DNA of 64,000 bases from Squalus acanthias (taxonomy: Eukaryota): positions 38,812,001 to 38,876,000 of the forward strand of contig CM059430.1 of NCBI GenBank assembly GCA_030390025.1, given 5' to 3'. The notes beneath the pieces are model-generated. The model saw only the letters and a program-made list of their open reading frames with translations. It did not search any database and was not told the DNA's origin. Position 1 is the stretch's first letter; the number at the start of each line of letters is the position of its first letter. This document shows positions 1 through 64,000 of the stretch, in pieces. A program made the translations under genes and the position numbers.

Positions 1-1935
1 CGCCCATGCGGAGGTGGTGCAGTCTACAGCCGGGCCTTCCAGGCCCAGAGCTGGTCGAAGGCGTCCTGCAAGGCCATCTGAAGTCTCCCGCACGGACACT
101 CAGCAGCTTTCCACCAGCCATGCTGCAGCCATTGGGCCAACACTTCGTAGGAGCACTGGAGTAGGCAAAGGCACTGTAACGAAGGGCCCTAAGGGATTGC
201 ACCAGGGTGAATAGCTAATATTGTTGTAAATATGTGTTCACTGATTATTGATAGATTTATTAATTGGCTTTGGATGATCTTTGGATGATTTTTGTGGTGT
301 CCCTCATTTCAGCTTTGCGCTGTGATATGGCCTGTGACAGGGATGGAATGATGGGGATGTGCTGAGCAACGGGGATCTGGGGTTTAATTTATTGGAACCG
401 CAGTCTGATGAGGCGGTCACGGACCGCCCTTCCAGAAGGCCGATTGACTGGCTGCCTCCTCCCTCGATCCTGTTCCTCCTCCTCACAGTCTTCCTCCTGA
501 GCTGGTCCTGCAATCCCTGCTTGCAAGGGCTGGGCCCTCATGATGGACAAGTTGTGGAGCATGCAGCAGACCACCATGAAATGGGACACCCACTTCGGCA
601 AGTACTGGAGGACTCCTCCCGAGCGGTCAAGGCAGCGGAACCATTGCTTGAGCACCCCAATGGTCTGCTCGATGATGTTCCTGGTTGCAGCATGTGGTTC
701 TCATTATATGAGTGCTGAGCAGGCGTGCTGGGGTTGCGGAGAGGAGTCATGAACCAGGTGGAGAGCAAATAGATAGCCCTTGTCTCCGACCAGCCAGCCA
801 CAAGCTTGATGTGGCTGCTGAAAGAGTGCTGGCACATCGGTCTGGTGCAGGATGAAGACATCGTGGCTGCTGCCAGGATAGCGGGCATTCACATTGAGGA
901 TTCGCTGTCTGTGGTCGCACAGCAACTGCACATGAAGTGAGTGGTAGCCTTAGCGGTTACAGAAGATGTCAGGATTTTTATGCGGTGCCCGCAAAGCCAC
1001 GTGGGTGCAGTCAATGGCGCCCTGCACCATGGGGAAGCCAGCTATCCTGGCAAAGCACACGCACATTCGTCCTGCTTCTCCTACTGTAGAGAGCCTCCGT
1101 GACCTCCCGGATGCAGCGATGGACGGCGAACTGCGAGATGTTCGCTATATCTCCTGTTGCAGACTGGAAGGAACCACTGGCGAAGAAATTGATGGCGACG
1201 GTGACCTTGACTGCCATTGAGAGAGCCGTGGTCGACCTGATCCAAGGCTCAAGGTCTGGTTGCAGACTTCGGTGACCACATCCTTGCTGAAGCGGAGCCT
1301 TCCAATGCACTGCTCCTCGCTTAATTGGAGGTAGAAGTGCTCTTGGAATACCCTCGGAGGGTAAGGCCTCCTGTTGAGAACCCTGATGGCCCTCCTCCTC
1401 CCTCTGGCCACATCTTGAATTTTTCTCACAGTAGATCCTGGAGGGCGAGGGAGAGATCGACTGCCAGTACAGCGCCCATTAATATAATGATGTGTAGCAC
1501 TTTGAAATTTTGTCAGAATAAATGTAACAAATTTTTAGTAGCCACAACACTCCTGATACGAAAGAACCTTTAAATGACTGAATTAAACTCTTGTACAATC
1601 ACAAACTGACAAGGAAGCAGTGAAACAGCACTAACTGGACAGCTGCGACTGATCCCATTAAATAGCGCCCCTGGAGCCGCCATCCGCCTGCTTCACGCCT
1701 CCTCTTCCTGTCGTTGTTGGGGCAAGGCTCTAAGGCAGAGAGCGATAATCAATTTGGCAGATCGGGCACTCAGTGAGCGTCACGATCTGCCTAGCACTAA
1801 AGCCCCAGGCTCCAACTGTTAGTGGCGGCACTAAGGGTTGACTGGATTCGGTGTGCGGCGCTGGATTCGCCTTGCTACTTCATTAGTGCCCCGTTAGCGC
1901 CCCCGTCAGGCGCTAACCAACCGAATTTCTCCCCC
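1..1935. mobile_element. PIF/Harbinger DNA transposon, right part (left end outside window)
   Basis: Frameshifted HARBI1-type transposase on the minus strand converges on the end of a plus-strand ORF (14..214). Terminal sequence ccgaatttctccccc at 1921-1935 (rc GGGGGAGAAATTCGG) resembles the other Harbinger TIRs in the window and is followed by aat. Confidence 0.85.
389..1479 (-). pseudogene. Harbinger DDE transposase (HARBI1-like), disrupted
   Basis: Pieces in shifting frames: VKVTVAINFFASGSFQSATGDIANISQFAVHRCIREVT; GAIDCTHV; QLLCDHRQRILNVNARYPGSSHDVFIL; GWLVGDKGY; LKQWFRCLDRSGGVLQY..VCCMLHNL; ends DRLIRLRFQ*. Likely ATG at 1479. Confidence 0.9.
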
Positions 1936-2370
1936 AATAAGTTATTCTCAAAGTCCACTGGCCTCCATTGTTTTAGACAGTACGGAGTACAGGAACAAGA
2001 GATGAGATAAAGTTTTTATTACAACCTGTCAAACAGGGCTGCAAATTATTAGAATATTGGAGTGACCAAATATGACAAGTTGCACTAAGCTTTCTAAAGG
2101 ATTCCCACTCTTGGGCATCTTTTCTAGTCACCGTCAGCACTTATTTGCACAGCGAAATTTGGATAGGATTGCCAACCCAAGGAACTGAATGTCTAACTGC
2201 AGGAACCATGTAACCCTTACAGAATAGAGGTGGGTAGGTAACAGTCAGTCTTTTGCAACAAAGCCAAACACAATAATTGGCCACCTACATGCCAACTTTG
2301 TCTGCATCTATTCAATTGCTGATTTTTAGATTGAGTTAATATTACCAGCCAAGCGAACGTGGTCACTTTT

Positions 2371-3235
2371 CGTAGAATCATAGAATCTTACAGCACAGAA
2401 AGAGGCCATTCGGACCGTCATGCCTGTGCCACCTCTTTGAAAGAGCTGTCCAATTTAGTCCCACGCCCCAGCGTTTTCCTCATAACCCTGCAAATTAGTC
2501 CTCTTCAAGTACATGTCCAATTCCACCACCCTTTCAGGCAGTGCGTTCCAGATCTTAACAATCCTCTGTGTGAAGAAATTTCTCATTTCCCCTCTAGTTT
2601 TTTTCCCCCAATTATTTTAAAGCTATGACCTCTGGTTACCGACCCACTTGCCAGAGGTAATAGTTTCTCCCTATTTGCTCTATCCAAATCCCTCATAATA
2701 TTGAATACCTTTATTAGGTCTCCCTTCGCTGCTCTAAGGAAAACAATCCCAACTTCTCCAATCTCTCCACATCAGACCTCCTTCATCCCTGGTATCATCC
2801 TGGTAAACCTCCTCTGTACGCTCTTCAAGGCCTTGACATCCTTCCTAAAGTGCGGTGCCCAGAACTGCACACAATACTCCAGCGGAGGCCTAACCAGCGA
2901 TTTGTAAAATAGCATGACTTCCTTGTTTTTGTATTCAATGCCCCTATTTACAAAGCCGAGTAGCCCATACGTTTTCTTAACCGACTTCTCAACTTGCCCT
3001 GCCACCTTCAAAGATTTGTGAATATGCATCCCCGGGTCCCTCTGTTCTTGCACCCCTTCAAAATAGTACCATTTAGCTTATACTGCCTCTCCACGTTGTT
3101 TCTCCCAAAGTTCATCACATCACACGTATCTGCATTAAATTGCATCTGCTATGTGTTTGCCCATTTCACCAATTTGTCTATGTCCTCCTGAAGTCTGCTA
3201 TTTACTACATTGCCAAGTTTTGTATTGTCTTTTTG
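2371..3235 (-). mobile_element. CR1 LINE 3' fragment
   Basis: [27 protein letters not shown] (CR1 ORF2 C-terminus) and a (TTCTATGA)-type tail at about 2371. Confidence 0.9.
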
Positions 3236-3249
3236 ATAATATCTACCAG

Positions 3250-4130
3250 GTTGCTAAAGATATGAAACAGTTGGGCTAAACAGAATTCTCTGAGGGACTG
3301 CTACACAGGTGTTATATTAAGATCAACTTCCATTTATCATTCCATAACATTTGTTTTCTGAGGAACTCATGTATTCAATTCAGCAACTTAACAGATTGCT
3401 GTAAGAGGCTAGTTTCTCAATGAGATGTGGATCTCATTTCTTTTGAATGTTGTGGAAACACCAAGAACAACAATTGACTTTGTTTGGAATCATTGCTGGA
3501 CACAACAGAAAGCATCACAAGTTGTCCATCTTTCTCTAGAAAAGGGGTCACAAAGACATTGGAAACGATCTAAAACCATCTTCCAACAGTACTTGGGATG
3601 TGTTCATAAATCACATACTTCAAAATTGACAGTCATTTTTTGAATCCGGTACATAGTGTGACAATATACTTCCCCATATTTTTGGTTGTCTGATCTTCCC
3701 CGTTATCCAAATCATTCTGGTTTCTGGAAATTGTTGCAGCATGTTTCATTAAACTAGGGCTCCGAGCCACTATCAGTACCTGGATAGGAGTGTGGCTCTG
3801 TGCAGAACTGAATATCATATACGTGATTTAAAGCATGTCAAGTCTGGAACTTCTGGCTGGTAACTAGCTTAACTACAAGTCAGCAAACTTCACACTGGAG
3901 GTGGTTCCAATTAGCACGGTCATACCAAATCTTGCATCTCACGTGCTTTCAAGGTACCCAAGCTGCAGACAGGCATGTTGAGATCTGCCAATCAGTTCTT
4001 TGCTGTGTGCATTCAGGTTATCAGAAGATTGGTCAATGCCAGATCTAACTAGGCATTCTCTCAAGTTAGAGTACAAACAAGCCACTTGGAGATCATTAGT
4101 GATCACAAAATACGAATGCACAAAGGCCAT
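3250..4130 (-). pseudogene. Highly decayed Gypsy-like LTR retrotransposon protease/RT-start remnant
   Basis: With frameshifts the minus strand reads PIQVL.DSGSEPSLM (aspartic protease DSG motif, about 3755-3790), then GEVYCH..MTVNFEVCDL, then MEVDLNITPV.Q.PQRI (start-of-RT-like motif, about 3285-3335). Confidence 0.45.
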
Positions 4131-4146
4131 GGAAATTTATTACTAC

Positions 4147-7100
4147 TCCAACAATAATTTGCATTTATATAGCGCCTTTAATGTAGAAAAACATCCCATG
4201 GCACTACACAGAAACGTAATGACATCAAGTCAAAGGAGGAGATATTAGGTGGGGTGACTAAGAAAGAGTTTTAAGGAGGGACTTAAAGGAGGAAAGGTGG
4301 AAATGCAGAGAAGTTTAGGGAGGGAATTCCAGAGCTTAGGTCCGAGACAGCTGAAGGCTCAGCCACCAATGGTGGGGCGAAAGGAGTGGGAGATGCAAAG
4401 ACCAGAATTGGAGGAACGCAGAGATGTCAGAGGGTTTTAGTACTGGAAGAGGTTGCAGAGATAGACAGGGGGCGAGGCCATGAAGGGATCTGAACACAAG
4501 GATGAGAATTTTAAACCAGATATGCTGGGAGTCTGCGAGCCAATGCAGGTCAGGGAGCACCAGAGTGATGGGCGAGCAGAACTTGTTGAGGGTCAGGATA
4601 CAGGCAGCAGAGTTTTGGATGCTTATGGAGGGTGGAGAATGGTAGAGCGGTCAGGAAAGCACTTTTGGAAGAAAATGGGCGGGGGTGAGACAGGCGATAT
4701 TACGAAGATATTTAGGCAGTCTTTGTGATGCAGAAGATTTGAGGACGGAAGCACAACTCAGAGTCAAATAGAATGCATACTTGATCTAAAGCAGGTCAAG
4801 TCTGGAGCTTCAGACTGAAGTTAGCTTTCCACTACAAGACAGCAAACAAAGCTTCAGCCTGAGACAGTAGCCAGGGAGTGACAATGGAATGGAGTTTGCG
4901 GGATGCCAAAGACAATGACTTTGGTCTTTCCAATGTTGAACTGGAGGAAATTGCGGCTCATCCAAGACTGGATGCTGGACGACCAGGCTGACAGCACAGA
5001 GGTAGTGGAGGGGTAGAGGGAGGTAAAGCTAGGTGTCATCAGCTGTACATGTGGAACCTGATTCCATGTCTTTGGATCATGTCAGCAAGGGGCAGCATGC
5101 AGATGAGGAATAGGAGGGGGCCAAGGATAGATCCTTGAAGGACTCCAGGAGGTAACAATGCAGGGATAGGAAGAGAAGCTACTGCTGGAGCTGCTACAAT
5201 TGATTAGGTAAGAGTGGAATCAAGCGAGAGCAGTGCCACTCAGCTAGAGAATGGAGAAGAGGCATTGGAGGAGGATGGTGGGATCGACATGTAAAAAGGC
5301 TGCAGAAAGGTAGAGATGGCTGAGGAGGGAGAGTGCATCATGTCACAGGGAAAATTATTTGTGACTTTGAGGAGAGCCATTTCAGTGCTGTGGTAGGGGT
5401 GAAACCTGATTTGAGATTCAAACATGGAGTTGCTGGACATATAGGCACAGATTTGGGAGGCAACATGTTCAAGGACCCTGAAGAGAAAAGAGAGGTTGGA
5501 GATGGGGCGGTAGTTTGCAAGGATAGAGGGGTCGAGGGTGGGCATGTGTGCGGTGAGGAGGATGCAGAGAAACTCCAGTATGATTTGGACAGGTTGGGTG
5601 ATTGGGCAGATGCAGTATAATGTGGATAAATGAGAGGTTATCCACTTTGGTGGCAAAAACAGGAAGACAGATTATTATCTGAACGGCAAGATCGGGAAAA
5701 GGGGAAGTGCAACGAGATCTGGGAGTCCTTGTGCACCAGTTGCTGAAGGTAAGCATGCAGGTGCAGCAGGCGGTTAAGAAGGCAAATAGTAAGTTGGCCT
5801 TCATAGCGAGAGGATTTGAGTACAGGAGCAAGGATGTCTTGCTGCAGTTGTACAAGGCCTTGGTGAGACCACACCTTGAGTATTGTGTGCAGTTTTGGTC
5901 GTCTTATCTGAGGAAGGATGTTCTTGCCATGGAGGGAGTGCAGCGAAAATTTACCAGACTGATACCTGGGATGGCAGGAATGACATATGAAGAGAGATTG
6001 GGTCGATTAGGCTTATATTCGCTAGAGTTTAGAAGAATGAGAGGGGATCTCATTGAAACTTATAAAATTCTAACAGGACTAGACAGACTAGATGCAGGAA
6101 GGATGTTCCCAATGGCGGGGGAGTCCAGAACCAGAGGTCACAGTCTAAGGATAAGGGGTAAGCCATTTAGGACTGGGATGAGGAGGAATTTCTTCACCCA
6201 GAGAGTGGTGAACCTGTGGAATTCTCTACCACAGAAGGCAGTTGAGGCCAATTCATTAAATATATTCAAGAAGGAGTTAGATATATTTCTTAAGGCTAAA
6301 GGGATCAAGGGATATGGGGAGAAAGCAGGGACAGGGTACTGAATTTGGATGATCAGTCATGATCTCATTAAATGGCGGAGCAGGCTCGAGGGGCCGAATG
6401 GCCTACTCCTGCTCCTATCTTCTATGCTTCTATGGGAGCAGGTGGCAGTTTTGAAAGGGAGGGTACAGTACCGGAGGAGAGCGAACCATTTATAATGTCA
6501 GCTAGCATGGGGTTCAGGAGGGGAAGTTCGGTGGTCAGCAATTTAGTGGGAATGGGATCAAAAGAGCAGGAGGTGGGTCTCATGGGCAAGATGAGCTCAG
6601 AGAGGGCATATAGGGAGATAAGCTAGAGAAAGACACAGGTCTGGGGCTAGGGCAAGGGGTTACCTTAGGGAAATTTGGCTTGGTAGTAGTTTTGCTTCAC
6701 GTGGTCAAGCCAGATCTGGAGATGGATGGCTAAACCAGTGCTGCACCAGACACGTTCAAGTCTCCGCCCCTTAGACTGAGGGAGCGATGATGGGGGCCAT
6801 ACCACGGGGAACGATCAGGGTGGGAGAGAGCAAGAGTTTTACTGGGGACAAGGGCATCAAACGCAAAGGTGAAGGAGAGATTGAGCAGATCGACAGCTGC
6901 AAATGTATTGTCGTGAATGGAGGGCCAAAGGCTAGACAGTTGGGAGTTTGAAAGCACAGTTGCAAGTGACTAAGAGGAGATTTTTTCTAGGGCAGAAGGA
7001 ACTGGGCTTGGAAGGAGGAAAGTGGATGAGAGTGGTGAGAGATATAAGTGATCAGAAATGGCCTTGTCTGATCGAGACAATGAGAGTAGAGAGGCCACGC

Positions 7101-7310
7101 AAGATGGTACGGTTGAAGGGCTGGCCATGAATATGGATAGGAGAGTATGTAGGGAGAGAACGGTTAAGGGAGGACAAGAGAGCAACGAAATCAGAGGAGA
7201 GAGGACAAGTTGAGTTGAGATGGAGTTTGAAATCATTAAGCATGAAAAGTCATTCAGTGCAAAGGCTGAGGGAGGAAAGGAGTGATAATATATCTGAGAA
7301 ACTCAGTAGT
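4147..7310 (-). mobile_element. L2-clade LINE, degraded, interrupted by a CR1
   Basis: LPDLHWL..FKILILVFRSLHGLAP; PTLDPSILANYRPISNLSFL..HSTEMALLKVTN; IQSWMSRNFLQFNIGKTK; endonuclease-like DFKLHLN near 7230. L2 tail ggcgctatataaatgcaa (rc) at about 4160-4177. Confidence 0.85.
5541..6433 (+). mobile_element. CR1 LINE 3' fragment inserted in the L2
   Basis: ORF 5707..6342 ([35 protein letters not shown]), a 3' hairpin, and a (TTCTATG)n tail. Confidence 0.92.
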
Positions 7311-9749
7311 AGAGGGGCAGCAATTGATGATGTGCTAGCAGATTCCAAGGACGCAGCGGTGGGTGGGGTGAACAGAATGGGAAGGAGGTTGGCACAATTT
7401 GCCCAGTGCACGCTACGCAAGAGAGGAAGATGGGAGAACTGGTGTTGATGCTCATAAGGAGGCAACAACTGGTGCCTTGATGGACCCTTCAGAAAATGCC
7501 CAGAGGGTAGCCGAGAGCTTATCCAAGAGGGATTCAAGCTTGGGACTGCAGCAGGAAGGCAGTGGAATAGTGAAGGGTTTGGGTAGGGATTGGGGGGGGG
7601 GGGGTGGGGCAAAGTGCTCAAGAGAGGAGACATGAAAAGTGGCATGTAAGGGGAGGAGACAGGAGAGAAGGGCCCAAGAGGGGTCAAGAGAAAAAAAAAA
7701 GGGAGATAGATATAATGGGCTCAGGTCCTCAGCAACAACCAAAATGCGCACATGAATGGACAGAGGCAAGGCAGAGATTAGGATAGATATGTCCCTTACT
7801 ACTTCCTAATTCATGGTGATCGTTGAAGGCATTGATCAGAAGAACAGTGCCGTTATAGGTAGATGATTGAATCCAGTTAATTGTGTGTGCCAGGTACATA
7901 ATGGTTAGTAAACTAGCTACAAAAACCTTCCACTCCTTCAAAGTCTTCGCCCCTTGTTTGGAATACATCTATACTAGTCACACAAAGACATTGCTCAGCA
8001 CCTGGTCCACCAAGAATAATCAATACTCGAAGGGGAAATACTTTCAAAAATAATGCATTTTTTAAAGTGACTCCTACCTGACAGGAAATCTTTGCTTTGT
8101 TAGAAATCTGCAAGAATTATGCTTCCAGAGGGTCCATTTTCATCTGGACATTATACTAAACAGGGAAATCAGCATCTTACATAGTCCTGCTCACAAATCG
8201 CAAAGCAACATAAATAAGAAAGTTCAGCACCACCAGCCTTGATTGAAAGTACATCCCCCAGAGTTTTGTTCTCCTTTAATAATGAGTCACATAATCGCTA
8301 GTATGTCACAAATGTCAAAAACTGCAACACCAGAGAGAGATGACAGGTTGGCTTGATGGTCACAAATGTTTATGTAATATAAATTTAAGATCCATGTGCA
8401 TAAGCAGCTGCCAATTAACAAAAGACTCATATTTGAAGCAATTCACAAGGATCACTCTCCAACCCCACATAGACCATTTCTGAAAAGATTCCTCCTTTGT
8501 TGATTACGCTAGTAGGCCTGGGACTGCCTGAATCATTTAGTGGGAGCCAAGGCTTGTTGGCCTTCATAAGACACTTGGAGTGCATTTATACTGAATTGCG
8601 ATGGGTAGCTACAGAATTGATTCCAGCCAGCCAGTATCTGGCTCTGATTCAAACTATCACATCTATGAGAAATCTGTGCATGCCAGCAGTTAAATTTTAA
8701 ATATTGTGAGATGGGCAGGAGCACCTACACTCTCAAAACATTTAAAACTATGACTAAATGTATAAAGTGCGTAGGAGGTCCAAGGAAGCATGAAAACTTT
8801 TAAATCACGTGGGCATCACACTGGAGTTTTACCCCATGCAGTGTGAATTGGCCCCTCTGGGAGTGTTTCATACTGTGTCCTTAATGAGGTACGCGCACAC
8901 CACACATTTCACTTGCTATCAGAATACAAACCTGATACCAATTGTACTCTCCTGGTGATGTACCACTGTGTGGGACCAGTCCAGATGCAAAGCATACAAA
9001 CAAGGTGTACAATATGTTATTACAATCTACATGTACATTTTACATCACTACAGCAATGTGTTGTTACGGAGTTCATTTGTATATTCATTTAATAAGCATA
9101 CAATTTCACTGCACTATATTGTAGTTATTAAATCAACAGTGATATTACAAATAAGTAAAATATTCTGCAAGCAATGTTTTGTACTGCTCTAAGATTCTGG
9201 AATGTTTTCAAATATGGCAAAAAACTTTGTTTCAAATAAAATAATTCAACTTAAATCCCATAATTAATATATTAACATTTTAACTACCGTTTTAAAATGT
9301 TAACGATTGATTAAAGGACTGTAACCTAATTGACATTCAAATGTTTATAAACCGCTCAAGCTTTGCTCTTCAAATTTACATAATATTTAAATCAATTTTA
9401 ATGTTCAATGCAATACATTCCAATTATCATGTGGACAATAGACATAAATTTAACCCTTCAGCAATTACGGTGTAAGTAGACACATATTATACAAAAAGTC
9501 TTGAGATTATTTGCATTGCAATCACTTATCTCAGGATCTAAATGACTGTAAAGCATTCAAGTCTGATGGTTTATATGGTTACCTGAACATCTCAATGAAA
9601 TTGCTTTCTCAATCACTCACTCAATATTTTCATATTTATTACTTAGCTTTTCATTAGATTATTCAATAAACTTGCACTTTTTTAAATCCCTGTATGAAAG
9701 TATTGTCACAAGCATCCTGTTGGTGCATTACCAATATGACACCAAATAT

Positions 9750-9975
9750 GTTACACACCGTCCTAACACAAGACATATATTGCCATTCCTTCATTTTTGC
9801 TGGATTATAATCCTGGAGTTCCCTACTCAACACCGTTATGGGAACACTATCTCCACACGGACTGCAGTGGATCAAAACGGCTGTGGTCCACTACCACCTT
9901 CTTTGGGCAACTAGGGAAAGGCAATAAATGTGGCTTTGCCAGCATCTCTCCTATCCCATGAACAAATAATGAAAA
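9750..9975 (+). mobile_element. Old 3' fragment of the second LINE family (family B)
   Basis: Diverged match to the 3' end at about 32470-32690 (aatcctgga..gggcaactaggga..ggcaataaatg). Confidence 0.7.
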
Positions 9976-10519
9976 AGGAGTGGGAAAAATTTCTAGCCCA
10001 AATTTTTCATTTACAATAAGGAATCATGCCTGCCAACAGCAGCATATCGGAAAATTACAGGTAGTATCTGCAATTTTCCATCCCTTGAAATCAATAGATG
10101 GAAAATCATGGGCACAATATAGTGAGCTCAAGATATTCCCATTTTAAGAGTTCGGATGAGGGTTAGGAATCACCCAACTGTCCATTTTGCTTTTACAGCT
10201 CATGAGCAAATGTCTTTGCTGAAGTGTATGTCAACGTACCTTGAAATTACACTAGGTGTAATTACACTAGGCCAAATGCCTTACATGCATGCTATAACAA
10301 AATAGGAAGGGATTAATTACAGATGTGCAAGGTGGGATATCCTGGATTAGTTTCCGCTGTTGATGTGCCGGTGGCCAATTACACATCCGTTTCGTCCCCC
10401 CATACAATGTGCAATTGACACAGCTCTTGCTGTAGTGTAGGTGTAAAGCAGCAACTCATTTTCTGGGTGGGGGGGGAAGTAACTCGAGTTTTTTTTTAAA
10501 AAGGGATGCAGCACAGGTG

Positions 10520-12260
10520 GTGTGCCCAGAGCCTTGTACTTGGCACGCCAGCCGCTCGAACGGACAGCATCTCACCCGGGCCGCTCGCGGCACCACGTTC
10601 TGAGCACGCCAGCTGATTTAAATTCAACTGTCCTTCCAGCGCGCGAGCAGAATCGCAACCGCCTTTTTTTTTTGGTGGGGCGCTACCAGGATTCCAGAAT
10701 CAGAACGTGCCAGCACCTGGGCTTCGCGCCTCCAGCTCCGCCCTGCCCGCGTGCGGTCAGGCATGCGTGCGGTTCTCCACAGCGCCCCTGCCAGCGGGCG
10801 GGTGCGCGCGCTCGCTCACTCTCTCTCTTTCTCCCAGCCGCCTCGAGGCTCGAGCCTCCTCCAAGCGGGCATCAGCGAAGAGAATGGCGTTGCACGCGCG
10901 GAAAAGTCCGTTTCTGCAACCGTTCCCGCTTTTTTTTCCCTCCCTCCACCTCCCACAAAAAAAGTAAAAGAAATAATATATTTTTTATATATATTTTTTT
11001 TTAAAAGGCTCACCTTTAACAGCCCGAGGCTTAGATTGTTTGCGTCTGGACATGTCCAGTTCTTGACTCTGCTGGAAAAAGCTGCTCTCTGGGCGCCGCT
11101 GTCCGGGGCACTGACTGGAGCTCCAAACATCAATCTGCTCCGTGGACTCTCCTCTCTCTCGCTTTCTCTCTCTCTCTCTCTTCCTCCTCCTGCCCGTTGC
11201 AATGCGGCAACTTCAACCTCTCGGAGTGGACTACGCGTGACGTCTCCCTCGTACTTTTTTTTTGTTTCGCGATGGTGCTAAAACTAGATTTCAGTCAAGT
11301 ATTGTTTTTTTTCCTCCTCTCCGAGACACACACACACACACACACGCAACTTCTTTGCAACTGGTGGATTTGGATGCAGGATCCAGCCAGCCCACACCAA
11401 GACAAGTGATTATTTACGGGACTCGGCAGGGAGGAGGAGGAGGAGGGCTTTTTTTTTGCACAAGGCTATAGTCGATAAAATGTGCCGCTGCCCCCTTCTA
11501 TTGTTGCACGAAATCCAGTTTCATTAACCTCCACCTTCCGAGCAACCCAGCCAACAGCGACCTCAAGGACTCGAGCGAAGACGCGGAATATTCTCAACAG
11601 CAACAACAAAAAAGAAACGAGAAAAGTGAACAAAACAAAACAAAATAACCGTGAATCTGACGCTTTTAACTCTCAACAACAAACTTGGCGAACGGGATCA
11701 CCTGTTTAGCCAGAAATTTACTGACGGTGCGAGGCGCCCCTTGTTTTTCTTGCCCTGAAAGTGGCCCGATCCTCTTTGACTTGCACACATAGAAAGGATA
11801 ATGTGGCCGTTTCTCCCGGGCTGCTGTTGAAAGGAGCACGGCAGCGGCCGGCACGCTGTCACGGTGTACAGGAGATGTTCAGCAGGGTGCTGGTGGTGGT
11901 GGGTAGCAGCGGGAGGAGGTTTCTGCCATGACCGCCGTCCGGCTCCCCCGCTCGGCAGCAGAGCCAGCTCTTTGTGGTGGTGGAAGCGGAGCTGGCTGCC
12001 GAGGAACTGCGTTAGCGCGCAGTGCAGACACATAATAAGCTGGGAAATTCAAGTAAGGCCCAAACCCATCAGGACCTCTCCACGGGGGAGCTTTCCCGCA
12101 GGGAGACGCGCCACACGTAATCACGGAGGAAATCGCTGTCCAAGTGCAGAGCACGCATGGTGAATAATGAAAAATCTGAGTGCGCGATCGTGCCAAAAGC
12201 CTGGAGCCCTGGACAAGCCTGGATCGGACTGCACACACAATGCCGCTTTCATTGTGCCTC
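10520..12260. promoter_or_regulatory. CpG island / promoter and 5' region of the ZNF423/521-like gene
   Basis: Sharp rise in GC and CpG relative to AT-rich flanks. CRE-like GTGACGTC at about 11237-11244, (CT)n and (CA)n tracts. Surrounds the first coding exon. Confidence 0.8.
11014..11053 (-). CDS. First coding exon of a ZNF423/ZNF521-family zinc-finger transcription factor (MSRRKQSKPRAVK, phase-1 intron)
   Basis: Minus strand reads ctggac ATG TCC AGA CGC AAA CAA TCT AAG CCT CGG GCT GTT AAA G|gtgag. This is the N-terminal MSRRKQxxP NuRD/RBBP4-binding motif with a canonical donor inside a CpG island. The rest of the gene lies toward lower coordinates, probably outside the window. Confidence 0.85.
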
Positions 12261-13995
12261 CTCGCACTTTATATATAAAGTGCTGCAAAACACCCTTTTT
12301 TTAAAAAAAAAATGCAAATTTAGGCTTGAGGCACGTTCTGAAATCTGCACTCTGATATCGACTTTATGCAAAATGCTTTTTTTAAAAATAATTTATATAT
12401 ACATGCTACAAAGAGCGGGGCAACTGCATCAAACTAATACGGAGCTCCTGAAAGAAACTAATTAGTTTTACAGCACTGAGACTAACCTCACAGAAAGGGC
12501 GTCAGTGATTTAGCATATGCAACTTAATAGTCTTCCATTAACTCCAGTTTTATTTGGGAGCAGCGATTCAGAATTGCTACACCGGTCACATTAATATTTA
12601 GGAAAATGTGCGAAATTAAAACAAAAACAGAAACCCCCCCCCAACCAAAAAAAATACATGATATATTGATATTAAGAACGGTAATGGCAGTGCAAGGCGC
12701 CAGACTCTTGTCCATTTAAGCAAGTCGCTCCAGCTGAACCACAAACTGCTTTAATGTTGCCATTACTGTACATCTCCTTTGATTCGCAGAAGCAATCTCG
12801 CACTCACAGTTTTTAATAACCTAATTCCTACCGAACAATGGAAATTCTTTAGCTTCCAGCACGTAACTCCCTGCAGGGCACAGTGAATTTCAAAAATATC
12901 CGTAATGATACAGTGGAATTAAAAGGGTATTAGTGTTAGTAATTCGTTTACATCTAATTATAAACTGATGGAATTATGCCTATGTGGCTAACAAATATAA
13001 TCGGTTTGAATTTATTTATGTGAATGTGTGTGTGTGCTGAGACGTGGTTAGACCACCTCTGTGTGATTTTAAATACAATTTTGAGATAAGAGTTGGGGGG
13101 GGGGGAACAGATAAGCAAAGGACAGGTTGGAAGCCTGGTCTGTAAATCTGTAAATGCAAGCAGTTTTTTTAAAATATAATAAATTGGGGAAATGAATAAC
13201 AGAATTTTGCCTATGGTTAGGTTTATGTGTTATCTGTTTATCTGGCATAAATGGCACGAGTGAACCTGAAACCAGGTCGAGAGTGACATCAAAAAATGCT
13301 GCAAGTCATAAAAATGTTTTTATTTTTAATTTAGAGATTCTATAATCAGATTATTTTTCAATGGATAATGCAGAGAGCTGTAAATAGTTTTTGTTCATAC
13401 ATTCTGTGCAATGTCGAGCTGAATGGTCGTACCTTTCCCTACTGCACACTGCCTGTTGTCTGGCCAGGTAGCTTGCGCCCCCTTCTGGAGCGGACTCTAA
13501 TTTCTGCAATTATTCGGCTCGGGTAAAGCATTGGCGTTTTAGTTACATTCAAAATTAGTTCGATAAATACTGTTGAACATAGGGGAAATTGTTTTAAAGT
13601 ACTTAACATTTGTTTTTGTTCCAGTATGTTTAAAAAATAGGAGCCCCCACCTAAAGCACACCAGATTTTAACAGGCTCATTTTCTTTTACTGGTTGTCTA
13701 TCAATAACAATATTGCAAAATCCAGTCTGGAGAAATATCAAAAGTTCAATACAGAATCCCGAAAGAAGGAATAAGTAGCAACCTTAAACAGACGAACAGG
13801 ATTTGTGCATTTTTTTGTAAGAAGTTTGTATTTTCCGATTTATTTCGAGTATCTTGTTCATGAAATTATTTCCAACAGTGTTGGATTGATTCCTGCTACC
13901 ATTTGCGGTTTAAAGGCAGCTTTTAGGAAACCATTTCAAAACATTGTTGTTTTTATATTGAATAATAAACTCGAATAAGTTAAATGAACAGCGCA

Positions 13996-14142
13996 ATAGC
14001 AAAATACTGCGGATGCTGGAAATCTGAAATAACAGAAAATGCTGGAAACACTCAGTAGGTCAGGCAGCATCCGTGGGGCTAGATGGTTCCACGGATGCTG
14101 CCTGACCTGCAGAGTGTTTCCAGCATTTGCTGTTGTTATTTT
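13996..14142. repeat. Short hairpin-forming Penelope-terminus-derived element
   Basis: Arms aacagaaaatgctggaaacactcag..ggtcaggcagcatccgtgg / ccacggatgctgcctgacc..gagtgtttccagcattt are inverted repeats, flanked by direct aacagcgca. Same family as 41690-41858. Confidence 0.75.
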
Positions 14143-15844
14143 AAATTAACAGCGCAGCTGATTTAAAAGATAAACTTTAAAACAACCACTGTTATACTCC
14201 CTTTATTTTCAAATTTATGAATGTTAGTATTGAGCACCACATCCATAAACTTAAAACATTTCGGCATACTGTACAGCAAAACGTAAATGCATATTGAAAA
14301 CAATCTATTCAAAGTACGAAAACTACATCGACGTGTTGTGAGTTTAAATAAACATTTACGGACAGTACAACAGGGAAATTGTTACTCGTTTGTTAACTAT
14401 TTGATCTTTTTTCTAATAAACTGAACGTGTTTTGTTTAAATAATAAATGATTAGTATTGAATGAAGAAATGTCACTTTTCATCATTTATTTACATCCACG
14501 ATCATAAACCTGCTGTGACTGCTGAACTTGTAATCTTTCAAGCAGTTAACGCATGAATGCGGTATATTCTGAAAGTTTTCCTGCAATTGTAACTTCAAAG
14601 AGTATTAAAAGTATTTGTGGAAAATGCAAAATATTTATTAAATTGGATAAAAGGTGTACCCCGTTCTTTAAAAATGTACAAACCATCAGTTCATATTGAC
14701 GTTTGCATCTTCCCACATCAGATACATACCAAAAGGCAGTGGAGTTCTAATAACACCAGGTGTGTGTTTACGTTCTAATTTTGTGCAATCATTTCGATTA
14801 AGATCCGATCTATGGAGTGCATATTTGAATTAGAAAGTGTATTAAGTCAAAGCCCACAATTTCACTTACTATAAATCACCAACATGTTCAGGAATGTTCT
14901 TACTTACGTTGATAAGTAGGACTTTTCTTTGACTGGATATTTACCTATGGGTTGGTCAAAAATATTCCATGTGAAACATCAGCAGCAAAATGAAGACGCA
15001 CAGGCATCGATACAAGTTCGATTGCGTGAGTATTTGCTAGATGGTACATCCTTACAGAATGGGATGGACGTTTTATTCGATTTAATAAATATCTTGCACC
15101 TTTTCCACACAAAATAATGTAAATCTTCTCTTGCAGATGCAATGATACAGTGCTTTGTAAAGAATATACTGCTTAGGGTAGAGATACTGCTGAATAAAAA
15201 ATAGAATTCACTTGACTCTAATAGCTGAAAATGTTACAATGTATGAAACTTAATATCAATTTCCATTAATTTAGTTATATCCTCTCAGATAGTCCATTAA
15301 AATGTGCTGGAATTTAAAAATTAACACTTGTGCAATCGGGAATTAAAGCGGATGCTGTTTTGTTCTTTTAAAAAGGCCAAAATAGTTAATTAAGACTGTG
15401 TGTCTGATATGCTAATTGTTAGATTCAAATGCGGGCAGCTGTGTAAACACGGGAGAAACTGGCCAGGAAAGTGTCAAAATTATTCAAGAATTCTATAGAT
15501 TTTCTCATAATTTTAAACAGTTTTGCAGCGTTGTTGTGTCAAAATAATACTGTTCCTTTGATCTGCCTTTCTGACTTCAAAGGAAAATTCAACTTAACTG
15601 GCTGCAAATGTGAAGTTTATTCTTAACCTTGAGCAGTCAGAAGAAGAACACCGTGACTTACGAAGACAAACTCCATTATTTGTACCACAAGAGAAGACCT
15701 CAAGAACCTAAAAGATATTAGTGGTAAAACATTTGTTTGACTCTTTAAACTGTTTTTATTAAATATAAATAATTTATGTTTATTCTGAACAGCTTTGAAT
15801 AAGGTAAATTTAACCCCTTGTGGTTTCTGTGTGCCCTGCAATTC

Positions 15845-16160
15845 AACAAGAACGTGCATTTATATAGCACCTTTAAAGTAGTAAAACATCCCAAGACGCT
15901 TCACAGGAGCATAATCAGACAAAAATTTACATCGAGCCAAAGAAGGAGACATTAGGACAGGTGACCAAAGGTTTGGTCAAAGAGGTCAGTTTTAAGCCAA
16001 GTCTTAAAAGAGGAGAGAGAGGCAAAGAGGTTTGCGGTGAGAATTCAAGAGCTTGGGGCCTAGACAGCTGAAGGCACGGCTGCCAATGGTGGGGTGAAGG
16101 AAGCGGGGATGCTCAATAGGCCAGATTTGGAGGGACACAGAGTTCTCGGAGGGTTGTCAG
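15845..16160 (-). mobile_element. L2 3' fragment
   Basis: Similar to about 4150-4440, including the gcatttatatagc tail. Confidence 0.75.
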
Positions 16161-17164
16161 CTGAGATAATCTAATGTATGTAATTATTGCCTTTTTCCTA
16201 TGTTTTATTATTGTCTAATTTGTAATTAAACATTGTAGTAATTTTTTTTAGCCTGTACCACTTTGATCCCGTGTGTGGTATTTTTTACTTTACAAAATAA
16301 TTGAAGCTGCATCATATATGTAATTTCCAATATGCATTTTACTACATTTGGGTTCATTGTTAAATCCTGGTTGTGTAATCCTTTACAAGGGTGTAGAGCA
16401 CCTAAAAAATGCATGGTTATGAGGGACAAGATCTGCTCACAGAAAGCACTGGATGACAGTTGAAAGAAAAAATGGTGGTTTAAAAGCCTGAACCAAAATA
16501 CTTCCATTTTCCACATGTTGTTCCTCACTTTCACAAAAATGTACATCCATATAATTAAAATGTTGCATCTAGCAGGCATCCATTGTTACCATGCCTCAAT
16601 AATGACACACTTCAGGGCATTTCACCGGGGTATCACATCTATAAGACAACGAGTAGTGATTGGCTGAGATGAGGCCCTATTGGTCAAATTGCCAATCAAG
16701 TATCTGATTGACTAAGTGGATTAATCAAAAGCAGTTTAAATCAGTTGGTAACTAATGACGAGCAAGTAAGTAAGAAAAAATTGAGCAATTACATCATTCA
16801 ATTTTTTTTTCAAAGCCACCATTCATTAAGCAGCGAGTACTACTAAACTCAACAATTAGATTGCTCAAATAATTTATTCAACCAGTTTTTCTTCTGCCAT
16901 TTTGCTTCTTCACACAGATATAGGTATAATTAAAAATAATATCTATAAATTAAAAACAAATGAGAAAAAAAAGATGGTTCTGAATAAAACAAAAGTTACC
17001 CATGAAATTAGGTAATTAATGTTAGAAATGCCTGTCTGAAATTTCCCTCAAATAGGTGTGTCCTTCTGCCCAGAGCCTGGGCTTGATTTGGAAAATTTAC
17101 CTGGAATTTCTAAGTGCTGTTGACAAATTCTGTGTTTGTGTGATACATCATTAGAGTTATTTCA

Positions 17165-17515
17165 CTCTAATGGGTGGCACCTTATCGAATGATTTTTGAA
17201 AATCCAAATATACTACATCCACTGGTTCCCCCTTATCTACCCTGCTAGTTACAACCTCAAAAAACGCTAACAGATTTGCCAAACACGATTTCCCTTTCAT
17301 AAATCCATGTAGCCTCTGCCCAAACATATTATGATTTTCTAAGTGCCCTGTTACCACATCCCTAATAATAGATTCTAGCATTTTCCCTACTACTGATGTC
17401 AGGCTAACTGGCCTATAGTTCCCTGCTTTCTCGCTCCCTCCTTTCTTGAATAGCAGGGTTACATTTGCTACCTTCCCATCCACTGGGACTGTTCTAGAAT
17501 CTAGGGAATTCTAGA
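17165..17515 (-). mobile_element. CR1 RT fragment, inverted relative to the adjacent CR1
   Basis: KVANVTLLFKKG..GNYRPVSLTSVVGKMLES..VDVVYLDFQKSFDKVP. Confidence 0.9.
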
Positions 17516-18165
17516 ATACTTGTTGAGTAGAAATAAGTCAAAGCTGAAGGCACTATATCTGAATGCACGAAGCATTTGCAACAAAATAGATGAATTAATA
17601 GCGCAGATAGAAATTAACAGGTTTGATCTAATAGCCATAACAGAGATGTGGTTGCAAAGTGACCAAGGTTGGGAACTAAATATTCCAGAATACTTAACTT
17701 TTAGAAGAGATAGGCAAAATGGAAAATGAGGTGGAGTAGCCCTGATAATAAAGGATGGGATAAAGACAGTAGAGAGAAGGGATCTTAGCCCCTGAAAATC
17801 AAGAAGTAGAATCAGTTTGGGTGGAGCTAAGAAACAGCAAGGGGCAGAAAACATAGGTGGGAGTTGTTTATAGGCCCCAAACAGTAGTTGTAATGTAGGG
17901 CCGAGTATAAATCAGGAAATTAGAGATGCATGTAACAAGGGTAATACAGTAATCATGGGGACTTTAATCTACATATGGACTGGGCAAATTAAATTTGCAG
18001 TAATAGTGTGGAGGATGAATTCATAGAATGTATGCAAGATAGTTTTCTAGATCAGTATGTTGAGGAACCAACTAAGGAACATGCTATTTTAGATCTAGTA
18101 TTGTGCAATGAGAAAGGGTTAATTAATAACCTTGTAGTAAAGGGGCCTTTAGGGAAGAGTGACCA

Positions 18166-21100
18166 GTGTCCTGGTGAATCGAATAACTAGGGCTGTAGAT
18201 AGAGCTTTAAACTAAATAGTGGGGGGGAGGGTTCAAGCGAGGGGAAATTTAGAAAGTTAAAGAGAAAGTACAAGGCAATAGTGCAGGGTAGCGATATGGG
18301 CAATGAAAACCAGAGTGTGACAGGAAGGGACAGAGTGTACAAACATAAGAGTGCACCAGCAAATAACGTCAAAGTAGGGAAAAATGATAAAAAGACAAAA
18401 TTAAAGGCTCTTTATCTGAATGCACGCAGCATTCGTAACAAGATAGATGAATTGACAGCACAAGTAGAAATAAATGGGTATGATCGAATAGCCATCACAG
18501 AGACGTGGTTGCAATGTGACCAAGGCTGGGAACTGAATATTCAGGGGTATTTGACATTTTGGAAGGATAGACAGAAAGGAAAAGGAGGTGTGGTAGCTCT
18601 GTTAATAAAGGATAAGATCAGTACGATAGTGAGAAATGATCTTGGCTCGGAAGTTCCAGATGAAGAATCAATTTGGGTGGAGGTAAGAAATAGTAAGGGA
18701 AAGAAGGCACTGGTGGGAGTAGTCTATAGGCCCCCTAACAGTAGCTACACTATAGGGCAGAGTATAAATCAAGAAATAATGGGGGCTTGTAAGAAAGGTA
18801 CTGCAATAATCGTGGGTGATTTTAATCTTCATATAGATTGGACAAATCAAATTGGCAAAAGCAGCCTTGAGGACGAGTTCATAGAGTATATTCGGGACAG
18901 TTTCTTGGAACAATATGTTGTGGAACTGAACAGGGAACAGACTATTTTAGATCTGGTAATGTGCAATGAAACAGGATTAATTAATGATCTCATAGTAAAG
19001 GATCCTCTAGGGAAGAGTGATCATAACATGATGGAATTCCACATTCAGTTTGAAGGTGAGAAACTTGGGTCTGAAGCTAGAGTATTAAACTTAAATAAAG
19101 GCAATTGCAAAGTATGAGGAGAGAGTTAGCTAAAGTGGACTGGGAAAATAGATTAGAAGGTAAGACGGTAGAAAAGCAGTGGCAGACATTTAAAGAGATA
19201 TTTCATGACTCTCAACAAAGATATATTTCAGTGAGAAAGAAAGACTCGAAGAGAAGGATGAATCAACCATGGCTAACCAAGGAAGTTAAGGATAGTATCA
19301 AATTGAAAGAAAAGGCATACAATGTTGCAAAGATTAGTGGTAGGCCAGAAGATTGGGAAAATTTTAGAAACCAGCAAAGATGACTAACAAAATAATAAAG
19401 AGGGAGAAAATAGCTTATGAGAGTAAACTAGCAAGAAATATAAAAACAGACAGGAAGAGCTTCTACAAGTATATAAAAAGGAAGAGAGTAGCTAAAATAA
19501 ACGTTGGTCCCTTAGAGGACGAGACTGGGGAAATAATAATGGGAAACAAGGAAATGGCAGAGGCATTGAACAAATATTTTGTATCTGTCTTCACAATAGA
19601 GGACACTAAAAACATCCCAGTAATAGTAGAAAATCAAGGGGCAAAAGGGAGGGAGGAACTTAAAACAATCACTATCACTAGAGAAAAAGTGCTAGGCAAA
19701 CTTATGAATCTAAAGACTGACAAGTCCCCTGGACCTGATGGCTTGCATCCTAGGGTCTTAAAAGAAGTGGCTACAGAGATAGTGGATACATTGGTTGTAA
19801 TCTTCCAAAATTCCCTTGACTCTGGAAAAGTCCCTGCGGATTTGAAAACCGCAAATGTAATACCCTTATTCAAAAAAAGGAAGGAGACAAAAAGCAGGAA
19901 ACTATAGGCCAGTTAGCCTAACATTGGGAAAATGCTCAAATCCATTATTAAGGAAGTAGTAGCAGGGCATTTAGAAAATCATAATACAATCAAACAGAGT
20001 CAACATGGTTTTATGAAAGGGAAATCGTGTTTGATAAATCTATTCGAGTTCTTTGAGGAGGTAACGAGCAGGGTGGATAAAGGGGAACCAGTAGATGTAG
20101 TGTATTTGGATTTCTAAAAGGCATTCGACAAGGAGTCACATAAAAGGTTACGGCATAAGATAAGAGCTCATGGTTTTGGGGGAAATATATTAGATTGGAT
20201 AGAGGATTGGCTAACTAACAGAAAACAGAGTCGGGATAAATGGGTCATTTTCAGGATGGCAATCTGTAACTAGTGGGGTGCCACAGGGGGCCTCAACTAT
20301 TTTCAATCTATATTAATGACTTGGATGAAGGAAGCGAGTGTATTGTAGCCAAATTTGCGGACGATACAAAGATAGGTGGGAAAGCAAGTTGTGAGGAGGA
20401 CATAAAGAGTCTGCAAAGGGATATAGATAGGTTAAGTGAGTGGGCAAGAATTTGGCAGATGGAGTATAATGTGGGAAAATATGAAGTTATCCACTTTGGT
20501 AGGAAGAATAGAAAAGAAAAATATTATTTAAATGGAGAAAGACAACAGAATGCGGCGGTACAGAGGGATCTGGGTGTCCTCGTACATGAAACACAAAAAG
20601 TTAACACGCAGGTGCAGCAAGTAATTAGGAAGGCAAATGGAATGTTGGCCTTTATTACAAGGGGGGATGGAGTATAAAAGTAGGGAAGTCTTGCTACAAC
20701 TGTATATAGGGTGCTGGTGAGACCACACCTAGAGTACTGCGTACAGTTTTCGTCTCCTTATTTAAGGAGGGATATACTTGCAATGGAGGCAGTTCAGAGA
20801 AGGTTCACCAGGTTAATTCCTGGGATGGAAGGGTTGTCTTATGAGGAAAGGTTGAGCAGGTTGGGCCTATACTCATTGGAGTTTAGAAGAATGAGAGGTG
20901 ATCTTATTGAAACATATAGGGCCAAAAATTGATCCCGCTGCGCGAGAGTACGCACTGCGTACTCTCGCGTATTCTCTCTCCAATTGCCGGTTTTCTGCAT
21001 GCACTGCGCATGCGCTGAAAACCGGCACTTGGTCTTTGGAAAAGGGGGCGGTTCCTCGGTGCACCGCGTGCGCGCTACAGGCTGCGCGCACGCTGTGCAC

Positions 21101-22045
21101 TTAGTGCTTTGGACGCGCAGGTAAGTACGGAAGATTTTAGAAATGGAAAAAGGAGGAGTAAGACCCACTTTTAACAAGGTAAGTAGTGAATTAAGTATTA
21201 TTTTGAATTTTTTTTAACAGGTATATCTTTTTTAGAGACTTTAAAGACAGGTAAGTTTATTTTTATAACTTTTTAAAAGATTTTAAATTTTTTCAAAAAT
21301 TTAATTTTTTATTTAAAATGGTTAATTTATTTAACTATACTTATTTTATTAATGTGATGTTTTTTTTTTAAATTTAATTGAGGTTTAGCTGTTATTTTGG
21401 GGGGGTGTAAGATTCATAGCTTTCACAGCACGTATGTGAAACTTATGAATGGAAGATGGTGTGCTGCCATTGGCTCTAACTGAGTCACGTGATCCCACAG
21501 CTCGCACGAATTCACTACGCCGGTGGGATACGCAAGCATTGCCCAGCTGATGTCTGGAACATCAAGTTCGTGCGAGCTGGATCTGAAAAAGCCAACGCGG
21601 AGTGAGAGATCGCGCCTCCTCCTTACCCCCGCGGGAACAGAGCGAGATCAATTTCTGGGCCATAAGATTCTGAGGGGGTTAGACAGGGTAGATGCTGAGA
21701 GGATGTTTCCCCTCGTGGGGGAATCTAGAACGAGGGGGCATAGTCTCAGAATAAGGTGTCGCCCATTTAAGACGGATATGAGGAGGAATTTCTTCTCTCA
21801 GAGGGTCATGAATCTTTGGAATTCTTTACCCCAGAGAGCTGTGGAAGCTGAGTCATTGAATATATTCAAGGCTGAGATAGACAGATTTTTGAGCAACAGG
21901 GGAGTCAAGGGTTATGGGGAGCGGGCAGGAAAGTGGAGTTGAGGCCAAAATTGGATCAGCCATGATTTCATTAAATGGCGGAGCAGGCTCGAAGGGCCGA
22001 ATGGCCTGCTTCTGCTCCTATTTCTTATGTCCTTATGTTCTTATG
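18166..22045 (+). mobile_element. CR1 LINE B, near-complete ORF2 plus end of ORF1, nested in CR1 A
   Basis: ORF 18281..19117 (APE endonuclease), RT pieces to 21942, 3' tail. Flanked by tgacca at 18160-18165 and 22044-22049. Confidence 0.92.
20919..21661 (+). mobile_element. Non-autonomous Harbinger-type MITE (743 bp)
   Basis: TIRs gggccaaaaattgatc / gatcaatttctgggcc with 3-bp TSD ATA. It splits the CR1 motif LIETY|KIL. A near-identical copy is at 33628-34354. Confidence 0.92.
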
Positions 22046-22567
22046 ACCAAAATATGATAGAATTTTTTATTGAGTTTGAAAGTGATTTAGTTAAATCCGA
22101 AACTAGGGTCTTAAATCTAAACAAAGCAAACTACGTAGGTATGAGGGTCGAGTTGGCTAAGGTAGATTGGGAAAACTACATTAAAAGGTATGACAGTAGA
22201 GAAGCAATAGCTAGCATTTAAAGAATTAATACATAATTTACAACAAATATACATTCCTTAAGGCACAAAAACCCCACAGGAAAAGTGGTCCAACTGTGGC
22301 GAACAAGAGAAGTTAAAGATAGTATTAGATCAAAGGAACAGACTTCTAATGTTGCCAAAAAGAGTAGTAAGCCTGAGGATAGGGAGGATTTTAGAATTCA
22401 GCAAAGGAGGACAAAGAACTTGATAAAGAAAGGGAAAATAGAATATGAGAGTAAAAACAGACTGTAAATGTTTCTATAGGTATGTAAAAAGGAAAAGATT
22501 AGCAAAAGTAAATGTGGGTCCCTTACAGGCTGAGACAGGAGAAATTATAATGGGGAATAAGGAAATT

Positions 22568-22747
22568 GAGAGGTCGCACAACACCAGGTTATAGTCCAAC
22601 AGTTTTATTTGAAATCACAAGCTTTCGGAGCTATCGCTCCTTCCTCAGGTGAAGTAAGCTTGTGATTTCAAATAAAACTGTTGGACTATAACCTGGTGTT
22701 GTGCGACCTCTCAATTTTGTCCACCCCAGTCCAACACCGGCATCTCC
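22568..22747. mobile_element. Penelope-derived short element (inverted terminal arms plus tail) with hammerhead motif
   Basis: Matches the termini of the Penelope at 43223-45624. About 60-bp inverted arms; direct flank gaataaggaaat on both sides. Confidence 0.88.
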
Positions 22748-25700
22748 GAATAAGGAAATGGCAGAGATATTAAACAAATACTTTGTGTCTGTCTTCACGG
22801 AAGAAGACGCAAAAAACTTCCCGGAAATGGTGGAGAACCAAGGCTCTGGCGAGAATGAGGAACTGAAAGAAATTAGTATTAGTAAAAAAATGTACTGGAG
22901 AAATTAATGGGACTGAAAGCCAATAAATCTCCTGGACCTGATGGCCTGCATCCTAGGGTTTTGAAAGAGGTGGCTATAGAGATAGTGGATGCATTGGTTG
23001 TCATTTTCCAAAATTCCATAGATTCTAGAACGGTTCCCGTGGATTGGAAGGTGGCAAATGAAACCCCACTATTTAAGAAAGGAGGGAGAGAGTAAAACGG
23101 GGAACTACAGACCAGTTAGCCTGACATCAGTAGTAGGGAAAATGCTAGAATCCATTATTAAGGACATGGTAATAGGGCACTTAGAAAATAATAATAGGAT
23201 TGGGCAGAATCAACACAGATTTATGAAAGGGAAATCGTGTTGACGAATCTGTTAGAGTTTTTTGAGGTTGTAACTAACAGAATAGATAAGGGGGAACCAG
23301 TGGATGTAGTGTATTTGGATTTTCAGAAGGCATTTGATAAGGTGCCACACAAGAGGTTATTAAACAAAATTAGGGCTCATGGGATTGGGGGTAATATACT
23401 AGCATGGATTGAGGATTGGTTAACGGACAGAAAACAGTAGGAATAAACGGGTAATTTTCGGGTTGGCAGGCTGTAACTTGTGGGGTACCGCAAGGATCAG
23501 TGTTTGGACCTCAGCTATTCACAATCTACATCAATGATTTGGATGAGGGGACCAAATGTAATATATCCAAGTTTGCTGATGATACAAAGCTGGGTGGGAA
23601 TGTAAGTTGTGAGGAGGATGCAAGGAGGCTTCAAGGGGATATAGACAGGCTATGTGAGTGGGCAAGAACATGGCAAATGGAATATAATGTGGAGAAATGT
23701 GAAGTTATCCACTTTGGTAGGAAATATAAAAAAGCAGAGTATTTTTTAAATGAAAGTTAACATGCAGGAACAGCAAGCAATTAGGAAAGCAAATGGTATG
23801 TTGGCCTTTATTACAAGAGGATTTGAGTATAAGAGTAAAGACGTCTTACTGCAATTATATAGGGCCCTGGCGAGACCACACCTGGAGTATTGTGTACAGT
23901 TTTGGTCTCCTTACCTAAGGAAGGATATACTTGCTATAGAGGGAGTGCAATGAAGGTTCACCAGACTGGTTTCTGGGATGGGGGATTGTCCTATGAGGAG
24001 AGATTGAGTAGACTAGGCCTATATTCTCTAGAGTTTAGAAGAATGAGAGGTGATCTCATTGAAACATATAAAATTCTTACAGGACTTGACAGGGTAGATG
24101 CAGGGAGGATGTTTCCCCTGGCTGGGGAGTCTAGAACCAGGGGTCACAGTCTCAGAATAAGGGGTCGGCCATTTAGGACTGGGATGAGGAGAAATTTCTT
24201 CACGCAGAGGGTGGTGAATCTTTGGAATTCTCTACCCCAGAAGGCTGTGGAGGCTCAGTCGTTGAGTATATTCAAGACAGAGATCGATAGATTTTTGAAT
24301 ATTAAGGGAATCAAGGGATATGGGGATAGTGCAGGAAAGTGGAGATGAGGTAGAAGATAAGCCATGATCTTATTGAATGGCCTACTCCTTCTCCTATTTC
24401 TTATGTTCTTATGAGTCTCTGTACAAAAAGATGGTTTTCACTTCCAGAGAATATTTGGATACTTAACTCTGAAACAACTCTTAACATATTTAACAATCAC
24501 AGCAATTGAAATAATCAGCAGTTCATATTGTGAAGGACTGGAGGCAATAATGTATGCCTCCAAAATATTGGATACTAACTGGTTATTGTAATGGAACTAT
24601 ATCCTAAAACTTTATTTGGTCACCGGTCTCCATCTCCAATTAGCGTTGCATGAATTTTGATCCAGCTGTAGTATCCTACCCTTACAATGTGACTCCCAAC
24701 ATTTTATATACACTTCCACCCCTCAGCCTACACTGAAACTCATTTCAATTATTTTAGCTCTGCAACTTAGATGGAAGGTGTCTCTTTGAATTTCATCCGT
24801 CTTTGCTCCGAGACTCACGTAATCGAGGAGCAAACCAATTACACAGCCTAAAAGATCGTGGAATTTTGGGAGTAAGTGAGTTGCACGCATAAGTACAATA
24901 TGCCCAAATCTCCTCGATCTTTTTCGGCCGTCTATTGATTCGTCCGAGTGAAGGAATCTCCGCCCATAAAACTGGCCTCGTCTCCAAGTTACAGAGTTTC
25001 CTGCAATTGCGATTGCTCAGAGGCTGTCTTCAAATTACGACCAGATTTTCAGGAGCCTGAGTCCTGGCCATGGGGTCATTAATATTTGCAGATAATGCAT
25101 TACTTTGTCACGTGTTACCAAAAATTGTATTACCAAACAAAACAAACCTTGTTTTATCAAAATCTTTAGTCCTACATTAGAATGGTATGCTAACGCTTCA
25201 AAACATCGACATGATATGGAAAAAAATGAGTTTCAATCTGTGGGAAAATATTAAACAGCACAATTTTAAACTAAAACCTCAGAAGAGCTCTAAATCAACT
25301 TCTTCCGAGTTCAAAATAAAACATAAAAATCACTAAAATAGCTTGAAGTTCACTAACCCATTGTGCTGAACTGGAACTCAAGAAGACTTCATCAGTGAGA
25401 AATTTTATGCTCCAAAGTGTATGTATCTTCAGGATAGAAGAATGCTAAACCCTGCACAACAGGTTGGAAAAATACCAATATGTAGTCTACGTTAGTAGGG
25501 CATCAGATGAATCTTCTCCCCCCACCCGCCCCCCCACTTCACCAACATATTCACAACGGAAAATTATATCAGCATCTCCTGGTTTTATATACGATGCCTC
25601 AGTTGGATTGCCTCAGAATGAACCACATAACCCAGTCTGTGATATATCAGTTATTGACCAAAACAGCAGGTCCACAGTACAATGCTGAGTAAAGTGCAAC

Positions 25701-25927
25701 TTAACTCTTCCTTGCCATAAACATAGGCTGGAATTTTCCCTTCTGAGACGGGTTGGGTGTGTGCGGGCCGCGTAGCGGGTCAGGAACGCAATGTCTTGGT
25801 CAGCCCACTCCTCAGTGCGACCTTAGCGTAATGGCCCCAATTGAAACAGCCATGCGTGTTTCCCGGCCCTATTATAGGGTGCGGGTCTGATGATGTCAAC
25901 GATGACTCATTTCCAGCACCCATATTT

Positions 25928-26535
25928 CGTAGAATCATAGAATGGTTACAGCACGGAAGAAGGCCATTCGGCCCATCGAGCCCATGCTGGCTCTCTGCAA
26001 GAGCACCTCAGCTAGTCCCACTCCCCCGTCCTTTTCCCGTAGCCCTGCAAATTTTTTTCCTTCAGATACTTATCCAACTCCCTTTTGAAAGATAAGATTG
26101 AGTCTGCCTCTACCACCCTTTCAGGCAGTGCATTCCACATCTTAACCACTCGCTGCATTAAAAAGTTTTTTCTTACGTCGCCTTTGGTTCTTTTGCCAAT
26201 CACCTTAAATCTGTGTCCTCTGGTTCTCGACCCTTCTGCCAATGGGAACAGTTTCCCTCTATCTACTCTGTCCAGATCCCTCATGATTTTGAACACCTCT
26301 ATCAAATCTCCTCTCAATTTTCTCTGCTCCAAGGAGAACAACCCAGCTTCTCCAGTCTATCAACGTGACGGAAATTCCTCATTCCTGGAATCATTCTCGT
26401 AAATCTTTTCTGCACCTTCTCTAAGGCCTTCACATCCTTCCTAAAGTGTGGTGCCCAGAATTGGACACAGTACTCCAGTTGGGGCCGAACCAATGTTTTA
26501 TACAGGTTCATCATAATTTCCACATTTTTGTACTC
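25928..26535 (-). mobile_element. CR1 3' fragment inserted in the Harbinger
   Basis: [20 protein letters not shown] and RGDLIEVFKIM; direct flank tattt on both sides. Confidence 0.9.
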
Positions 26536-26632
26536 TATTTAAAGCAGTCTTGCACACAGCTCATTTGAAGGTTGGTAAAGGAGTGTGGAAGGATCATTGG
26601 AAAGGTTGGAGTTATTGTGCTAAGTGAAAAAT

Positions 26633-28450
26633 ATGAATACCCAAAGGCTGCACCCCGCTTTACAGATGCCTCGCTGCATATTCTGGTGGAGGCAGTAAGA
26701 GCACGCAGGGAGGTCCTCTTCCCAGTAGATGGACGCAAGAGACCTCCCCAAGAGACCAAAAGGGCCTGGCTGGAAATAGCAGAGGAGGTCAGCAGCAGGG
26801 AGGTCGTGAGGAGGACCTGGATCCAGTTCAGGAAATGTTTTAATGATCTGATGAGGTCAGGAAAGGTGAGTGCAATGCCACACTTACCTTCATCCTGATG
26901 TGCCTGTCACCACATCCTGATCACTCTGCCTTCTCAAGCCTACTCCTGCACATCATTCCTCACACCAACATAACTTCCAGGTCCACCCATCCCTCTCTCT
27001 CTATGTACATACTCACATCCCCATCTGACTAACCACCCCTGACACTCATCCTCATCCTAATACAATCATAGCAAGTAACATCACAGTAGGAGGCCATTTG
27101 GCATTCGCACCCCACTCCCTCATAGTCACCCTCTACAGATGTAACCCATCCATTCCTTACACTCTCACTCAAACATCTCCTTCCCTCCTTTCAGGAGAAA
27201 AGAGCCCACAACAGCAGGGAGAGGGAGAGAACCGGAGGTGGCCCTCCAGTCTTCGCACACCTAACAGCAGCGGAGGAGAGGTCTCTGGAGATCTCGGGAG
27301 CTCAAGAGACACTGGCAGTGGGAGATGGAGAGAGGGGGACATCCCAGCAACCTGGTGACAGAATCACATCTCATAAAGCCACGTGGCATACAACAGTCAC
27401 TCATATGGTAACGGATATCAGCAGCCAGTGAAATGTCATCATGTACATAATGGTATCATTACCCATTCTTATTATAACACTTCTAATTCATCTCTTTACT
27501 CTCCCACAGGTCCATCAACTGCCCCCGCCCCCTGCCACTGTCCAGCCAGAGAGGGAAGATGACTCCTCAGAGGAACCTCCAATCTCTGAGGGTGCAGCGT
27601 CAACAGACCCAAGCTCACCCAGCACCAGCGCAGATATGCACACCTCGGTGGGTCCTTTGCGCCATAGAGTAGAGTTGTCACCTGGTGTCTCACAATTCAC
27701 AAGTGAGCAAGAGCAGGTGGTGTTGACAGCGACAGCAATGGAGATTCCTCGCCGGAGGGCACAGAACACTCCAAGCTCTGCTGAGATGCATGCAGACGCT
27801 GAGCCTCGGGGCCCATCCAGAAAGAGGGCGATCCTGGAGGGGCAGCAACAATTGCATGAGGCTGTGACATCTTTTGCAGTCGTGATGTCTGCAAATGTTC
27901 AGAGAATGGAGGAGTCCATGTCCAACATGAGCACCACCATGTCGCAGGCGATGGTGACGATGTGCTCTTCCATGGAAAGGATGCCACCTGCATGGAGCAG
28001 CAAATGCGCCAATCACATGAGCACATGCTTGCTGTGGACAACAGATGGTAGGCGCTTATAGACCTCCTCTCAAGGAGGGATGTAAACGTTGACTTGGGCC
28101 TTTATCGCCCCACTGCTGTGCTGCAAGGTGCTCGCCGGCTCCTTGCTAGCAGGGAAGTGCGGGTGGCCCATGAGAGGGATGATGGTGAGAGGGAACATGG
28201 AAGTAGGGGCTTTTCTCAAAGTGCTCCCACATCTCCTCTGTTGCCTCCCCCTCAGTCAGAGCCCCACATGCTTCCTCGGATCCCGATGGCCGAGTTTGCC
28301 CCTGCACAGTCACAGGAGGAGCAGACTTTGGCGGGGCCATCACAGGTTCCAAAACCCAGAGGACATCGCCAAAAGTGTCTAACGAGTCGCAGCAGGGAAA
28401 TGAGCAGCCTGCAACTACCTCTGCTGAAGCCACTCGGAAAAGAAAAATGA
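26633..28450 (+). pseudogene. Harbinger Myb/SANT-like DNA-binding protein; three exons (about 26633-26865, 27195-27354, 27510-28450)
   Basis: APRFTDASLHILVEAV..LFP..AWLEIAEEVS..RTWIQFRKCFNDL, AAG|gtgag donor, tttcag|EKRAHNSRERERTGGGPP, then a low-complexity third exon. Frameshifts present. Confidence 0.85.
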
Positions 28451-28689
28451 CACAAAAGTAGATGCACAAGGGTATGCACAGGGGTGTATCAAAAAATGTT
28501 AGTGTTAAGTTTCAGTTATTTTGATGACACACATAAATGGTTTTCTTTGCACCACTTTCGGCTTTTGTCCATTTTTGCCTCAAACCTTGGAAGTGTCTTT
28601 GACACTTGGAGTGAATGATGAGACATTATTTAACCTCGAGCATTGGGGCTTTGGGTGAGAGGAATGGTTTGGTCATTGTCGGGATGCTT

Positions 28690-29929
28690 TATGGTGTTGC
28701 TGGTGGGGGGAACTTAGTACAGTATGTGGCAGGCATATGGCTGCTTTGGAGCAAGTTAAGAAAATCTGGCCATGATGAGGCCTCCCGGGCAGCAATGTGC
28801 ACCCCTGCTGGTGCCATCTGCACCTCAGGTTCCACCTCCTCCCCGTCTTCCTCCTCCTTCTCCTCCTAGAAGAGGCTGTGTGCTCTGCGTCATGCTCCTC
28901 CTGCAGCTCCAATCCTCGCTGCTGCGCTATGTTGTGCAGCGCGCAGCAGGCGACGATGATTCTGGAGACCCTGGCTGGTGTATACCTATTGCTTCCTCTA
29001 TGACAAATCTGGTGGACATGTAGCTCTCATTATAATGCTCCTCAGCCTTAGTACTTGGCGTCCTCAGGGGTGTCATGAGCCACGTCTTCAGTGGATAGCC
29101 CTTGTCTTCAAGCAGCCAGCCGGTAAGTCTGTTTGGAGGTGCAAAGAGCTGAGGAAGGGTGGACTGGCGCAGCACGAAAGAGTCATGACAGCTGCCAGGG
29201 AATCTGGTGCACATGTGCATAATCATCTTTTTATGGTTGCAGACGAGCTGCACATTGAGGGAGTGGAAGCCTTTGCGGTTCACAAACACTCCTGGGTGAT
29301 GACAGGGTGCCTTTATGGCCACATGTGTGCAGTCGATCATGCCCTGCACCTGTGGAAAGTCAGCCAGAGCCGCAAAGCTAAGCGCCCGCTCAGTAACACT
29401 GGCTTCATCAGTGGCAAAGTTGATATAATTGGCTGACTTGTGAAACATAACATCAGTCACCTGGGTGATGCATCTGTGGGTGGCCGACTGCGAGATCCTG
29501 CAAATGTCTGTTGCAGATCCCTGGAAGGAGCCTGACCTGAGGCGAAGAAGTTGAGGGCAGTGGTGGCTTTGACAGCCATTGGTAAGGAGTATCTGCAGGA
29601 CCTCTTAGCAGTAGGTCTTGCTCCAGCAAGCTACAAATGTCTGCGACGGCCTGACACAATAGCCTGAGCCTCCTGAAGCACTGCTGCTCAGTAATGTTGA
29701 GGAAGCTCATCCTCTGCCTGTATACCCTGTGTTGGGGGCATCGCCTCCAGCGCACTGCAGCCCTGTGGTGCCATCCTCTCTCCTGTGGAGCATCAGGTCG
29801 TTGAGGAGAAGGCTGCTGTTGTGGTTGCTGCTGCTGCTGCTGCTGCTGCTGGTGTTGTGGCTGTTGGTGGTGGAGGTCATCTTGGTCCGATTGTGAGGAC
29901 CAAGATGAGACAGTATAAGCGGCACCCAT
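28690..29929 (-). pseudogene. Harbinger transposase (HARBI1-like), disrupted, with N-terminal polyQ
   Basis: [69 protein letters not shown] run at about 29815-29870. Confidence 0.9.
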
Positions 29930-30104
29930 GCTGATGTAGTAGATGGCAGGTAAAGTGGAGATGAGAGGGCCAATCCCTCAATGTGATAGTGAGTAGCAAT
30001 GTGGTGAGAGTGGCTTCCGAGGTTTCAAAAATGACCTGCAAGCTGCAGCCACTGAAATCTGTGGACAAAATGAAGTGAGCAAGACCCCACGAATTCTCAT
30101 GGCT

Positions 30105-32695
30105 TCAGGTCAAGTATGGGCAAGGAAACCTCCTGCTGATTACCATCGACCGCACTCCCTCAGCTGATGAATCAGTACCCCGCCATGTTGAACACATTGA
30201 GGGTAGCAAGGGCACAGAATATACCCTGGTTGGAGGGACTTCAATGTCCATCACCAAGAGTGGCTCGGTAGCACCACTACTGACCAAGCTGGCCAAATCC
30301 TGAAGGACATAGCTGCCAGACTGGGCCTGCGGCAGGTGGTGAGAGAACCAACACAAGAGAAAAACCTACTTGACCTCGTCCTCACCAATCTACCCGTCGC
30401 AGATGCATCTGTCCATGACAGCATTGGTAGCAGTGACCACCGAACAGTCCTTGTGGAGACGAAGTCCTGTTTTCACACTGAGGACACACTCCATCATGTT
30501 GTGTGGCACTACCACCGTGCTAAATGGGATAGATTCAGAACAGATCTTGCAGCTCAGAACTGGGCATCCATGAGACACTGTGGGTCATGAGCAGCAGTAG
30601 AATTGTATTCCACCACAATTTGTAACCTCATGGCCCGGCATATCCCTCACTCTACCATTAACATCAAGCCAGGGGACCAACCCTGGTTCAATGAAGAGTG
30701 TAGTAGAGCATGCCAGGAGCAGCACCAGGCATACCTAAAAATGAGGTGCCAACCTGGGGAAGCTGCAATACAGGACTACATGCATGCTAAACAGCAGAAG
30801 CAGCATGCTATGGACAGAGCTAAGCAATTCCACAACCAACAGATCAGATCAAAGCTCTGTAGTCCTGCCACATCCAGTCGTGAATGGTGGTGGACCATTA
30901 AACAATTGATGGGAGGAGGAGGCTCCATGAACATCCCCATCCTCAATGATGGAAGAGCCCAGCCCACGAGTGCAAAAGACAAGGTTGAAGCGTTTGCAAC
31001 CATCTTCAGCCAGAAGTGCTGAGTGGATGATCCATCTCGGCCTCCTCCTGAGGTCCCCACCATCACAGAAGCCAGTCTTCAGTCAATTCGATTCACTCCA
31101 CGTGATATCAAGAAACAACTGAGCGCATTGGCTACAGCAAAGGCTATGGGCCCTGTCAACATCCCAGCTATCGTGCTGAAGACTTGTGTTCCAGAACTAG
31201 CCGCGCCTCTAGCCAAGCTGTTCCAGTACAGCTACAACACTGGCATCTATCCGACAATGTGGGAAACTGCCCAGGTATGTCCTGTCCACAAAAAGCAGGA
31301 CAAATCCAATCTGGCCAATTACCGCCCCATCAGTCTACTCTCAATCATCAGCAAAGTGATGGAAGGTGTCATCGACAGTGCTATCAAGTGGCACTTACTC
31401 ACCAATAACCTGTTCACTGATGCCCAGTTTGGGTTCCGCCAGGACCACTTGGCTCCCGACCTCATTACAGCCTTGGTCCAATAATGGACAAAAGAGCTGA
31501 ATTCCAGAGGTGAGGTGAGAGTAACTGTTCTTGACATCAAGGTAGCATTTGACCGAGTGTGGCATCAAGGAGCCCTAGTAAAATTGAAGTCAATGGGAAT
31601 CAGGGGGAAAATTCTCCACTGGCTGGAGTCATACCTAGCACAAAGGAAGATGGTTGTGATTGTTGGAGGCCAATCATCACAACCCCAAGACATCACTGCA
31701 GGAGTTCCTCAGGGCAGTGTCCTTGGCCCAACCAGCTTCAGCTGCTTCATCAATGACCTTCCCTCCATCATAAGGTCAGATGTGGGGATGTTCGCTGATG
31801 ATTGCACAGTGTTCAGTTCCATTCGCAACTCCTCCGATAATAAAGCAGTCCATGCCCGCACGCAGCAAGACATGGACGACATTCAGGCTTGGGCTGATAA
31901 ATGGCAAGTAACATTCGCGCCACACAAGTGCCAGGCAATGTCTATATCCAACAAGCGAGCGTCTAACCACCGCCACTTGATATTCAACGGCATTACCATC
32001 ACCAAATCCCCCACCATCAACATCCTGGGGGTCACCATTGACCAGAAACGTAACTGGACCAGCAGCCACATAAATACTGTGGCTACAAGAGCAGGTCAGA
32101 GGCTGGGTACTCTGTGGCGAGTGTCTCACCTCCTGACTCCCCAAAGCCTTTCCACCATCTGCAAGGCGCAAGTCAGGAGTGTGATGGAATACTCTCCACT
32201 TGCCTGGATGAGTGCAGCTCCAACAACACTCAAGAAGCTCAACACCATCCAGGACAAAGTAGCCCACTTGATTGGCACCGCATCTACCACTTTAAACATT
32301 CACTCCCTCCACCACCGGTGCACCGTGGCTGCAGTGTATACCATCTGCAAGATGCACTGCAGCAACTCGCCAAGGCTTCTTCGGCAGCACCTCCCAAACC
32401 CGCGACCTCTACCACCTAGAAGGTCAAGGGCAGCAGGTGCATGGGAACACCTCACCTCCAAGTTCCCCTCCAAGTCACACACCATCCTGATTTGGAAATA
32501 TATCGCCGTTCCTTCATCGTTGCTGGGTCAAAATCCTGGAACTCCCTCCCTAATAGCTCTATGGGAGTACCTTTACCACAGGGACTGCAGCAGTTCAAGA
32601 ATGTGGCTCACCACCATCTTCTCAAGGGCAATTAGGGATGGGCAATAAATGCTGGCCTTGCCAACAACGCCCACATCCCTGCAATGGAAAAAAAA
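30105..32695 (+). mobile_element. 5'-truncated LINE family B (CR1/Jockey-group EN-RT) inserted in the Harbinger
   Basis: NLLDLVLTN..SDH (EN); NYRPISLLSIISKVME; [15 protein letters not shown] (RT); 3' end caattagggatgggcaataaatgc followed by an A-run. Confidence 0.9.
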
Positions 32696-33627
32696 GTATT
32701 TCCATGAGGCAAGTAATGAGCTGTAATGTTGCAGTACTTATGTGCTTTTCCCAGCTGTCAATGAATGAATTCGCCAATGGCCACTGAGCTTCCGCCTCCT
32801 CTTCACAGGCGAGGCACCCGACCTCCGTGAATCCCGCGCTCTTGCAGTAAACTCAGAAGCTGGAGTTGAAATCACTCTTAAGGGTCTGTAAACAAGAATA
32901 TAATGATTTCAATGAGGTCGCCCGCCTCTGTGGATTGGGTCCGTGTCATGCCTTCAAAGCCACCCGAGTTAAATGCTCGAGGCGGCGGGATGACGGCGGG
33001 TTTAGACGCGCTCGCTATTTCCAGCATTTTTACTGCCGACCCGCCACCAAACGCGCAGCAACGGGAAAATTCCAGCTATAGAGATGAATTACTAACCCTA
33101 CTTTATTTAACTACATCTGCAAAGGTACAGTCAGTAGCATCTATAGATGAAGTATTGGTGATTACAGTAAAGGTAAGTTGATTCTTAATATAAATTAATA
33201 GAATATAAATAATCAGAACTACAACAGTAACTTGCTTGTAAATTTCACTGTCATCATTAGCTGGATTTTGCTTAGTAACAGAAGATAAATATACATTGAT
33301 GTCCAAGATTACAGTACAGTCTTTGTGAGCTTGAAGTCAACATCTATATTTAACATTTCATTAGTAGGCTTCCAGTATTAAGGCTGTCCCTTGGTGATAT
33401 AAGCATAAAATCGTACAACCACTCCTTGATTAGTAAGCTGTCTATGGAGTTGCACAGTGCTGCTTTCCTTGGTGATGCTCTGGGGTCACTTCTGGAATGT
33501 GTCTATGGCAGGTCATTGGCTTTCTTCCTAATTTACCTAAACAAAATACTGTTAAGTTTTCTCGATTGAGGGTAAAACTGCACTTTTTCTCAGTGCACAG
33601 AAACTTACGCTATTGACACTTTACATT

Positions 33628-34354
33628 GGCCCAGAAATTGATCTCGCTCTGTTCCCGCGATCTCTCACTCCGCTTGTGCTTTTTCAGATCCAGCTCGCAC
33701 GAACTTGATGTTCCAGACATCAGCTGGGCAGTGCTTGCGTATCCCACCGGCGTAGTGAATTCGTGCGAGCTGTGGGATCACGTGACTCAGTTAGAGCCAA
33801 TGGCAGCACACCATCTTCCATTCATAAGTTTCACATACGTGCTGTGAAATCTATGAATCTTACACCCCCTCCAAAATAACAGCTAAACCTCAATTAAATT
33901 TTAAAAAAAAACCATCACATTAATAAAATAAGTATAGTTAAATAAATTAACCATTTTAAATAAAAAATTACATTTTTGAAAAAATTTAAAATCTTTTAAA
34001 AAGTTATAAAAATAAACTTACCTGTCTTTAAAGTCTCTAAAAAAGATATACCTGTTTAAAAAAAATTCAAAAAAATACTTAATTCACTACTTACCTTGTT
34101 AAAAGTGGGTCTTACTCCTCCTTTTTCCATTTCTAAAATCTTCCGTACTTACCTGCGCGTCCAAAGCATGAAGTGCACAGCGTGCGCGCAGCCTGTAGCG
34201 CACACGCGATGCACCGAGGAACCGCCCCCTTTTCAAAAGACCAAGTGCCGGTTTTCAGCGCATGCGCAGGGCATGCAGAAAACCGGCAATTGGAGAGAGA
34301 ATACGCGAGAGTACGCAGTGCGTACTCTCGCGCAGCGGGATCAATTTTTGGCCC
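33628..34354 (-). mobile_element. Second copy of the Harbinger MITE, inverted
   Basis: Reverse complement of 20919-21661 with a small deletion; TSD ATT on both sides. Confidence 0.92.
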
Positions 34355-34618
34355 ATTCTCTCTTGAGCCTTCTGATTTTCTTGAACCCTCTCTCAACCTT
34401 CTAAAAGCTTCCAGGACATTTATCTGAGAAAACCTTTAAAAAACCTCCATGGTGTAGATGAATGGAATCTGACCTTAAATATCTTTACTACCGTAAAGGG
34501 AATCTCACCAATCAAAGGCAAATTTGGTTATGTAGATCTCTTTCTAGAAAGAATTCTGTGCTGTTTGCCTAATGTAGAAGCATAAATGTGTTATACCTGT
34601 ACATCCAAAGACAAGACG

Positions 34619-34950
34619 GGGGCTTATTTCCACAGGGTTCTCCTGATTTACTTTGGTAGAAAGCCTGAAGAAATTGCATAAATGGCCATTTTTAGCTGTT
34701 ATGCCAGAGTTTCCTCCGATCTTCCCCCAAAGTTACAGGAGTAAATCGGGAGAAGCTCTGCAGAAATTCCAGGTGCTAAAAGAACAGGGGCTGTACATCC
34801 CAAGGAAGAATTTCCATTGGGGTTCTCTCAAACTCTCATCAGAACTTCAGCAGAAACCCGAGCGAAACACCATAAATCGCTGTTTTTAGCCATTTAAGCC
34901 ATTTCTCCAGGGGTTCTGCTGAAGTTACAGCAGGAGATTGGGAGAACTAT
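34619..34950. repeat. Two adjacent short imperfect-palindromic MITE-like elements
   Basis: atttccacagggttctcctgatttac..gtaaatcgggagaagctctgcagaaatt, and gttctctcaa..aacttcagcagaa..ttctgctgaagtt..ttgggagaac. Confidence 0.5.
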
Positions 34951-34954
34951 CGTG

Positions 34955-35248
34955 CACTGTCTGTGTGCTGCCTTTTGGATGACATGTTAAACTGAGGCCT
35001 GTTCAGTTGGGCATACAAGATCCCAAAGCACTATTCAAAGAAGAGTAGGGGACATCTCTTGATGTTCAGATATCCCTCACCAAAACCACTGAAACAGATT
35101 ATCTCGTCATTTACCTCATTGCTGTTATTTGCTGCATTTGTTTACATTACAACAGTGACTACATTTCAAAAGTACCTCAGTGGCTGTGAAATGCTTTGAG
35201 AGGTCCTGAAGACATGAAGGGGACTATGTAAATGCTCGTTCTTTATTT
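34955..35248 (+). mobile_element. Deu-domain SINE (SacSINE1/AmnSINE1-like) body and tail
   Basis: ggatgacatgttaaactgaggcc..gatcccaaagcactattcaaagaagag..cattacaacagtgactaca..L2-like tail. Confidence 0.7.
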
Positions 35249-35865
35249 GCTGCTATAAGGAAATCCAGGCTCACACTTCAAGTGATAATTAAGCTGAACA
35301 TTAACTGATTTCCTGTATATCAAATCTGCATTTTCAATGTGTAGACCTTCCATTCACATATAAGTATAATTTGTTGAGCTTTAAGACCATTAACCGATGT
35401 ACTGACTAAATTTGTGGTGAAATTATCAGTTTGAACACATTTTATCAAACAATGCAAAATCTGGTGCCTTTAGAAAATGTCTGTTTCCCTTACTGGTATC
35501 TACACTTGGGGAAAGAAGCACTGACCGTCAGTCAGTGCTTTGGCAGGATGCACATTAGACTATTTAATTTCAACCCAAAAAGGAAATTTGTTCAGTTTTA
35601 CAGTTTTGCTCAAAGGAAAAAGTACTTTTTTATTGAAAGTACACCTGTCATTTTATGGAAGAAAATATTAATTTCAGAATATTGGCCCTGTCTGCCCTCT
35701 CAGGTGGACAAAAGATCTCATGGCACTATTCAATATCCTGGCCATTATTTATCCCTCAATCAACATCACTGACAATAAAGTACAGTATCTGGTCATTATC
35801 ACATGGCTAATTGTGGGATCTTGCTGTGCGCAAATTGGCTGCCGCATTTCCTACATTACAACATT

Positions 35866-36187
35866 CTTCGACAGCACCTCCCAAATCTGCGACTTCTATT
35901 GACTAGAAGAACAAGGGCAGTAGGCACATGGGAACACCATCACCTGTGAATTCCGTTCCAAGTCACACACCATCCTGACTTGGAAATATATCGTTGTTCC
36001 TTCATCGTTGCTGGGTCAAAATCCTGGAACTCCCTACCGAACAGCACTGTGGGAGTACCTTCACCACATGGACTGCCACGGGTCAAGAAGGTGACTCACC
36101 ACCACCTACTCAAGGGAAATTAGGGATGGGCAATAAATGCTGGTCTTGCCAGCGACAACCACATTCCATGAATGAATAAACAAAGAA
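35866..36187 (+). mobile_element. LINE family B 3' fragment
   Basis: Matches about 32380-32690; acaaca on both flanks. Confidence 0.85.
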
Positions 36188-36239
36188 CAACAGTGACTAC
36201 ACTTCAAAAGTACTTAATTGACTGTAAAGCACTTTCATA

Positions 36240-36864
36240 TAATTATAGAATATACAGCACAGAAGGCCATTCCACCCATCATACCTGTGTTGGCTCTTTG
36301 GTAGAGCTATCTAATTAATCCTACTCCCCTGCTCTTTCCCCATAGCCTTGTAATTTTTTTTCCTTTCAAGTAGTCATCCAATTCTCTTTTGAATGTTACT
36401 ATTGGATCTGCTTCCACCACCCTTTCAGGCAGTGCATTCCAGATCACAACAACTTGCTCGAAGGAGAACAACCCCAGCTTCTCCAGTGTCTCCACATAAC
36501 TGAAGTCCCTCATCCCTGGTACCATTCTCATAAATCTCTTCTGTACCCTCTCCAAGGCCTTGACATCTTTCCTAAAGTGTGGTGCACAGATTTGAACACA
36601 ATACTCCAGCTGAGGCCTAACCAGTGTTTTATAAAGGTTAGTATAACTTCCGTGCCTTTGTATTCTATTCTTTTATTGATAAAGCCAAGGATCCCATATG
36701 CTTTTTTAACAGCCTTCTCAACTTGTCCTGCCACCTTCAAACATTTGTGTACTTACACCCCCAGGTCTCTCTGTCCCTGCACCCCCTTTAAAATTGTACG
36801 ATATAGTTCATATTACCTCTCCTCATTCTTCTGACCAAAATGCATCACTTCACACTTCTCAGCA
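36240..36864 (-). mobile_element. CR1 3' fragment
   Basis: KVAGQVEKAVKKAYGILGFI; ERVQKRFMRMVPGM; VIWNALPERVVEA. Confidence 0.88.
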
Positions 36865-37764
36865 TTCCTGATGTCATGAAAGAACATAAGAAATAGGAGC
36901 AGGAGCAGGGCATTCGGCCCCTCGAGCCTGCTCCGCCATTCAATAAGATCAGGGCGGATCTGGTCTTGGTCTCAACTCCGCTTACCTGCCTGCTCCCCAT
37001 AACCCTTGACTCCCCTGTAGTTCAAATATATGTTTATCTCCACCTTGAATATATTCAATAACTCAGCCTCCACAGCTCTCTGGGGTAGAGAATTCCAAAG
37101 ACTCTCGACCCTCTGAGAGAAGAAATTCCTCCTCATCTCCGTCTTAAATGGGCGACCCCTTATTCTGAAACTATGATTCCTAGTTCTAGATTCCCCCATG
37201 AGGGGAAACATCCTCTCAGCATCTACCCTGTCAAGCCCCCTCAGAATCTTATATGTTTCAATAAGATCACCTCTCATTCTTCTAAACTCCAATGAGTATA
37301 GGCCCAACCTGCTCAACCTTTCCTCATAAGACAACTCCTTCATCCCAGGAATCAACCTAGTGAACCTTCTCTGAACTGCCTCCAATGCAAGTATATCCCT
37401 CCTTAAATAAGGAGACCAAAACTGTACGCAGTACTCTAGGTGTGGTCTCACCAACGCACTGTACAATTGTAGCAAGACTTCCCTACTTTTATACTCTATC
37501 CCTCCTTGCAATAAAGGCCAACATTCCATTTGCCTTCCTAATTACTTGCTGTACCTGCATGCTAACTTTTTGTCTTTCATGTACAAGGACACCCAGATCC
37601 CTCTGTACCGCAGCATTCTGTAGTCTCTCTCTCCGTTTAAATAATATTTTTCTTTTCTATTCTTCCTACCAAAGTGGATAACTTCACATTTTCCCACATT
37701 ATACTCCATCTGCCAAATTCTTGCCCGCTCACGTAACCTATCTATATCCCTTTGCAGACTCTTT

Positions 37765-38612
37765 GGGCTGGATTTTCAATGACCCGTGGAGTCGGGTTTG
37801 GAGGCGGGGGGTTGTGGGGGGTTAAAGTTGCAGATTCGGGGGTCCCGACCCCATCCTGCCTCCAACCCGCCTCCATGCCAGTTTCTCTGGTGGCGGGTAC
37901 CCGACCTGTGCTGAGACCCGACTCCCCGAGGCGGGAAGGGATTAGTGACAATTAACTGCCTGTTAACAGGTAGTTAACAGCCAGTTTTTTGGATAATCCC
38001 TATTTTCATTGCTGAAATGTGGGCTTCCCGACAGGTGCCTACCATGCCAAGTTATCGGGGCAGACCGTGGGTCTGCAGGGGTTGGAGGGGTCGATATGTC
38101 CGGTGGGCAGGTGAGTGATGGGTGCATGTGTGCAGAGGTAAGTGTGTAAGGTAAGTGCTAAGTGTTGGAAAAAGTTTTACTTACCTTAACTTCCTCCTGC
38201 AGGTGTCAGCCCTTCAGTTCTCGGGAGTCAGAAATCTCAACGGCACAGAAAGCAGAAAAACCGTGGTCCTGTCAAAAACTGCAGCCTTCTGTTTTCTGTG
38301 GTGGAATGATTTCTAACTCAGCCTGAGAGGAAGAAATTAACTTAGAGGACAGATTGTCAGTGTTTGACAGCTTCACAGAGCTGTCAAACGCTGATATTTG
38401 ATCTGTCAAAAGCTCTTGACAGATGAAATGTCAATCTGTGACGTCACCTGTTGCCGGGTGGCTCTTAATTGGCCTGCTGAGCCCACTGGGCGGGCTCAAC
38501 AAGGTCAATCAAGGGAAAATACAGTGGGTTGGCCACATCTTGATGGAGGCGGGTTTATAGCCAGAATGTGTGATTCACGACACCAACCGACCTCAGTTTC
38601 AAAATCCAGCCC
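37765..38612. mobile_element. Non-autonomous Harbinger-type element (848 bp)
   Basis: TIRs gggctggattttc / aaaatccagccc with TSD TTT; interrupts the CR1 RT. Confidence 0.88.
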
Positions 38613-39447
38613 TTTGTATCCTCCTCACAACTTGCTTTCCCACCTATCTTTGTATTGTCAGCAAATTTGGCTACAGTACACTCGGTCCCTTCATCCAAGT
38701 CATTAATATAGATTGTAAATAGTTGAGGCCCCAGCACTGATCCCTGTGGCACCCCACTAGTTACAGTTTGCCAACCTGAAAATGACCCATTTATCCCGAC
38801 TCTGTTTTCTGTTAGTTAGCCAATCCTCTATCCAATCTAATATATTTTCCCCAATACCATGAGCTCTTATCTTATGCCGTAACCTTTTATGTGGCACCTT
38901 GTCGAATGCCTTTTAGAAATCCAAATACACTACATCTACTGGTTCCCCTTTATCCACCCTGTTCGTTACCTCCTCAAAGAACTCTAATAGATTTGTCAAA
39001 CATGATTTCCCTTTCATAAAACCATGTTGACTCTGCTTGATTGTATTATGATTTTCTAAATGTCTTGCTACTACTTCCTTAATAATGGATTCCAGCCTTT
39101 TCCCAATGACAGATGTTAGGCTAACTTGCCTATAGTTTTCTGCTTTCTGTCTCCCTCCTTTCTTGAATAGGGGCGTTACATTTGCGGTTTTCCAATCCGC
39201 TGGGACCTTTCCAGAATCTAGGGAATTTTGGAAGATTACAACCACTATCTCTGCAGCTACTTCTTTTAAGACCCTAGGATGCAGGCCATGAGGTCCAGGG
39301 GACTTCTCAGCCTTTAGTCCCATTAGTTTGGCTAGTATTTTTTCTCTAGTGATAGTGATTGTTTTAAGTTCCTCCCTCCCTTTTGCCCCTTGATTTTCCA
39401 TTATTATTGGGATGCTTTTAGTGTCTTCTACCGTGAAGACAGATACA

Positions 39448-39870
39448 GGGCAGCACGGTGGCATAGTGGTTAGCACTGGTGCCTCACAGCGCCAGAGACC
39501 CGGGTTCGAATCTGACCTCGGGTGACTGTCTGTGTGGAGTTTGCGCATTCTCCCCGTGTCTGCGTGGGTTTCCTCCGGGTGCTCCGGTTTCCTCCCACAG
39601 TCCAAAAATGTGCGGGTTAGGTTGATTTGGCTATGATAAAATTGACCCTTAGTGTTAGGGGGGGATTAAATATATGGGGATAGGATGGGATATGTTAGGG
39701 GGAATTAAATTCGTGGGGTTACGGGGGTAGGGTGGGATATGTGTACTGTGGGGATTAAAGTAGGGACAGGGTACTGGATTTGGATGATCAGCCATGATCG
39801 TATTGAATGGTGGAGCAGGCTCGACGGGCTGAATGGCCTACTCCTGCTCCTAGATTCTATGTTTCTATGT
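39448..39870 (+). mobile_element. tRNA-derived V-SINE (HE1-like) with a CR1 3' tail
   Basis: A box tggcatagtggtt, B box ggttcgaatc, V-domain-like gtggagtttgc..ttctccccgtgtctgcgtgggtttcctccggg, and a tail matching the CR1 at about 6325-6433. Confidence 0.9.
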
Positions 39871-41399
39871 AAAATATTTGTTCAAAGTCTCTGCCATTAT
39901 CTTGTTTCCCATTATTAATTCCCCAGTCTCATGCTCTAAGGGACCAACATTTACCAGAGCTACTCTTCTCCTTTTTATATACTTGTAGAAGCTCTTACTG
40001 TCTGTTTTTATATTTCTTGCTAGTTTACTCTCATAATCTATTCTCTCCCTCTTTATTATTTTTTTAGTCATCCTTTGCATGTTTCTAAAAATTTCCCAAT
40101 CTTCTGGCCTACCACTAATCTTCGCAACATTGTATGCCTTTTCTTTCAATTTGATACCCTCCTTAACTTCCTTAGTTAGCAGGGGATGGTTCATCCTTCT
40201 CATAGAGTCTTTCTTTCTTACTGGAATATATCTTTGTTGAGAGTTATGAAATATCTCCTTAAAAGCCTGCCACTACTTATCTACCGTCTTACCTTTTAAT
40301 CTATTTTTCCAGTCCACTTTAGCCAATTCTGACTTCATACCCTTGTAATTGCCTTTATTTAAGTTTAAGACACTAGATTCAGACCCAAGTTTCTCACCCT
40401 CAAACTGAATGTGGAATTCCAGCATGTTATGATCACTCTTCCCTAGAGGATCCTTTACTATGAGATCATTAATTAATCCTGTCTCATTACACATCACCAG
40501 ATCTAAAATAGCCTGTTCCCTGGTTGGTTCCACAATGTATTGTTCTAAGAAACTGTCCTGAATACACTCTATTAACTCGTCCTCAAGGCTACCTTTGCCA
40601 ATTTGATTTGTCCAATCTATATGAAGATTAAAATCGCCCATGATTATTGCAGTACCTTTCTTACAAGCCCCCATTATTTCTTGATTTATACTCTGTCCAA
40701 CAGCGTAGCTACTGTTTGGGGGCCTATAGACTACTCCCACCAGTGACTTCTTTCCCTTATTATTTCTTATCTCCACCCAAACTGATTCTACATCTTGATC
40801 TTCTGAGCCAAGATAATTTCTCACTATTGCACTGATCTCATCCTTTACTAACAGAGCTACCCCACCTCCTTTTCTTTTCTGCCTATCCTTCCAAAATGTC
40901 AAATACCCCTGAATATTCAGTTCCCAGCCTTGGTCTCCTTGCAACCACGTCTCGTAATGGCTATCAGATCATACTCATTTATTTCTATTTGTGCTGTCAA
41001 TTCATCTATCTTGTTTTGAATGCTGCGTGCATTCAGATAAAGAGCCTTTCATTTTGTCTTTTTAACATTTTTCCCTACTCTGACCCTATTTGCTGGTGCG
41101 CTCTTATGCTTGTACGCTCTGTTCCTTCCTGTCACACTCTGGTTGTCATTACCCCTATCGCTACCCTGCTCTATTGCCTTGTCCTTTCTCTTTAACTTTC
41201 TAAGTTTCCTCTTACCTGAACCCTCCCCCCCACTATTTAATTTAAAGCCCTATCTATAGCCCCAGTTATTCGATTTGCCAGGACACTGATCCCAGCACGA
41301 ATCGAATAACTAGGGCTATAAAAAGGCGCTATATAAATGCAAGTCTTTTTTTTAGAAACCATTAATTTTCTTTTTAGTCACTTACTTACTGCCTTTGAA

Positions 41400-41858
41400 A
41401 CACCTGACAACAGGTGTTGGTAATGGTCCTACTATAAACATTTACACCTCCTCTGAATCCATCTTTTGTTTATTCATTGTCCCATTACCACCACCTTTTG
41501 CCTTGCACCAACATCCCTTTTGTCATTTAATCACTACTGCCCTCCACCCTATCACAGACCACCTTTTGGTCTTTCCTCCTCCCCCAACACCCTGTTTTTT
41601 CACTGTCTCTGGACTAGCTTATAAACTGTTAAATCTCTAACTTCTTCCAGTTCTGGTGAAAGGTAATTGATCAATCTGAAACATGCTGACAACCTGAAAC
41701 ACTCAGCAAGTTAGGCAGCATCTGTGGAGAGAGAAACAGAGTTGTTTCAAGCCAGAAGCGTTAGCCCTGTTTCTCTCTCCACAGATGCTGCCTGATCTGC
41801 TGGTGCTTCCAGCATTTTTTGTTTTTCAGATTTCCAGCATCTGCAATATTTTGCTTTT
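41400..41858. mobile_element. Penelope 3' UTR / terminal fragment with a degenerate hammerhead core and hairpin
   Basis: Pyrimidine-rich UTR, ttCTGGTGAaaggt..ctGAAAC at about 41651-41682, then ggcagcatctgtggagagagaaacag / ctgtttctctctccacagatgctgcc inverted arms. Confidence 0.65.
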
Positions 41859-43222
41859 TTAATGTATAATTGTAGGTGTGTTATTCTCAAGGACTAGGGC
41901 TAATTGACAACAAATTGAATCCAAGTTACTTGCTGACCCTGCTTATTTGATGCACAACCATACTGTTAGCTACTGTGACAAATCCCACTGTACTGTTACT
42001 GTATATAATTAGAGGCAAAACTAGTTTAGCGTATCAATACAAATAAATACACTGCACTTTGTATAAATGCAAAACTAGGGAAAATAGAAAATGGTTACCC
42101 ATGCCCAGTGAGTCTATTTTCCAGAAGATGGCTTTTGTTTCTGCTTCCAGACAGTATTGATATGTTAAACCAAGAAGACCTCATTTGAATGGTGTCAACA
42201 CTCACCTGTAGATCATTCAACTTGGAGATGGAATGGTTAGATCAATAGAACCATTGATTTGCATTCCGTGCAGTTTAAAGGCTAATTGATCATTTAAGCC
42301 CATGACCCAAGACTGAGGAAGAGACCATACCATGAAAACATGGGAAATTATACAATCCAGTGTGAAATAGAATTGAAAGTGAAAGCTGGAGTGTGTTATG
42401 AAGTGTTGGCAAAGAAACAGACTACATTCACTGCTGTTAGGAGCAGTTTGTATTTTTTTATACAAAACAAATTATTTACTGCCGTCATTGTCCATAAGCC
42501 TGCGCTATTCATATGCCCTATTTGGTTAATTTCCGTAAATACATCTAGTTAATTCAGAAAATCTAGTTAATTCAGGATCTAAGCCCATTTTGCACATGGT
42601 GTCTTCTAGAGGGGCTTGGAGAGAAATAAAGTGCATTGGACAATTTGATCTAAGATCATGCAAGTGTTAAAGGGTACAAGAATTTTGCACATGGGTTTTT
42701 CAGAATCTTTTAACTTTCTTACTGTCCTCGAAACACTTAGGTTGGACTCCTTTAGTATAAGCTCGCTCCATAAAATCAGTGACACGGCCTCACGGTCTTT
42801 GAGGCTCTATAAAGAAAACTGCTCAATCCAGAAATTTAAAAAAAAAGCTGGAATTTGCCTACGTGTGTTTTTTAAATTCTTTCCTGGGATGTGGGCGTCG
42901 CTGGCAAGGCCAGCATTATTGCTCATCGCTAATTGCCCTTGAGAAGGTGGTGGTGAGCCGCCTTCTTCAACCGCTACAGTCTGCGTGGTGAAGGTACTCT
43001 CATAGTGCTGTTCGGGAGGGAGTTCCAGGATTTTGACCCAGCGACTATGAAGGAACGGCGATATATTTCCAAGTCAGGCTGGTGTGTGACTTGGAGGGAA
43101 CTTGGAGGTGATGGTGTTCCCATGCACCTGCTGCCCTTGTCCTTCTAGGTGGTAGAGGTTGTGGGTTTGGGAAGTGCTGTCGAAGAAGCCTTGGCGAGTT
43201 GCTGCAGTGCATCTTGTAGATA

Positions 43223-45624
43223 AAAATGAGAAGTCGCACAACACCAGGTTATAGTCCAACAGTTTTATTTGAAATCACGAGCTTTCGGAGCGCTGCTCCT
43301 TCGTCAGGTAAAGTGAAGGAATACAAATCAGCAAAGCATATATAGACAGAGAACAATGTGTAGCGTACAATGTCAGACGACTACAGTAAATCTTTCTGAC
43401 TGCCCTCCATCACACCTCGGCAGAGATACAATCAGGCCAGTCAGGAAGGCATTACATCAAAGACACAGCAAAATACAGCTAAGACAATGAGGTGGGGTCA
43501 CAGGGGGTCCAACGTGTCAAATGCTGCAATCTGTATGGTTAAGCTTTTTACTTTTTTTTAAAACTGGAAATCACATCTGTGAACAAGCCAACGACGACTC
43601 GAGTCTGGATGACTCTACGTCATGTAGCGTGACATGAAAGCAAGATCCCGGTTGAGGCCATCCTCATGGGTGCGGAACTTGGCTATCAGTTTCTGCTCGA
43701 TGATTTTGCGTTGTCGTGTGTCTCGAAGGCTGCCTTGGAGAACGCTTACCCCAGCTTCTGTCGCGACACTACAGACTTCTTACAGAAACTCAGCACCCAT
43801 GGACCAGTTGAACCAGGAACACTCCTTGCCACGATGGACGTATCGGCACTCTACGCCAGTATCCCCCACGATGACGGCATCGCTGCGACAGCCTCAGTAC
43901 TCAACACCAACAACAGCCAATCTCCAGACGCCATCCTACAACTCATCCGCTTCATCCTTGACCACAATGTCTTCACCTTCGACAACCAGATTTTTACCCA
44001 AACACACGGAACAGCCATGGGGACCAAATTCGCACCCCAATACGCCAACATCTTCATGCACAAGTTCGAGCAGACTTCTTTGCTGCACAGGACCTCCAAC
44101 CAACGCTGTACACCAGATACATCGACGACATTTTCTTCCTTTGGACCCACGGCGAAGGATCACTGTAAGGACAACACGATAACATCAACAGGTTCTATCC
44201 CACCATCAAACTCACCATGGACTACTCCTCAGAATCGGTTTCATTCTTGGACACACGAATCTCCATCAAAGACGGACACCTCAGCACTTCACTCTACCGC
44301 AAGCCCACGGACAACCTCACGATGCTCCACTTCTCCAGCTTCCACCCTAACCACGTTAAAGAAGCCATCCCCTATGGACAAGCCTTGCGAATACACAGGA
44401 TCTGCTCAGACGAGGAGGAACGCGATGGACACCTACGGACGCTGAAAGACGCCCGCGTAAGAACGGGATATGACGCTCGACTCATCGATCGACAGTTCCG
44501 ACGGGCCACAGCGAAAAATCGCATAGACCTCCTCAGAAGGCGAACACGGGACACAACCAACAGAGTACCCTACGTCATCCAGTACTTCCCCGGAGCGGAG
44601 AAACTACGCCATGTTCTTCGCAGCCTTCAACATGTCATCGATGACGACGAACACCTCGCTAAGGCCATCCCCACACCTCCACTACTCGCCTTCAAGCAGC
44701 CGCCTAACCTCAAAAGTACCATAGTTCGCAGCAAATTACCCAGCTGTCAGGAGAACAGCGACCACGACACCACACAACCCTGCCACGGCAACCTCTGCAA
44801 GACATGCCAGATCATCAACACAGATACCATCATCACACGTGAGGACACTACCCACCAGGTACATGGTACATACTCATGTGACTTGGCCAACATTGTCTAC
44901 CTCATACATTGCAGGAAAGGATGCACCGCAGCATGGTACACGGCGAGACCATGCAGACACTGAGACAACGTATGAACGGATACCGCGCAACAATCGCCAG
45001 GCAGGATTGTTCCCTCCCAGTTGGGGAACACTTCAGCAGTCAAGGACATTCAGCCTCGGATCTGCGGGTAAGCATTCTCCAAGGCGGCCTTCGAGACACA
45101 CGACAACGCAAAATCATCGAGCAGAAACTGATAGCCAAGTTCCGCACCCATGAGGATGGCCTCAACCGGGATCTTGCTTTCATGTCACGCTACATGACGT
45201 AGAGTCATCCAGACTCGAGTCGTCATTGGCTTGTTCACAGATGTGATTTCCAGTTTTAAAAAAAAGTAAAAAGCTTAACCATACAGACTGCAGCATTTGA
45301 CACGTTGGACCCCCTGTGACCCCACCTCATTGTCTTAGCTGTATTTTACTGTGTCTTTGATGTAATGCCTTCCTGACTGGCCTGATTGTATCTCTGCCGA
45401 GGTGTGATGGAGGGTAGTCAGAAAGATTTACTGTAGTCGTCTGACATTGTACGCTACACATTGTTCTCTGTCTATATATGCTTTGCTGATTTGTATTCCT
45501 TCACTTTACCTGACGAAGGAGCAGCGCTCCGAAAGCTCGTGATTTCAAATAAAACTGTTGGACTATAACCTGGTGTTGTGCGACTTCTCATTTTTGTCCA
45601 CCCCAGTCCAACACCGGCATCTCC
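43223..45624 (+). mobile_element. Penelope-like retroelement (RT plus GIY-YIG), 5'-truncated, with inverted terminal repeats of about 530 bp
   Basis: LATMDVSALYASIPH, GTAMGTKFAPQYANIFM, RYIDD, SFLDT..LYRKPTD, NIVYLIHC..WY.GET (GIY-YIG). 43223-43750 is the reverse complement of 45066-45594. 14-bp TSD gcatcttgtagata. Confidence 0.95.
45501..45545 (+). ncRNA. Minimal type I hammerhead ribozyme-like motif (mirror copy on minus strand at about 43272-43316)
   Basis: CUGACGA-aGGAGC agc GCUCC-GAAA-GC-UC-guga: conserved core, stem II, and tiny palindromic stem III, in a Penelope terminal repeat. Confidence 0.65.
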
Positions 45625-47360
45625 GCATCTTGTAGATAGTACACACTGCAGCCACGGTACGCCAGTGGTGGAGGGAGTGAATGTTTAAGGTAGTGGATGG
45701 GGTGCCAATCAAGTGGGCTGCTTTGTCCTGGATGGTGTCGAGCTTCTTGAGTGTTGTTGGAGCTGCACTCATCCAGGCAAGTGGAGAGTATTCCATCACA
45801 CTCCTGACTTGTGCCTTGCAGATGGTGGAAAGGCATTGGGGAGTCAGGAGGTGAGACACTCGCTGCAGAATACCCAGCCTCTGACCTGCTCTTGTAGCAA
45901 CAGTGTTTAAGTGGCTGGTCCAGTTAAGTTTCTGGTCAATTGTGATCCCCAGGATGTTGATGTTGGGGGATTCGGCAATGGTAATGCCATTGAATGTCAA
46001 GAGGCGGTGGTTAGACGCTCGCTTGTTGGAGATAGTCATTGCCTGGCACTTGTGTGGCGCGAATGTTACCTGCCACTTATCAGCCCAAGCCTGAATGTCG
46101 TCCAGGTTGCTGCATGCGAGCATAGACTGCTTCATTATCTGAGGAGTTGCGAATGGAACTGAACACTGTGCAGTCAGCAGTGAGCATCCCCACTTCTGAC
46201 CTTATGATGGATGGAATGTCATTGATGAAGCAGTTGAAGATGGTTGGGCCTAGGACACTGCCCTGAGGAACTCCTGCAGTGATGTCCTGGGGCTGAGATG
46301 ATTGGCCTCCAACAACCACAACCATCTTCCTTTGTGCTAGGTATGACTCCAACCAGTGGAGAGTCTTTCCCCTGATTCCCATTGACTTCAATTTTACTAG
46401 GGCTCCTTGATGCCACACTTGGTCAAATGCTGCCTTGATGTCAAGAACAGTCACTCTCACCTCACCTCTGGAATTCAGCTCTTTTGTCCATGTTTGGACC
46501 AAGGCTGGATCATCCACTTGACACCTTTGGCTGAAGATGGTTGCCTTGTCTTGCCTTGTCTTTTGCACTTGCGTGCTGGGCTCCGCCATCATTGAGGATG
46601 GGGATGTTCATGGAGCCTCCTCCTCCCATCAGTTTTTTAATAGTCCACCACCATTCACGACTGGATGTGGCAGGACTGCAGAGCTTTGATCTGATCCGTT
46701 GGTTGTGGGATCGCTTAGCTCTGTCTATAGCATGCTGCTTCCATTGTTTAGCATGCAAGTAGTCCTGTGTTGCAGCTTCCCCAGGTTGGCACCTCATTTT
46801 TAGGTACGCCTGGTGCTGCTCAGGCATGCTCTTCTACACTCCTTATTGAACCAGGGTTGGCCCCCTGGCTTGATGGTAATGGTAGAGTGAGGGATATGCC
46901 GGGCCATGAGGTTACAGATTGTGGTGGAAATCAATTCTGCTGCTGCTGATAGCCCATAGCGCCTCATGGATGCCCAGTTTTGAGCTGCAAGATCTGTTCT
47001 GAATCTATCCTATTTAGCACGGTGGTAATGCCACACAACATGATGGAGGGCGTCCTCAGTGTGAAGACAGGACTTCGTCACCACAAGGACTGTACGGTGG
47101 TCACTGCTACCAATACTCTCATGGACAGATGCCTCTGTAACAGGTAAATTGGTGAGGATGAGGTCAAGTTGGTTTTTCCCTTGTGTTGGTTCTCTCACCA
47201 CCTGCTGCAGGCCCAGTCTGGCAGCTATGTCCTTCAGGACTCGGCCAGCTCGGTCAGTAGTGGTGCTACCGAGCCACTCTTGGTGATAGACAATGAAGTC
47301 CCCCACCCAGACTACATTCTGTGCCCTTGCTACCCTCAGTGCTTCTTCCAAGTGGTGTTC

Positions 47361-47722
47361 ATAGAATAGAATAATAGAATGGTTACGGCACGGAAGACCA
47401 TTTGGCCCGTCGAGCCCGTGCCGACTCTCAGCTAATCCCACTCCTCTGCCCTTTTCCTGTAGCCCTGCAAATGTTTTTCCTTCAGATACTTAGCCAACTC
47501 CCTTTTTCAGGCAGTGCATTCCAGATCTTAACCACTTGCTGTGTAAAAAAGTTTATGTTGCCTTTGGTTTTTTTGCCAGTCACCTTAAATCTGTGTCCTC
47601 TGGTTCTTGACCCTTCTGCCAATGGGAACAGTTTCTCTCTCTCTACTCTGTCCAGACCCCTCATGATTTTGAACACCTCTATCAAATCTCCTCTCAATCT
47701 TCTCTGCTCCATGGAGAACAAC
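47361..47722 (-). mobile_element. CR1 3' fragment inserted in LINE B
   Basis: LFSMEQRRLRGDLIEVFKIM; flanked by gtgttca. Confidence 0.88.
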
Positions 47723-50700
47723 ATAGTGTTCAACATGGAGGAGTGCTGATTCATCAGCTGAGGGAGGGCGGTAGGTGGTAATCAGCACGTTTGACCTGAT
47801 GCCATGAGACTTCATGGGATCCAAAGTCAATGTTAAGGACTCCCAGGGCCACTCCCTGCCGACTGTATACCACTGTGCTGCCAACTCTGGTAGGTCTGTC
47901 CTGCCCGTGGGACAAGACATACCCAGGGATGGTGATGGAGGAGTCTGGGACATTGACAGAAAGGTATGATTCAGGGTGTTGCTTGTCTCGTCTGTGGGAC
48001 AGCTCTCCCCATTTTGGCACATGTCCCCAGATGTCAGTGAGGAGGACTTTGCAGAGTCAACTGGGCTGGGTGTGCTGTTGTCGTGTCCAAAGCCAGTGCT
48101 GGGTGGTCCGTCCTGTTTTATTATTGTTGTTTCTTGTAGCGGTTTGTTACAACTGAGTGGCTTGCTAGGCCATTTCAGAGGGCAGTTAAGAGTCAACCAC
48201 ATTGCTGTGGGTCTGGAGTCACATATGGGCCAGACCAGGTAAGGACGGCAGATTTCCTTCCCTAAAAGGACATTAATGAACCAGATGGGTTTTTACGACA
48301 ATCCAATCGTTTCATGGTCACCATTACTGATACTAGCTTTTTATTCCAGATTTATTTAATTAACTGCATTTTAAATTCCACAGCTGCCCTGGTGGGATTT
48401 GAACTCATGTCTCCAGACCTCTGGATTTTTAGTCCAGTAACATAACCACTATGCTACCGTTCCCATAATGTATGTATAACAATAGATCTGTTTGTTATTC
48501 ACAAGGCCTTCGGCTATTTGACAACAAATAAATTCCAAGTTACCATGTAACCTTTAGGCCTTAGCTGCAGGGGTAGAACATCTGGCTTGAAAGGGATGCA
48601 AGTTTCACTTATAAGATGTGCTAAGATTGTTGCAAGGAGGAATGTCTCATTTAAATATCCAAAAAACTACAACATAGAAGTGGCTGAGTTAAGAGATACC
48701 TGTCCCGTCTTCAGTACATTAGCAGTAAATGCTCTTGTCCCAGTTTTAAAAAAAAATATAGGTAACTACTTCGAAACACAAAATGCTTTCACTTTAGAGA
48801 CTACCTAACTTGAGACTGAAATTATGATTCAGCCCTTCCAAGCTTCAGTAAGATGCAACATGATTAATTCCTGTGCATCTGCCTGCTATTGTAATAAATA
48901 AAATGGGGAAAAAACCTGTAGTTCTCTGCACACTGGCAACTCTTGGAAATACATTATTGCAATGGAAATCATCTGAAAGAAACTCATCTCTATGGAAATA
49001 TTAATGCTGGGTTCTTCTCTGTAGTCTTGCATTCCATTGTACTAATGTTGTATAAATCTAAACTTTTTTTTACTCTAGGCAGCGATTATTTGCAACACCA
49101 GTGGGTTGGATCAGATTCTGATTGGTCCCCGTGGAGAACAACAACAGCCAACAGTTTGTCTGGAATATATAATTTGATCCTGTTTGCTGTAGGCAACCCT
49201 GCAATGTGCAACCTGATCCAGTGTTGTTAGTCAGCCTACAGGAAGTGGAAGTGTAGTTAAGTTTTATGAGGATCCTCTTATCTAGTGCTCAGCAATTATA
49301 ATTATAGTTATCCTTGGCTGGGAAAAGACTTTTTACTCTAATTAGTGAGTTAGTTACTTCTTTGGAGTTTTATGTTTGTTTCCCCCTTTTGGAAGTGATA
49401 AAAATTCTTTAATTCTGAATGACAGGTCTGTGTGTGGTGTGCAGGGTGCATGCGTGTATCCAACCTTCTGGCACACCAGTGAGCTCAAATTGGGGAGGCG
49501 CCGTTTACCATCTCGGCGTGTGGGAAGGGATTCACTAATTCATCCGGCTGGAAGAACATGATCCACGTCTAACAGGGGGGTGGGGGGGGAAAAGAGGGCA
49601 GGGGATGGAAATGTGATCTGTTCTCCCATCTGGATCACGTTCTTTCTCATTCCCATGGTTTGCTCCATGCTCCAACTCTCCCCCCCACGCAGAGTGCCTA
49701 ATCTTCTCCCCTCTCGAGTTCCCAAGCTGCTCTTCCTGCCCCCAAGAGTTCCTGACCTTCTCTCCCCCCCATCTCCAAGCTCCTCCAATCCCCTGACCTT
49801 CTCCACAGGGAGGAAAGTGTGGTTGAGGCTGCAGGCCTGCGGCTAGGCGCATGCGGGACCACTAGGTTCGTATGCGTGGTTCCGGTGGGGGACGGGACAG
49901 TTTAGGCCCGGCACACATGCGCATAAGACCCCTTACAAATAATCATTTACACACGAGAAAGGGCCAGTGTTATCTGGAGATTTTCAAGTTGAAAGGCGTT
50001 ATCTAATAATCTTAACAGGTGTGAAATTTTCTGGAAACTCAGCTAGCTCCTTTCAGAAAGAGATTACCTGGTATCATCTTTATCATTTGAATAAAGAGAT
50101 CCTTCACACAGATCTGTCAAGAGTAGGGATGCCATTTCAGACAAAGGCTCATTCTCCCCTTCATCTTAACAAGCATCAATTCTGCACAAAACCACTGAGC
50201 GCAATGAAATACTAACTGTAATTGGAGGCAAAAAGAACTAAACTCCCAAGAATGTATTAGTATATCCTATTTCCAATCCTCTGCCACACCAAATAGAAAA
50301 GTCCCCAGTGTTAAGTTTAAAAAAAAACACACCCCCATAAAAAATTCATGCTCAAATCATGGAAATTTGTACTTGGTGAGTAATTACCATTCAAATTACT
50401 CACCAACAAAGTCACAGTTAAACCAGAGCACCCCCCAACACACAATGACATTCTACAAAATCATTTTAGGTCTCCTTCCTTGTTTGACTTCAAATATATA
50501 TTTTTCCATTTGATCACATGGAGATGCAAAGCACGGTGACAAATAATTTAAATGTCCTTGGTAGTTTTTATTTTCCACTTCAGGACTATTATAAAATGAG
50601 ATTATCTTGCTGGTTAATATGCAGCTACTAGACAAAATTACTAGAATTCCATTTAATTGTAGCCCCACAAGTCAAAAGAATGAACAGTATTTTTTTAACC

Positions 50701-52219
50701 ATCCAAAGCTTCAGTATATAATAGAATGTGGTCACTTTCCTATAGAAGGCAAAGTATTAAGGTAGGGCAACAATTTTAACTATATTACCAAATTATATAT
50801 ATATTTTTTTTTTAAAAAGGGGAAGGTTATGACTAATCTCACTGAAAGCATCAATTCTATACATCCATTCTCTTTTAAACTAAGAAAGTTAGGTGAAAGG
50901 CCAACGTCCATTGTGTAGGACACCATCAAAGGATGGGATAAATCAAGTGGTTAGGCAATGCCAAAAAAAATGGAGTTTTAAAATCCTGTAAATTGTAGGA
51001 GAAATGAAAAGACTGAGGGAGATAAAGATGAACAATTTTGAGGTCCCAGGAAAGAATGTTGAAGTTAGAGATGGTGCGATGAGTTTTAATCTCAAATGCA
51101 GAAAATGCAAGGAAGAGCATTTAAAACAGCACGTTTGGAACTTGCGAATCGAGGGCCAAATTCAAAGGCTCAATACCATATTGCACATTGATAAAAATGA
51201 AGTTAAGGGCAAACGCAAGAGAAAGCATGAACTATTAGGGAAGGATCACATAATACACATGCTTTTCTTTCTGCTTCAAGCCACAGTAATTTGCTTTAAA
51301 CCAAAGTTCAATGTATTGCACAAAATAATTTATATGTTCAAACAAATGCATTACAAAGAAAAAAGGGGAACCTTTATTCAGTTCAAACACCTACTTATTC
51401 TTCAGTTGTTACAGAAGACATCCCTTTACTTTAAAATACTATCACATTGCAACACACTGAGAACTAAGGTTTCTGAAATGATTGTTGTGGGTTCTTTCCA
51501 CCCCCCCACCCCAAATAATTAGAAACTTCATTTAAGAGGTGTATATCAATACATTAAAGAAATTTAATTACTTTAATTGGGATATACTGAACATATTGTT
51601 TCTCATCAAATCAACGCAGCACTTTTACAATGCTCAGTACAAAAGAAAGCAGTCAAGTGAACTGTTGTACAAATCTGGCCAAGATAATACTGTATGGTGA
51701 TATTTGCTCAATTTACTCCAGTAGATACTCACGTGGAGGGCATCTGTGTTGCTAAAAGCAGGTCAGAGTACATTTTAGGTCTCCATTAAAAAAAAAGTAT
51801 CACCATACAATAAAATCTTCTGAAAAAAATTCTCAAAAACAGGAGAAATTTTTAACGAGCATCTAACAAATGAAATAATAAACAACCACCACGAAAGATA
51901 CATTTATCAAAGAGGTTTTCCCAACCTTTTCAAAACCATTCATGGAGACATTTAAAAATTACAAAAAAATGGTCCTTATACATGACATTGGGCATACACC
52001 TTCAAAAAGGAACTTGAACTTACAATGGGATCTTTCTAAAATGCTAAAATACTACAGTTTACAATTCACAGTCTGTGACTATTCATCAAGGTGTCCCGCG
52101 GTATTGGTACGGTATGGTATGGTGTCTTATACTTCTGGTGCTCTTCAAACAATGTTGTGTTGGACATACAAACTCCACTCCAAAGCAGTGTGCATTCCGA
52201 TGCTTCAAGTGGGCACTCC

Positions 52220-52260
52220 TTACTGCAGCTGGAGTCTAGGGCCTAGTTTTAATGGATGAC
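52220..52260 (-). CDS. NCOA5-like gene, terminal coding exon (GHPLKLGPRLQLQ*)
   Basis: Acceptor ttctttgttttattgtag|GT; phase 1 matches the previous exon; TAA stop followed by AT-rich 3' UTR-like sequence. Confidence 0.65.
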
Positions 52261-52411
52261 CTACAATAAAACAAAGAAGATATTTACTTACTGTGCAAGT
52301 ATCTTGATCCACTAACAAGTTCAGGCTGTTTTGTCTTACAACACATTTAAAATATTTTCTTGAAGAGCAATAGCTACTTAAGAATGCAGCACAGAACAAG
52401 CTCATTCTTAA

Positions 52412-53415
52412 GAACATAAAAACAAAAATAGGAGCAGGAGTAGGTCATACGGCCCGCCATTCAATATCATAGCTGATCTTCTACCTCAACTCCACTTTCC
52501 CACCCTATTCCCATATCCCTTGATTCCCTTAGTGTCCAAAAATTGATCGATCTCTCTCTCGAATATACTCAACAACTGAGTATTCACAGCACTCTGTGGT
52601 AGAGAATTCCAAAGATTCACAACCCTCTGAAATGAAGAAATTTCTCCTCATCTCAGTCCTAAATGGCCGACCCTTTATCCTGAGACTATGACCCCAAGTT
52701 CTAGACTCTCCAGCCAGGGAAAACAACCTCTCAACATCTACCCTGTCAAGCCAGCTAAGAATTTTATACATTTCAATGAGATCACTTCTCACTCTTCTAA
52801 ACTCCAGAGAATTTAGGCCCATTCTACTCAATCTCGTCTCATAGTACAATCCCAGAAATCAACCTAGGTGAACCTTTGTTGCACCGCCGTCAAGGCAAAT
52901 ATATCCTTCCTTAGGTAAGGAGACCAAAACTGTACACAATACTCGAGGTGTGGTCTCACCAAAGCTCTATATAATTGCAGCAAGACTTCCTTACTCACTC
53001 TTGTACTCCAACCCCCTTACAATAAAAGGCCAACATACCATTTGCCTTCCTAATTGCTTGCTGTACCTGCATGTTAACTTTGTTTTGTGTACAAAGTGAT
53101 CCAAATCCCTCTGCATACCATTTACTAGTCTTTCACCTAAAAAATATTCTGCTTTTCTATACTTCTGACCAAAGTAGATAATTTCACATTTCCCCACCTT
53201 CTTGCCCTGACTTAACCTGTCTATATCCCATTGCAGCTTCCTCACAGCTTACTTTCGCACCTAGCTTTGTATCGTCAGCAAACTTGGATACAGTACATTC
53301 TGTCTCAAAGTAATTGATATGGATTGTAAATAGCAGAGGCCCAAGTATTGATCCTTGTGCACCCCACTAGTTACAACCTGCCAACCTGAAAATGACCAGT
53401 TTAATCCTACTCTTC
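52412..53415 (-). mobile_element. CR1 3' fragment in an NCOA5-like intron
   Basis: RLSRMGLNSLEFRRVRSDLIEMYKIL and RT remnants up to the GSILG region; 3' tail at about 52412. Confidence 0.88.
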
Positions 53416-53419
53416 GTTT

Positions 53420-53930
53420 GCATCATTGATAGTTCTCATCTCTTCTGACTGCTCTTAGTGTTGCAACATTGATTTTGTTTTAAACTTATTTCACCTCTGC
53501 AGCCATGCCTTCTAAATGTCTCTTGGCTTTGTTAACCTATTTCTGCACATGCTTATATTCACCCCAGTGAACTTCCTCCCCTTTCAGGATTTGTAGGGCT
53601 CACATTTCCTCTCAATTTCACTTTTCATTTGTTTGTTAATCCATTTATGGTCACGTTTGTTTAGTCAGTTGTCAATTTTAGATATGTATTTTTCCTGCAT
53701 CCTCAGCAATTTTTAAAAAAATGATATTCTACTCTACTGAAGTGTTGTTGAACATACTCCTCCAATCCATTTGCTTTAGTTGTTCCTTCATTTCTCTGAA
53801 CTTAGCCCTTTTAAAGTTAGAAATATGGCTCCTGGTACTTGGTACCTCAGAGTCCCAGATCGTATTAAATTTGATCCCTCTGTGGTACTTGTCCCCCAGG
53901 AATAATACATCTGCCATTTCCTGTAACTTG
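53420..53930 (-). mobile_element. Older CR1-like EN/linker fragment
   Basis: GDKYHRGIKFN..NFKRAKFREMKEQLKQMDW resembles the post-endonuclease region of CR1 ORF2. Confidence 0.55.
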
Positions 53931-54389
53931 TCTAGAAATGGAACAAATCCCCCCCAAAAAAAGGCAACAACAAATGTATTCTATAAAACTTCATTAGCAA
54001 TATAGTCATGGACTGGAAAACATTGGGGAAAGGACACACTTCCTACAGAACAAGCTTAAAAGAGCTCCATGTATTGATGTGGCAAGATGTCTTTTTAGCT
54101 GTTGGAAAATTGCTGCAATATTACCTTAAGTGAAAATATTTTAAAAAAGCATTCAGACATTTCTTGAACAAAATGTTGGTTATTTTTATCTACTGCATGG
54201 CACAGTACAGGAGACTATAAAAAGACACCTTTGTAATGCAAAGTTAATTACCTTGTAAAATGATGCTCAGAAATATAGATGAAACATTCTGAACTCAATT
54301 CAAACAGGTTTTACAATCTTGTAATGCTTGAAATTACATACAAGATATTTGGCAGCAGAATGCAAAATGTTTGGGGAAAAAATGCTAAC

Positions 54390-54581
54390 CTGGTGCAGGC
54401 AGAAGAGCCCTGATTGGCCGATCACCCAAAAGCGGAGGTTTTTTCTGAGAAAGTGGTGCATGACCCAAAAGGGGTGGCCTGCCTGGTGTTGGAAGAAGGG
54501 GCTTAGGCTTGCTGGATGATTGTGAAACACTGCCTACATCATAGAAACTTTCAGTTCCAGTGGGTTGTTGAACGAGAGAGG
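54390..54581 (-). CDS. NCOA5-like gene exon (Pro/Leu-rich: KPKPLLPTPGRPPLLG..KPPLLGDRP..LLPAP)
   Basis: tttactttccag| acceptor and CCAG|gttag donor; 192 bp, phase 1 to 1, open frame. Confidence 0.8.
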
Positions 54582-56174
54582 CTGGAAAGTAAATAAAAGA
54601 AAAAAAAGTTTAATGCATAAGTGCACATTAATACACAATCTACACCTCTTAATTTAAATCTTAAAGCACTAAATTCCCACTTGCTGCTATTATTTATGTT
54701 TAATTGAAATTGCTGTCTTTTTGCACAGAAACAACTTGGAATTATCAGCAGAATGCATAATAAGCTTAAAGGTCAGTAAGTGATTTTATAATTGCTAAAA
54801 GCATAATTTTGCAAGCATTACACAAACATTTTTTCAGCACCTTGACTCAAGCAAGATTGGAATACATTTTCCCTTCTTCAGAAAATTACAGATGTGAAAG
54901 TTCCAAAATAAATATCAATGCTCTTTTAGAAAGGAGCTGGGCAGGTTATGAAAGTAATTGAGAATTACAGGAATACATACAACAATGGAAATGACACCTG
55001 TACAATGCAACTAATCCAAATTGTATAATAACCAGATAAAACATTACACAAGTTCTGAAGTTTGCTCATTTACCTTCATGTGGCCATTGAAAAATTTCAG
55101 TTCTTTCTTCCTGGAAGTTTTGCCAATTACTGTTCACCTCTATCAAAACATACAAGTATGCATCATATTATCAAATTACTGTTAAGTTTGCAACAATTAT
55201 TAAGACCAACATACGTGAAGGCATAAGCACATAATCAAGGTTCCACATCAGAGTCAAATCAAACCTCTGTATAGCACTACAGCAAGGGTGTCCAAACTGC
55301 AGCCCTAAGACCACATGTAGCCCAATCCCTTAACAGTCTGGCTCCCACACAACCGAGTCCTATTTGTGCTTATATTACCTGGTTTGAATTTTGTGGGTCT
55401 GGAAGTTTGGAAAAGGCCGTTTTTTAGTGCAGGTAGACAAACCCTAAAAATCAGATGCGTCAGTAAAAGCAACTTCAGATACATGCAAATTTATTGGAAA
55501 ATAGATTTAAACTTCATATGTATATTTAAATGCAGTGCAGCGTGATCCTTTCCTCAAGGTATTCAGTTTCTAACATGCACTTATCAGAGATAGGGGGACA
55601 CTACACCAGCAGCTGTCTACCACCAACCCATCCTTAGCAGTCTTATCTCCATGTGCAGTGATCTCTCAGCTAATCTGTGTGTTTTGGAGAAGATTGAATT
55701 AGCGACCTACAAGCAGCACCAATATTCAGTCCCATGGAATAAGAGTATGCATATTCAATCCTTCACTACACTTTTGAACCTCAATGCACAAGGAGGTAAG
55801 AGATTGGTACTGGCTGTAGTCAGAAAAGCCATCTGGTAGCCCCCTCAGTGGAATTGTCCTGATCAGTTTTGATCTCCAGAAATTAAACCATTCCTCAGAT
55901 TTTTCCAGTTATGTATCTTAACCTTATTAGATTATTGAGCATCGTTACCAGAAACGTATTGTCTAGTCGATGCTATTTTTCATAAATGGCTCAAACGGTA
56001 ATAAATCTATACAATAGTTTGAGGTGCACATGTATTTTTAGTTCTGATCAGCATTCACAATATCTAACTAAAAACAACAGCAGTGAAATTAATTTCAACA
56101 ATTGCTTAGATTCTTGAGTGGATTCTACTGATATGAACCCACTATACAGGCAGAATTATTAATTCTTAACTAAC

Positions 56175-56456
56175 CTCCTTCAAGGTCCTCTTTTCTTTTG
56201 TTCAAGTAGTCAACCACTTTCTGCAGCTCCTCAGCATAAAGATGCTTTCCATCACCTAGCAGAAACAGGAGATGCCGGACGCTGCTTGGCACAACATGGC
56301 TTTCATCGTACGACTCACGATGAAGGTAATCATCTGCCAAATTAGCTGCTTTGTGTGCAATCTCAAGTCGCTCTTTTTCCAGATTTTCACCAAATATGCG
56401 TTGGTGTTCACGAGAAATCAGGTCCAAAGCATCTTCCAAAGGCATATTACGATGTT
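56175..56456 (-). CDS. NCOA5-like gene exon (EHRNMPLEDALDLISRE..RHLLFLLGDGKHLYAEELQKVVDYL)
   Basis: ttcttcaacag|AACATCGT acceptor and GGAG|gttag donor; 282 bp. Matches the NCOA5 EHRNMP motif and the LxxLL-containing helix. Confidence 0.9.
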
Positions 56457-56679
56457 CTGTTGAAGAAAGGCAACTTCATTTTTGATCTGATATCACTGCA
56501 AACCTGGGAAAGAAAGCTCTTCAGTGTGTTAAGTGCACACTGAGGATGTTTTTATAACTTACTAGCAAAGATTCTGGAATAAACCACAGTGGCGTTGTCA
56601 CTGGGATTTCAATCAAGTGGAATGATGAAAAAACTAAAAGATTTTGTGTGGACAGAGCTTTTGAAAGCTAAAGATAGTG

Positions 56680-56686
<7 letters not shown>

Positions 56687-56724
<38 letters not shown>
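56687..56724. repeat. (GA)n microsatellite
   Basis: Direct reading of the sequence. Confidence 0.95.
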
Positions 56725-56728
<4 letters not shown>

Positions 56729-56816
56729 CTTACTCCAAACAGCTCAAGCATTTTGCACAAATTATTTTTGAAGTTCAATCATTTATATAGGGATACTACA
56801 TAACTGTACTGTAGGT

Positions 56817-57256
56817 CAGGAGTGTCCAAGGCATGGACCACAGTCCAAACCCAGCCTACAAGTTCCCTTCATCCTGACCACAAGCCTCTAGTAGATCCTT
56901 TCATCTTTGCATGACTGGCCAACCCATCCTTCAGACCTGGAAATTTTAAAAAGCTGAAGATGTCAATTTTTCCAAGCTGTGTTTCTATGCGTGTGTGTGG
57001 GGAATGATTTATGAGGAAAAAGGGATGAAAACGAGGAAGAGGATAAAGGAGGAAGAAAAGGGGAGAGCAAGCTTGGGTGTGTGTCTATGGAGGGAGGGGT
57101 TTCGCCCTTTGTGTATGGCAGGTTTAGATTTTGTGTGCATTAGAACAAAAGCATTTTTGTATGTGAAGGCTCACATTTCTGTGCAATCATATGAAGCCCA
57201 CTCACTGGCTTTGATATGTTTATCTGGTCCCCAGCTCAAAATGTTGGACATCTCAG
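56817..57256. mobile_element. Old hAT (Charlie-type) MITE
   Basis: Imperfect TIRs caggagtgtccaa / ttggacatctcag with degenerate 8-bp TSDs ctgtaggt / ttgtagat (NTCTAGAN-like). Confidence 0.5.
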
Positions 57257-58560
57257 TTGTAGATTTCAAGTCTGGCACTGGTGCTGGAAGCAATTTGAGA
57301 TGATAAACTATGTGTACTGAAAATTAAGGATATTATCTTAATATGCTTGTTACAACAGTATAAAACTGGTGAAATAAAGATTTAAAATGGTTTCTATATC
57401 TGTTAATTTTTAATGCTGATCATTCAGCAGAATTTTAAAAGCAGTTAATCGGAGAGAGTTAAATTAATCCAAACTTTGAAAGGTTATATAAAGCATGGGG
57501 AAAGTTTACAGTGTCTTTAAATTAGGGAAGAGGAAACAAAATTTTCCATGGTTCCTCCAATAGCTGCCCAGTGATGCCTGGAAATTTGACCACGTGGATA
57601 TGGTAAGCTCGTCAATGATTGAACAGTCTGACTACACTCACTGCTCAGGTTAGAAAATGAAGAACAGCCACTGAAGCAAGAAATGATAGCCCCGCTGGTA
57701 CCTGGGGAGCCATATCCTAACAGAGACAGAGGTGAAAATAAATTAAAATCTATCCATTCGTAGTGTCAATTCCAGCTCAACTGACATCAGTGATGAATTG
57801 ATATGAAACAGAAATTTGTAACCTTTCCTAACTGGAATGGAAACAATGAGAAGGTTTACAGGAACCAGTTCCTTCAGAGACTAAGCGCACTAATAGTCAG
57901 ACATCTTGGGTAGGTATGTCTAAGAATCAGGGTTTGCCCAATGAAAAAACAAACAAGTAACCTACTGCAAATAAGTTGTCTAGGAAAATGGATGTTGGTT
58001 ATGTACAATCGCACAAAACTGCAAGGGAAAAACAATCTCAGCCTCTTGCAGGCCCAGTAACATATGGCAGGTGGTACTACCTTACTGCATTATGGTTAGA
58101 CCACATTTCCTCAGTGAGTTCCAATTTCAGTCAGGTAATCAAGTACCAAGCAAATGAGCAGTGTTTCACTGCCACTTCTTGCAAAGAGGGAAAAAAAAGG
58201 CAACTCATGGAGCTCGAACTCTCTTCCCTAAAAGCAGAAACACACCAGCACTTTGCTTGCCCAACAAAAGAATAAACTGTACATGATGCAGACATCAATC
58301 TCAATACTAGGAAAAACAAATTGTTTAAAACCTCATCATTTTGTTTTATTAAAATACTTGGGAAAGAAATACCTCAATAGAGCCATATGAATAAATATAA
58401 ATGTTTGGGAATATGTAATTTGGCACAAGAACAATGCATTCCAGATTATGAGCATCAAGTTACATAATACCACAAAAATTTCAATGAAAATGTAATGACA
58501 TCATTGGGGCTCTACACCTCAAGAATTCTAGATGTGTCTTTACAGAAACTGAAAATGTAC

Positions 58561-58760
58561 CTTTGTGGCCAGCATACAAAATAATCACCGTGCACGATGA
58601 AAGAGACTGATGTTCTCCACCAACGACAACACAAAATGGGGAACCTTCTTCTCGAACATCTTTCAAAGCAGTATCAAGAGCCAACTCTAATTTAAGGTAC
58701 ACAAGATCCACAAGAAGTCCCAGTTCTTGCACTCGTCGCCCTATCAGTTTGGCATAATCC
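58561..58760 (-). CDS. NCOA5-like gene exon (DYAKLIGRRVQELGLLVDLVYL..GSPFCVVV..HQSLSSCTVII)
   Basis: ttttaag| acceptor and AAAG|gtac donor; 200 bp, phase 2 to 1. Similar to NCOA5 DYAESVGRKVRDLGMVVDLIFL..GSPFAIVI..SCTVNI. Confidence 0.92.
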
Positions 58761-60359
58761 CTTAAAATTGAAATAGTGAATATTTTCCAGTTAGGTACTC
58801 AAACAAAACATGATTGAAAACATTTTTAAGTTGCTAGAATTTCACAGATTTTTCAAAAACAATATCCCAGAGAGTAAGATGCTAAAATAATTGAGTACAC
58901 ATGCAGACGAGGGAATTTTTTGCATTAAAAAAATTGCAAAACTTGGTTTAAATTCTTATTATGCAGTGACTTCCTTCCCAAGTGGACTGGCATCACCTTG
59001 GTTAGGATGACATTTAAGCTCTCATTCTTGATTGCGAATGCTTTCAGAAACCAAGTCTGAACACTGAACCATGTTTCACAGCAAATTTTGCAAACAAGAG
59101 GCTAGTCACTGCTTCGCAATTTAATAGAAATACGTTCTTTTTAAACAACTGCTTGAGTACAAGGCCAATGGAGGGCTATACCCTCAAATAGTCCTTACAT
59201 TTTCCTAGAAAGGGTTAAATAGCTGGGTATTCAATCTCCATTGCAACACATGACTAATTGTCAAAGTTGTAGTGGGTTGGCTGGTTAGCCAATTAAAGCC
59301 TATAATCCAGAACAAAGACATTCATAGAGGAACTGTTGAGAATTATGTATAGAACTAAAGCAGCAAATTACACATCCTATTCTGATATTTTGACTTTAAA
59401 ATCAAGTTAAGCTAAATCTCTCAAGTTCCATGACAAACTATGACAATAAGATAGACTCTGGACTGAAACAGCTCAGGTGAATTTAAAACCAGATTCCTGC
59501 TCAAAAAAAAAAATCAGATGGCAGCATCAATTGCATCTGGACAAATGGCTATTCATGAAATGGAGTATGTGTGCCTATGATAATCTCTGTACAACCCTCA
59601 GACTGTTGGCAATTCCAAGGAGATTCCAATTTCCCAGGGATGCCCATTTTCACCTTTGTAAAAGTTTTCAGCTTACACATTGCGACACTGAAACACACTA
59701 TAACTGAAAAAAGCTACTCATGTATCAGCAACTTTATTTACTGCAATATTAACTCTATGCAACTAAAGTAAACACCATCAAGAAAAGGGAAGTTTTAAAC
59801 ACTTTACTTCAACTTCCTTCCCCATACCAGTCTTAATAATAAAACCCATTTTAACATCTCACTTAATTTAACCATGAAAATCACCTCAAAATCACAAATT
59901 CAAATTGATCTTAAATTTATTCATCCAGCGTGGTCAACATTACATGTTTTGCTAAGCCTTTTATAGACAAATTTGGTTCCCAGGTCTGTCTCTATTGCAG
60001 TCTAATTTTTCGAGCACATATATCCATTGAAAATATTTAAAATGAGGTTATTTCCTGATAAACTCTGCTTCAAGTTCAACCTCAATATACAAATCACTGG
60101 TTGGTTGATTTAGAGTACCTAAATTAGGAATACTGCAGCCTAGATTGTGAATTTCATAGGAAACACATTATATGGAGAGTCAATGGATACTTCTATACTT
60201 TTAGTAAATTTTGCAAATGATCTGGTAAAACTTCAGAAGCAGCTTTCACACAGACAAGTGCATTTTGTTTCAAAATACTAAAACTGATATCCTGCACCGC
60301 ATTGAAATTAAGTACATGGAAGTATTAAAGCAAATGCTAGACAATAAAAATTTCACAGT

Positions 60360-60790
60360 TGGATCCCAATGACTAAGATGGTTAAGGCAATCCTATCGTG
60401 CATTGGGTACGGATTGTAAATCGCATGACCAATTTAACACTAGTGTTCAATTTGGATGCAATAAATTTTGTAGTAGGAAGGTTCCAGATTTGGTCCTGGT
60501 CTCAGCCAGGGTTGGACTCAATGCCCTTGGGTTATGGAGCAGATCATCAGCTGGGGCTTCCACTCACGTTTGCGATCCAGAGATCGGAGACATATACACA
60601 GACACATAAATTTTGCATACATGCATAGATACAAACAGGCCAGAACAGGTCAGGCTCTACTATGATGCATCTCCCTCCTCCACCCAATTCCAACAACCTG
60701 TCAAGGCTCAAATATGAATAATGGTCCCTTGGATGAGATTTCAGAGAGAGAGAGTGACTACTTCCTATGGAACTATATCCCAACCACAAA
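60360..60790 (+). mobile_element. Ancient LF-SINE-like element (a second 3' piece at about 57600-57740)
   Basis: Recalled LF-SINE-type blocks: ggaaggttccag..tctcagccaggg..ctcaatgcccttggg..tcagctgggg..ctgtcaaggctcaaatatgaataatgg. Diverged. Confidence 0.45.
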
Positions 60791-61217
60791 TCAACACCTT
60801 TAGGAGGTGGTGAGGGGAGAAATTGAGGGAGAAGGAACCATCTTGATACTGATTTTTTTTAAATTTGAAATCTTAAGATACATAGATAGAACTCTTAAGC
60901 ACCAAGAATTCTACCCCTTCTTCCCATTTATATCGCATTGTAAGGTTTTTTTTGGGTGCACTAATATTTTCACCAATGATTAAGAATTAATAGGTGCATA
61001 ATCTGAAGATAGATAGCCATTATTCATTCTCTTAAAATAAAATCAGTCATATGACATTTTCTGCAGTTAAATTAAACTCTGGTACCAAGTTAGTCACACA
61101 AATTGCAATCTCAGACTCGTGCAGGGTAGAAATCTGAATGGTGTGGATTTATAATTTATACATGCCCAATATCCAACAATGAGCACTAAAGTAAACAATA
61201 TTACTCAGGAAATTTAC

Positions 61218-61347
61218 CCCTGTTGTTTGCTTAGGGCTATAACTACACAGTCAGCATGTTTTTCTTTATTGTAGTCATCCTCAATCTCTTTATAGAACTG
61301 CTGATAAAGCTCATCTCGACGATTATCATCTGGTCTGCAGCTGTCTT
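61218..61347 (-). CDS. NCOA5-like gene exon (RRDELYQQFYKEIEDDYNKEKHADCVVIALSKQQ)
   Basis: ttgtttacag| acceptor and CAGGG|gtaaat donor; 130 bp, phase 1 to 2. Similar to NCOA5 REELYRQYFEEIQRRFDAERPVDCSVIVVNKQ. Upstream exons not located. Confidence 0.9.
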
Positions 61348-61858
61348 CTGTAAACAAGAATGTACAATTAAATAGTTAATTCATTTCTGAATACATCAAC
61401 TGTTTCATTTTTGTTCTTTCCAATATAATGGCCCAAGTATGCCTCCTTATCTAGTGGGTGGGGAGAAGATTGACAAACCTGTTAAAGTTAGTTTAGATTA
61501 ATGCAACATTTAACGTTAAGCTGATTTGCCATGTGATGTCTTTGGGGGAAATGTTTATTTAAAATAATGTGCTTCAACCTCACTCCTGTTTAAAATATTT
61601 TCAGGTCTGAATAAGTAGTTTTCAAATAATGCGGAATGCCTCTTCACACATACTTACAATCTGCAGTTTATTGCCAACTCCAAAACAACTGCGAATTTCA
61701 ATGCAGGTGGCAATTAATCTACCTTTGTATTAAAATCTTACATCTGAATGCACTTCCTGTCTGCATCATTTGACTTCCTGCTGTCAGGAAATGTTAATGG
61801 AAATAGTTAACACTATGTATTGTCTATGTGAATTTGTCATACTGTAGTTACATAATCG

Positions 61859-61875
61859 AGCCACTAGGTGGCTTT
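61859..61875 (+). promoter_or_regulatory. Candidate CTCF site
   Basis: agCCACTAGGTGGCt matches the CTCF core CCACYAGRKGGC. Motif match only. Confidence 0.4.
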
Positions 61876-62574
61876 CTGCCTAGTCTGTGAACAGCCGCAC
61901 AAATCAACTCAAAAATTTCAGAGCACGCACCTGCCATATTGTTTTCTGCTGCTCAGGCCAAGTTTTTCTATCACGTTAACAGTTAATTATCATTGTGAAC
62001 TTAATTGTAATTTATTGCATTTTCTTAACTTGATGTAATCTCTCAATAAGTCATTAGCCTGCTCTTCCCACTCAAGAACTCAAATTTAAAAATCAGGGTT
62101 TTCACCTCTCCTATTTGAGCAGCTTAATGCTTTCCTTCCACTCACCTGCACGACTGGTGACCATATCAATTTTATCTTCCAGCCAATGTAAATGTAGAAC
62201 TTTAATGTGAAAACATAATTGAAATTTTAGTTCATTTAATCCCTCAAACCCTGACCTCGTGGCCTAAAGTCACAGGCTTCACTATGCACCGCTACCCATT
62301 ACCTGCAGCAACAGCACTGGTTGCAGCCATGTGTTCCCGTCCATCGGCAGAACAAAGCAGTCTAATGGTGCAAGCTATTTAATGCACTTTGCCCTGTTAA
62401 TCTAGGCAATAAATCTGAAAATGTTCTCAACCACATAGCTCAAATCACATGATTTCCCCCACTACTGAGCAGCATTTCCTGATGTAGGATGTCAAAACAC
62501 CCACCAATCACAGCATTTTCTCCCTGAATTTGACATTGCCCCACAACATATCTTAAACTCCCCACCCCCATCAT

Positions 62575-64000
62575 CATAAGAAATAGTAGCAGGAGTAGGC
62601 CATTCGGCCCCTCGAGCCTGCTCCGCCATTCAATAAGATTATGGCTGATCTTCTACCTTATCTCCACTTTCCTGCACGATCCCCATATCCCTTGATTCCC
62701 TTAATATCTAAAAATCTATCGATCTCTGTCTTGAATATACTCAACGACTGAGCCTCCACAGCCTTCTGGGGTAGAGAATGCCAAAGATTCACCACCTTCT
62801 GAGTGAAGAAATTTCTCCTCATCTCAGTCCTAAATGGCCGACCCCTTATTCTGAGACTGTGACCCCTGGTTCTAGACTCTCCAGCCAGGGGAAACATCCT
62901 CCCTGCATCTACCCTGTCAAGCCCTGTAAGAAATTTGGATGTTTCAATGAGATCACCTCTCATTCTTCTAAACTCTAGAGAATATAGGCCTAGTCTACTC
63001 AATCTCTCCTCATAGGACAATCCCCCCATCCCAGAAACCAGTCTGGTGAACCTTCGTTGCACTCCCTCTATGGCAAGCATATCCTTCAAGCATAAGGAGA
63101 CCAAAACTGTACACAATACTCCAGGTGTGGTCTCACCAAGGCCCTATATAATTGCAGTAAGACATCTTTACTCTTATATTCAAATCCTCTTGTAATAAAG
63201 GCCAACATACCATTTGCTTTTCTAATTGCTTGCTGTACTTGCATGTTAACTGTCAGTGATTCGTGTACAAGGACACCCAGGTCCCTCTGAACACCAACAT
63301 TTCCCAATCTCTCACCATTTAAAAAATACTCTGCTTTTCTATTTTTCCGACCAAAGTGGAGAACTTCACATTTCTCCACATTATATTCCATTTGCTATGC
63401 TCTTGCCCACTCACTTAGCCTGTCTATATCCCCTTGAAGCCACTTTGCATCCTCCTCACAACTTACATTCCCACCTAGCTTTGAATCATCAGCAAACTTG
63501 GATATATTACATTTGGTCCCCTCATCCAAATCATTGATATAGATTGTGAATAGCTGTGGTCCAAGCACTGATCCTTGCGGTACTCCACTAGTTACAGCCT
63601 GCAAACCTGAAAATGACCCGTTTATTCCTACTCTGTTTTCTGTCTGTTAACCAAACCTCAATCCATGCTAGTATATTACCCATGAGCCCTAATATTGTTC
63701 AATACCCTCGTGTGGCACCTTATCGAATGCCTTCTGAAAATCCAAATACACCACATCCACTTCATCTATTCTGCTAGTTACAACTTCACAAACACTCGTC
63801 AAACAGGATTTCCCTTTCATAAATCCATATTAACTCTGCCCAATCCTATTATTATTTTCTTAGTGCCCTGTTACCACATCATTAATAATAGATTCTAGCA
63901 TTTTCCCTACTATGGATGTCAGGCTAACTGGTCTGTAGTTCCCCGTTTTCTCTCTTCCCCTCCTTTCTTAAATAATGGGGTTACATTTGCTACCTTGCAA
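62575..64000 (-). mobile_element. CR1 LINE 3' part, continuing beyond the window
   Basis: [26 protein letters not shown]; [15 protein letters not shown]; 3' tail at about 62575. Confidence 0.92.

Follow-up and report, generated by a model that had tools for sequence, protein, structure and literature searches.

A decayed Zenon copy at the locus

The minus strand of the analysed stretch of the Squalus acanthias genome (64,000 nucleotides, hereafter the window) carries an element which comparison with the family sequence described below identifies as a decayed member of the elasmobranch Zenon LINE family (Table 1). The first-pass annotation had read 42870-48464 as one single-ORF element. This does not hold for the copy itself, which is interrupted by two later insertions, has lost 433 bp of the ORF and has its frame broken by several deletions of 1-18 bp; an intact ORF exists only at the level of the family. 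Only ~2.8 kb of this interval is family-derived, the insertions making up about half of its 5.6 kb, and from the state of its frame the window copy is dead and non-autonomous. The larger insertion, which we take to be Penelope-like, has inverted repeats of 536 bp with 98.5% identity, and its RVT_1 match (E 3.9e-5) lies under the Pfam cut-off. The smaller one is presumably of CR1 type, judging from its translated C-terminus, and gave no match to a young CR1 family of this genome that served as control (L227).

Table 1. Features of the Zenon copy and of the later insertions, in window positions
Feature	Position	Strand	Remarks
tRNA-like head (family positions 1-~95)	48380..48464	-	boxes, Rfam, tRNA alignment; 5' start the same in unrelated flanks
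A box-like motif TAGCATAGTGG	48446..48456	-	from element position 9 (= tRNA position 8)
B box-like motif GAGTTCAAATC	48396..48406	-	consensuses of three other sharks have canonical GGTTCGAATCC
230-bp body	48151..48379	-	almost unchanged among shark/ray consensuses; short derivatives break at its 3' end
Leader, A-rich then Arg-codon-rich	48048..48150	-	in the family open in the endonuclease frame, no in-frame ATG
APE endonuclease, 5' part	47726..48047	-	frame broken by 18- and 17-bp gaps and decay
Presumed CR1-type LINE 3' end, later insertion	47362..47725	-	364 bp, TTCTA-type tail, 7-bp duplication; outside the Zenon family
Endonuclease 3' part and linker	46507..47361	-	433-bp family deletion at 46506/46507
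Reverse transcriptase, remaining part	45625..46506	-	Pfam RVT_1 E 2e-18
Presumed Penelope-like retroelement, later insertion	43222..45624	+	2.4 kb, 13-bp target duplication; outside the Zenon family
ORF end	42932..43221	-	comparison with family sequence
Stop codon (42931-42929), 3' UTR stem-loop, A-rich tail	42868..42931	-	retained by all short derivatives

Both boxes lie where they had been annotated, and the 5' end of the element precedes tRNA position 1 by one base. The B box of this genome differs from the canonical form at two places, and the head of the window copy lacks 13 bp of a duplicated hairpin that separates the A and B boxes. Rfam returned weak matches, to tRNA-Sec within the tRNA clan for the window head (24.7 bits, E 0.16) and to tRNA for the head of another copy (L201; 18.9 bits, E 0.32), and ARAGORN called no tRNA in the window head. 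Compared with real tRNA genes of this genome, the head scored 53.5 against tRNA-Gln and 49.0 against tRNA-Ser (shuffle means ~25), the two types covered by the donor comparison, which score alike. As annotated, the head passes into the endonuclease with neither a tail nor a duplication in between, and ORF1 is absent. The endonuclease, annotated as starting at about 48030, has its first conserved codon at 48047. The distance from the 5' end is 417 bp in the window copy and 443 bp, ORF1-free, in the family, where nine copies reach the 5' end.

The Zenon family and its short derivatives

The family unit of 3.31 kb consists of the tRNA-like head with A and B boxes, the 230-bp body, a single 973-codon frame encoding endonuclease and reverse transcriptase (EN-RT), and a poly-A tail. 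Our majority sequence has 3314 bases and the published consensus SquAca_Zenon-1 has 3314 characters (PMC13343379, Genome Biol Evol 2026, Supplementary Table 2); the first 400 nt of the consensus agree with the family sequence by eye, and on the strength of this length and this portion the window family is SquAca_Zenon-1. The sequence, head included, was in this sense already catalogued, an outcome which the first-pass annotation had named as counting against its own reading, although the head itself is not remarked on there. The missing ORF1, taken in the first-pass annotation for an anomaly, is none, as all Zenon and Rex1 LINEs are without it (PMC13343379). A near-intact copy (P0005) matches Pfam PF03372, PF14529 and PF00078, all above cut-off; the longest ORF among the copies read has 844 aa, none being fully intact, and the 973-codon frame has no in-frame ATG ahead of the endonuclease. 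In a tree of 30 reverse transcriptases, named Zenon references not among them, the family is split from co-resident CR1 with support 100/99 and groups with relatives at 36-42% identity. Canonical CR1 traits (esterase ORF1, microsatellite tail) are absent from it; the control CR1 family, 25.6% identical to the Zenon family, shows them, its ORF1 being of GDSL type. The closest relative at the DNA level (L247, 36.8%) contains 20 TTTT runs and no box pair.

Other full-length copies were neither headless nor provided with an ORF1: 34 of 40 copies picked by their endonuclease extend to position <=324, within head or body, nine of them to the 5' end, while the remaining six share no common alternative flank and no other 5' end was seen. 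The junction recurs in 39 of 39 non-self best matches to a query that itself selects for it. With a query of the head alone, 25 of 29 non-self loci continue into the ORF and three pass directly to the tail. Thirty position-ordered copies comprised 17 long and 13 short forms, none with a foreign tail, and 5047 exact body 24-mers point to thousands of copies with this arrangement. In full-length copies, the variant of the head is linked to that of the tail (12/13 vs 4/14, Fisher P 0.0013, at diagnostic sites chosen post hoc). No convincing target-site duplications were found around 19 full-length loci (10 + 9, two of the 10 being duplicates), and the unit status of the family therefore rests on shared ends and linkage. 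By these two marks, the family is a single unit made up of head, body, EN-RT frame and tail. The suspected SINE-headed LINE thus stands as far as the head is fixed in the full-length family, but the autonomy ascribed to it does not extend to the window copy. A shared 13-14 bp endonuclease deletion was considered as the mark of a non-autonomous subfamily and rejected, since it was found in one of ten other full-length loci; its dominance among matches to the window query is due to query bias and microhomology deletion.

Short head-plus-tail derivatives, whose existence had been suggested beforehand, are abundant, with 169 exact matches to their junction patterns (control 0). The 13 short forms among the position-ordered copies have 11 different junctions, and among 53 short loci seven junctions are represented by 4-12 copies each. 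Most retain bases of the leader, which is otherwise found only in the LINE. Divergence is greatest in the shortest junction type (5.1%, compared with 2.6-2.8% for long copies), which has diagnostic bases of its own. The long form shares with SINE2 elements a tRNA-related head with A and B boxes and departs from them in being neither short nor non-coding (3.3 kb, EN-RT frame); the short derivatives have a head, a body and a LINE tail, in several dispersed copies per junction, as SINE2 elements do. Deletion products take this SINE shape here because the parent LINE has a head.

In the first 400 nt, compared by eye, the consensuses of all five shark and ray species in the supplement of PMC13343379 begin with the head. 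Over the same 400 nt, the five agree in both boxes and in the distance separating them, while the intervening hairpin flips its stem, and conservation is higher in the body than in the head. The Zenon consensuses of hagfish and coelacanth lack the head there and have an unrelated T-rich 5' start. The single head-leader junction is likewise constant across all long copies and the five species. Contigs of other organisms differ at four endonuclease sites, all synonymous when read by hand, which suggests that the copied RNA itself is selected for coding, as under cis preference. Head-to-tail joints also occur in contigs from four unconfirmed RNA runs, which shows presence, not transcription. The body motif had 0 matches in metagenome and 0 in viral collections, ARAGORN, run on 20 of 80 metagenome loci, found no tRNA in any of them, and a scan of long-ORF loci for the box pair found it in the shark family alone.

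Transcription and translation of the long form

LINEs are by the textbook divide coding and transcribed by Pol II, SINEs non-coding and transcribed by Pol III, a polymerase considered too restricted to make RNAs that are long or translated; an uncapped RNA without AUG is, besides, hard to translate. In reviews, too, LINEs are assigned to Pol II, and elements that depend on Pol III are said to be held to ~1.3 kb or less (PMC10886601, PMC5786205). A scan for Pol III terminators, as had been proposed, found no TTTT on the sense strand of the 3.3-kb majority sequence, and 0-2 in 38 decayed copies. Chance expectation is 1.7-1.9 (P 0.10-0.17), and the zero, not significant alone, thus permits use of Pol III and is no proof of it. 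Among 51 frames the family's is the only one free of TTTT, the 49 metagenome LINE frames and the co-resident CR1 having 2-45 runs, and its TTT observed/expected ratio of 0.44 is the lowest; a T content <0.23, as in the family, occurs in four of 49 background frames. T-run depletion as proof of Pol III is weakened by the ORF1-bearing CR1 control, which is also short of TTTT against the same shuffle (5 vs 11). An upstream ATG at family position 358, considered as a start in combination with a -1 frameshift, was rejected: 100 of 105 copies have it out of frame, it is present in only 46 of 105, and contigs of two of four other organisms have ATA in its place. Rfam matched no ribozyme in the window head or in copy L201, and a search for an IRES-like fold brought out no structure (fold z 0.57).

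Elasmobranch Zenon may accordingly be described as a 3.3-kb single-ORF family in which a tRNA-derived head forms the fixed 5' end and which is likely Pol III-transcribed from that head, a description we hold with about even confidence; on the use of the head by Pol III, taken by itself, the scales are level. In this scenario, an ancestor of sharks and rays would have fused the first 325 bp of a SINE of tRNA origin onto a headless Zenon LINE. TFIIIC binding to the internal A and B boxes would direct Pol III to start at position 1, and the missing T runs would let it read through 3.3 kb into the A-tail and flank. Translation of the uncapped RNA would begin at a non-AUG codon within the leader, with the conserved body as its probable guide. 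If the reverse transcriptase grips the 3' stem-loop, any deletion sparing both ends, that is the first ~325 and the last ~75-170 bases, would at once be a working SINE, copied in trans. The full proposition, an autonomous coding LINE that from the shark/ray ancestor onwards has used a captured SINE head for transcription by Pol III, has been purged of T runs over 3.3 kb to pass terminators, is translated uncapped and without AUG, and gives rise to new SINE families by single deletions, is plausible, though we place it somewhat short of even.

Several alternatives can be set against this scenario. The captured SINE end might have been retained for some other function (TFIIIC binding, RNA structure, 5' protection) while Pol II transcribes the full length from an internal promoter in body or leader. 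This is unlikely on balance but has substantial points in its favour: Pol II is the accepted polymerase of LINEs and of the bipartite elements derived from them (PMC5786205), the absence of T runs is within chance for the composition and CR1 is relatively depleted too, and in the 5' portions of the consensuses the body is the better conserved part. Against it, those portions keep both boxes and their spacing in five species, the element begins at the start of the tRNA, and this frame alone of 51 is TTTT-free. Alternatively, expression might be split: the RNA that is copied would be made by Pol III, and the protein, made from capped Pol II read-through of copies in host genes, would act in trans via the 3' stem-loop. 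This would account for the head, the absent T runs and the heavy trans-mobilised load (13/30 short) without cap-independent translation; the early in-frame ATG would still be absent, however, and the synonymous endonuclease differences suggest coding selection on the copied RNA. We regard split expression as improbable.

The two remaining explanations deny the LINE its head. The long form might be a repeated chimera, made by the reverse transcriptase jumping from LINE RNA to the RNA of an abundant independent SINE which owns the head. The divergence and diagnostic bases of the shortest junction type would fit, but all long copies have one fixed head-leader junction and head-tail linkage, no headless 5' UTR appeared among the endonuclease-picked copies, and the short forms have many junctions and mostly retain LINE-only leader bases. 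Very improbable overall, repeated chimerism is largely refuted for recent copies and may still fit a single ancient origin. A SINE adjoining a truncated LINE by chance at this locus, with which the lack of a bracketing target duplication would agree, is refuted by the same order in thousands of copies.

Comparison with known elements

A vertebrate LINE in multi-thousand copies with a conserved tRNA promoter makes the polymerase divide between LINEs and SINEs directly testable. If the Pol III reading is true, the family would show SINEs originating by the reverse route and would provide a natural Pol III mRNA, along with a natural example of translation that depends on neither cap nor AUG. Even under Pol II, shark and ray repeat libraries should unite the SINE-like repeats and the Zenon LINE as one family. 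Expression from uncapped RNA without a standard start is known from R2 and other ribozyme-bearing LINEs, which are likewise single-ORF elements, ride on Pol I or host transcripts and self-cleave. R2-type LINEs have a ribozyme, whereas Rfam found none in the Zenon head of the window or in copy L201; LINEs of this kind are cited in PMC5786205. The TRIMp3 elements Cassandra, Helenus and Ajax (PMC10886601) are also non-SINE retroelements with Pol III promoters derived from small RNAs, but are of LTR type, non-coding and 0.3-1.3 kb long, and their autonomous partners are expected by the author to need Pol II.

Two things are known already: the family consensus with its head, and a LINE with a tRNA-like sequence in print. 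The latter, RTE-1_DAn with its relatives (Repbase; PMC5786205), contains, as here, a tRNA-like sequence, which matches many SINE2 heads, but it belongs to the RTE clade and is mentioned in one sentence of that paper only as a source of nuisance matches. The elasmobranch Zenon of PMC13343379 is the same family, ORF1-free and with a poly-A tail; its description there omits the head, the missing ATG, the missing T runs and the short derivatives, the words 'tRNA', 'Pol III', 'promoter' and 'start codon' occurring 0 times in the main text and 'tRNA' 0 times in the supplement. A literature search, with Repbase, Dfam and SINEBase entries and subscription papers outside its range, returned no description of a tRNA head on shark Zenon. 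Known shark SINEs have tails of L2-2_CM, CR1-4_DR-like or HER1 origin, not Zenon (PMC5499810, PMC3747384), and a body of Deu, V or CORE type with an L2/CR1 tail would set SacSINE1/Deu, HE1/V and CmiSINE/CORE apart from the Zenon short forms.

A parallel to the deletions is the lepidopteran Zenon with its Persaeus SIDE (PMC6740152), a Zenon LINE that likewise gives successful internally deleted 5' + 3' derivatives; Persaeus has neither tRNA homology nor a Pol III promoter. ZenoSINE/Fritillar (PMC6685494) and the bivalve HCD-SINEs (PMC11481361) combine a tRNA head, a body and a Zenon tail and are mobilised by Zenon, and the bipartite RTE/Vingi SINEs (PMC5786205) combine head, body and LINE tail and are mobilised by a single-ORF LINE. 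In all of these the head sits on the non-coding piece and the autonomous partner is headless, whereas in the shark family the LINE itself has the head, and SINE-shaped elements would arise repeatedly through one deletion, not through head-to-tail fusion.

The head as a part of the family

The tRNA-like head is part of the Zenon family. The first-pass annotation had proposed a single-ORF LINE of the CR1 group that starts with a tRNA-like Pol III promoter, and the same junction between head and endonuclease frame recurs across the genome: all 40 best matches to a query of head plus endonuclease span it, with unrelated flanks and a shared GGG start, and 25 of 29 non-self loci fetched with the head alone run on into the ORF, while three pass straight to the tail and one ends at 345. 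An endonuclease protein query listed 97 matches, and the 40 of these whose open frames are longest were fetched. Position 324 or further 5' is reached by 34 of these (one broken by an insertion) and the first 12 bases by nine; inspection of the other six by eye, one of them an assembly gap, showed no common alternative sequence upstream. Headless full-length copies, the annotation's counter-case, did not appear in this set. Exact 24-mers of the body and the endonuclease occur at least 5047 and at least 5582 times genome-wide. In full-length copies a head variant is linked to a tail variant (12/13 vs 4/14, two mixed copies excluded; Fisher P 0.0013, which is optimistic because the sites were picked after viewing 18 variable columns). 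No target duplication was seen around the full-length copies read.

The family majority (38 copies) is 3314 bp long and contains one 973-codon frame at 330-3251 that has no Met before residue 287; the stop is followed by a short stem-loop and poly-A. Copies diverge from it by a median of 3.3% (best copies only), and the longest open frame in an actual copy (844 aa) shows endonuclease and RT above Pfam cut-offs. The nearest proteins in large libraries are 34-41% identical to the family ORF, and an RT tree of 30 rows separates Zenon from the co-resident CR1. One very young CR1 family (L227-L232, e.g. G000:C4:160822587-160828787) has copies 99% alike and encodes a GDSL esterase as ORF1 besides an intact ORF2 of 1002 aa. 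Pieces of the Zenon ORF (70-86% identical) lie in four predicted host proteins, P0004 (storkhead-box), P0009 (aldo-keto reductase), P0023 (SVEP1-like) and P0024 (LRRC32-like), probably as gene-model artefacts and possibly by exonisation.

The head carries two tandem anticodon-like hairpins and matches tRNA-Gln and tRNA-Ser genes of the same genome about equally (alignment scores 53.5 and 49.0; shuffles ~25). Its A box starts at element position 9, so that the 5' end precedes tRNA position 1 by a single base. In one short derivative (L336:1074-1263; near 4.05 Mb on G000:C1) tandem amplification of a 21-bp unit of the duplicated hairpin has produced a SINE-head minisatellite. At G000:C21:3.34-3.41 Mb and C889 the genome also holds a tandem array of alternating tRNA-Gln(CTG)/(TTG) genes with a ~1.2-kb unit, whose pattern occurs 278 times in the genome, as well as a large cluster of tRNA-Ser(AGA) genes.

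The copy in the window starts at 48464 on the minus strand with GGG, and both promoter boxes were re-found where the annotation had placed them (see table). ARAGORN calls no tRNA in its head, and the Rfam match at 48391-48458 (tRNA-Sec, 24.7 bits, E 0.16) is below threshold. The locus aligns to the majority in four collinear pieces (1-800, 794-1652, 2086-2970 and 2958-3313), which contribute ~2.8 kb of the 5.6-kb span. An autonomous element at this place, as had been suggested, is ruled out because the ORF has lost 433 bp and two later insertions split the locus. Deletions of 12-18 bp between short direct repeats are frequent in copies (window 47726-48464, many loci), and some recur at the same place.

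Motifs, insertions and further Zenon copies in the window
Feature	Position	Strand	Remarks
A-box-like motif	48456-48446	minus	sequence reading
B-box-like motif	48406-48396	minus	sequence reading
Inserted 3' fragment, presumably CR1-type	47362-47725		364 bp; between 7-bp duplications
Inserted element, presumably Penelope-like	43222-45624	plus (RT)	2.4 kb; 536-bp inverted terminal repeats, 98.5% identity; clean 13-bp target duplication; nested in Zenon 3' end
5'-truncated Zenon copy	30083-32695	plus	92.9% to majority
5'-truncated Zenon copy	35864-36184	plus	86.9% to majority
5'-truncated Zenon copy	9750-9976	plus	74.2% to majority

Short derivatives and other species

Short head-plus-tail derivatives, which the annotation had expected, are present: exact matches to a junction pattern number 169, against 0 for the reversed control, and four public runs from other samples likewise contain contigs with head-to-tail joints. 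Among 30 loci picked by body pattern in chromosome order and tallied by hand, 17 are long forms, in which the body runs on to leader and ORF, and 13 are short, with position 322-356 joined to the last 75-175 bases through 11 different junctions; none of the 30 has a foreign tail. Two targeted searches yielded 53 short loci with 15 junction types, seven of them with 4-12 copies each. Mid-size internal deletions (685|2944, 549|2723 and 1013|2904 in L349, L351 and L355) bridge long and short forms. Most short derivatives retain a few bases of the leader, which is found only in the LINE, and differ in the head by 2.8-5.1% from the long form of the same genome, by eye far less than long forms of different species differ from one another in the excerpts compared. 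The simplest reading is repeated deletion of the headed LINE, with some products then amplified in trans. The shortest junction type has diverged furthest and may instead descend from the original donor SINE.

By its sequence, the family is a catalogued Zenon: SquAca_Zenon-1, in the excerpted supplement of PMC13343379, equals the majority in length and, by eye, in its first 400 nt. Zenon is reported there from coelacanth and hagfish as well as from sharks and rays, in every case with poly-A and lacking ORF1. The family, its lack of ORF1 and the headed sequence itself (2026 supplement) are already known; the head is undescribed in these excerpts of text and supplement, in which the word tRNA occurs 0 times. 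Among the matches listed there (first 400 nt of consensuses, 30 of 41 'Zenon' places), the head opens 7/7 consensuses of sharks and rays (five species), three with a canonical GGTTCGAATCC B box and with the second hairpin stem reversed between lineages, and is absent from two hagfish and one coelacanth consensuses. Lepidopteran Zenon derivatives are likewise described without a Pol III promoter (PMC6740152, in excerpt). This contrast suggests that the head was gained in the shark-ray lineage. The closest DNA-level relative, on a metagenome contig (L247:949-3919; 36.8% protein identity), has a T-rich single frame of 990 codons and ~950 bp upstream of it without A/B boxes.

Transcription and translation of a headed LINE

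Whether Pol III would be the main source of transposing Zenon RNA is, on sequence grounds, evenly balanced. On the one hand, the boxes are conserved across species, the 5' end lies at the tRNA start, and the scan for Pol III terminators found no TTTT on the sense strand of the majority (A, C and G runs: 14, 11 and 9). TTTT is present in all 49 metagenome LINE frames compared (2-45 runs; 49 of 80 loci, with a frame of >=600 aa, a match to the family and no N), among them L247 with 20 runs and no A/B box pair, and TTT observed/expected is lowest in the shark frame (0.44; median 0.98), in which Phe codons are few and mostly TTC. On the other hand, its codons predict just 1.7-1.9 TTTT runs by chance (P 0.10-0.17), two codon nulls give TTT depletion a P of 0.01 and 0.0005 but a dinucleotide null gives 0.18, the CR1 that bears an ORF1 likewise stays under its own TTTT expectation (5 vs 11), and most background metagenome frames contain far more T. 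The scarcity of T could be an outcome of selection or mere host composition. In the excerpts cited (PMC5786205, PMC10886601), LINEs are held to be Pol II units, and elements transcribed by Pol III are considered short.

The family frame has no in-frame ATG upstream of the endonuclease. An ATG at 358 was rejected as start because it lies out of frame, and more than half of the copies as well as two other organisms lack it. The open leader is rich in Arg, as are the N-termini of most relatives (6-50 residues, beginning with a called Met), and hence may be translated from a non-AUG codon; we infer such a start for Zenon. Neither a ribozyme nor an unusual fold was found.

We found no description of the tRNA-like head on shark Zenon in a search of the literature, with Repbase and Dfam entries outside it, nor in the excerpts of PMC7245038, PMC5499810, PMC6685494, PMC4824008, PMC3747384, PMC11481361 and bioRxiv 10.1101/443036; a LINE with tRNA-like sequence, RTE-1_DAn, is mentioned once in the excerpt of PMC5786205. 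The full case for Pol III expression of a coding RNA is tentative, and we consider it somewhat less probable than its contrary. Among retroelements other than SINEs, only TRIMs, which are short and non-coding, are known to carry Pol III promoters.
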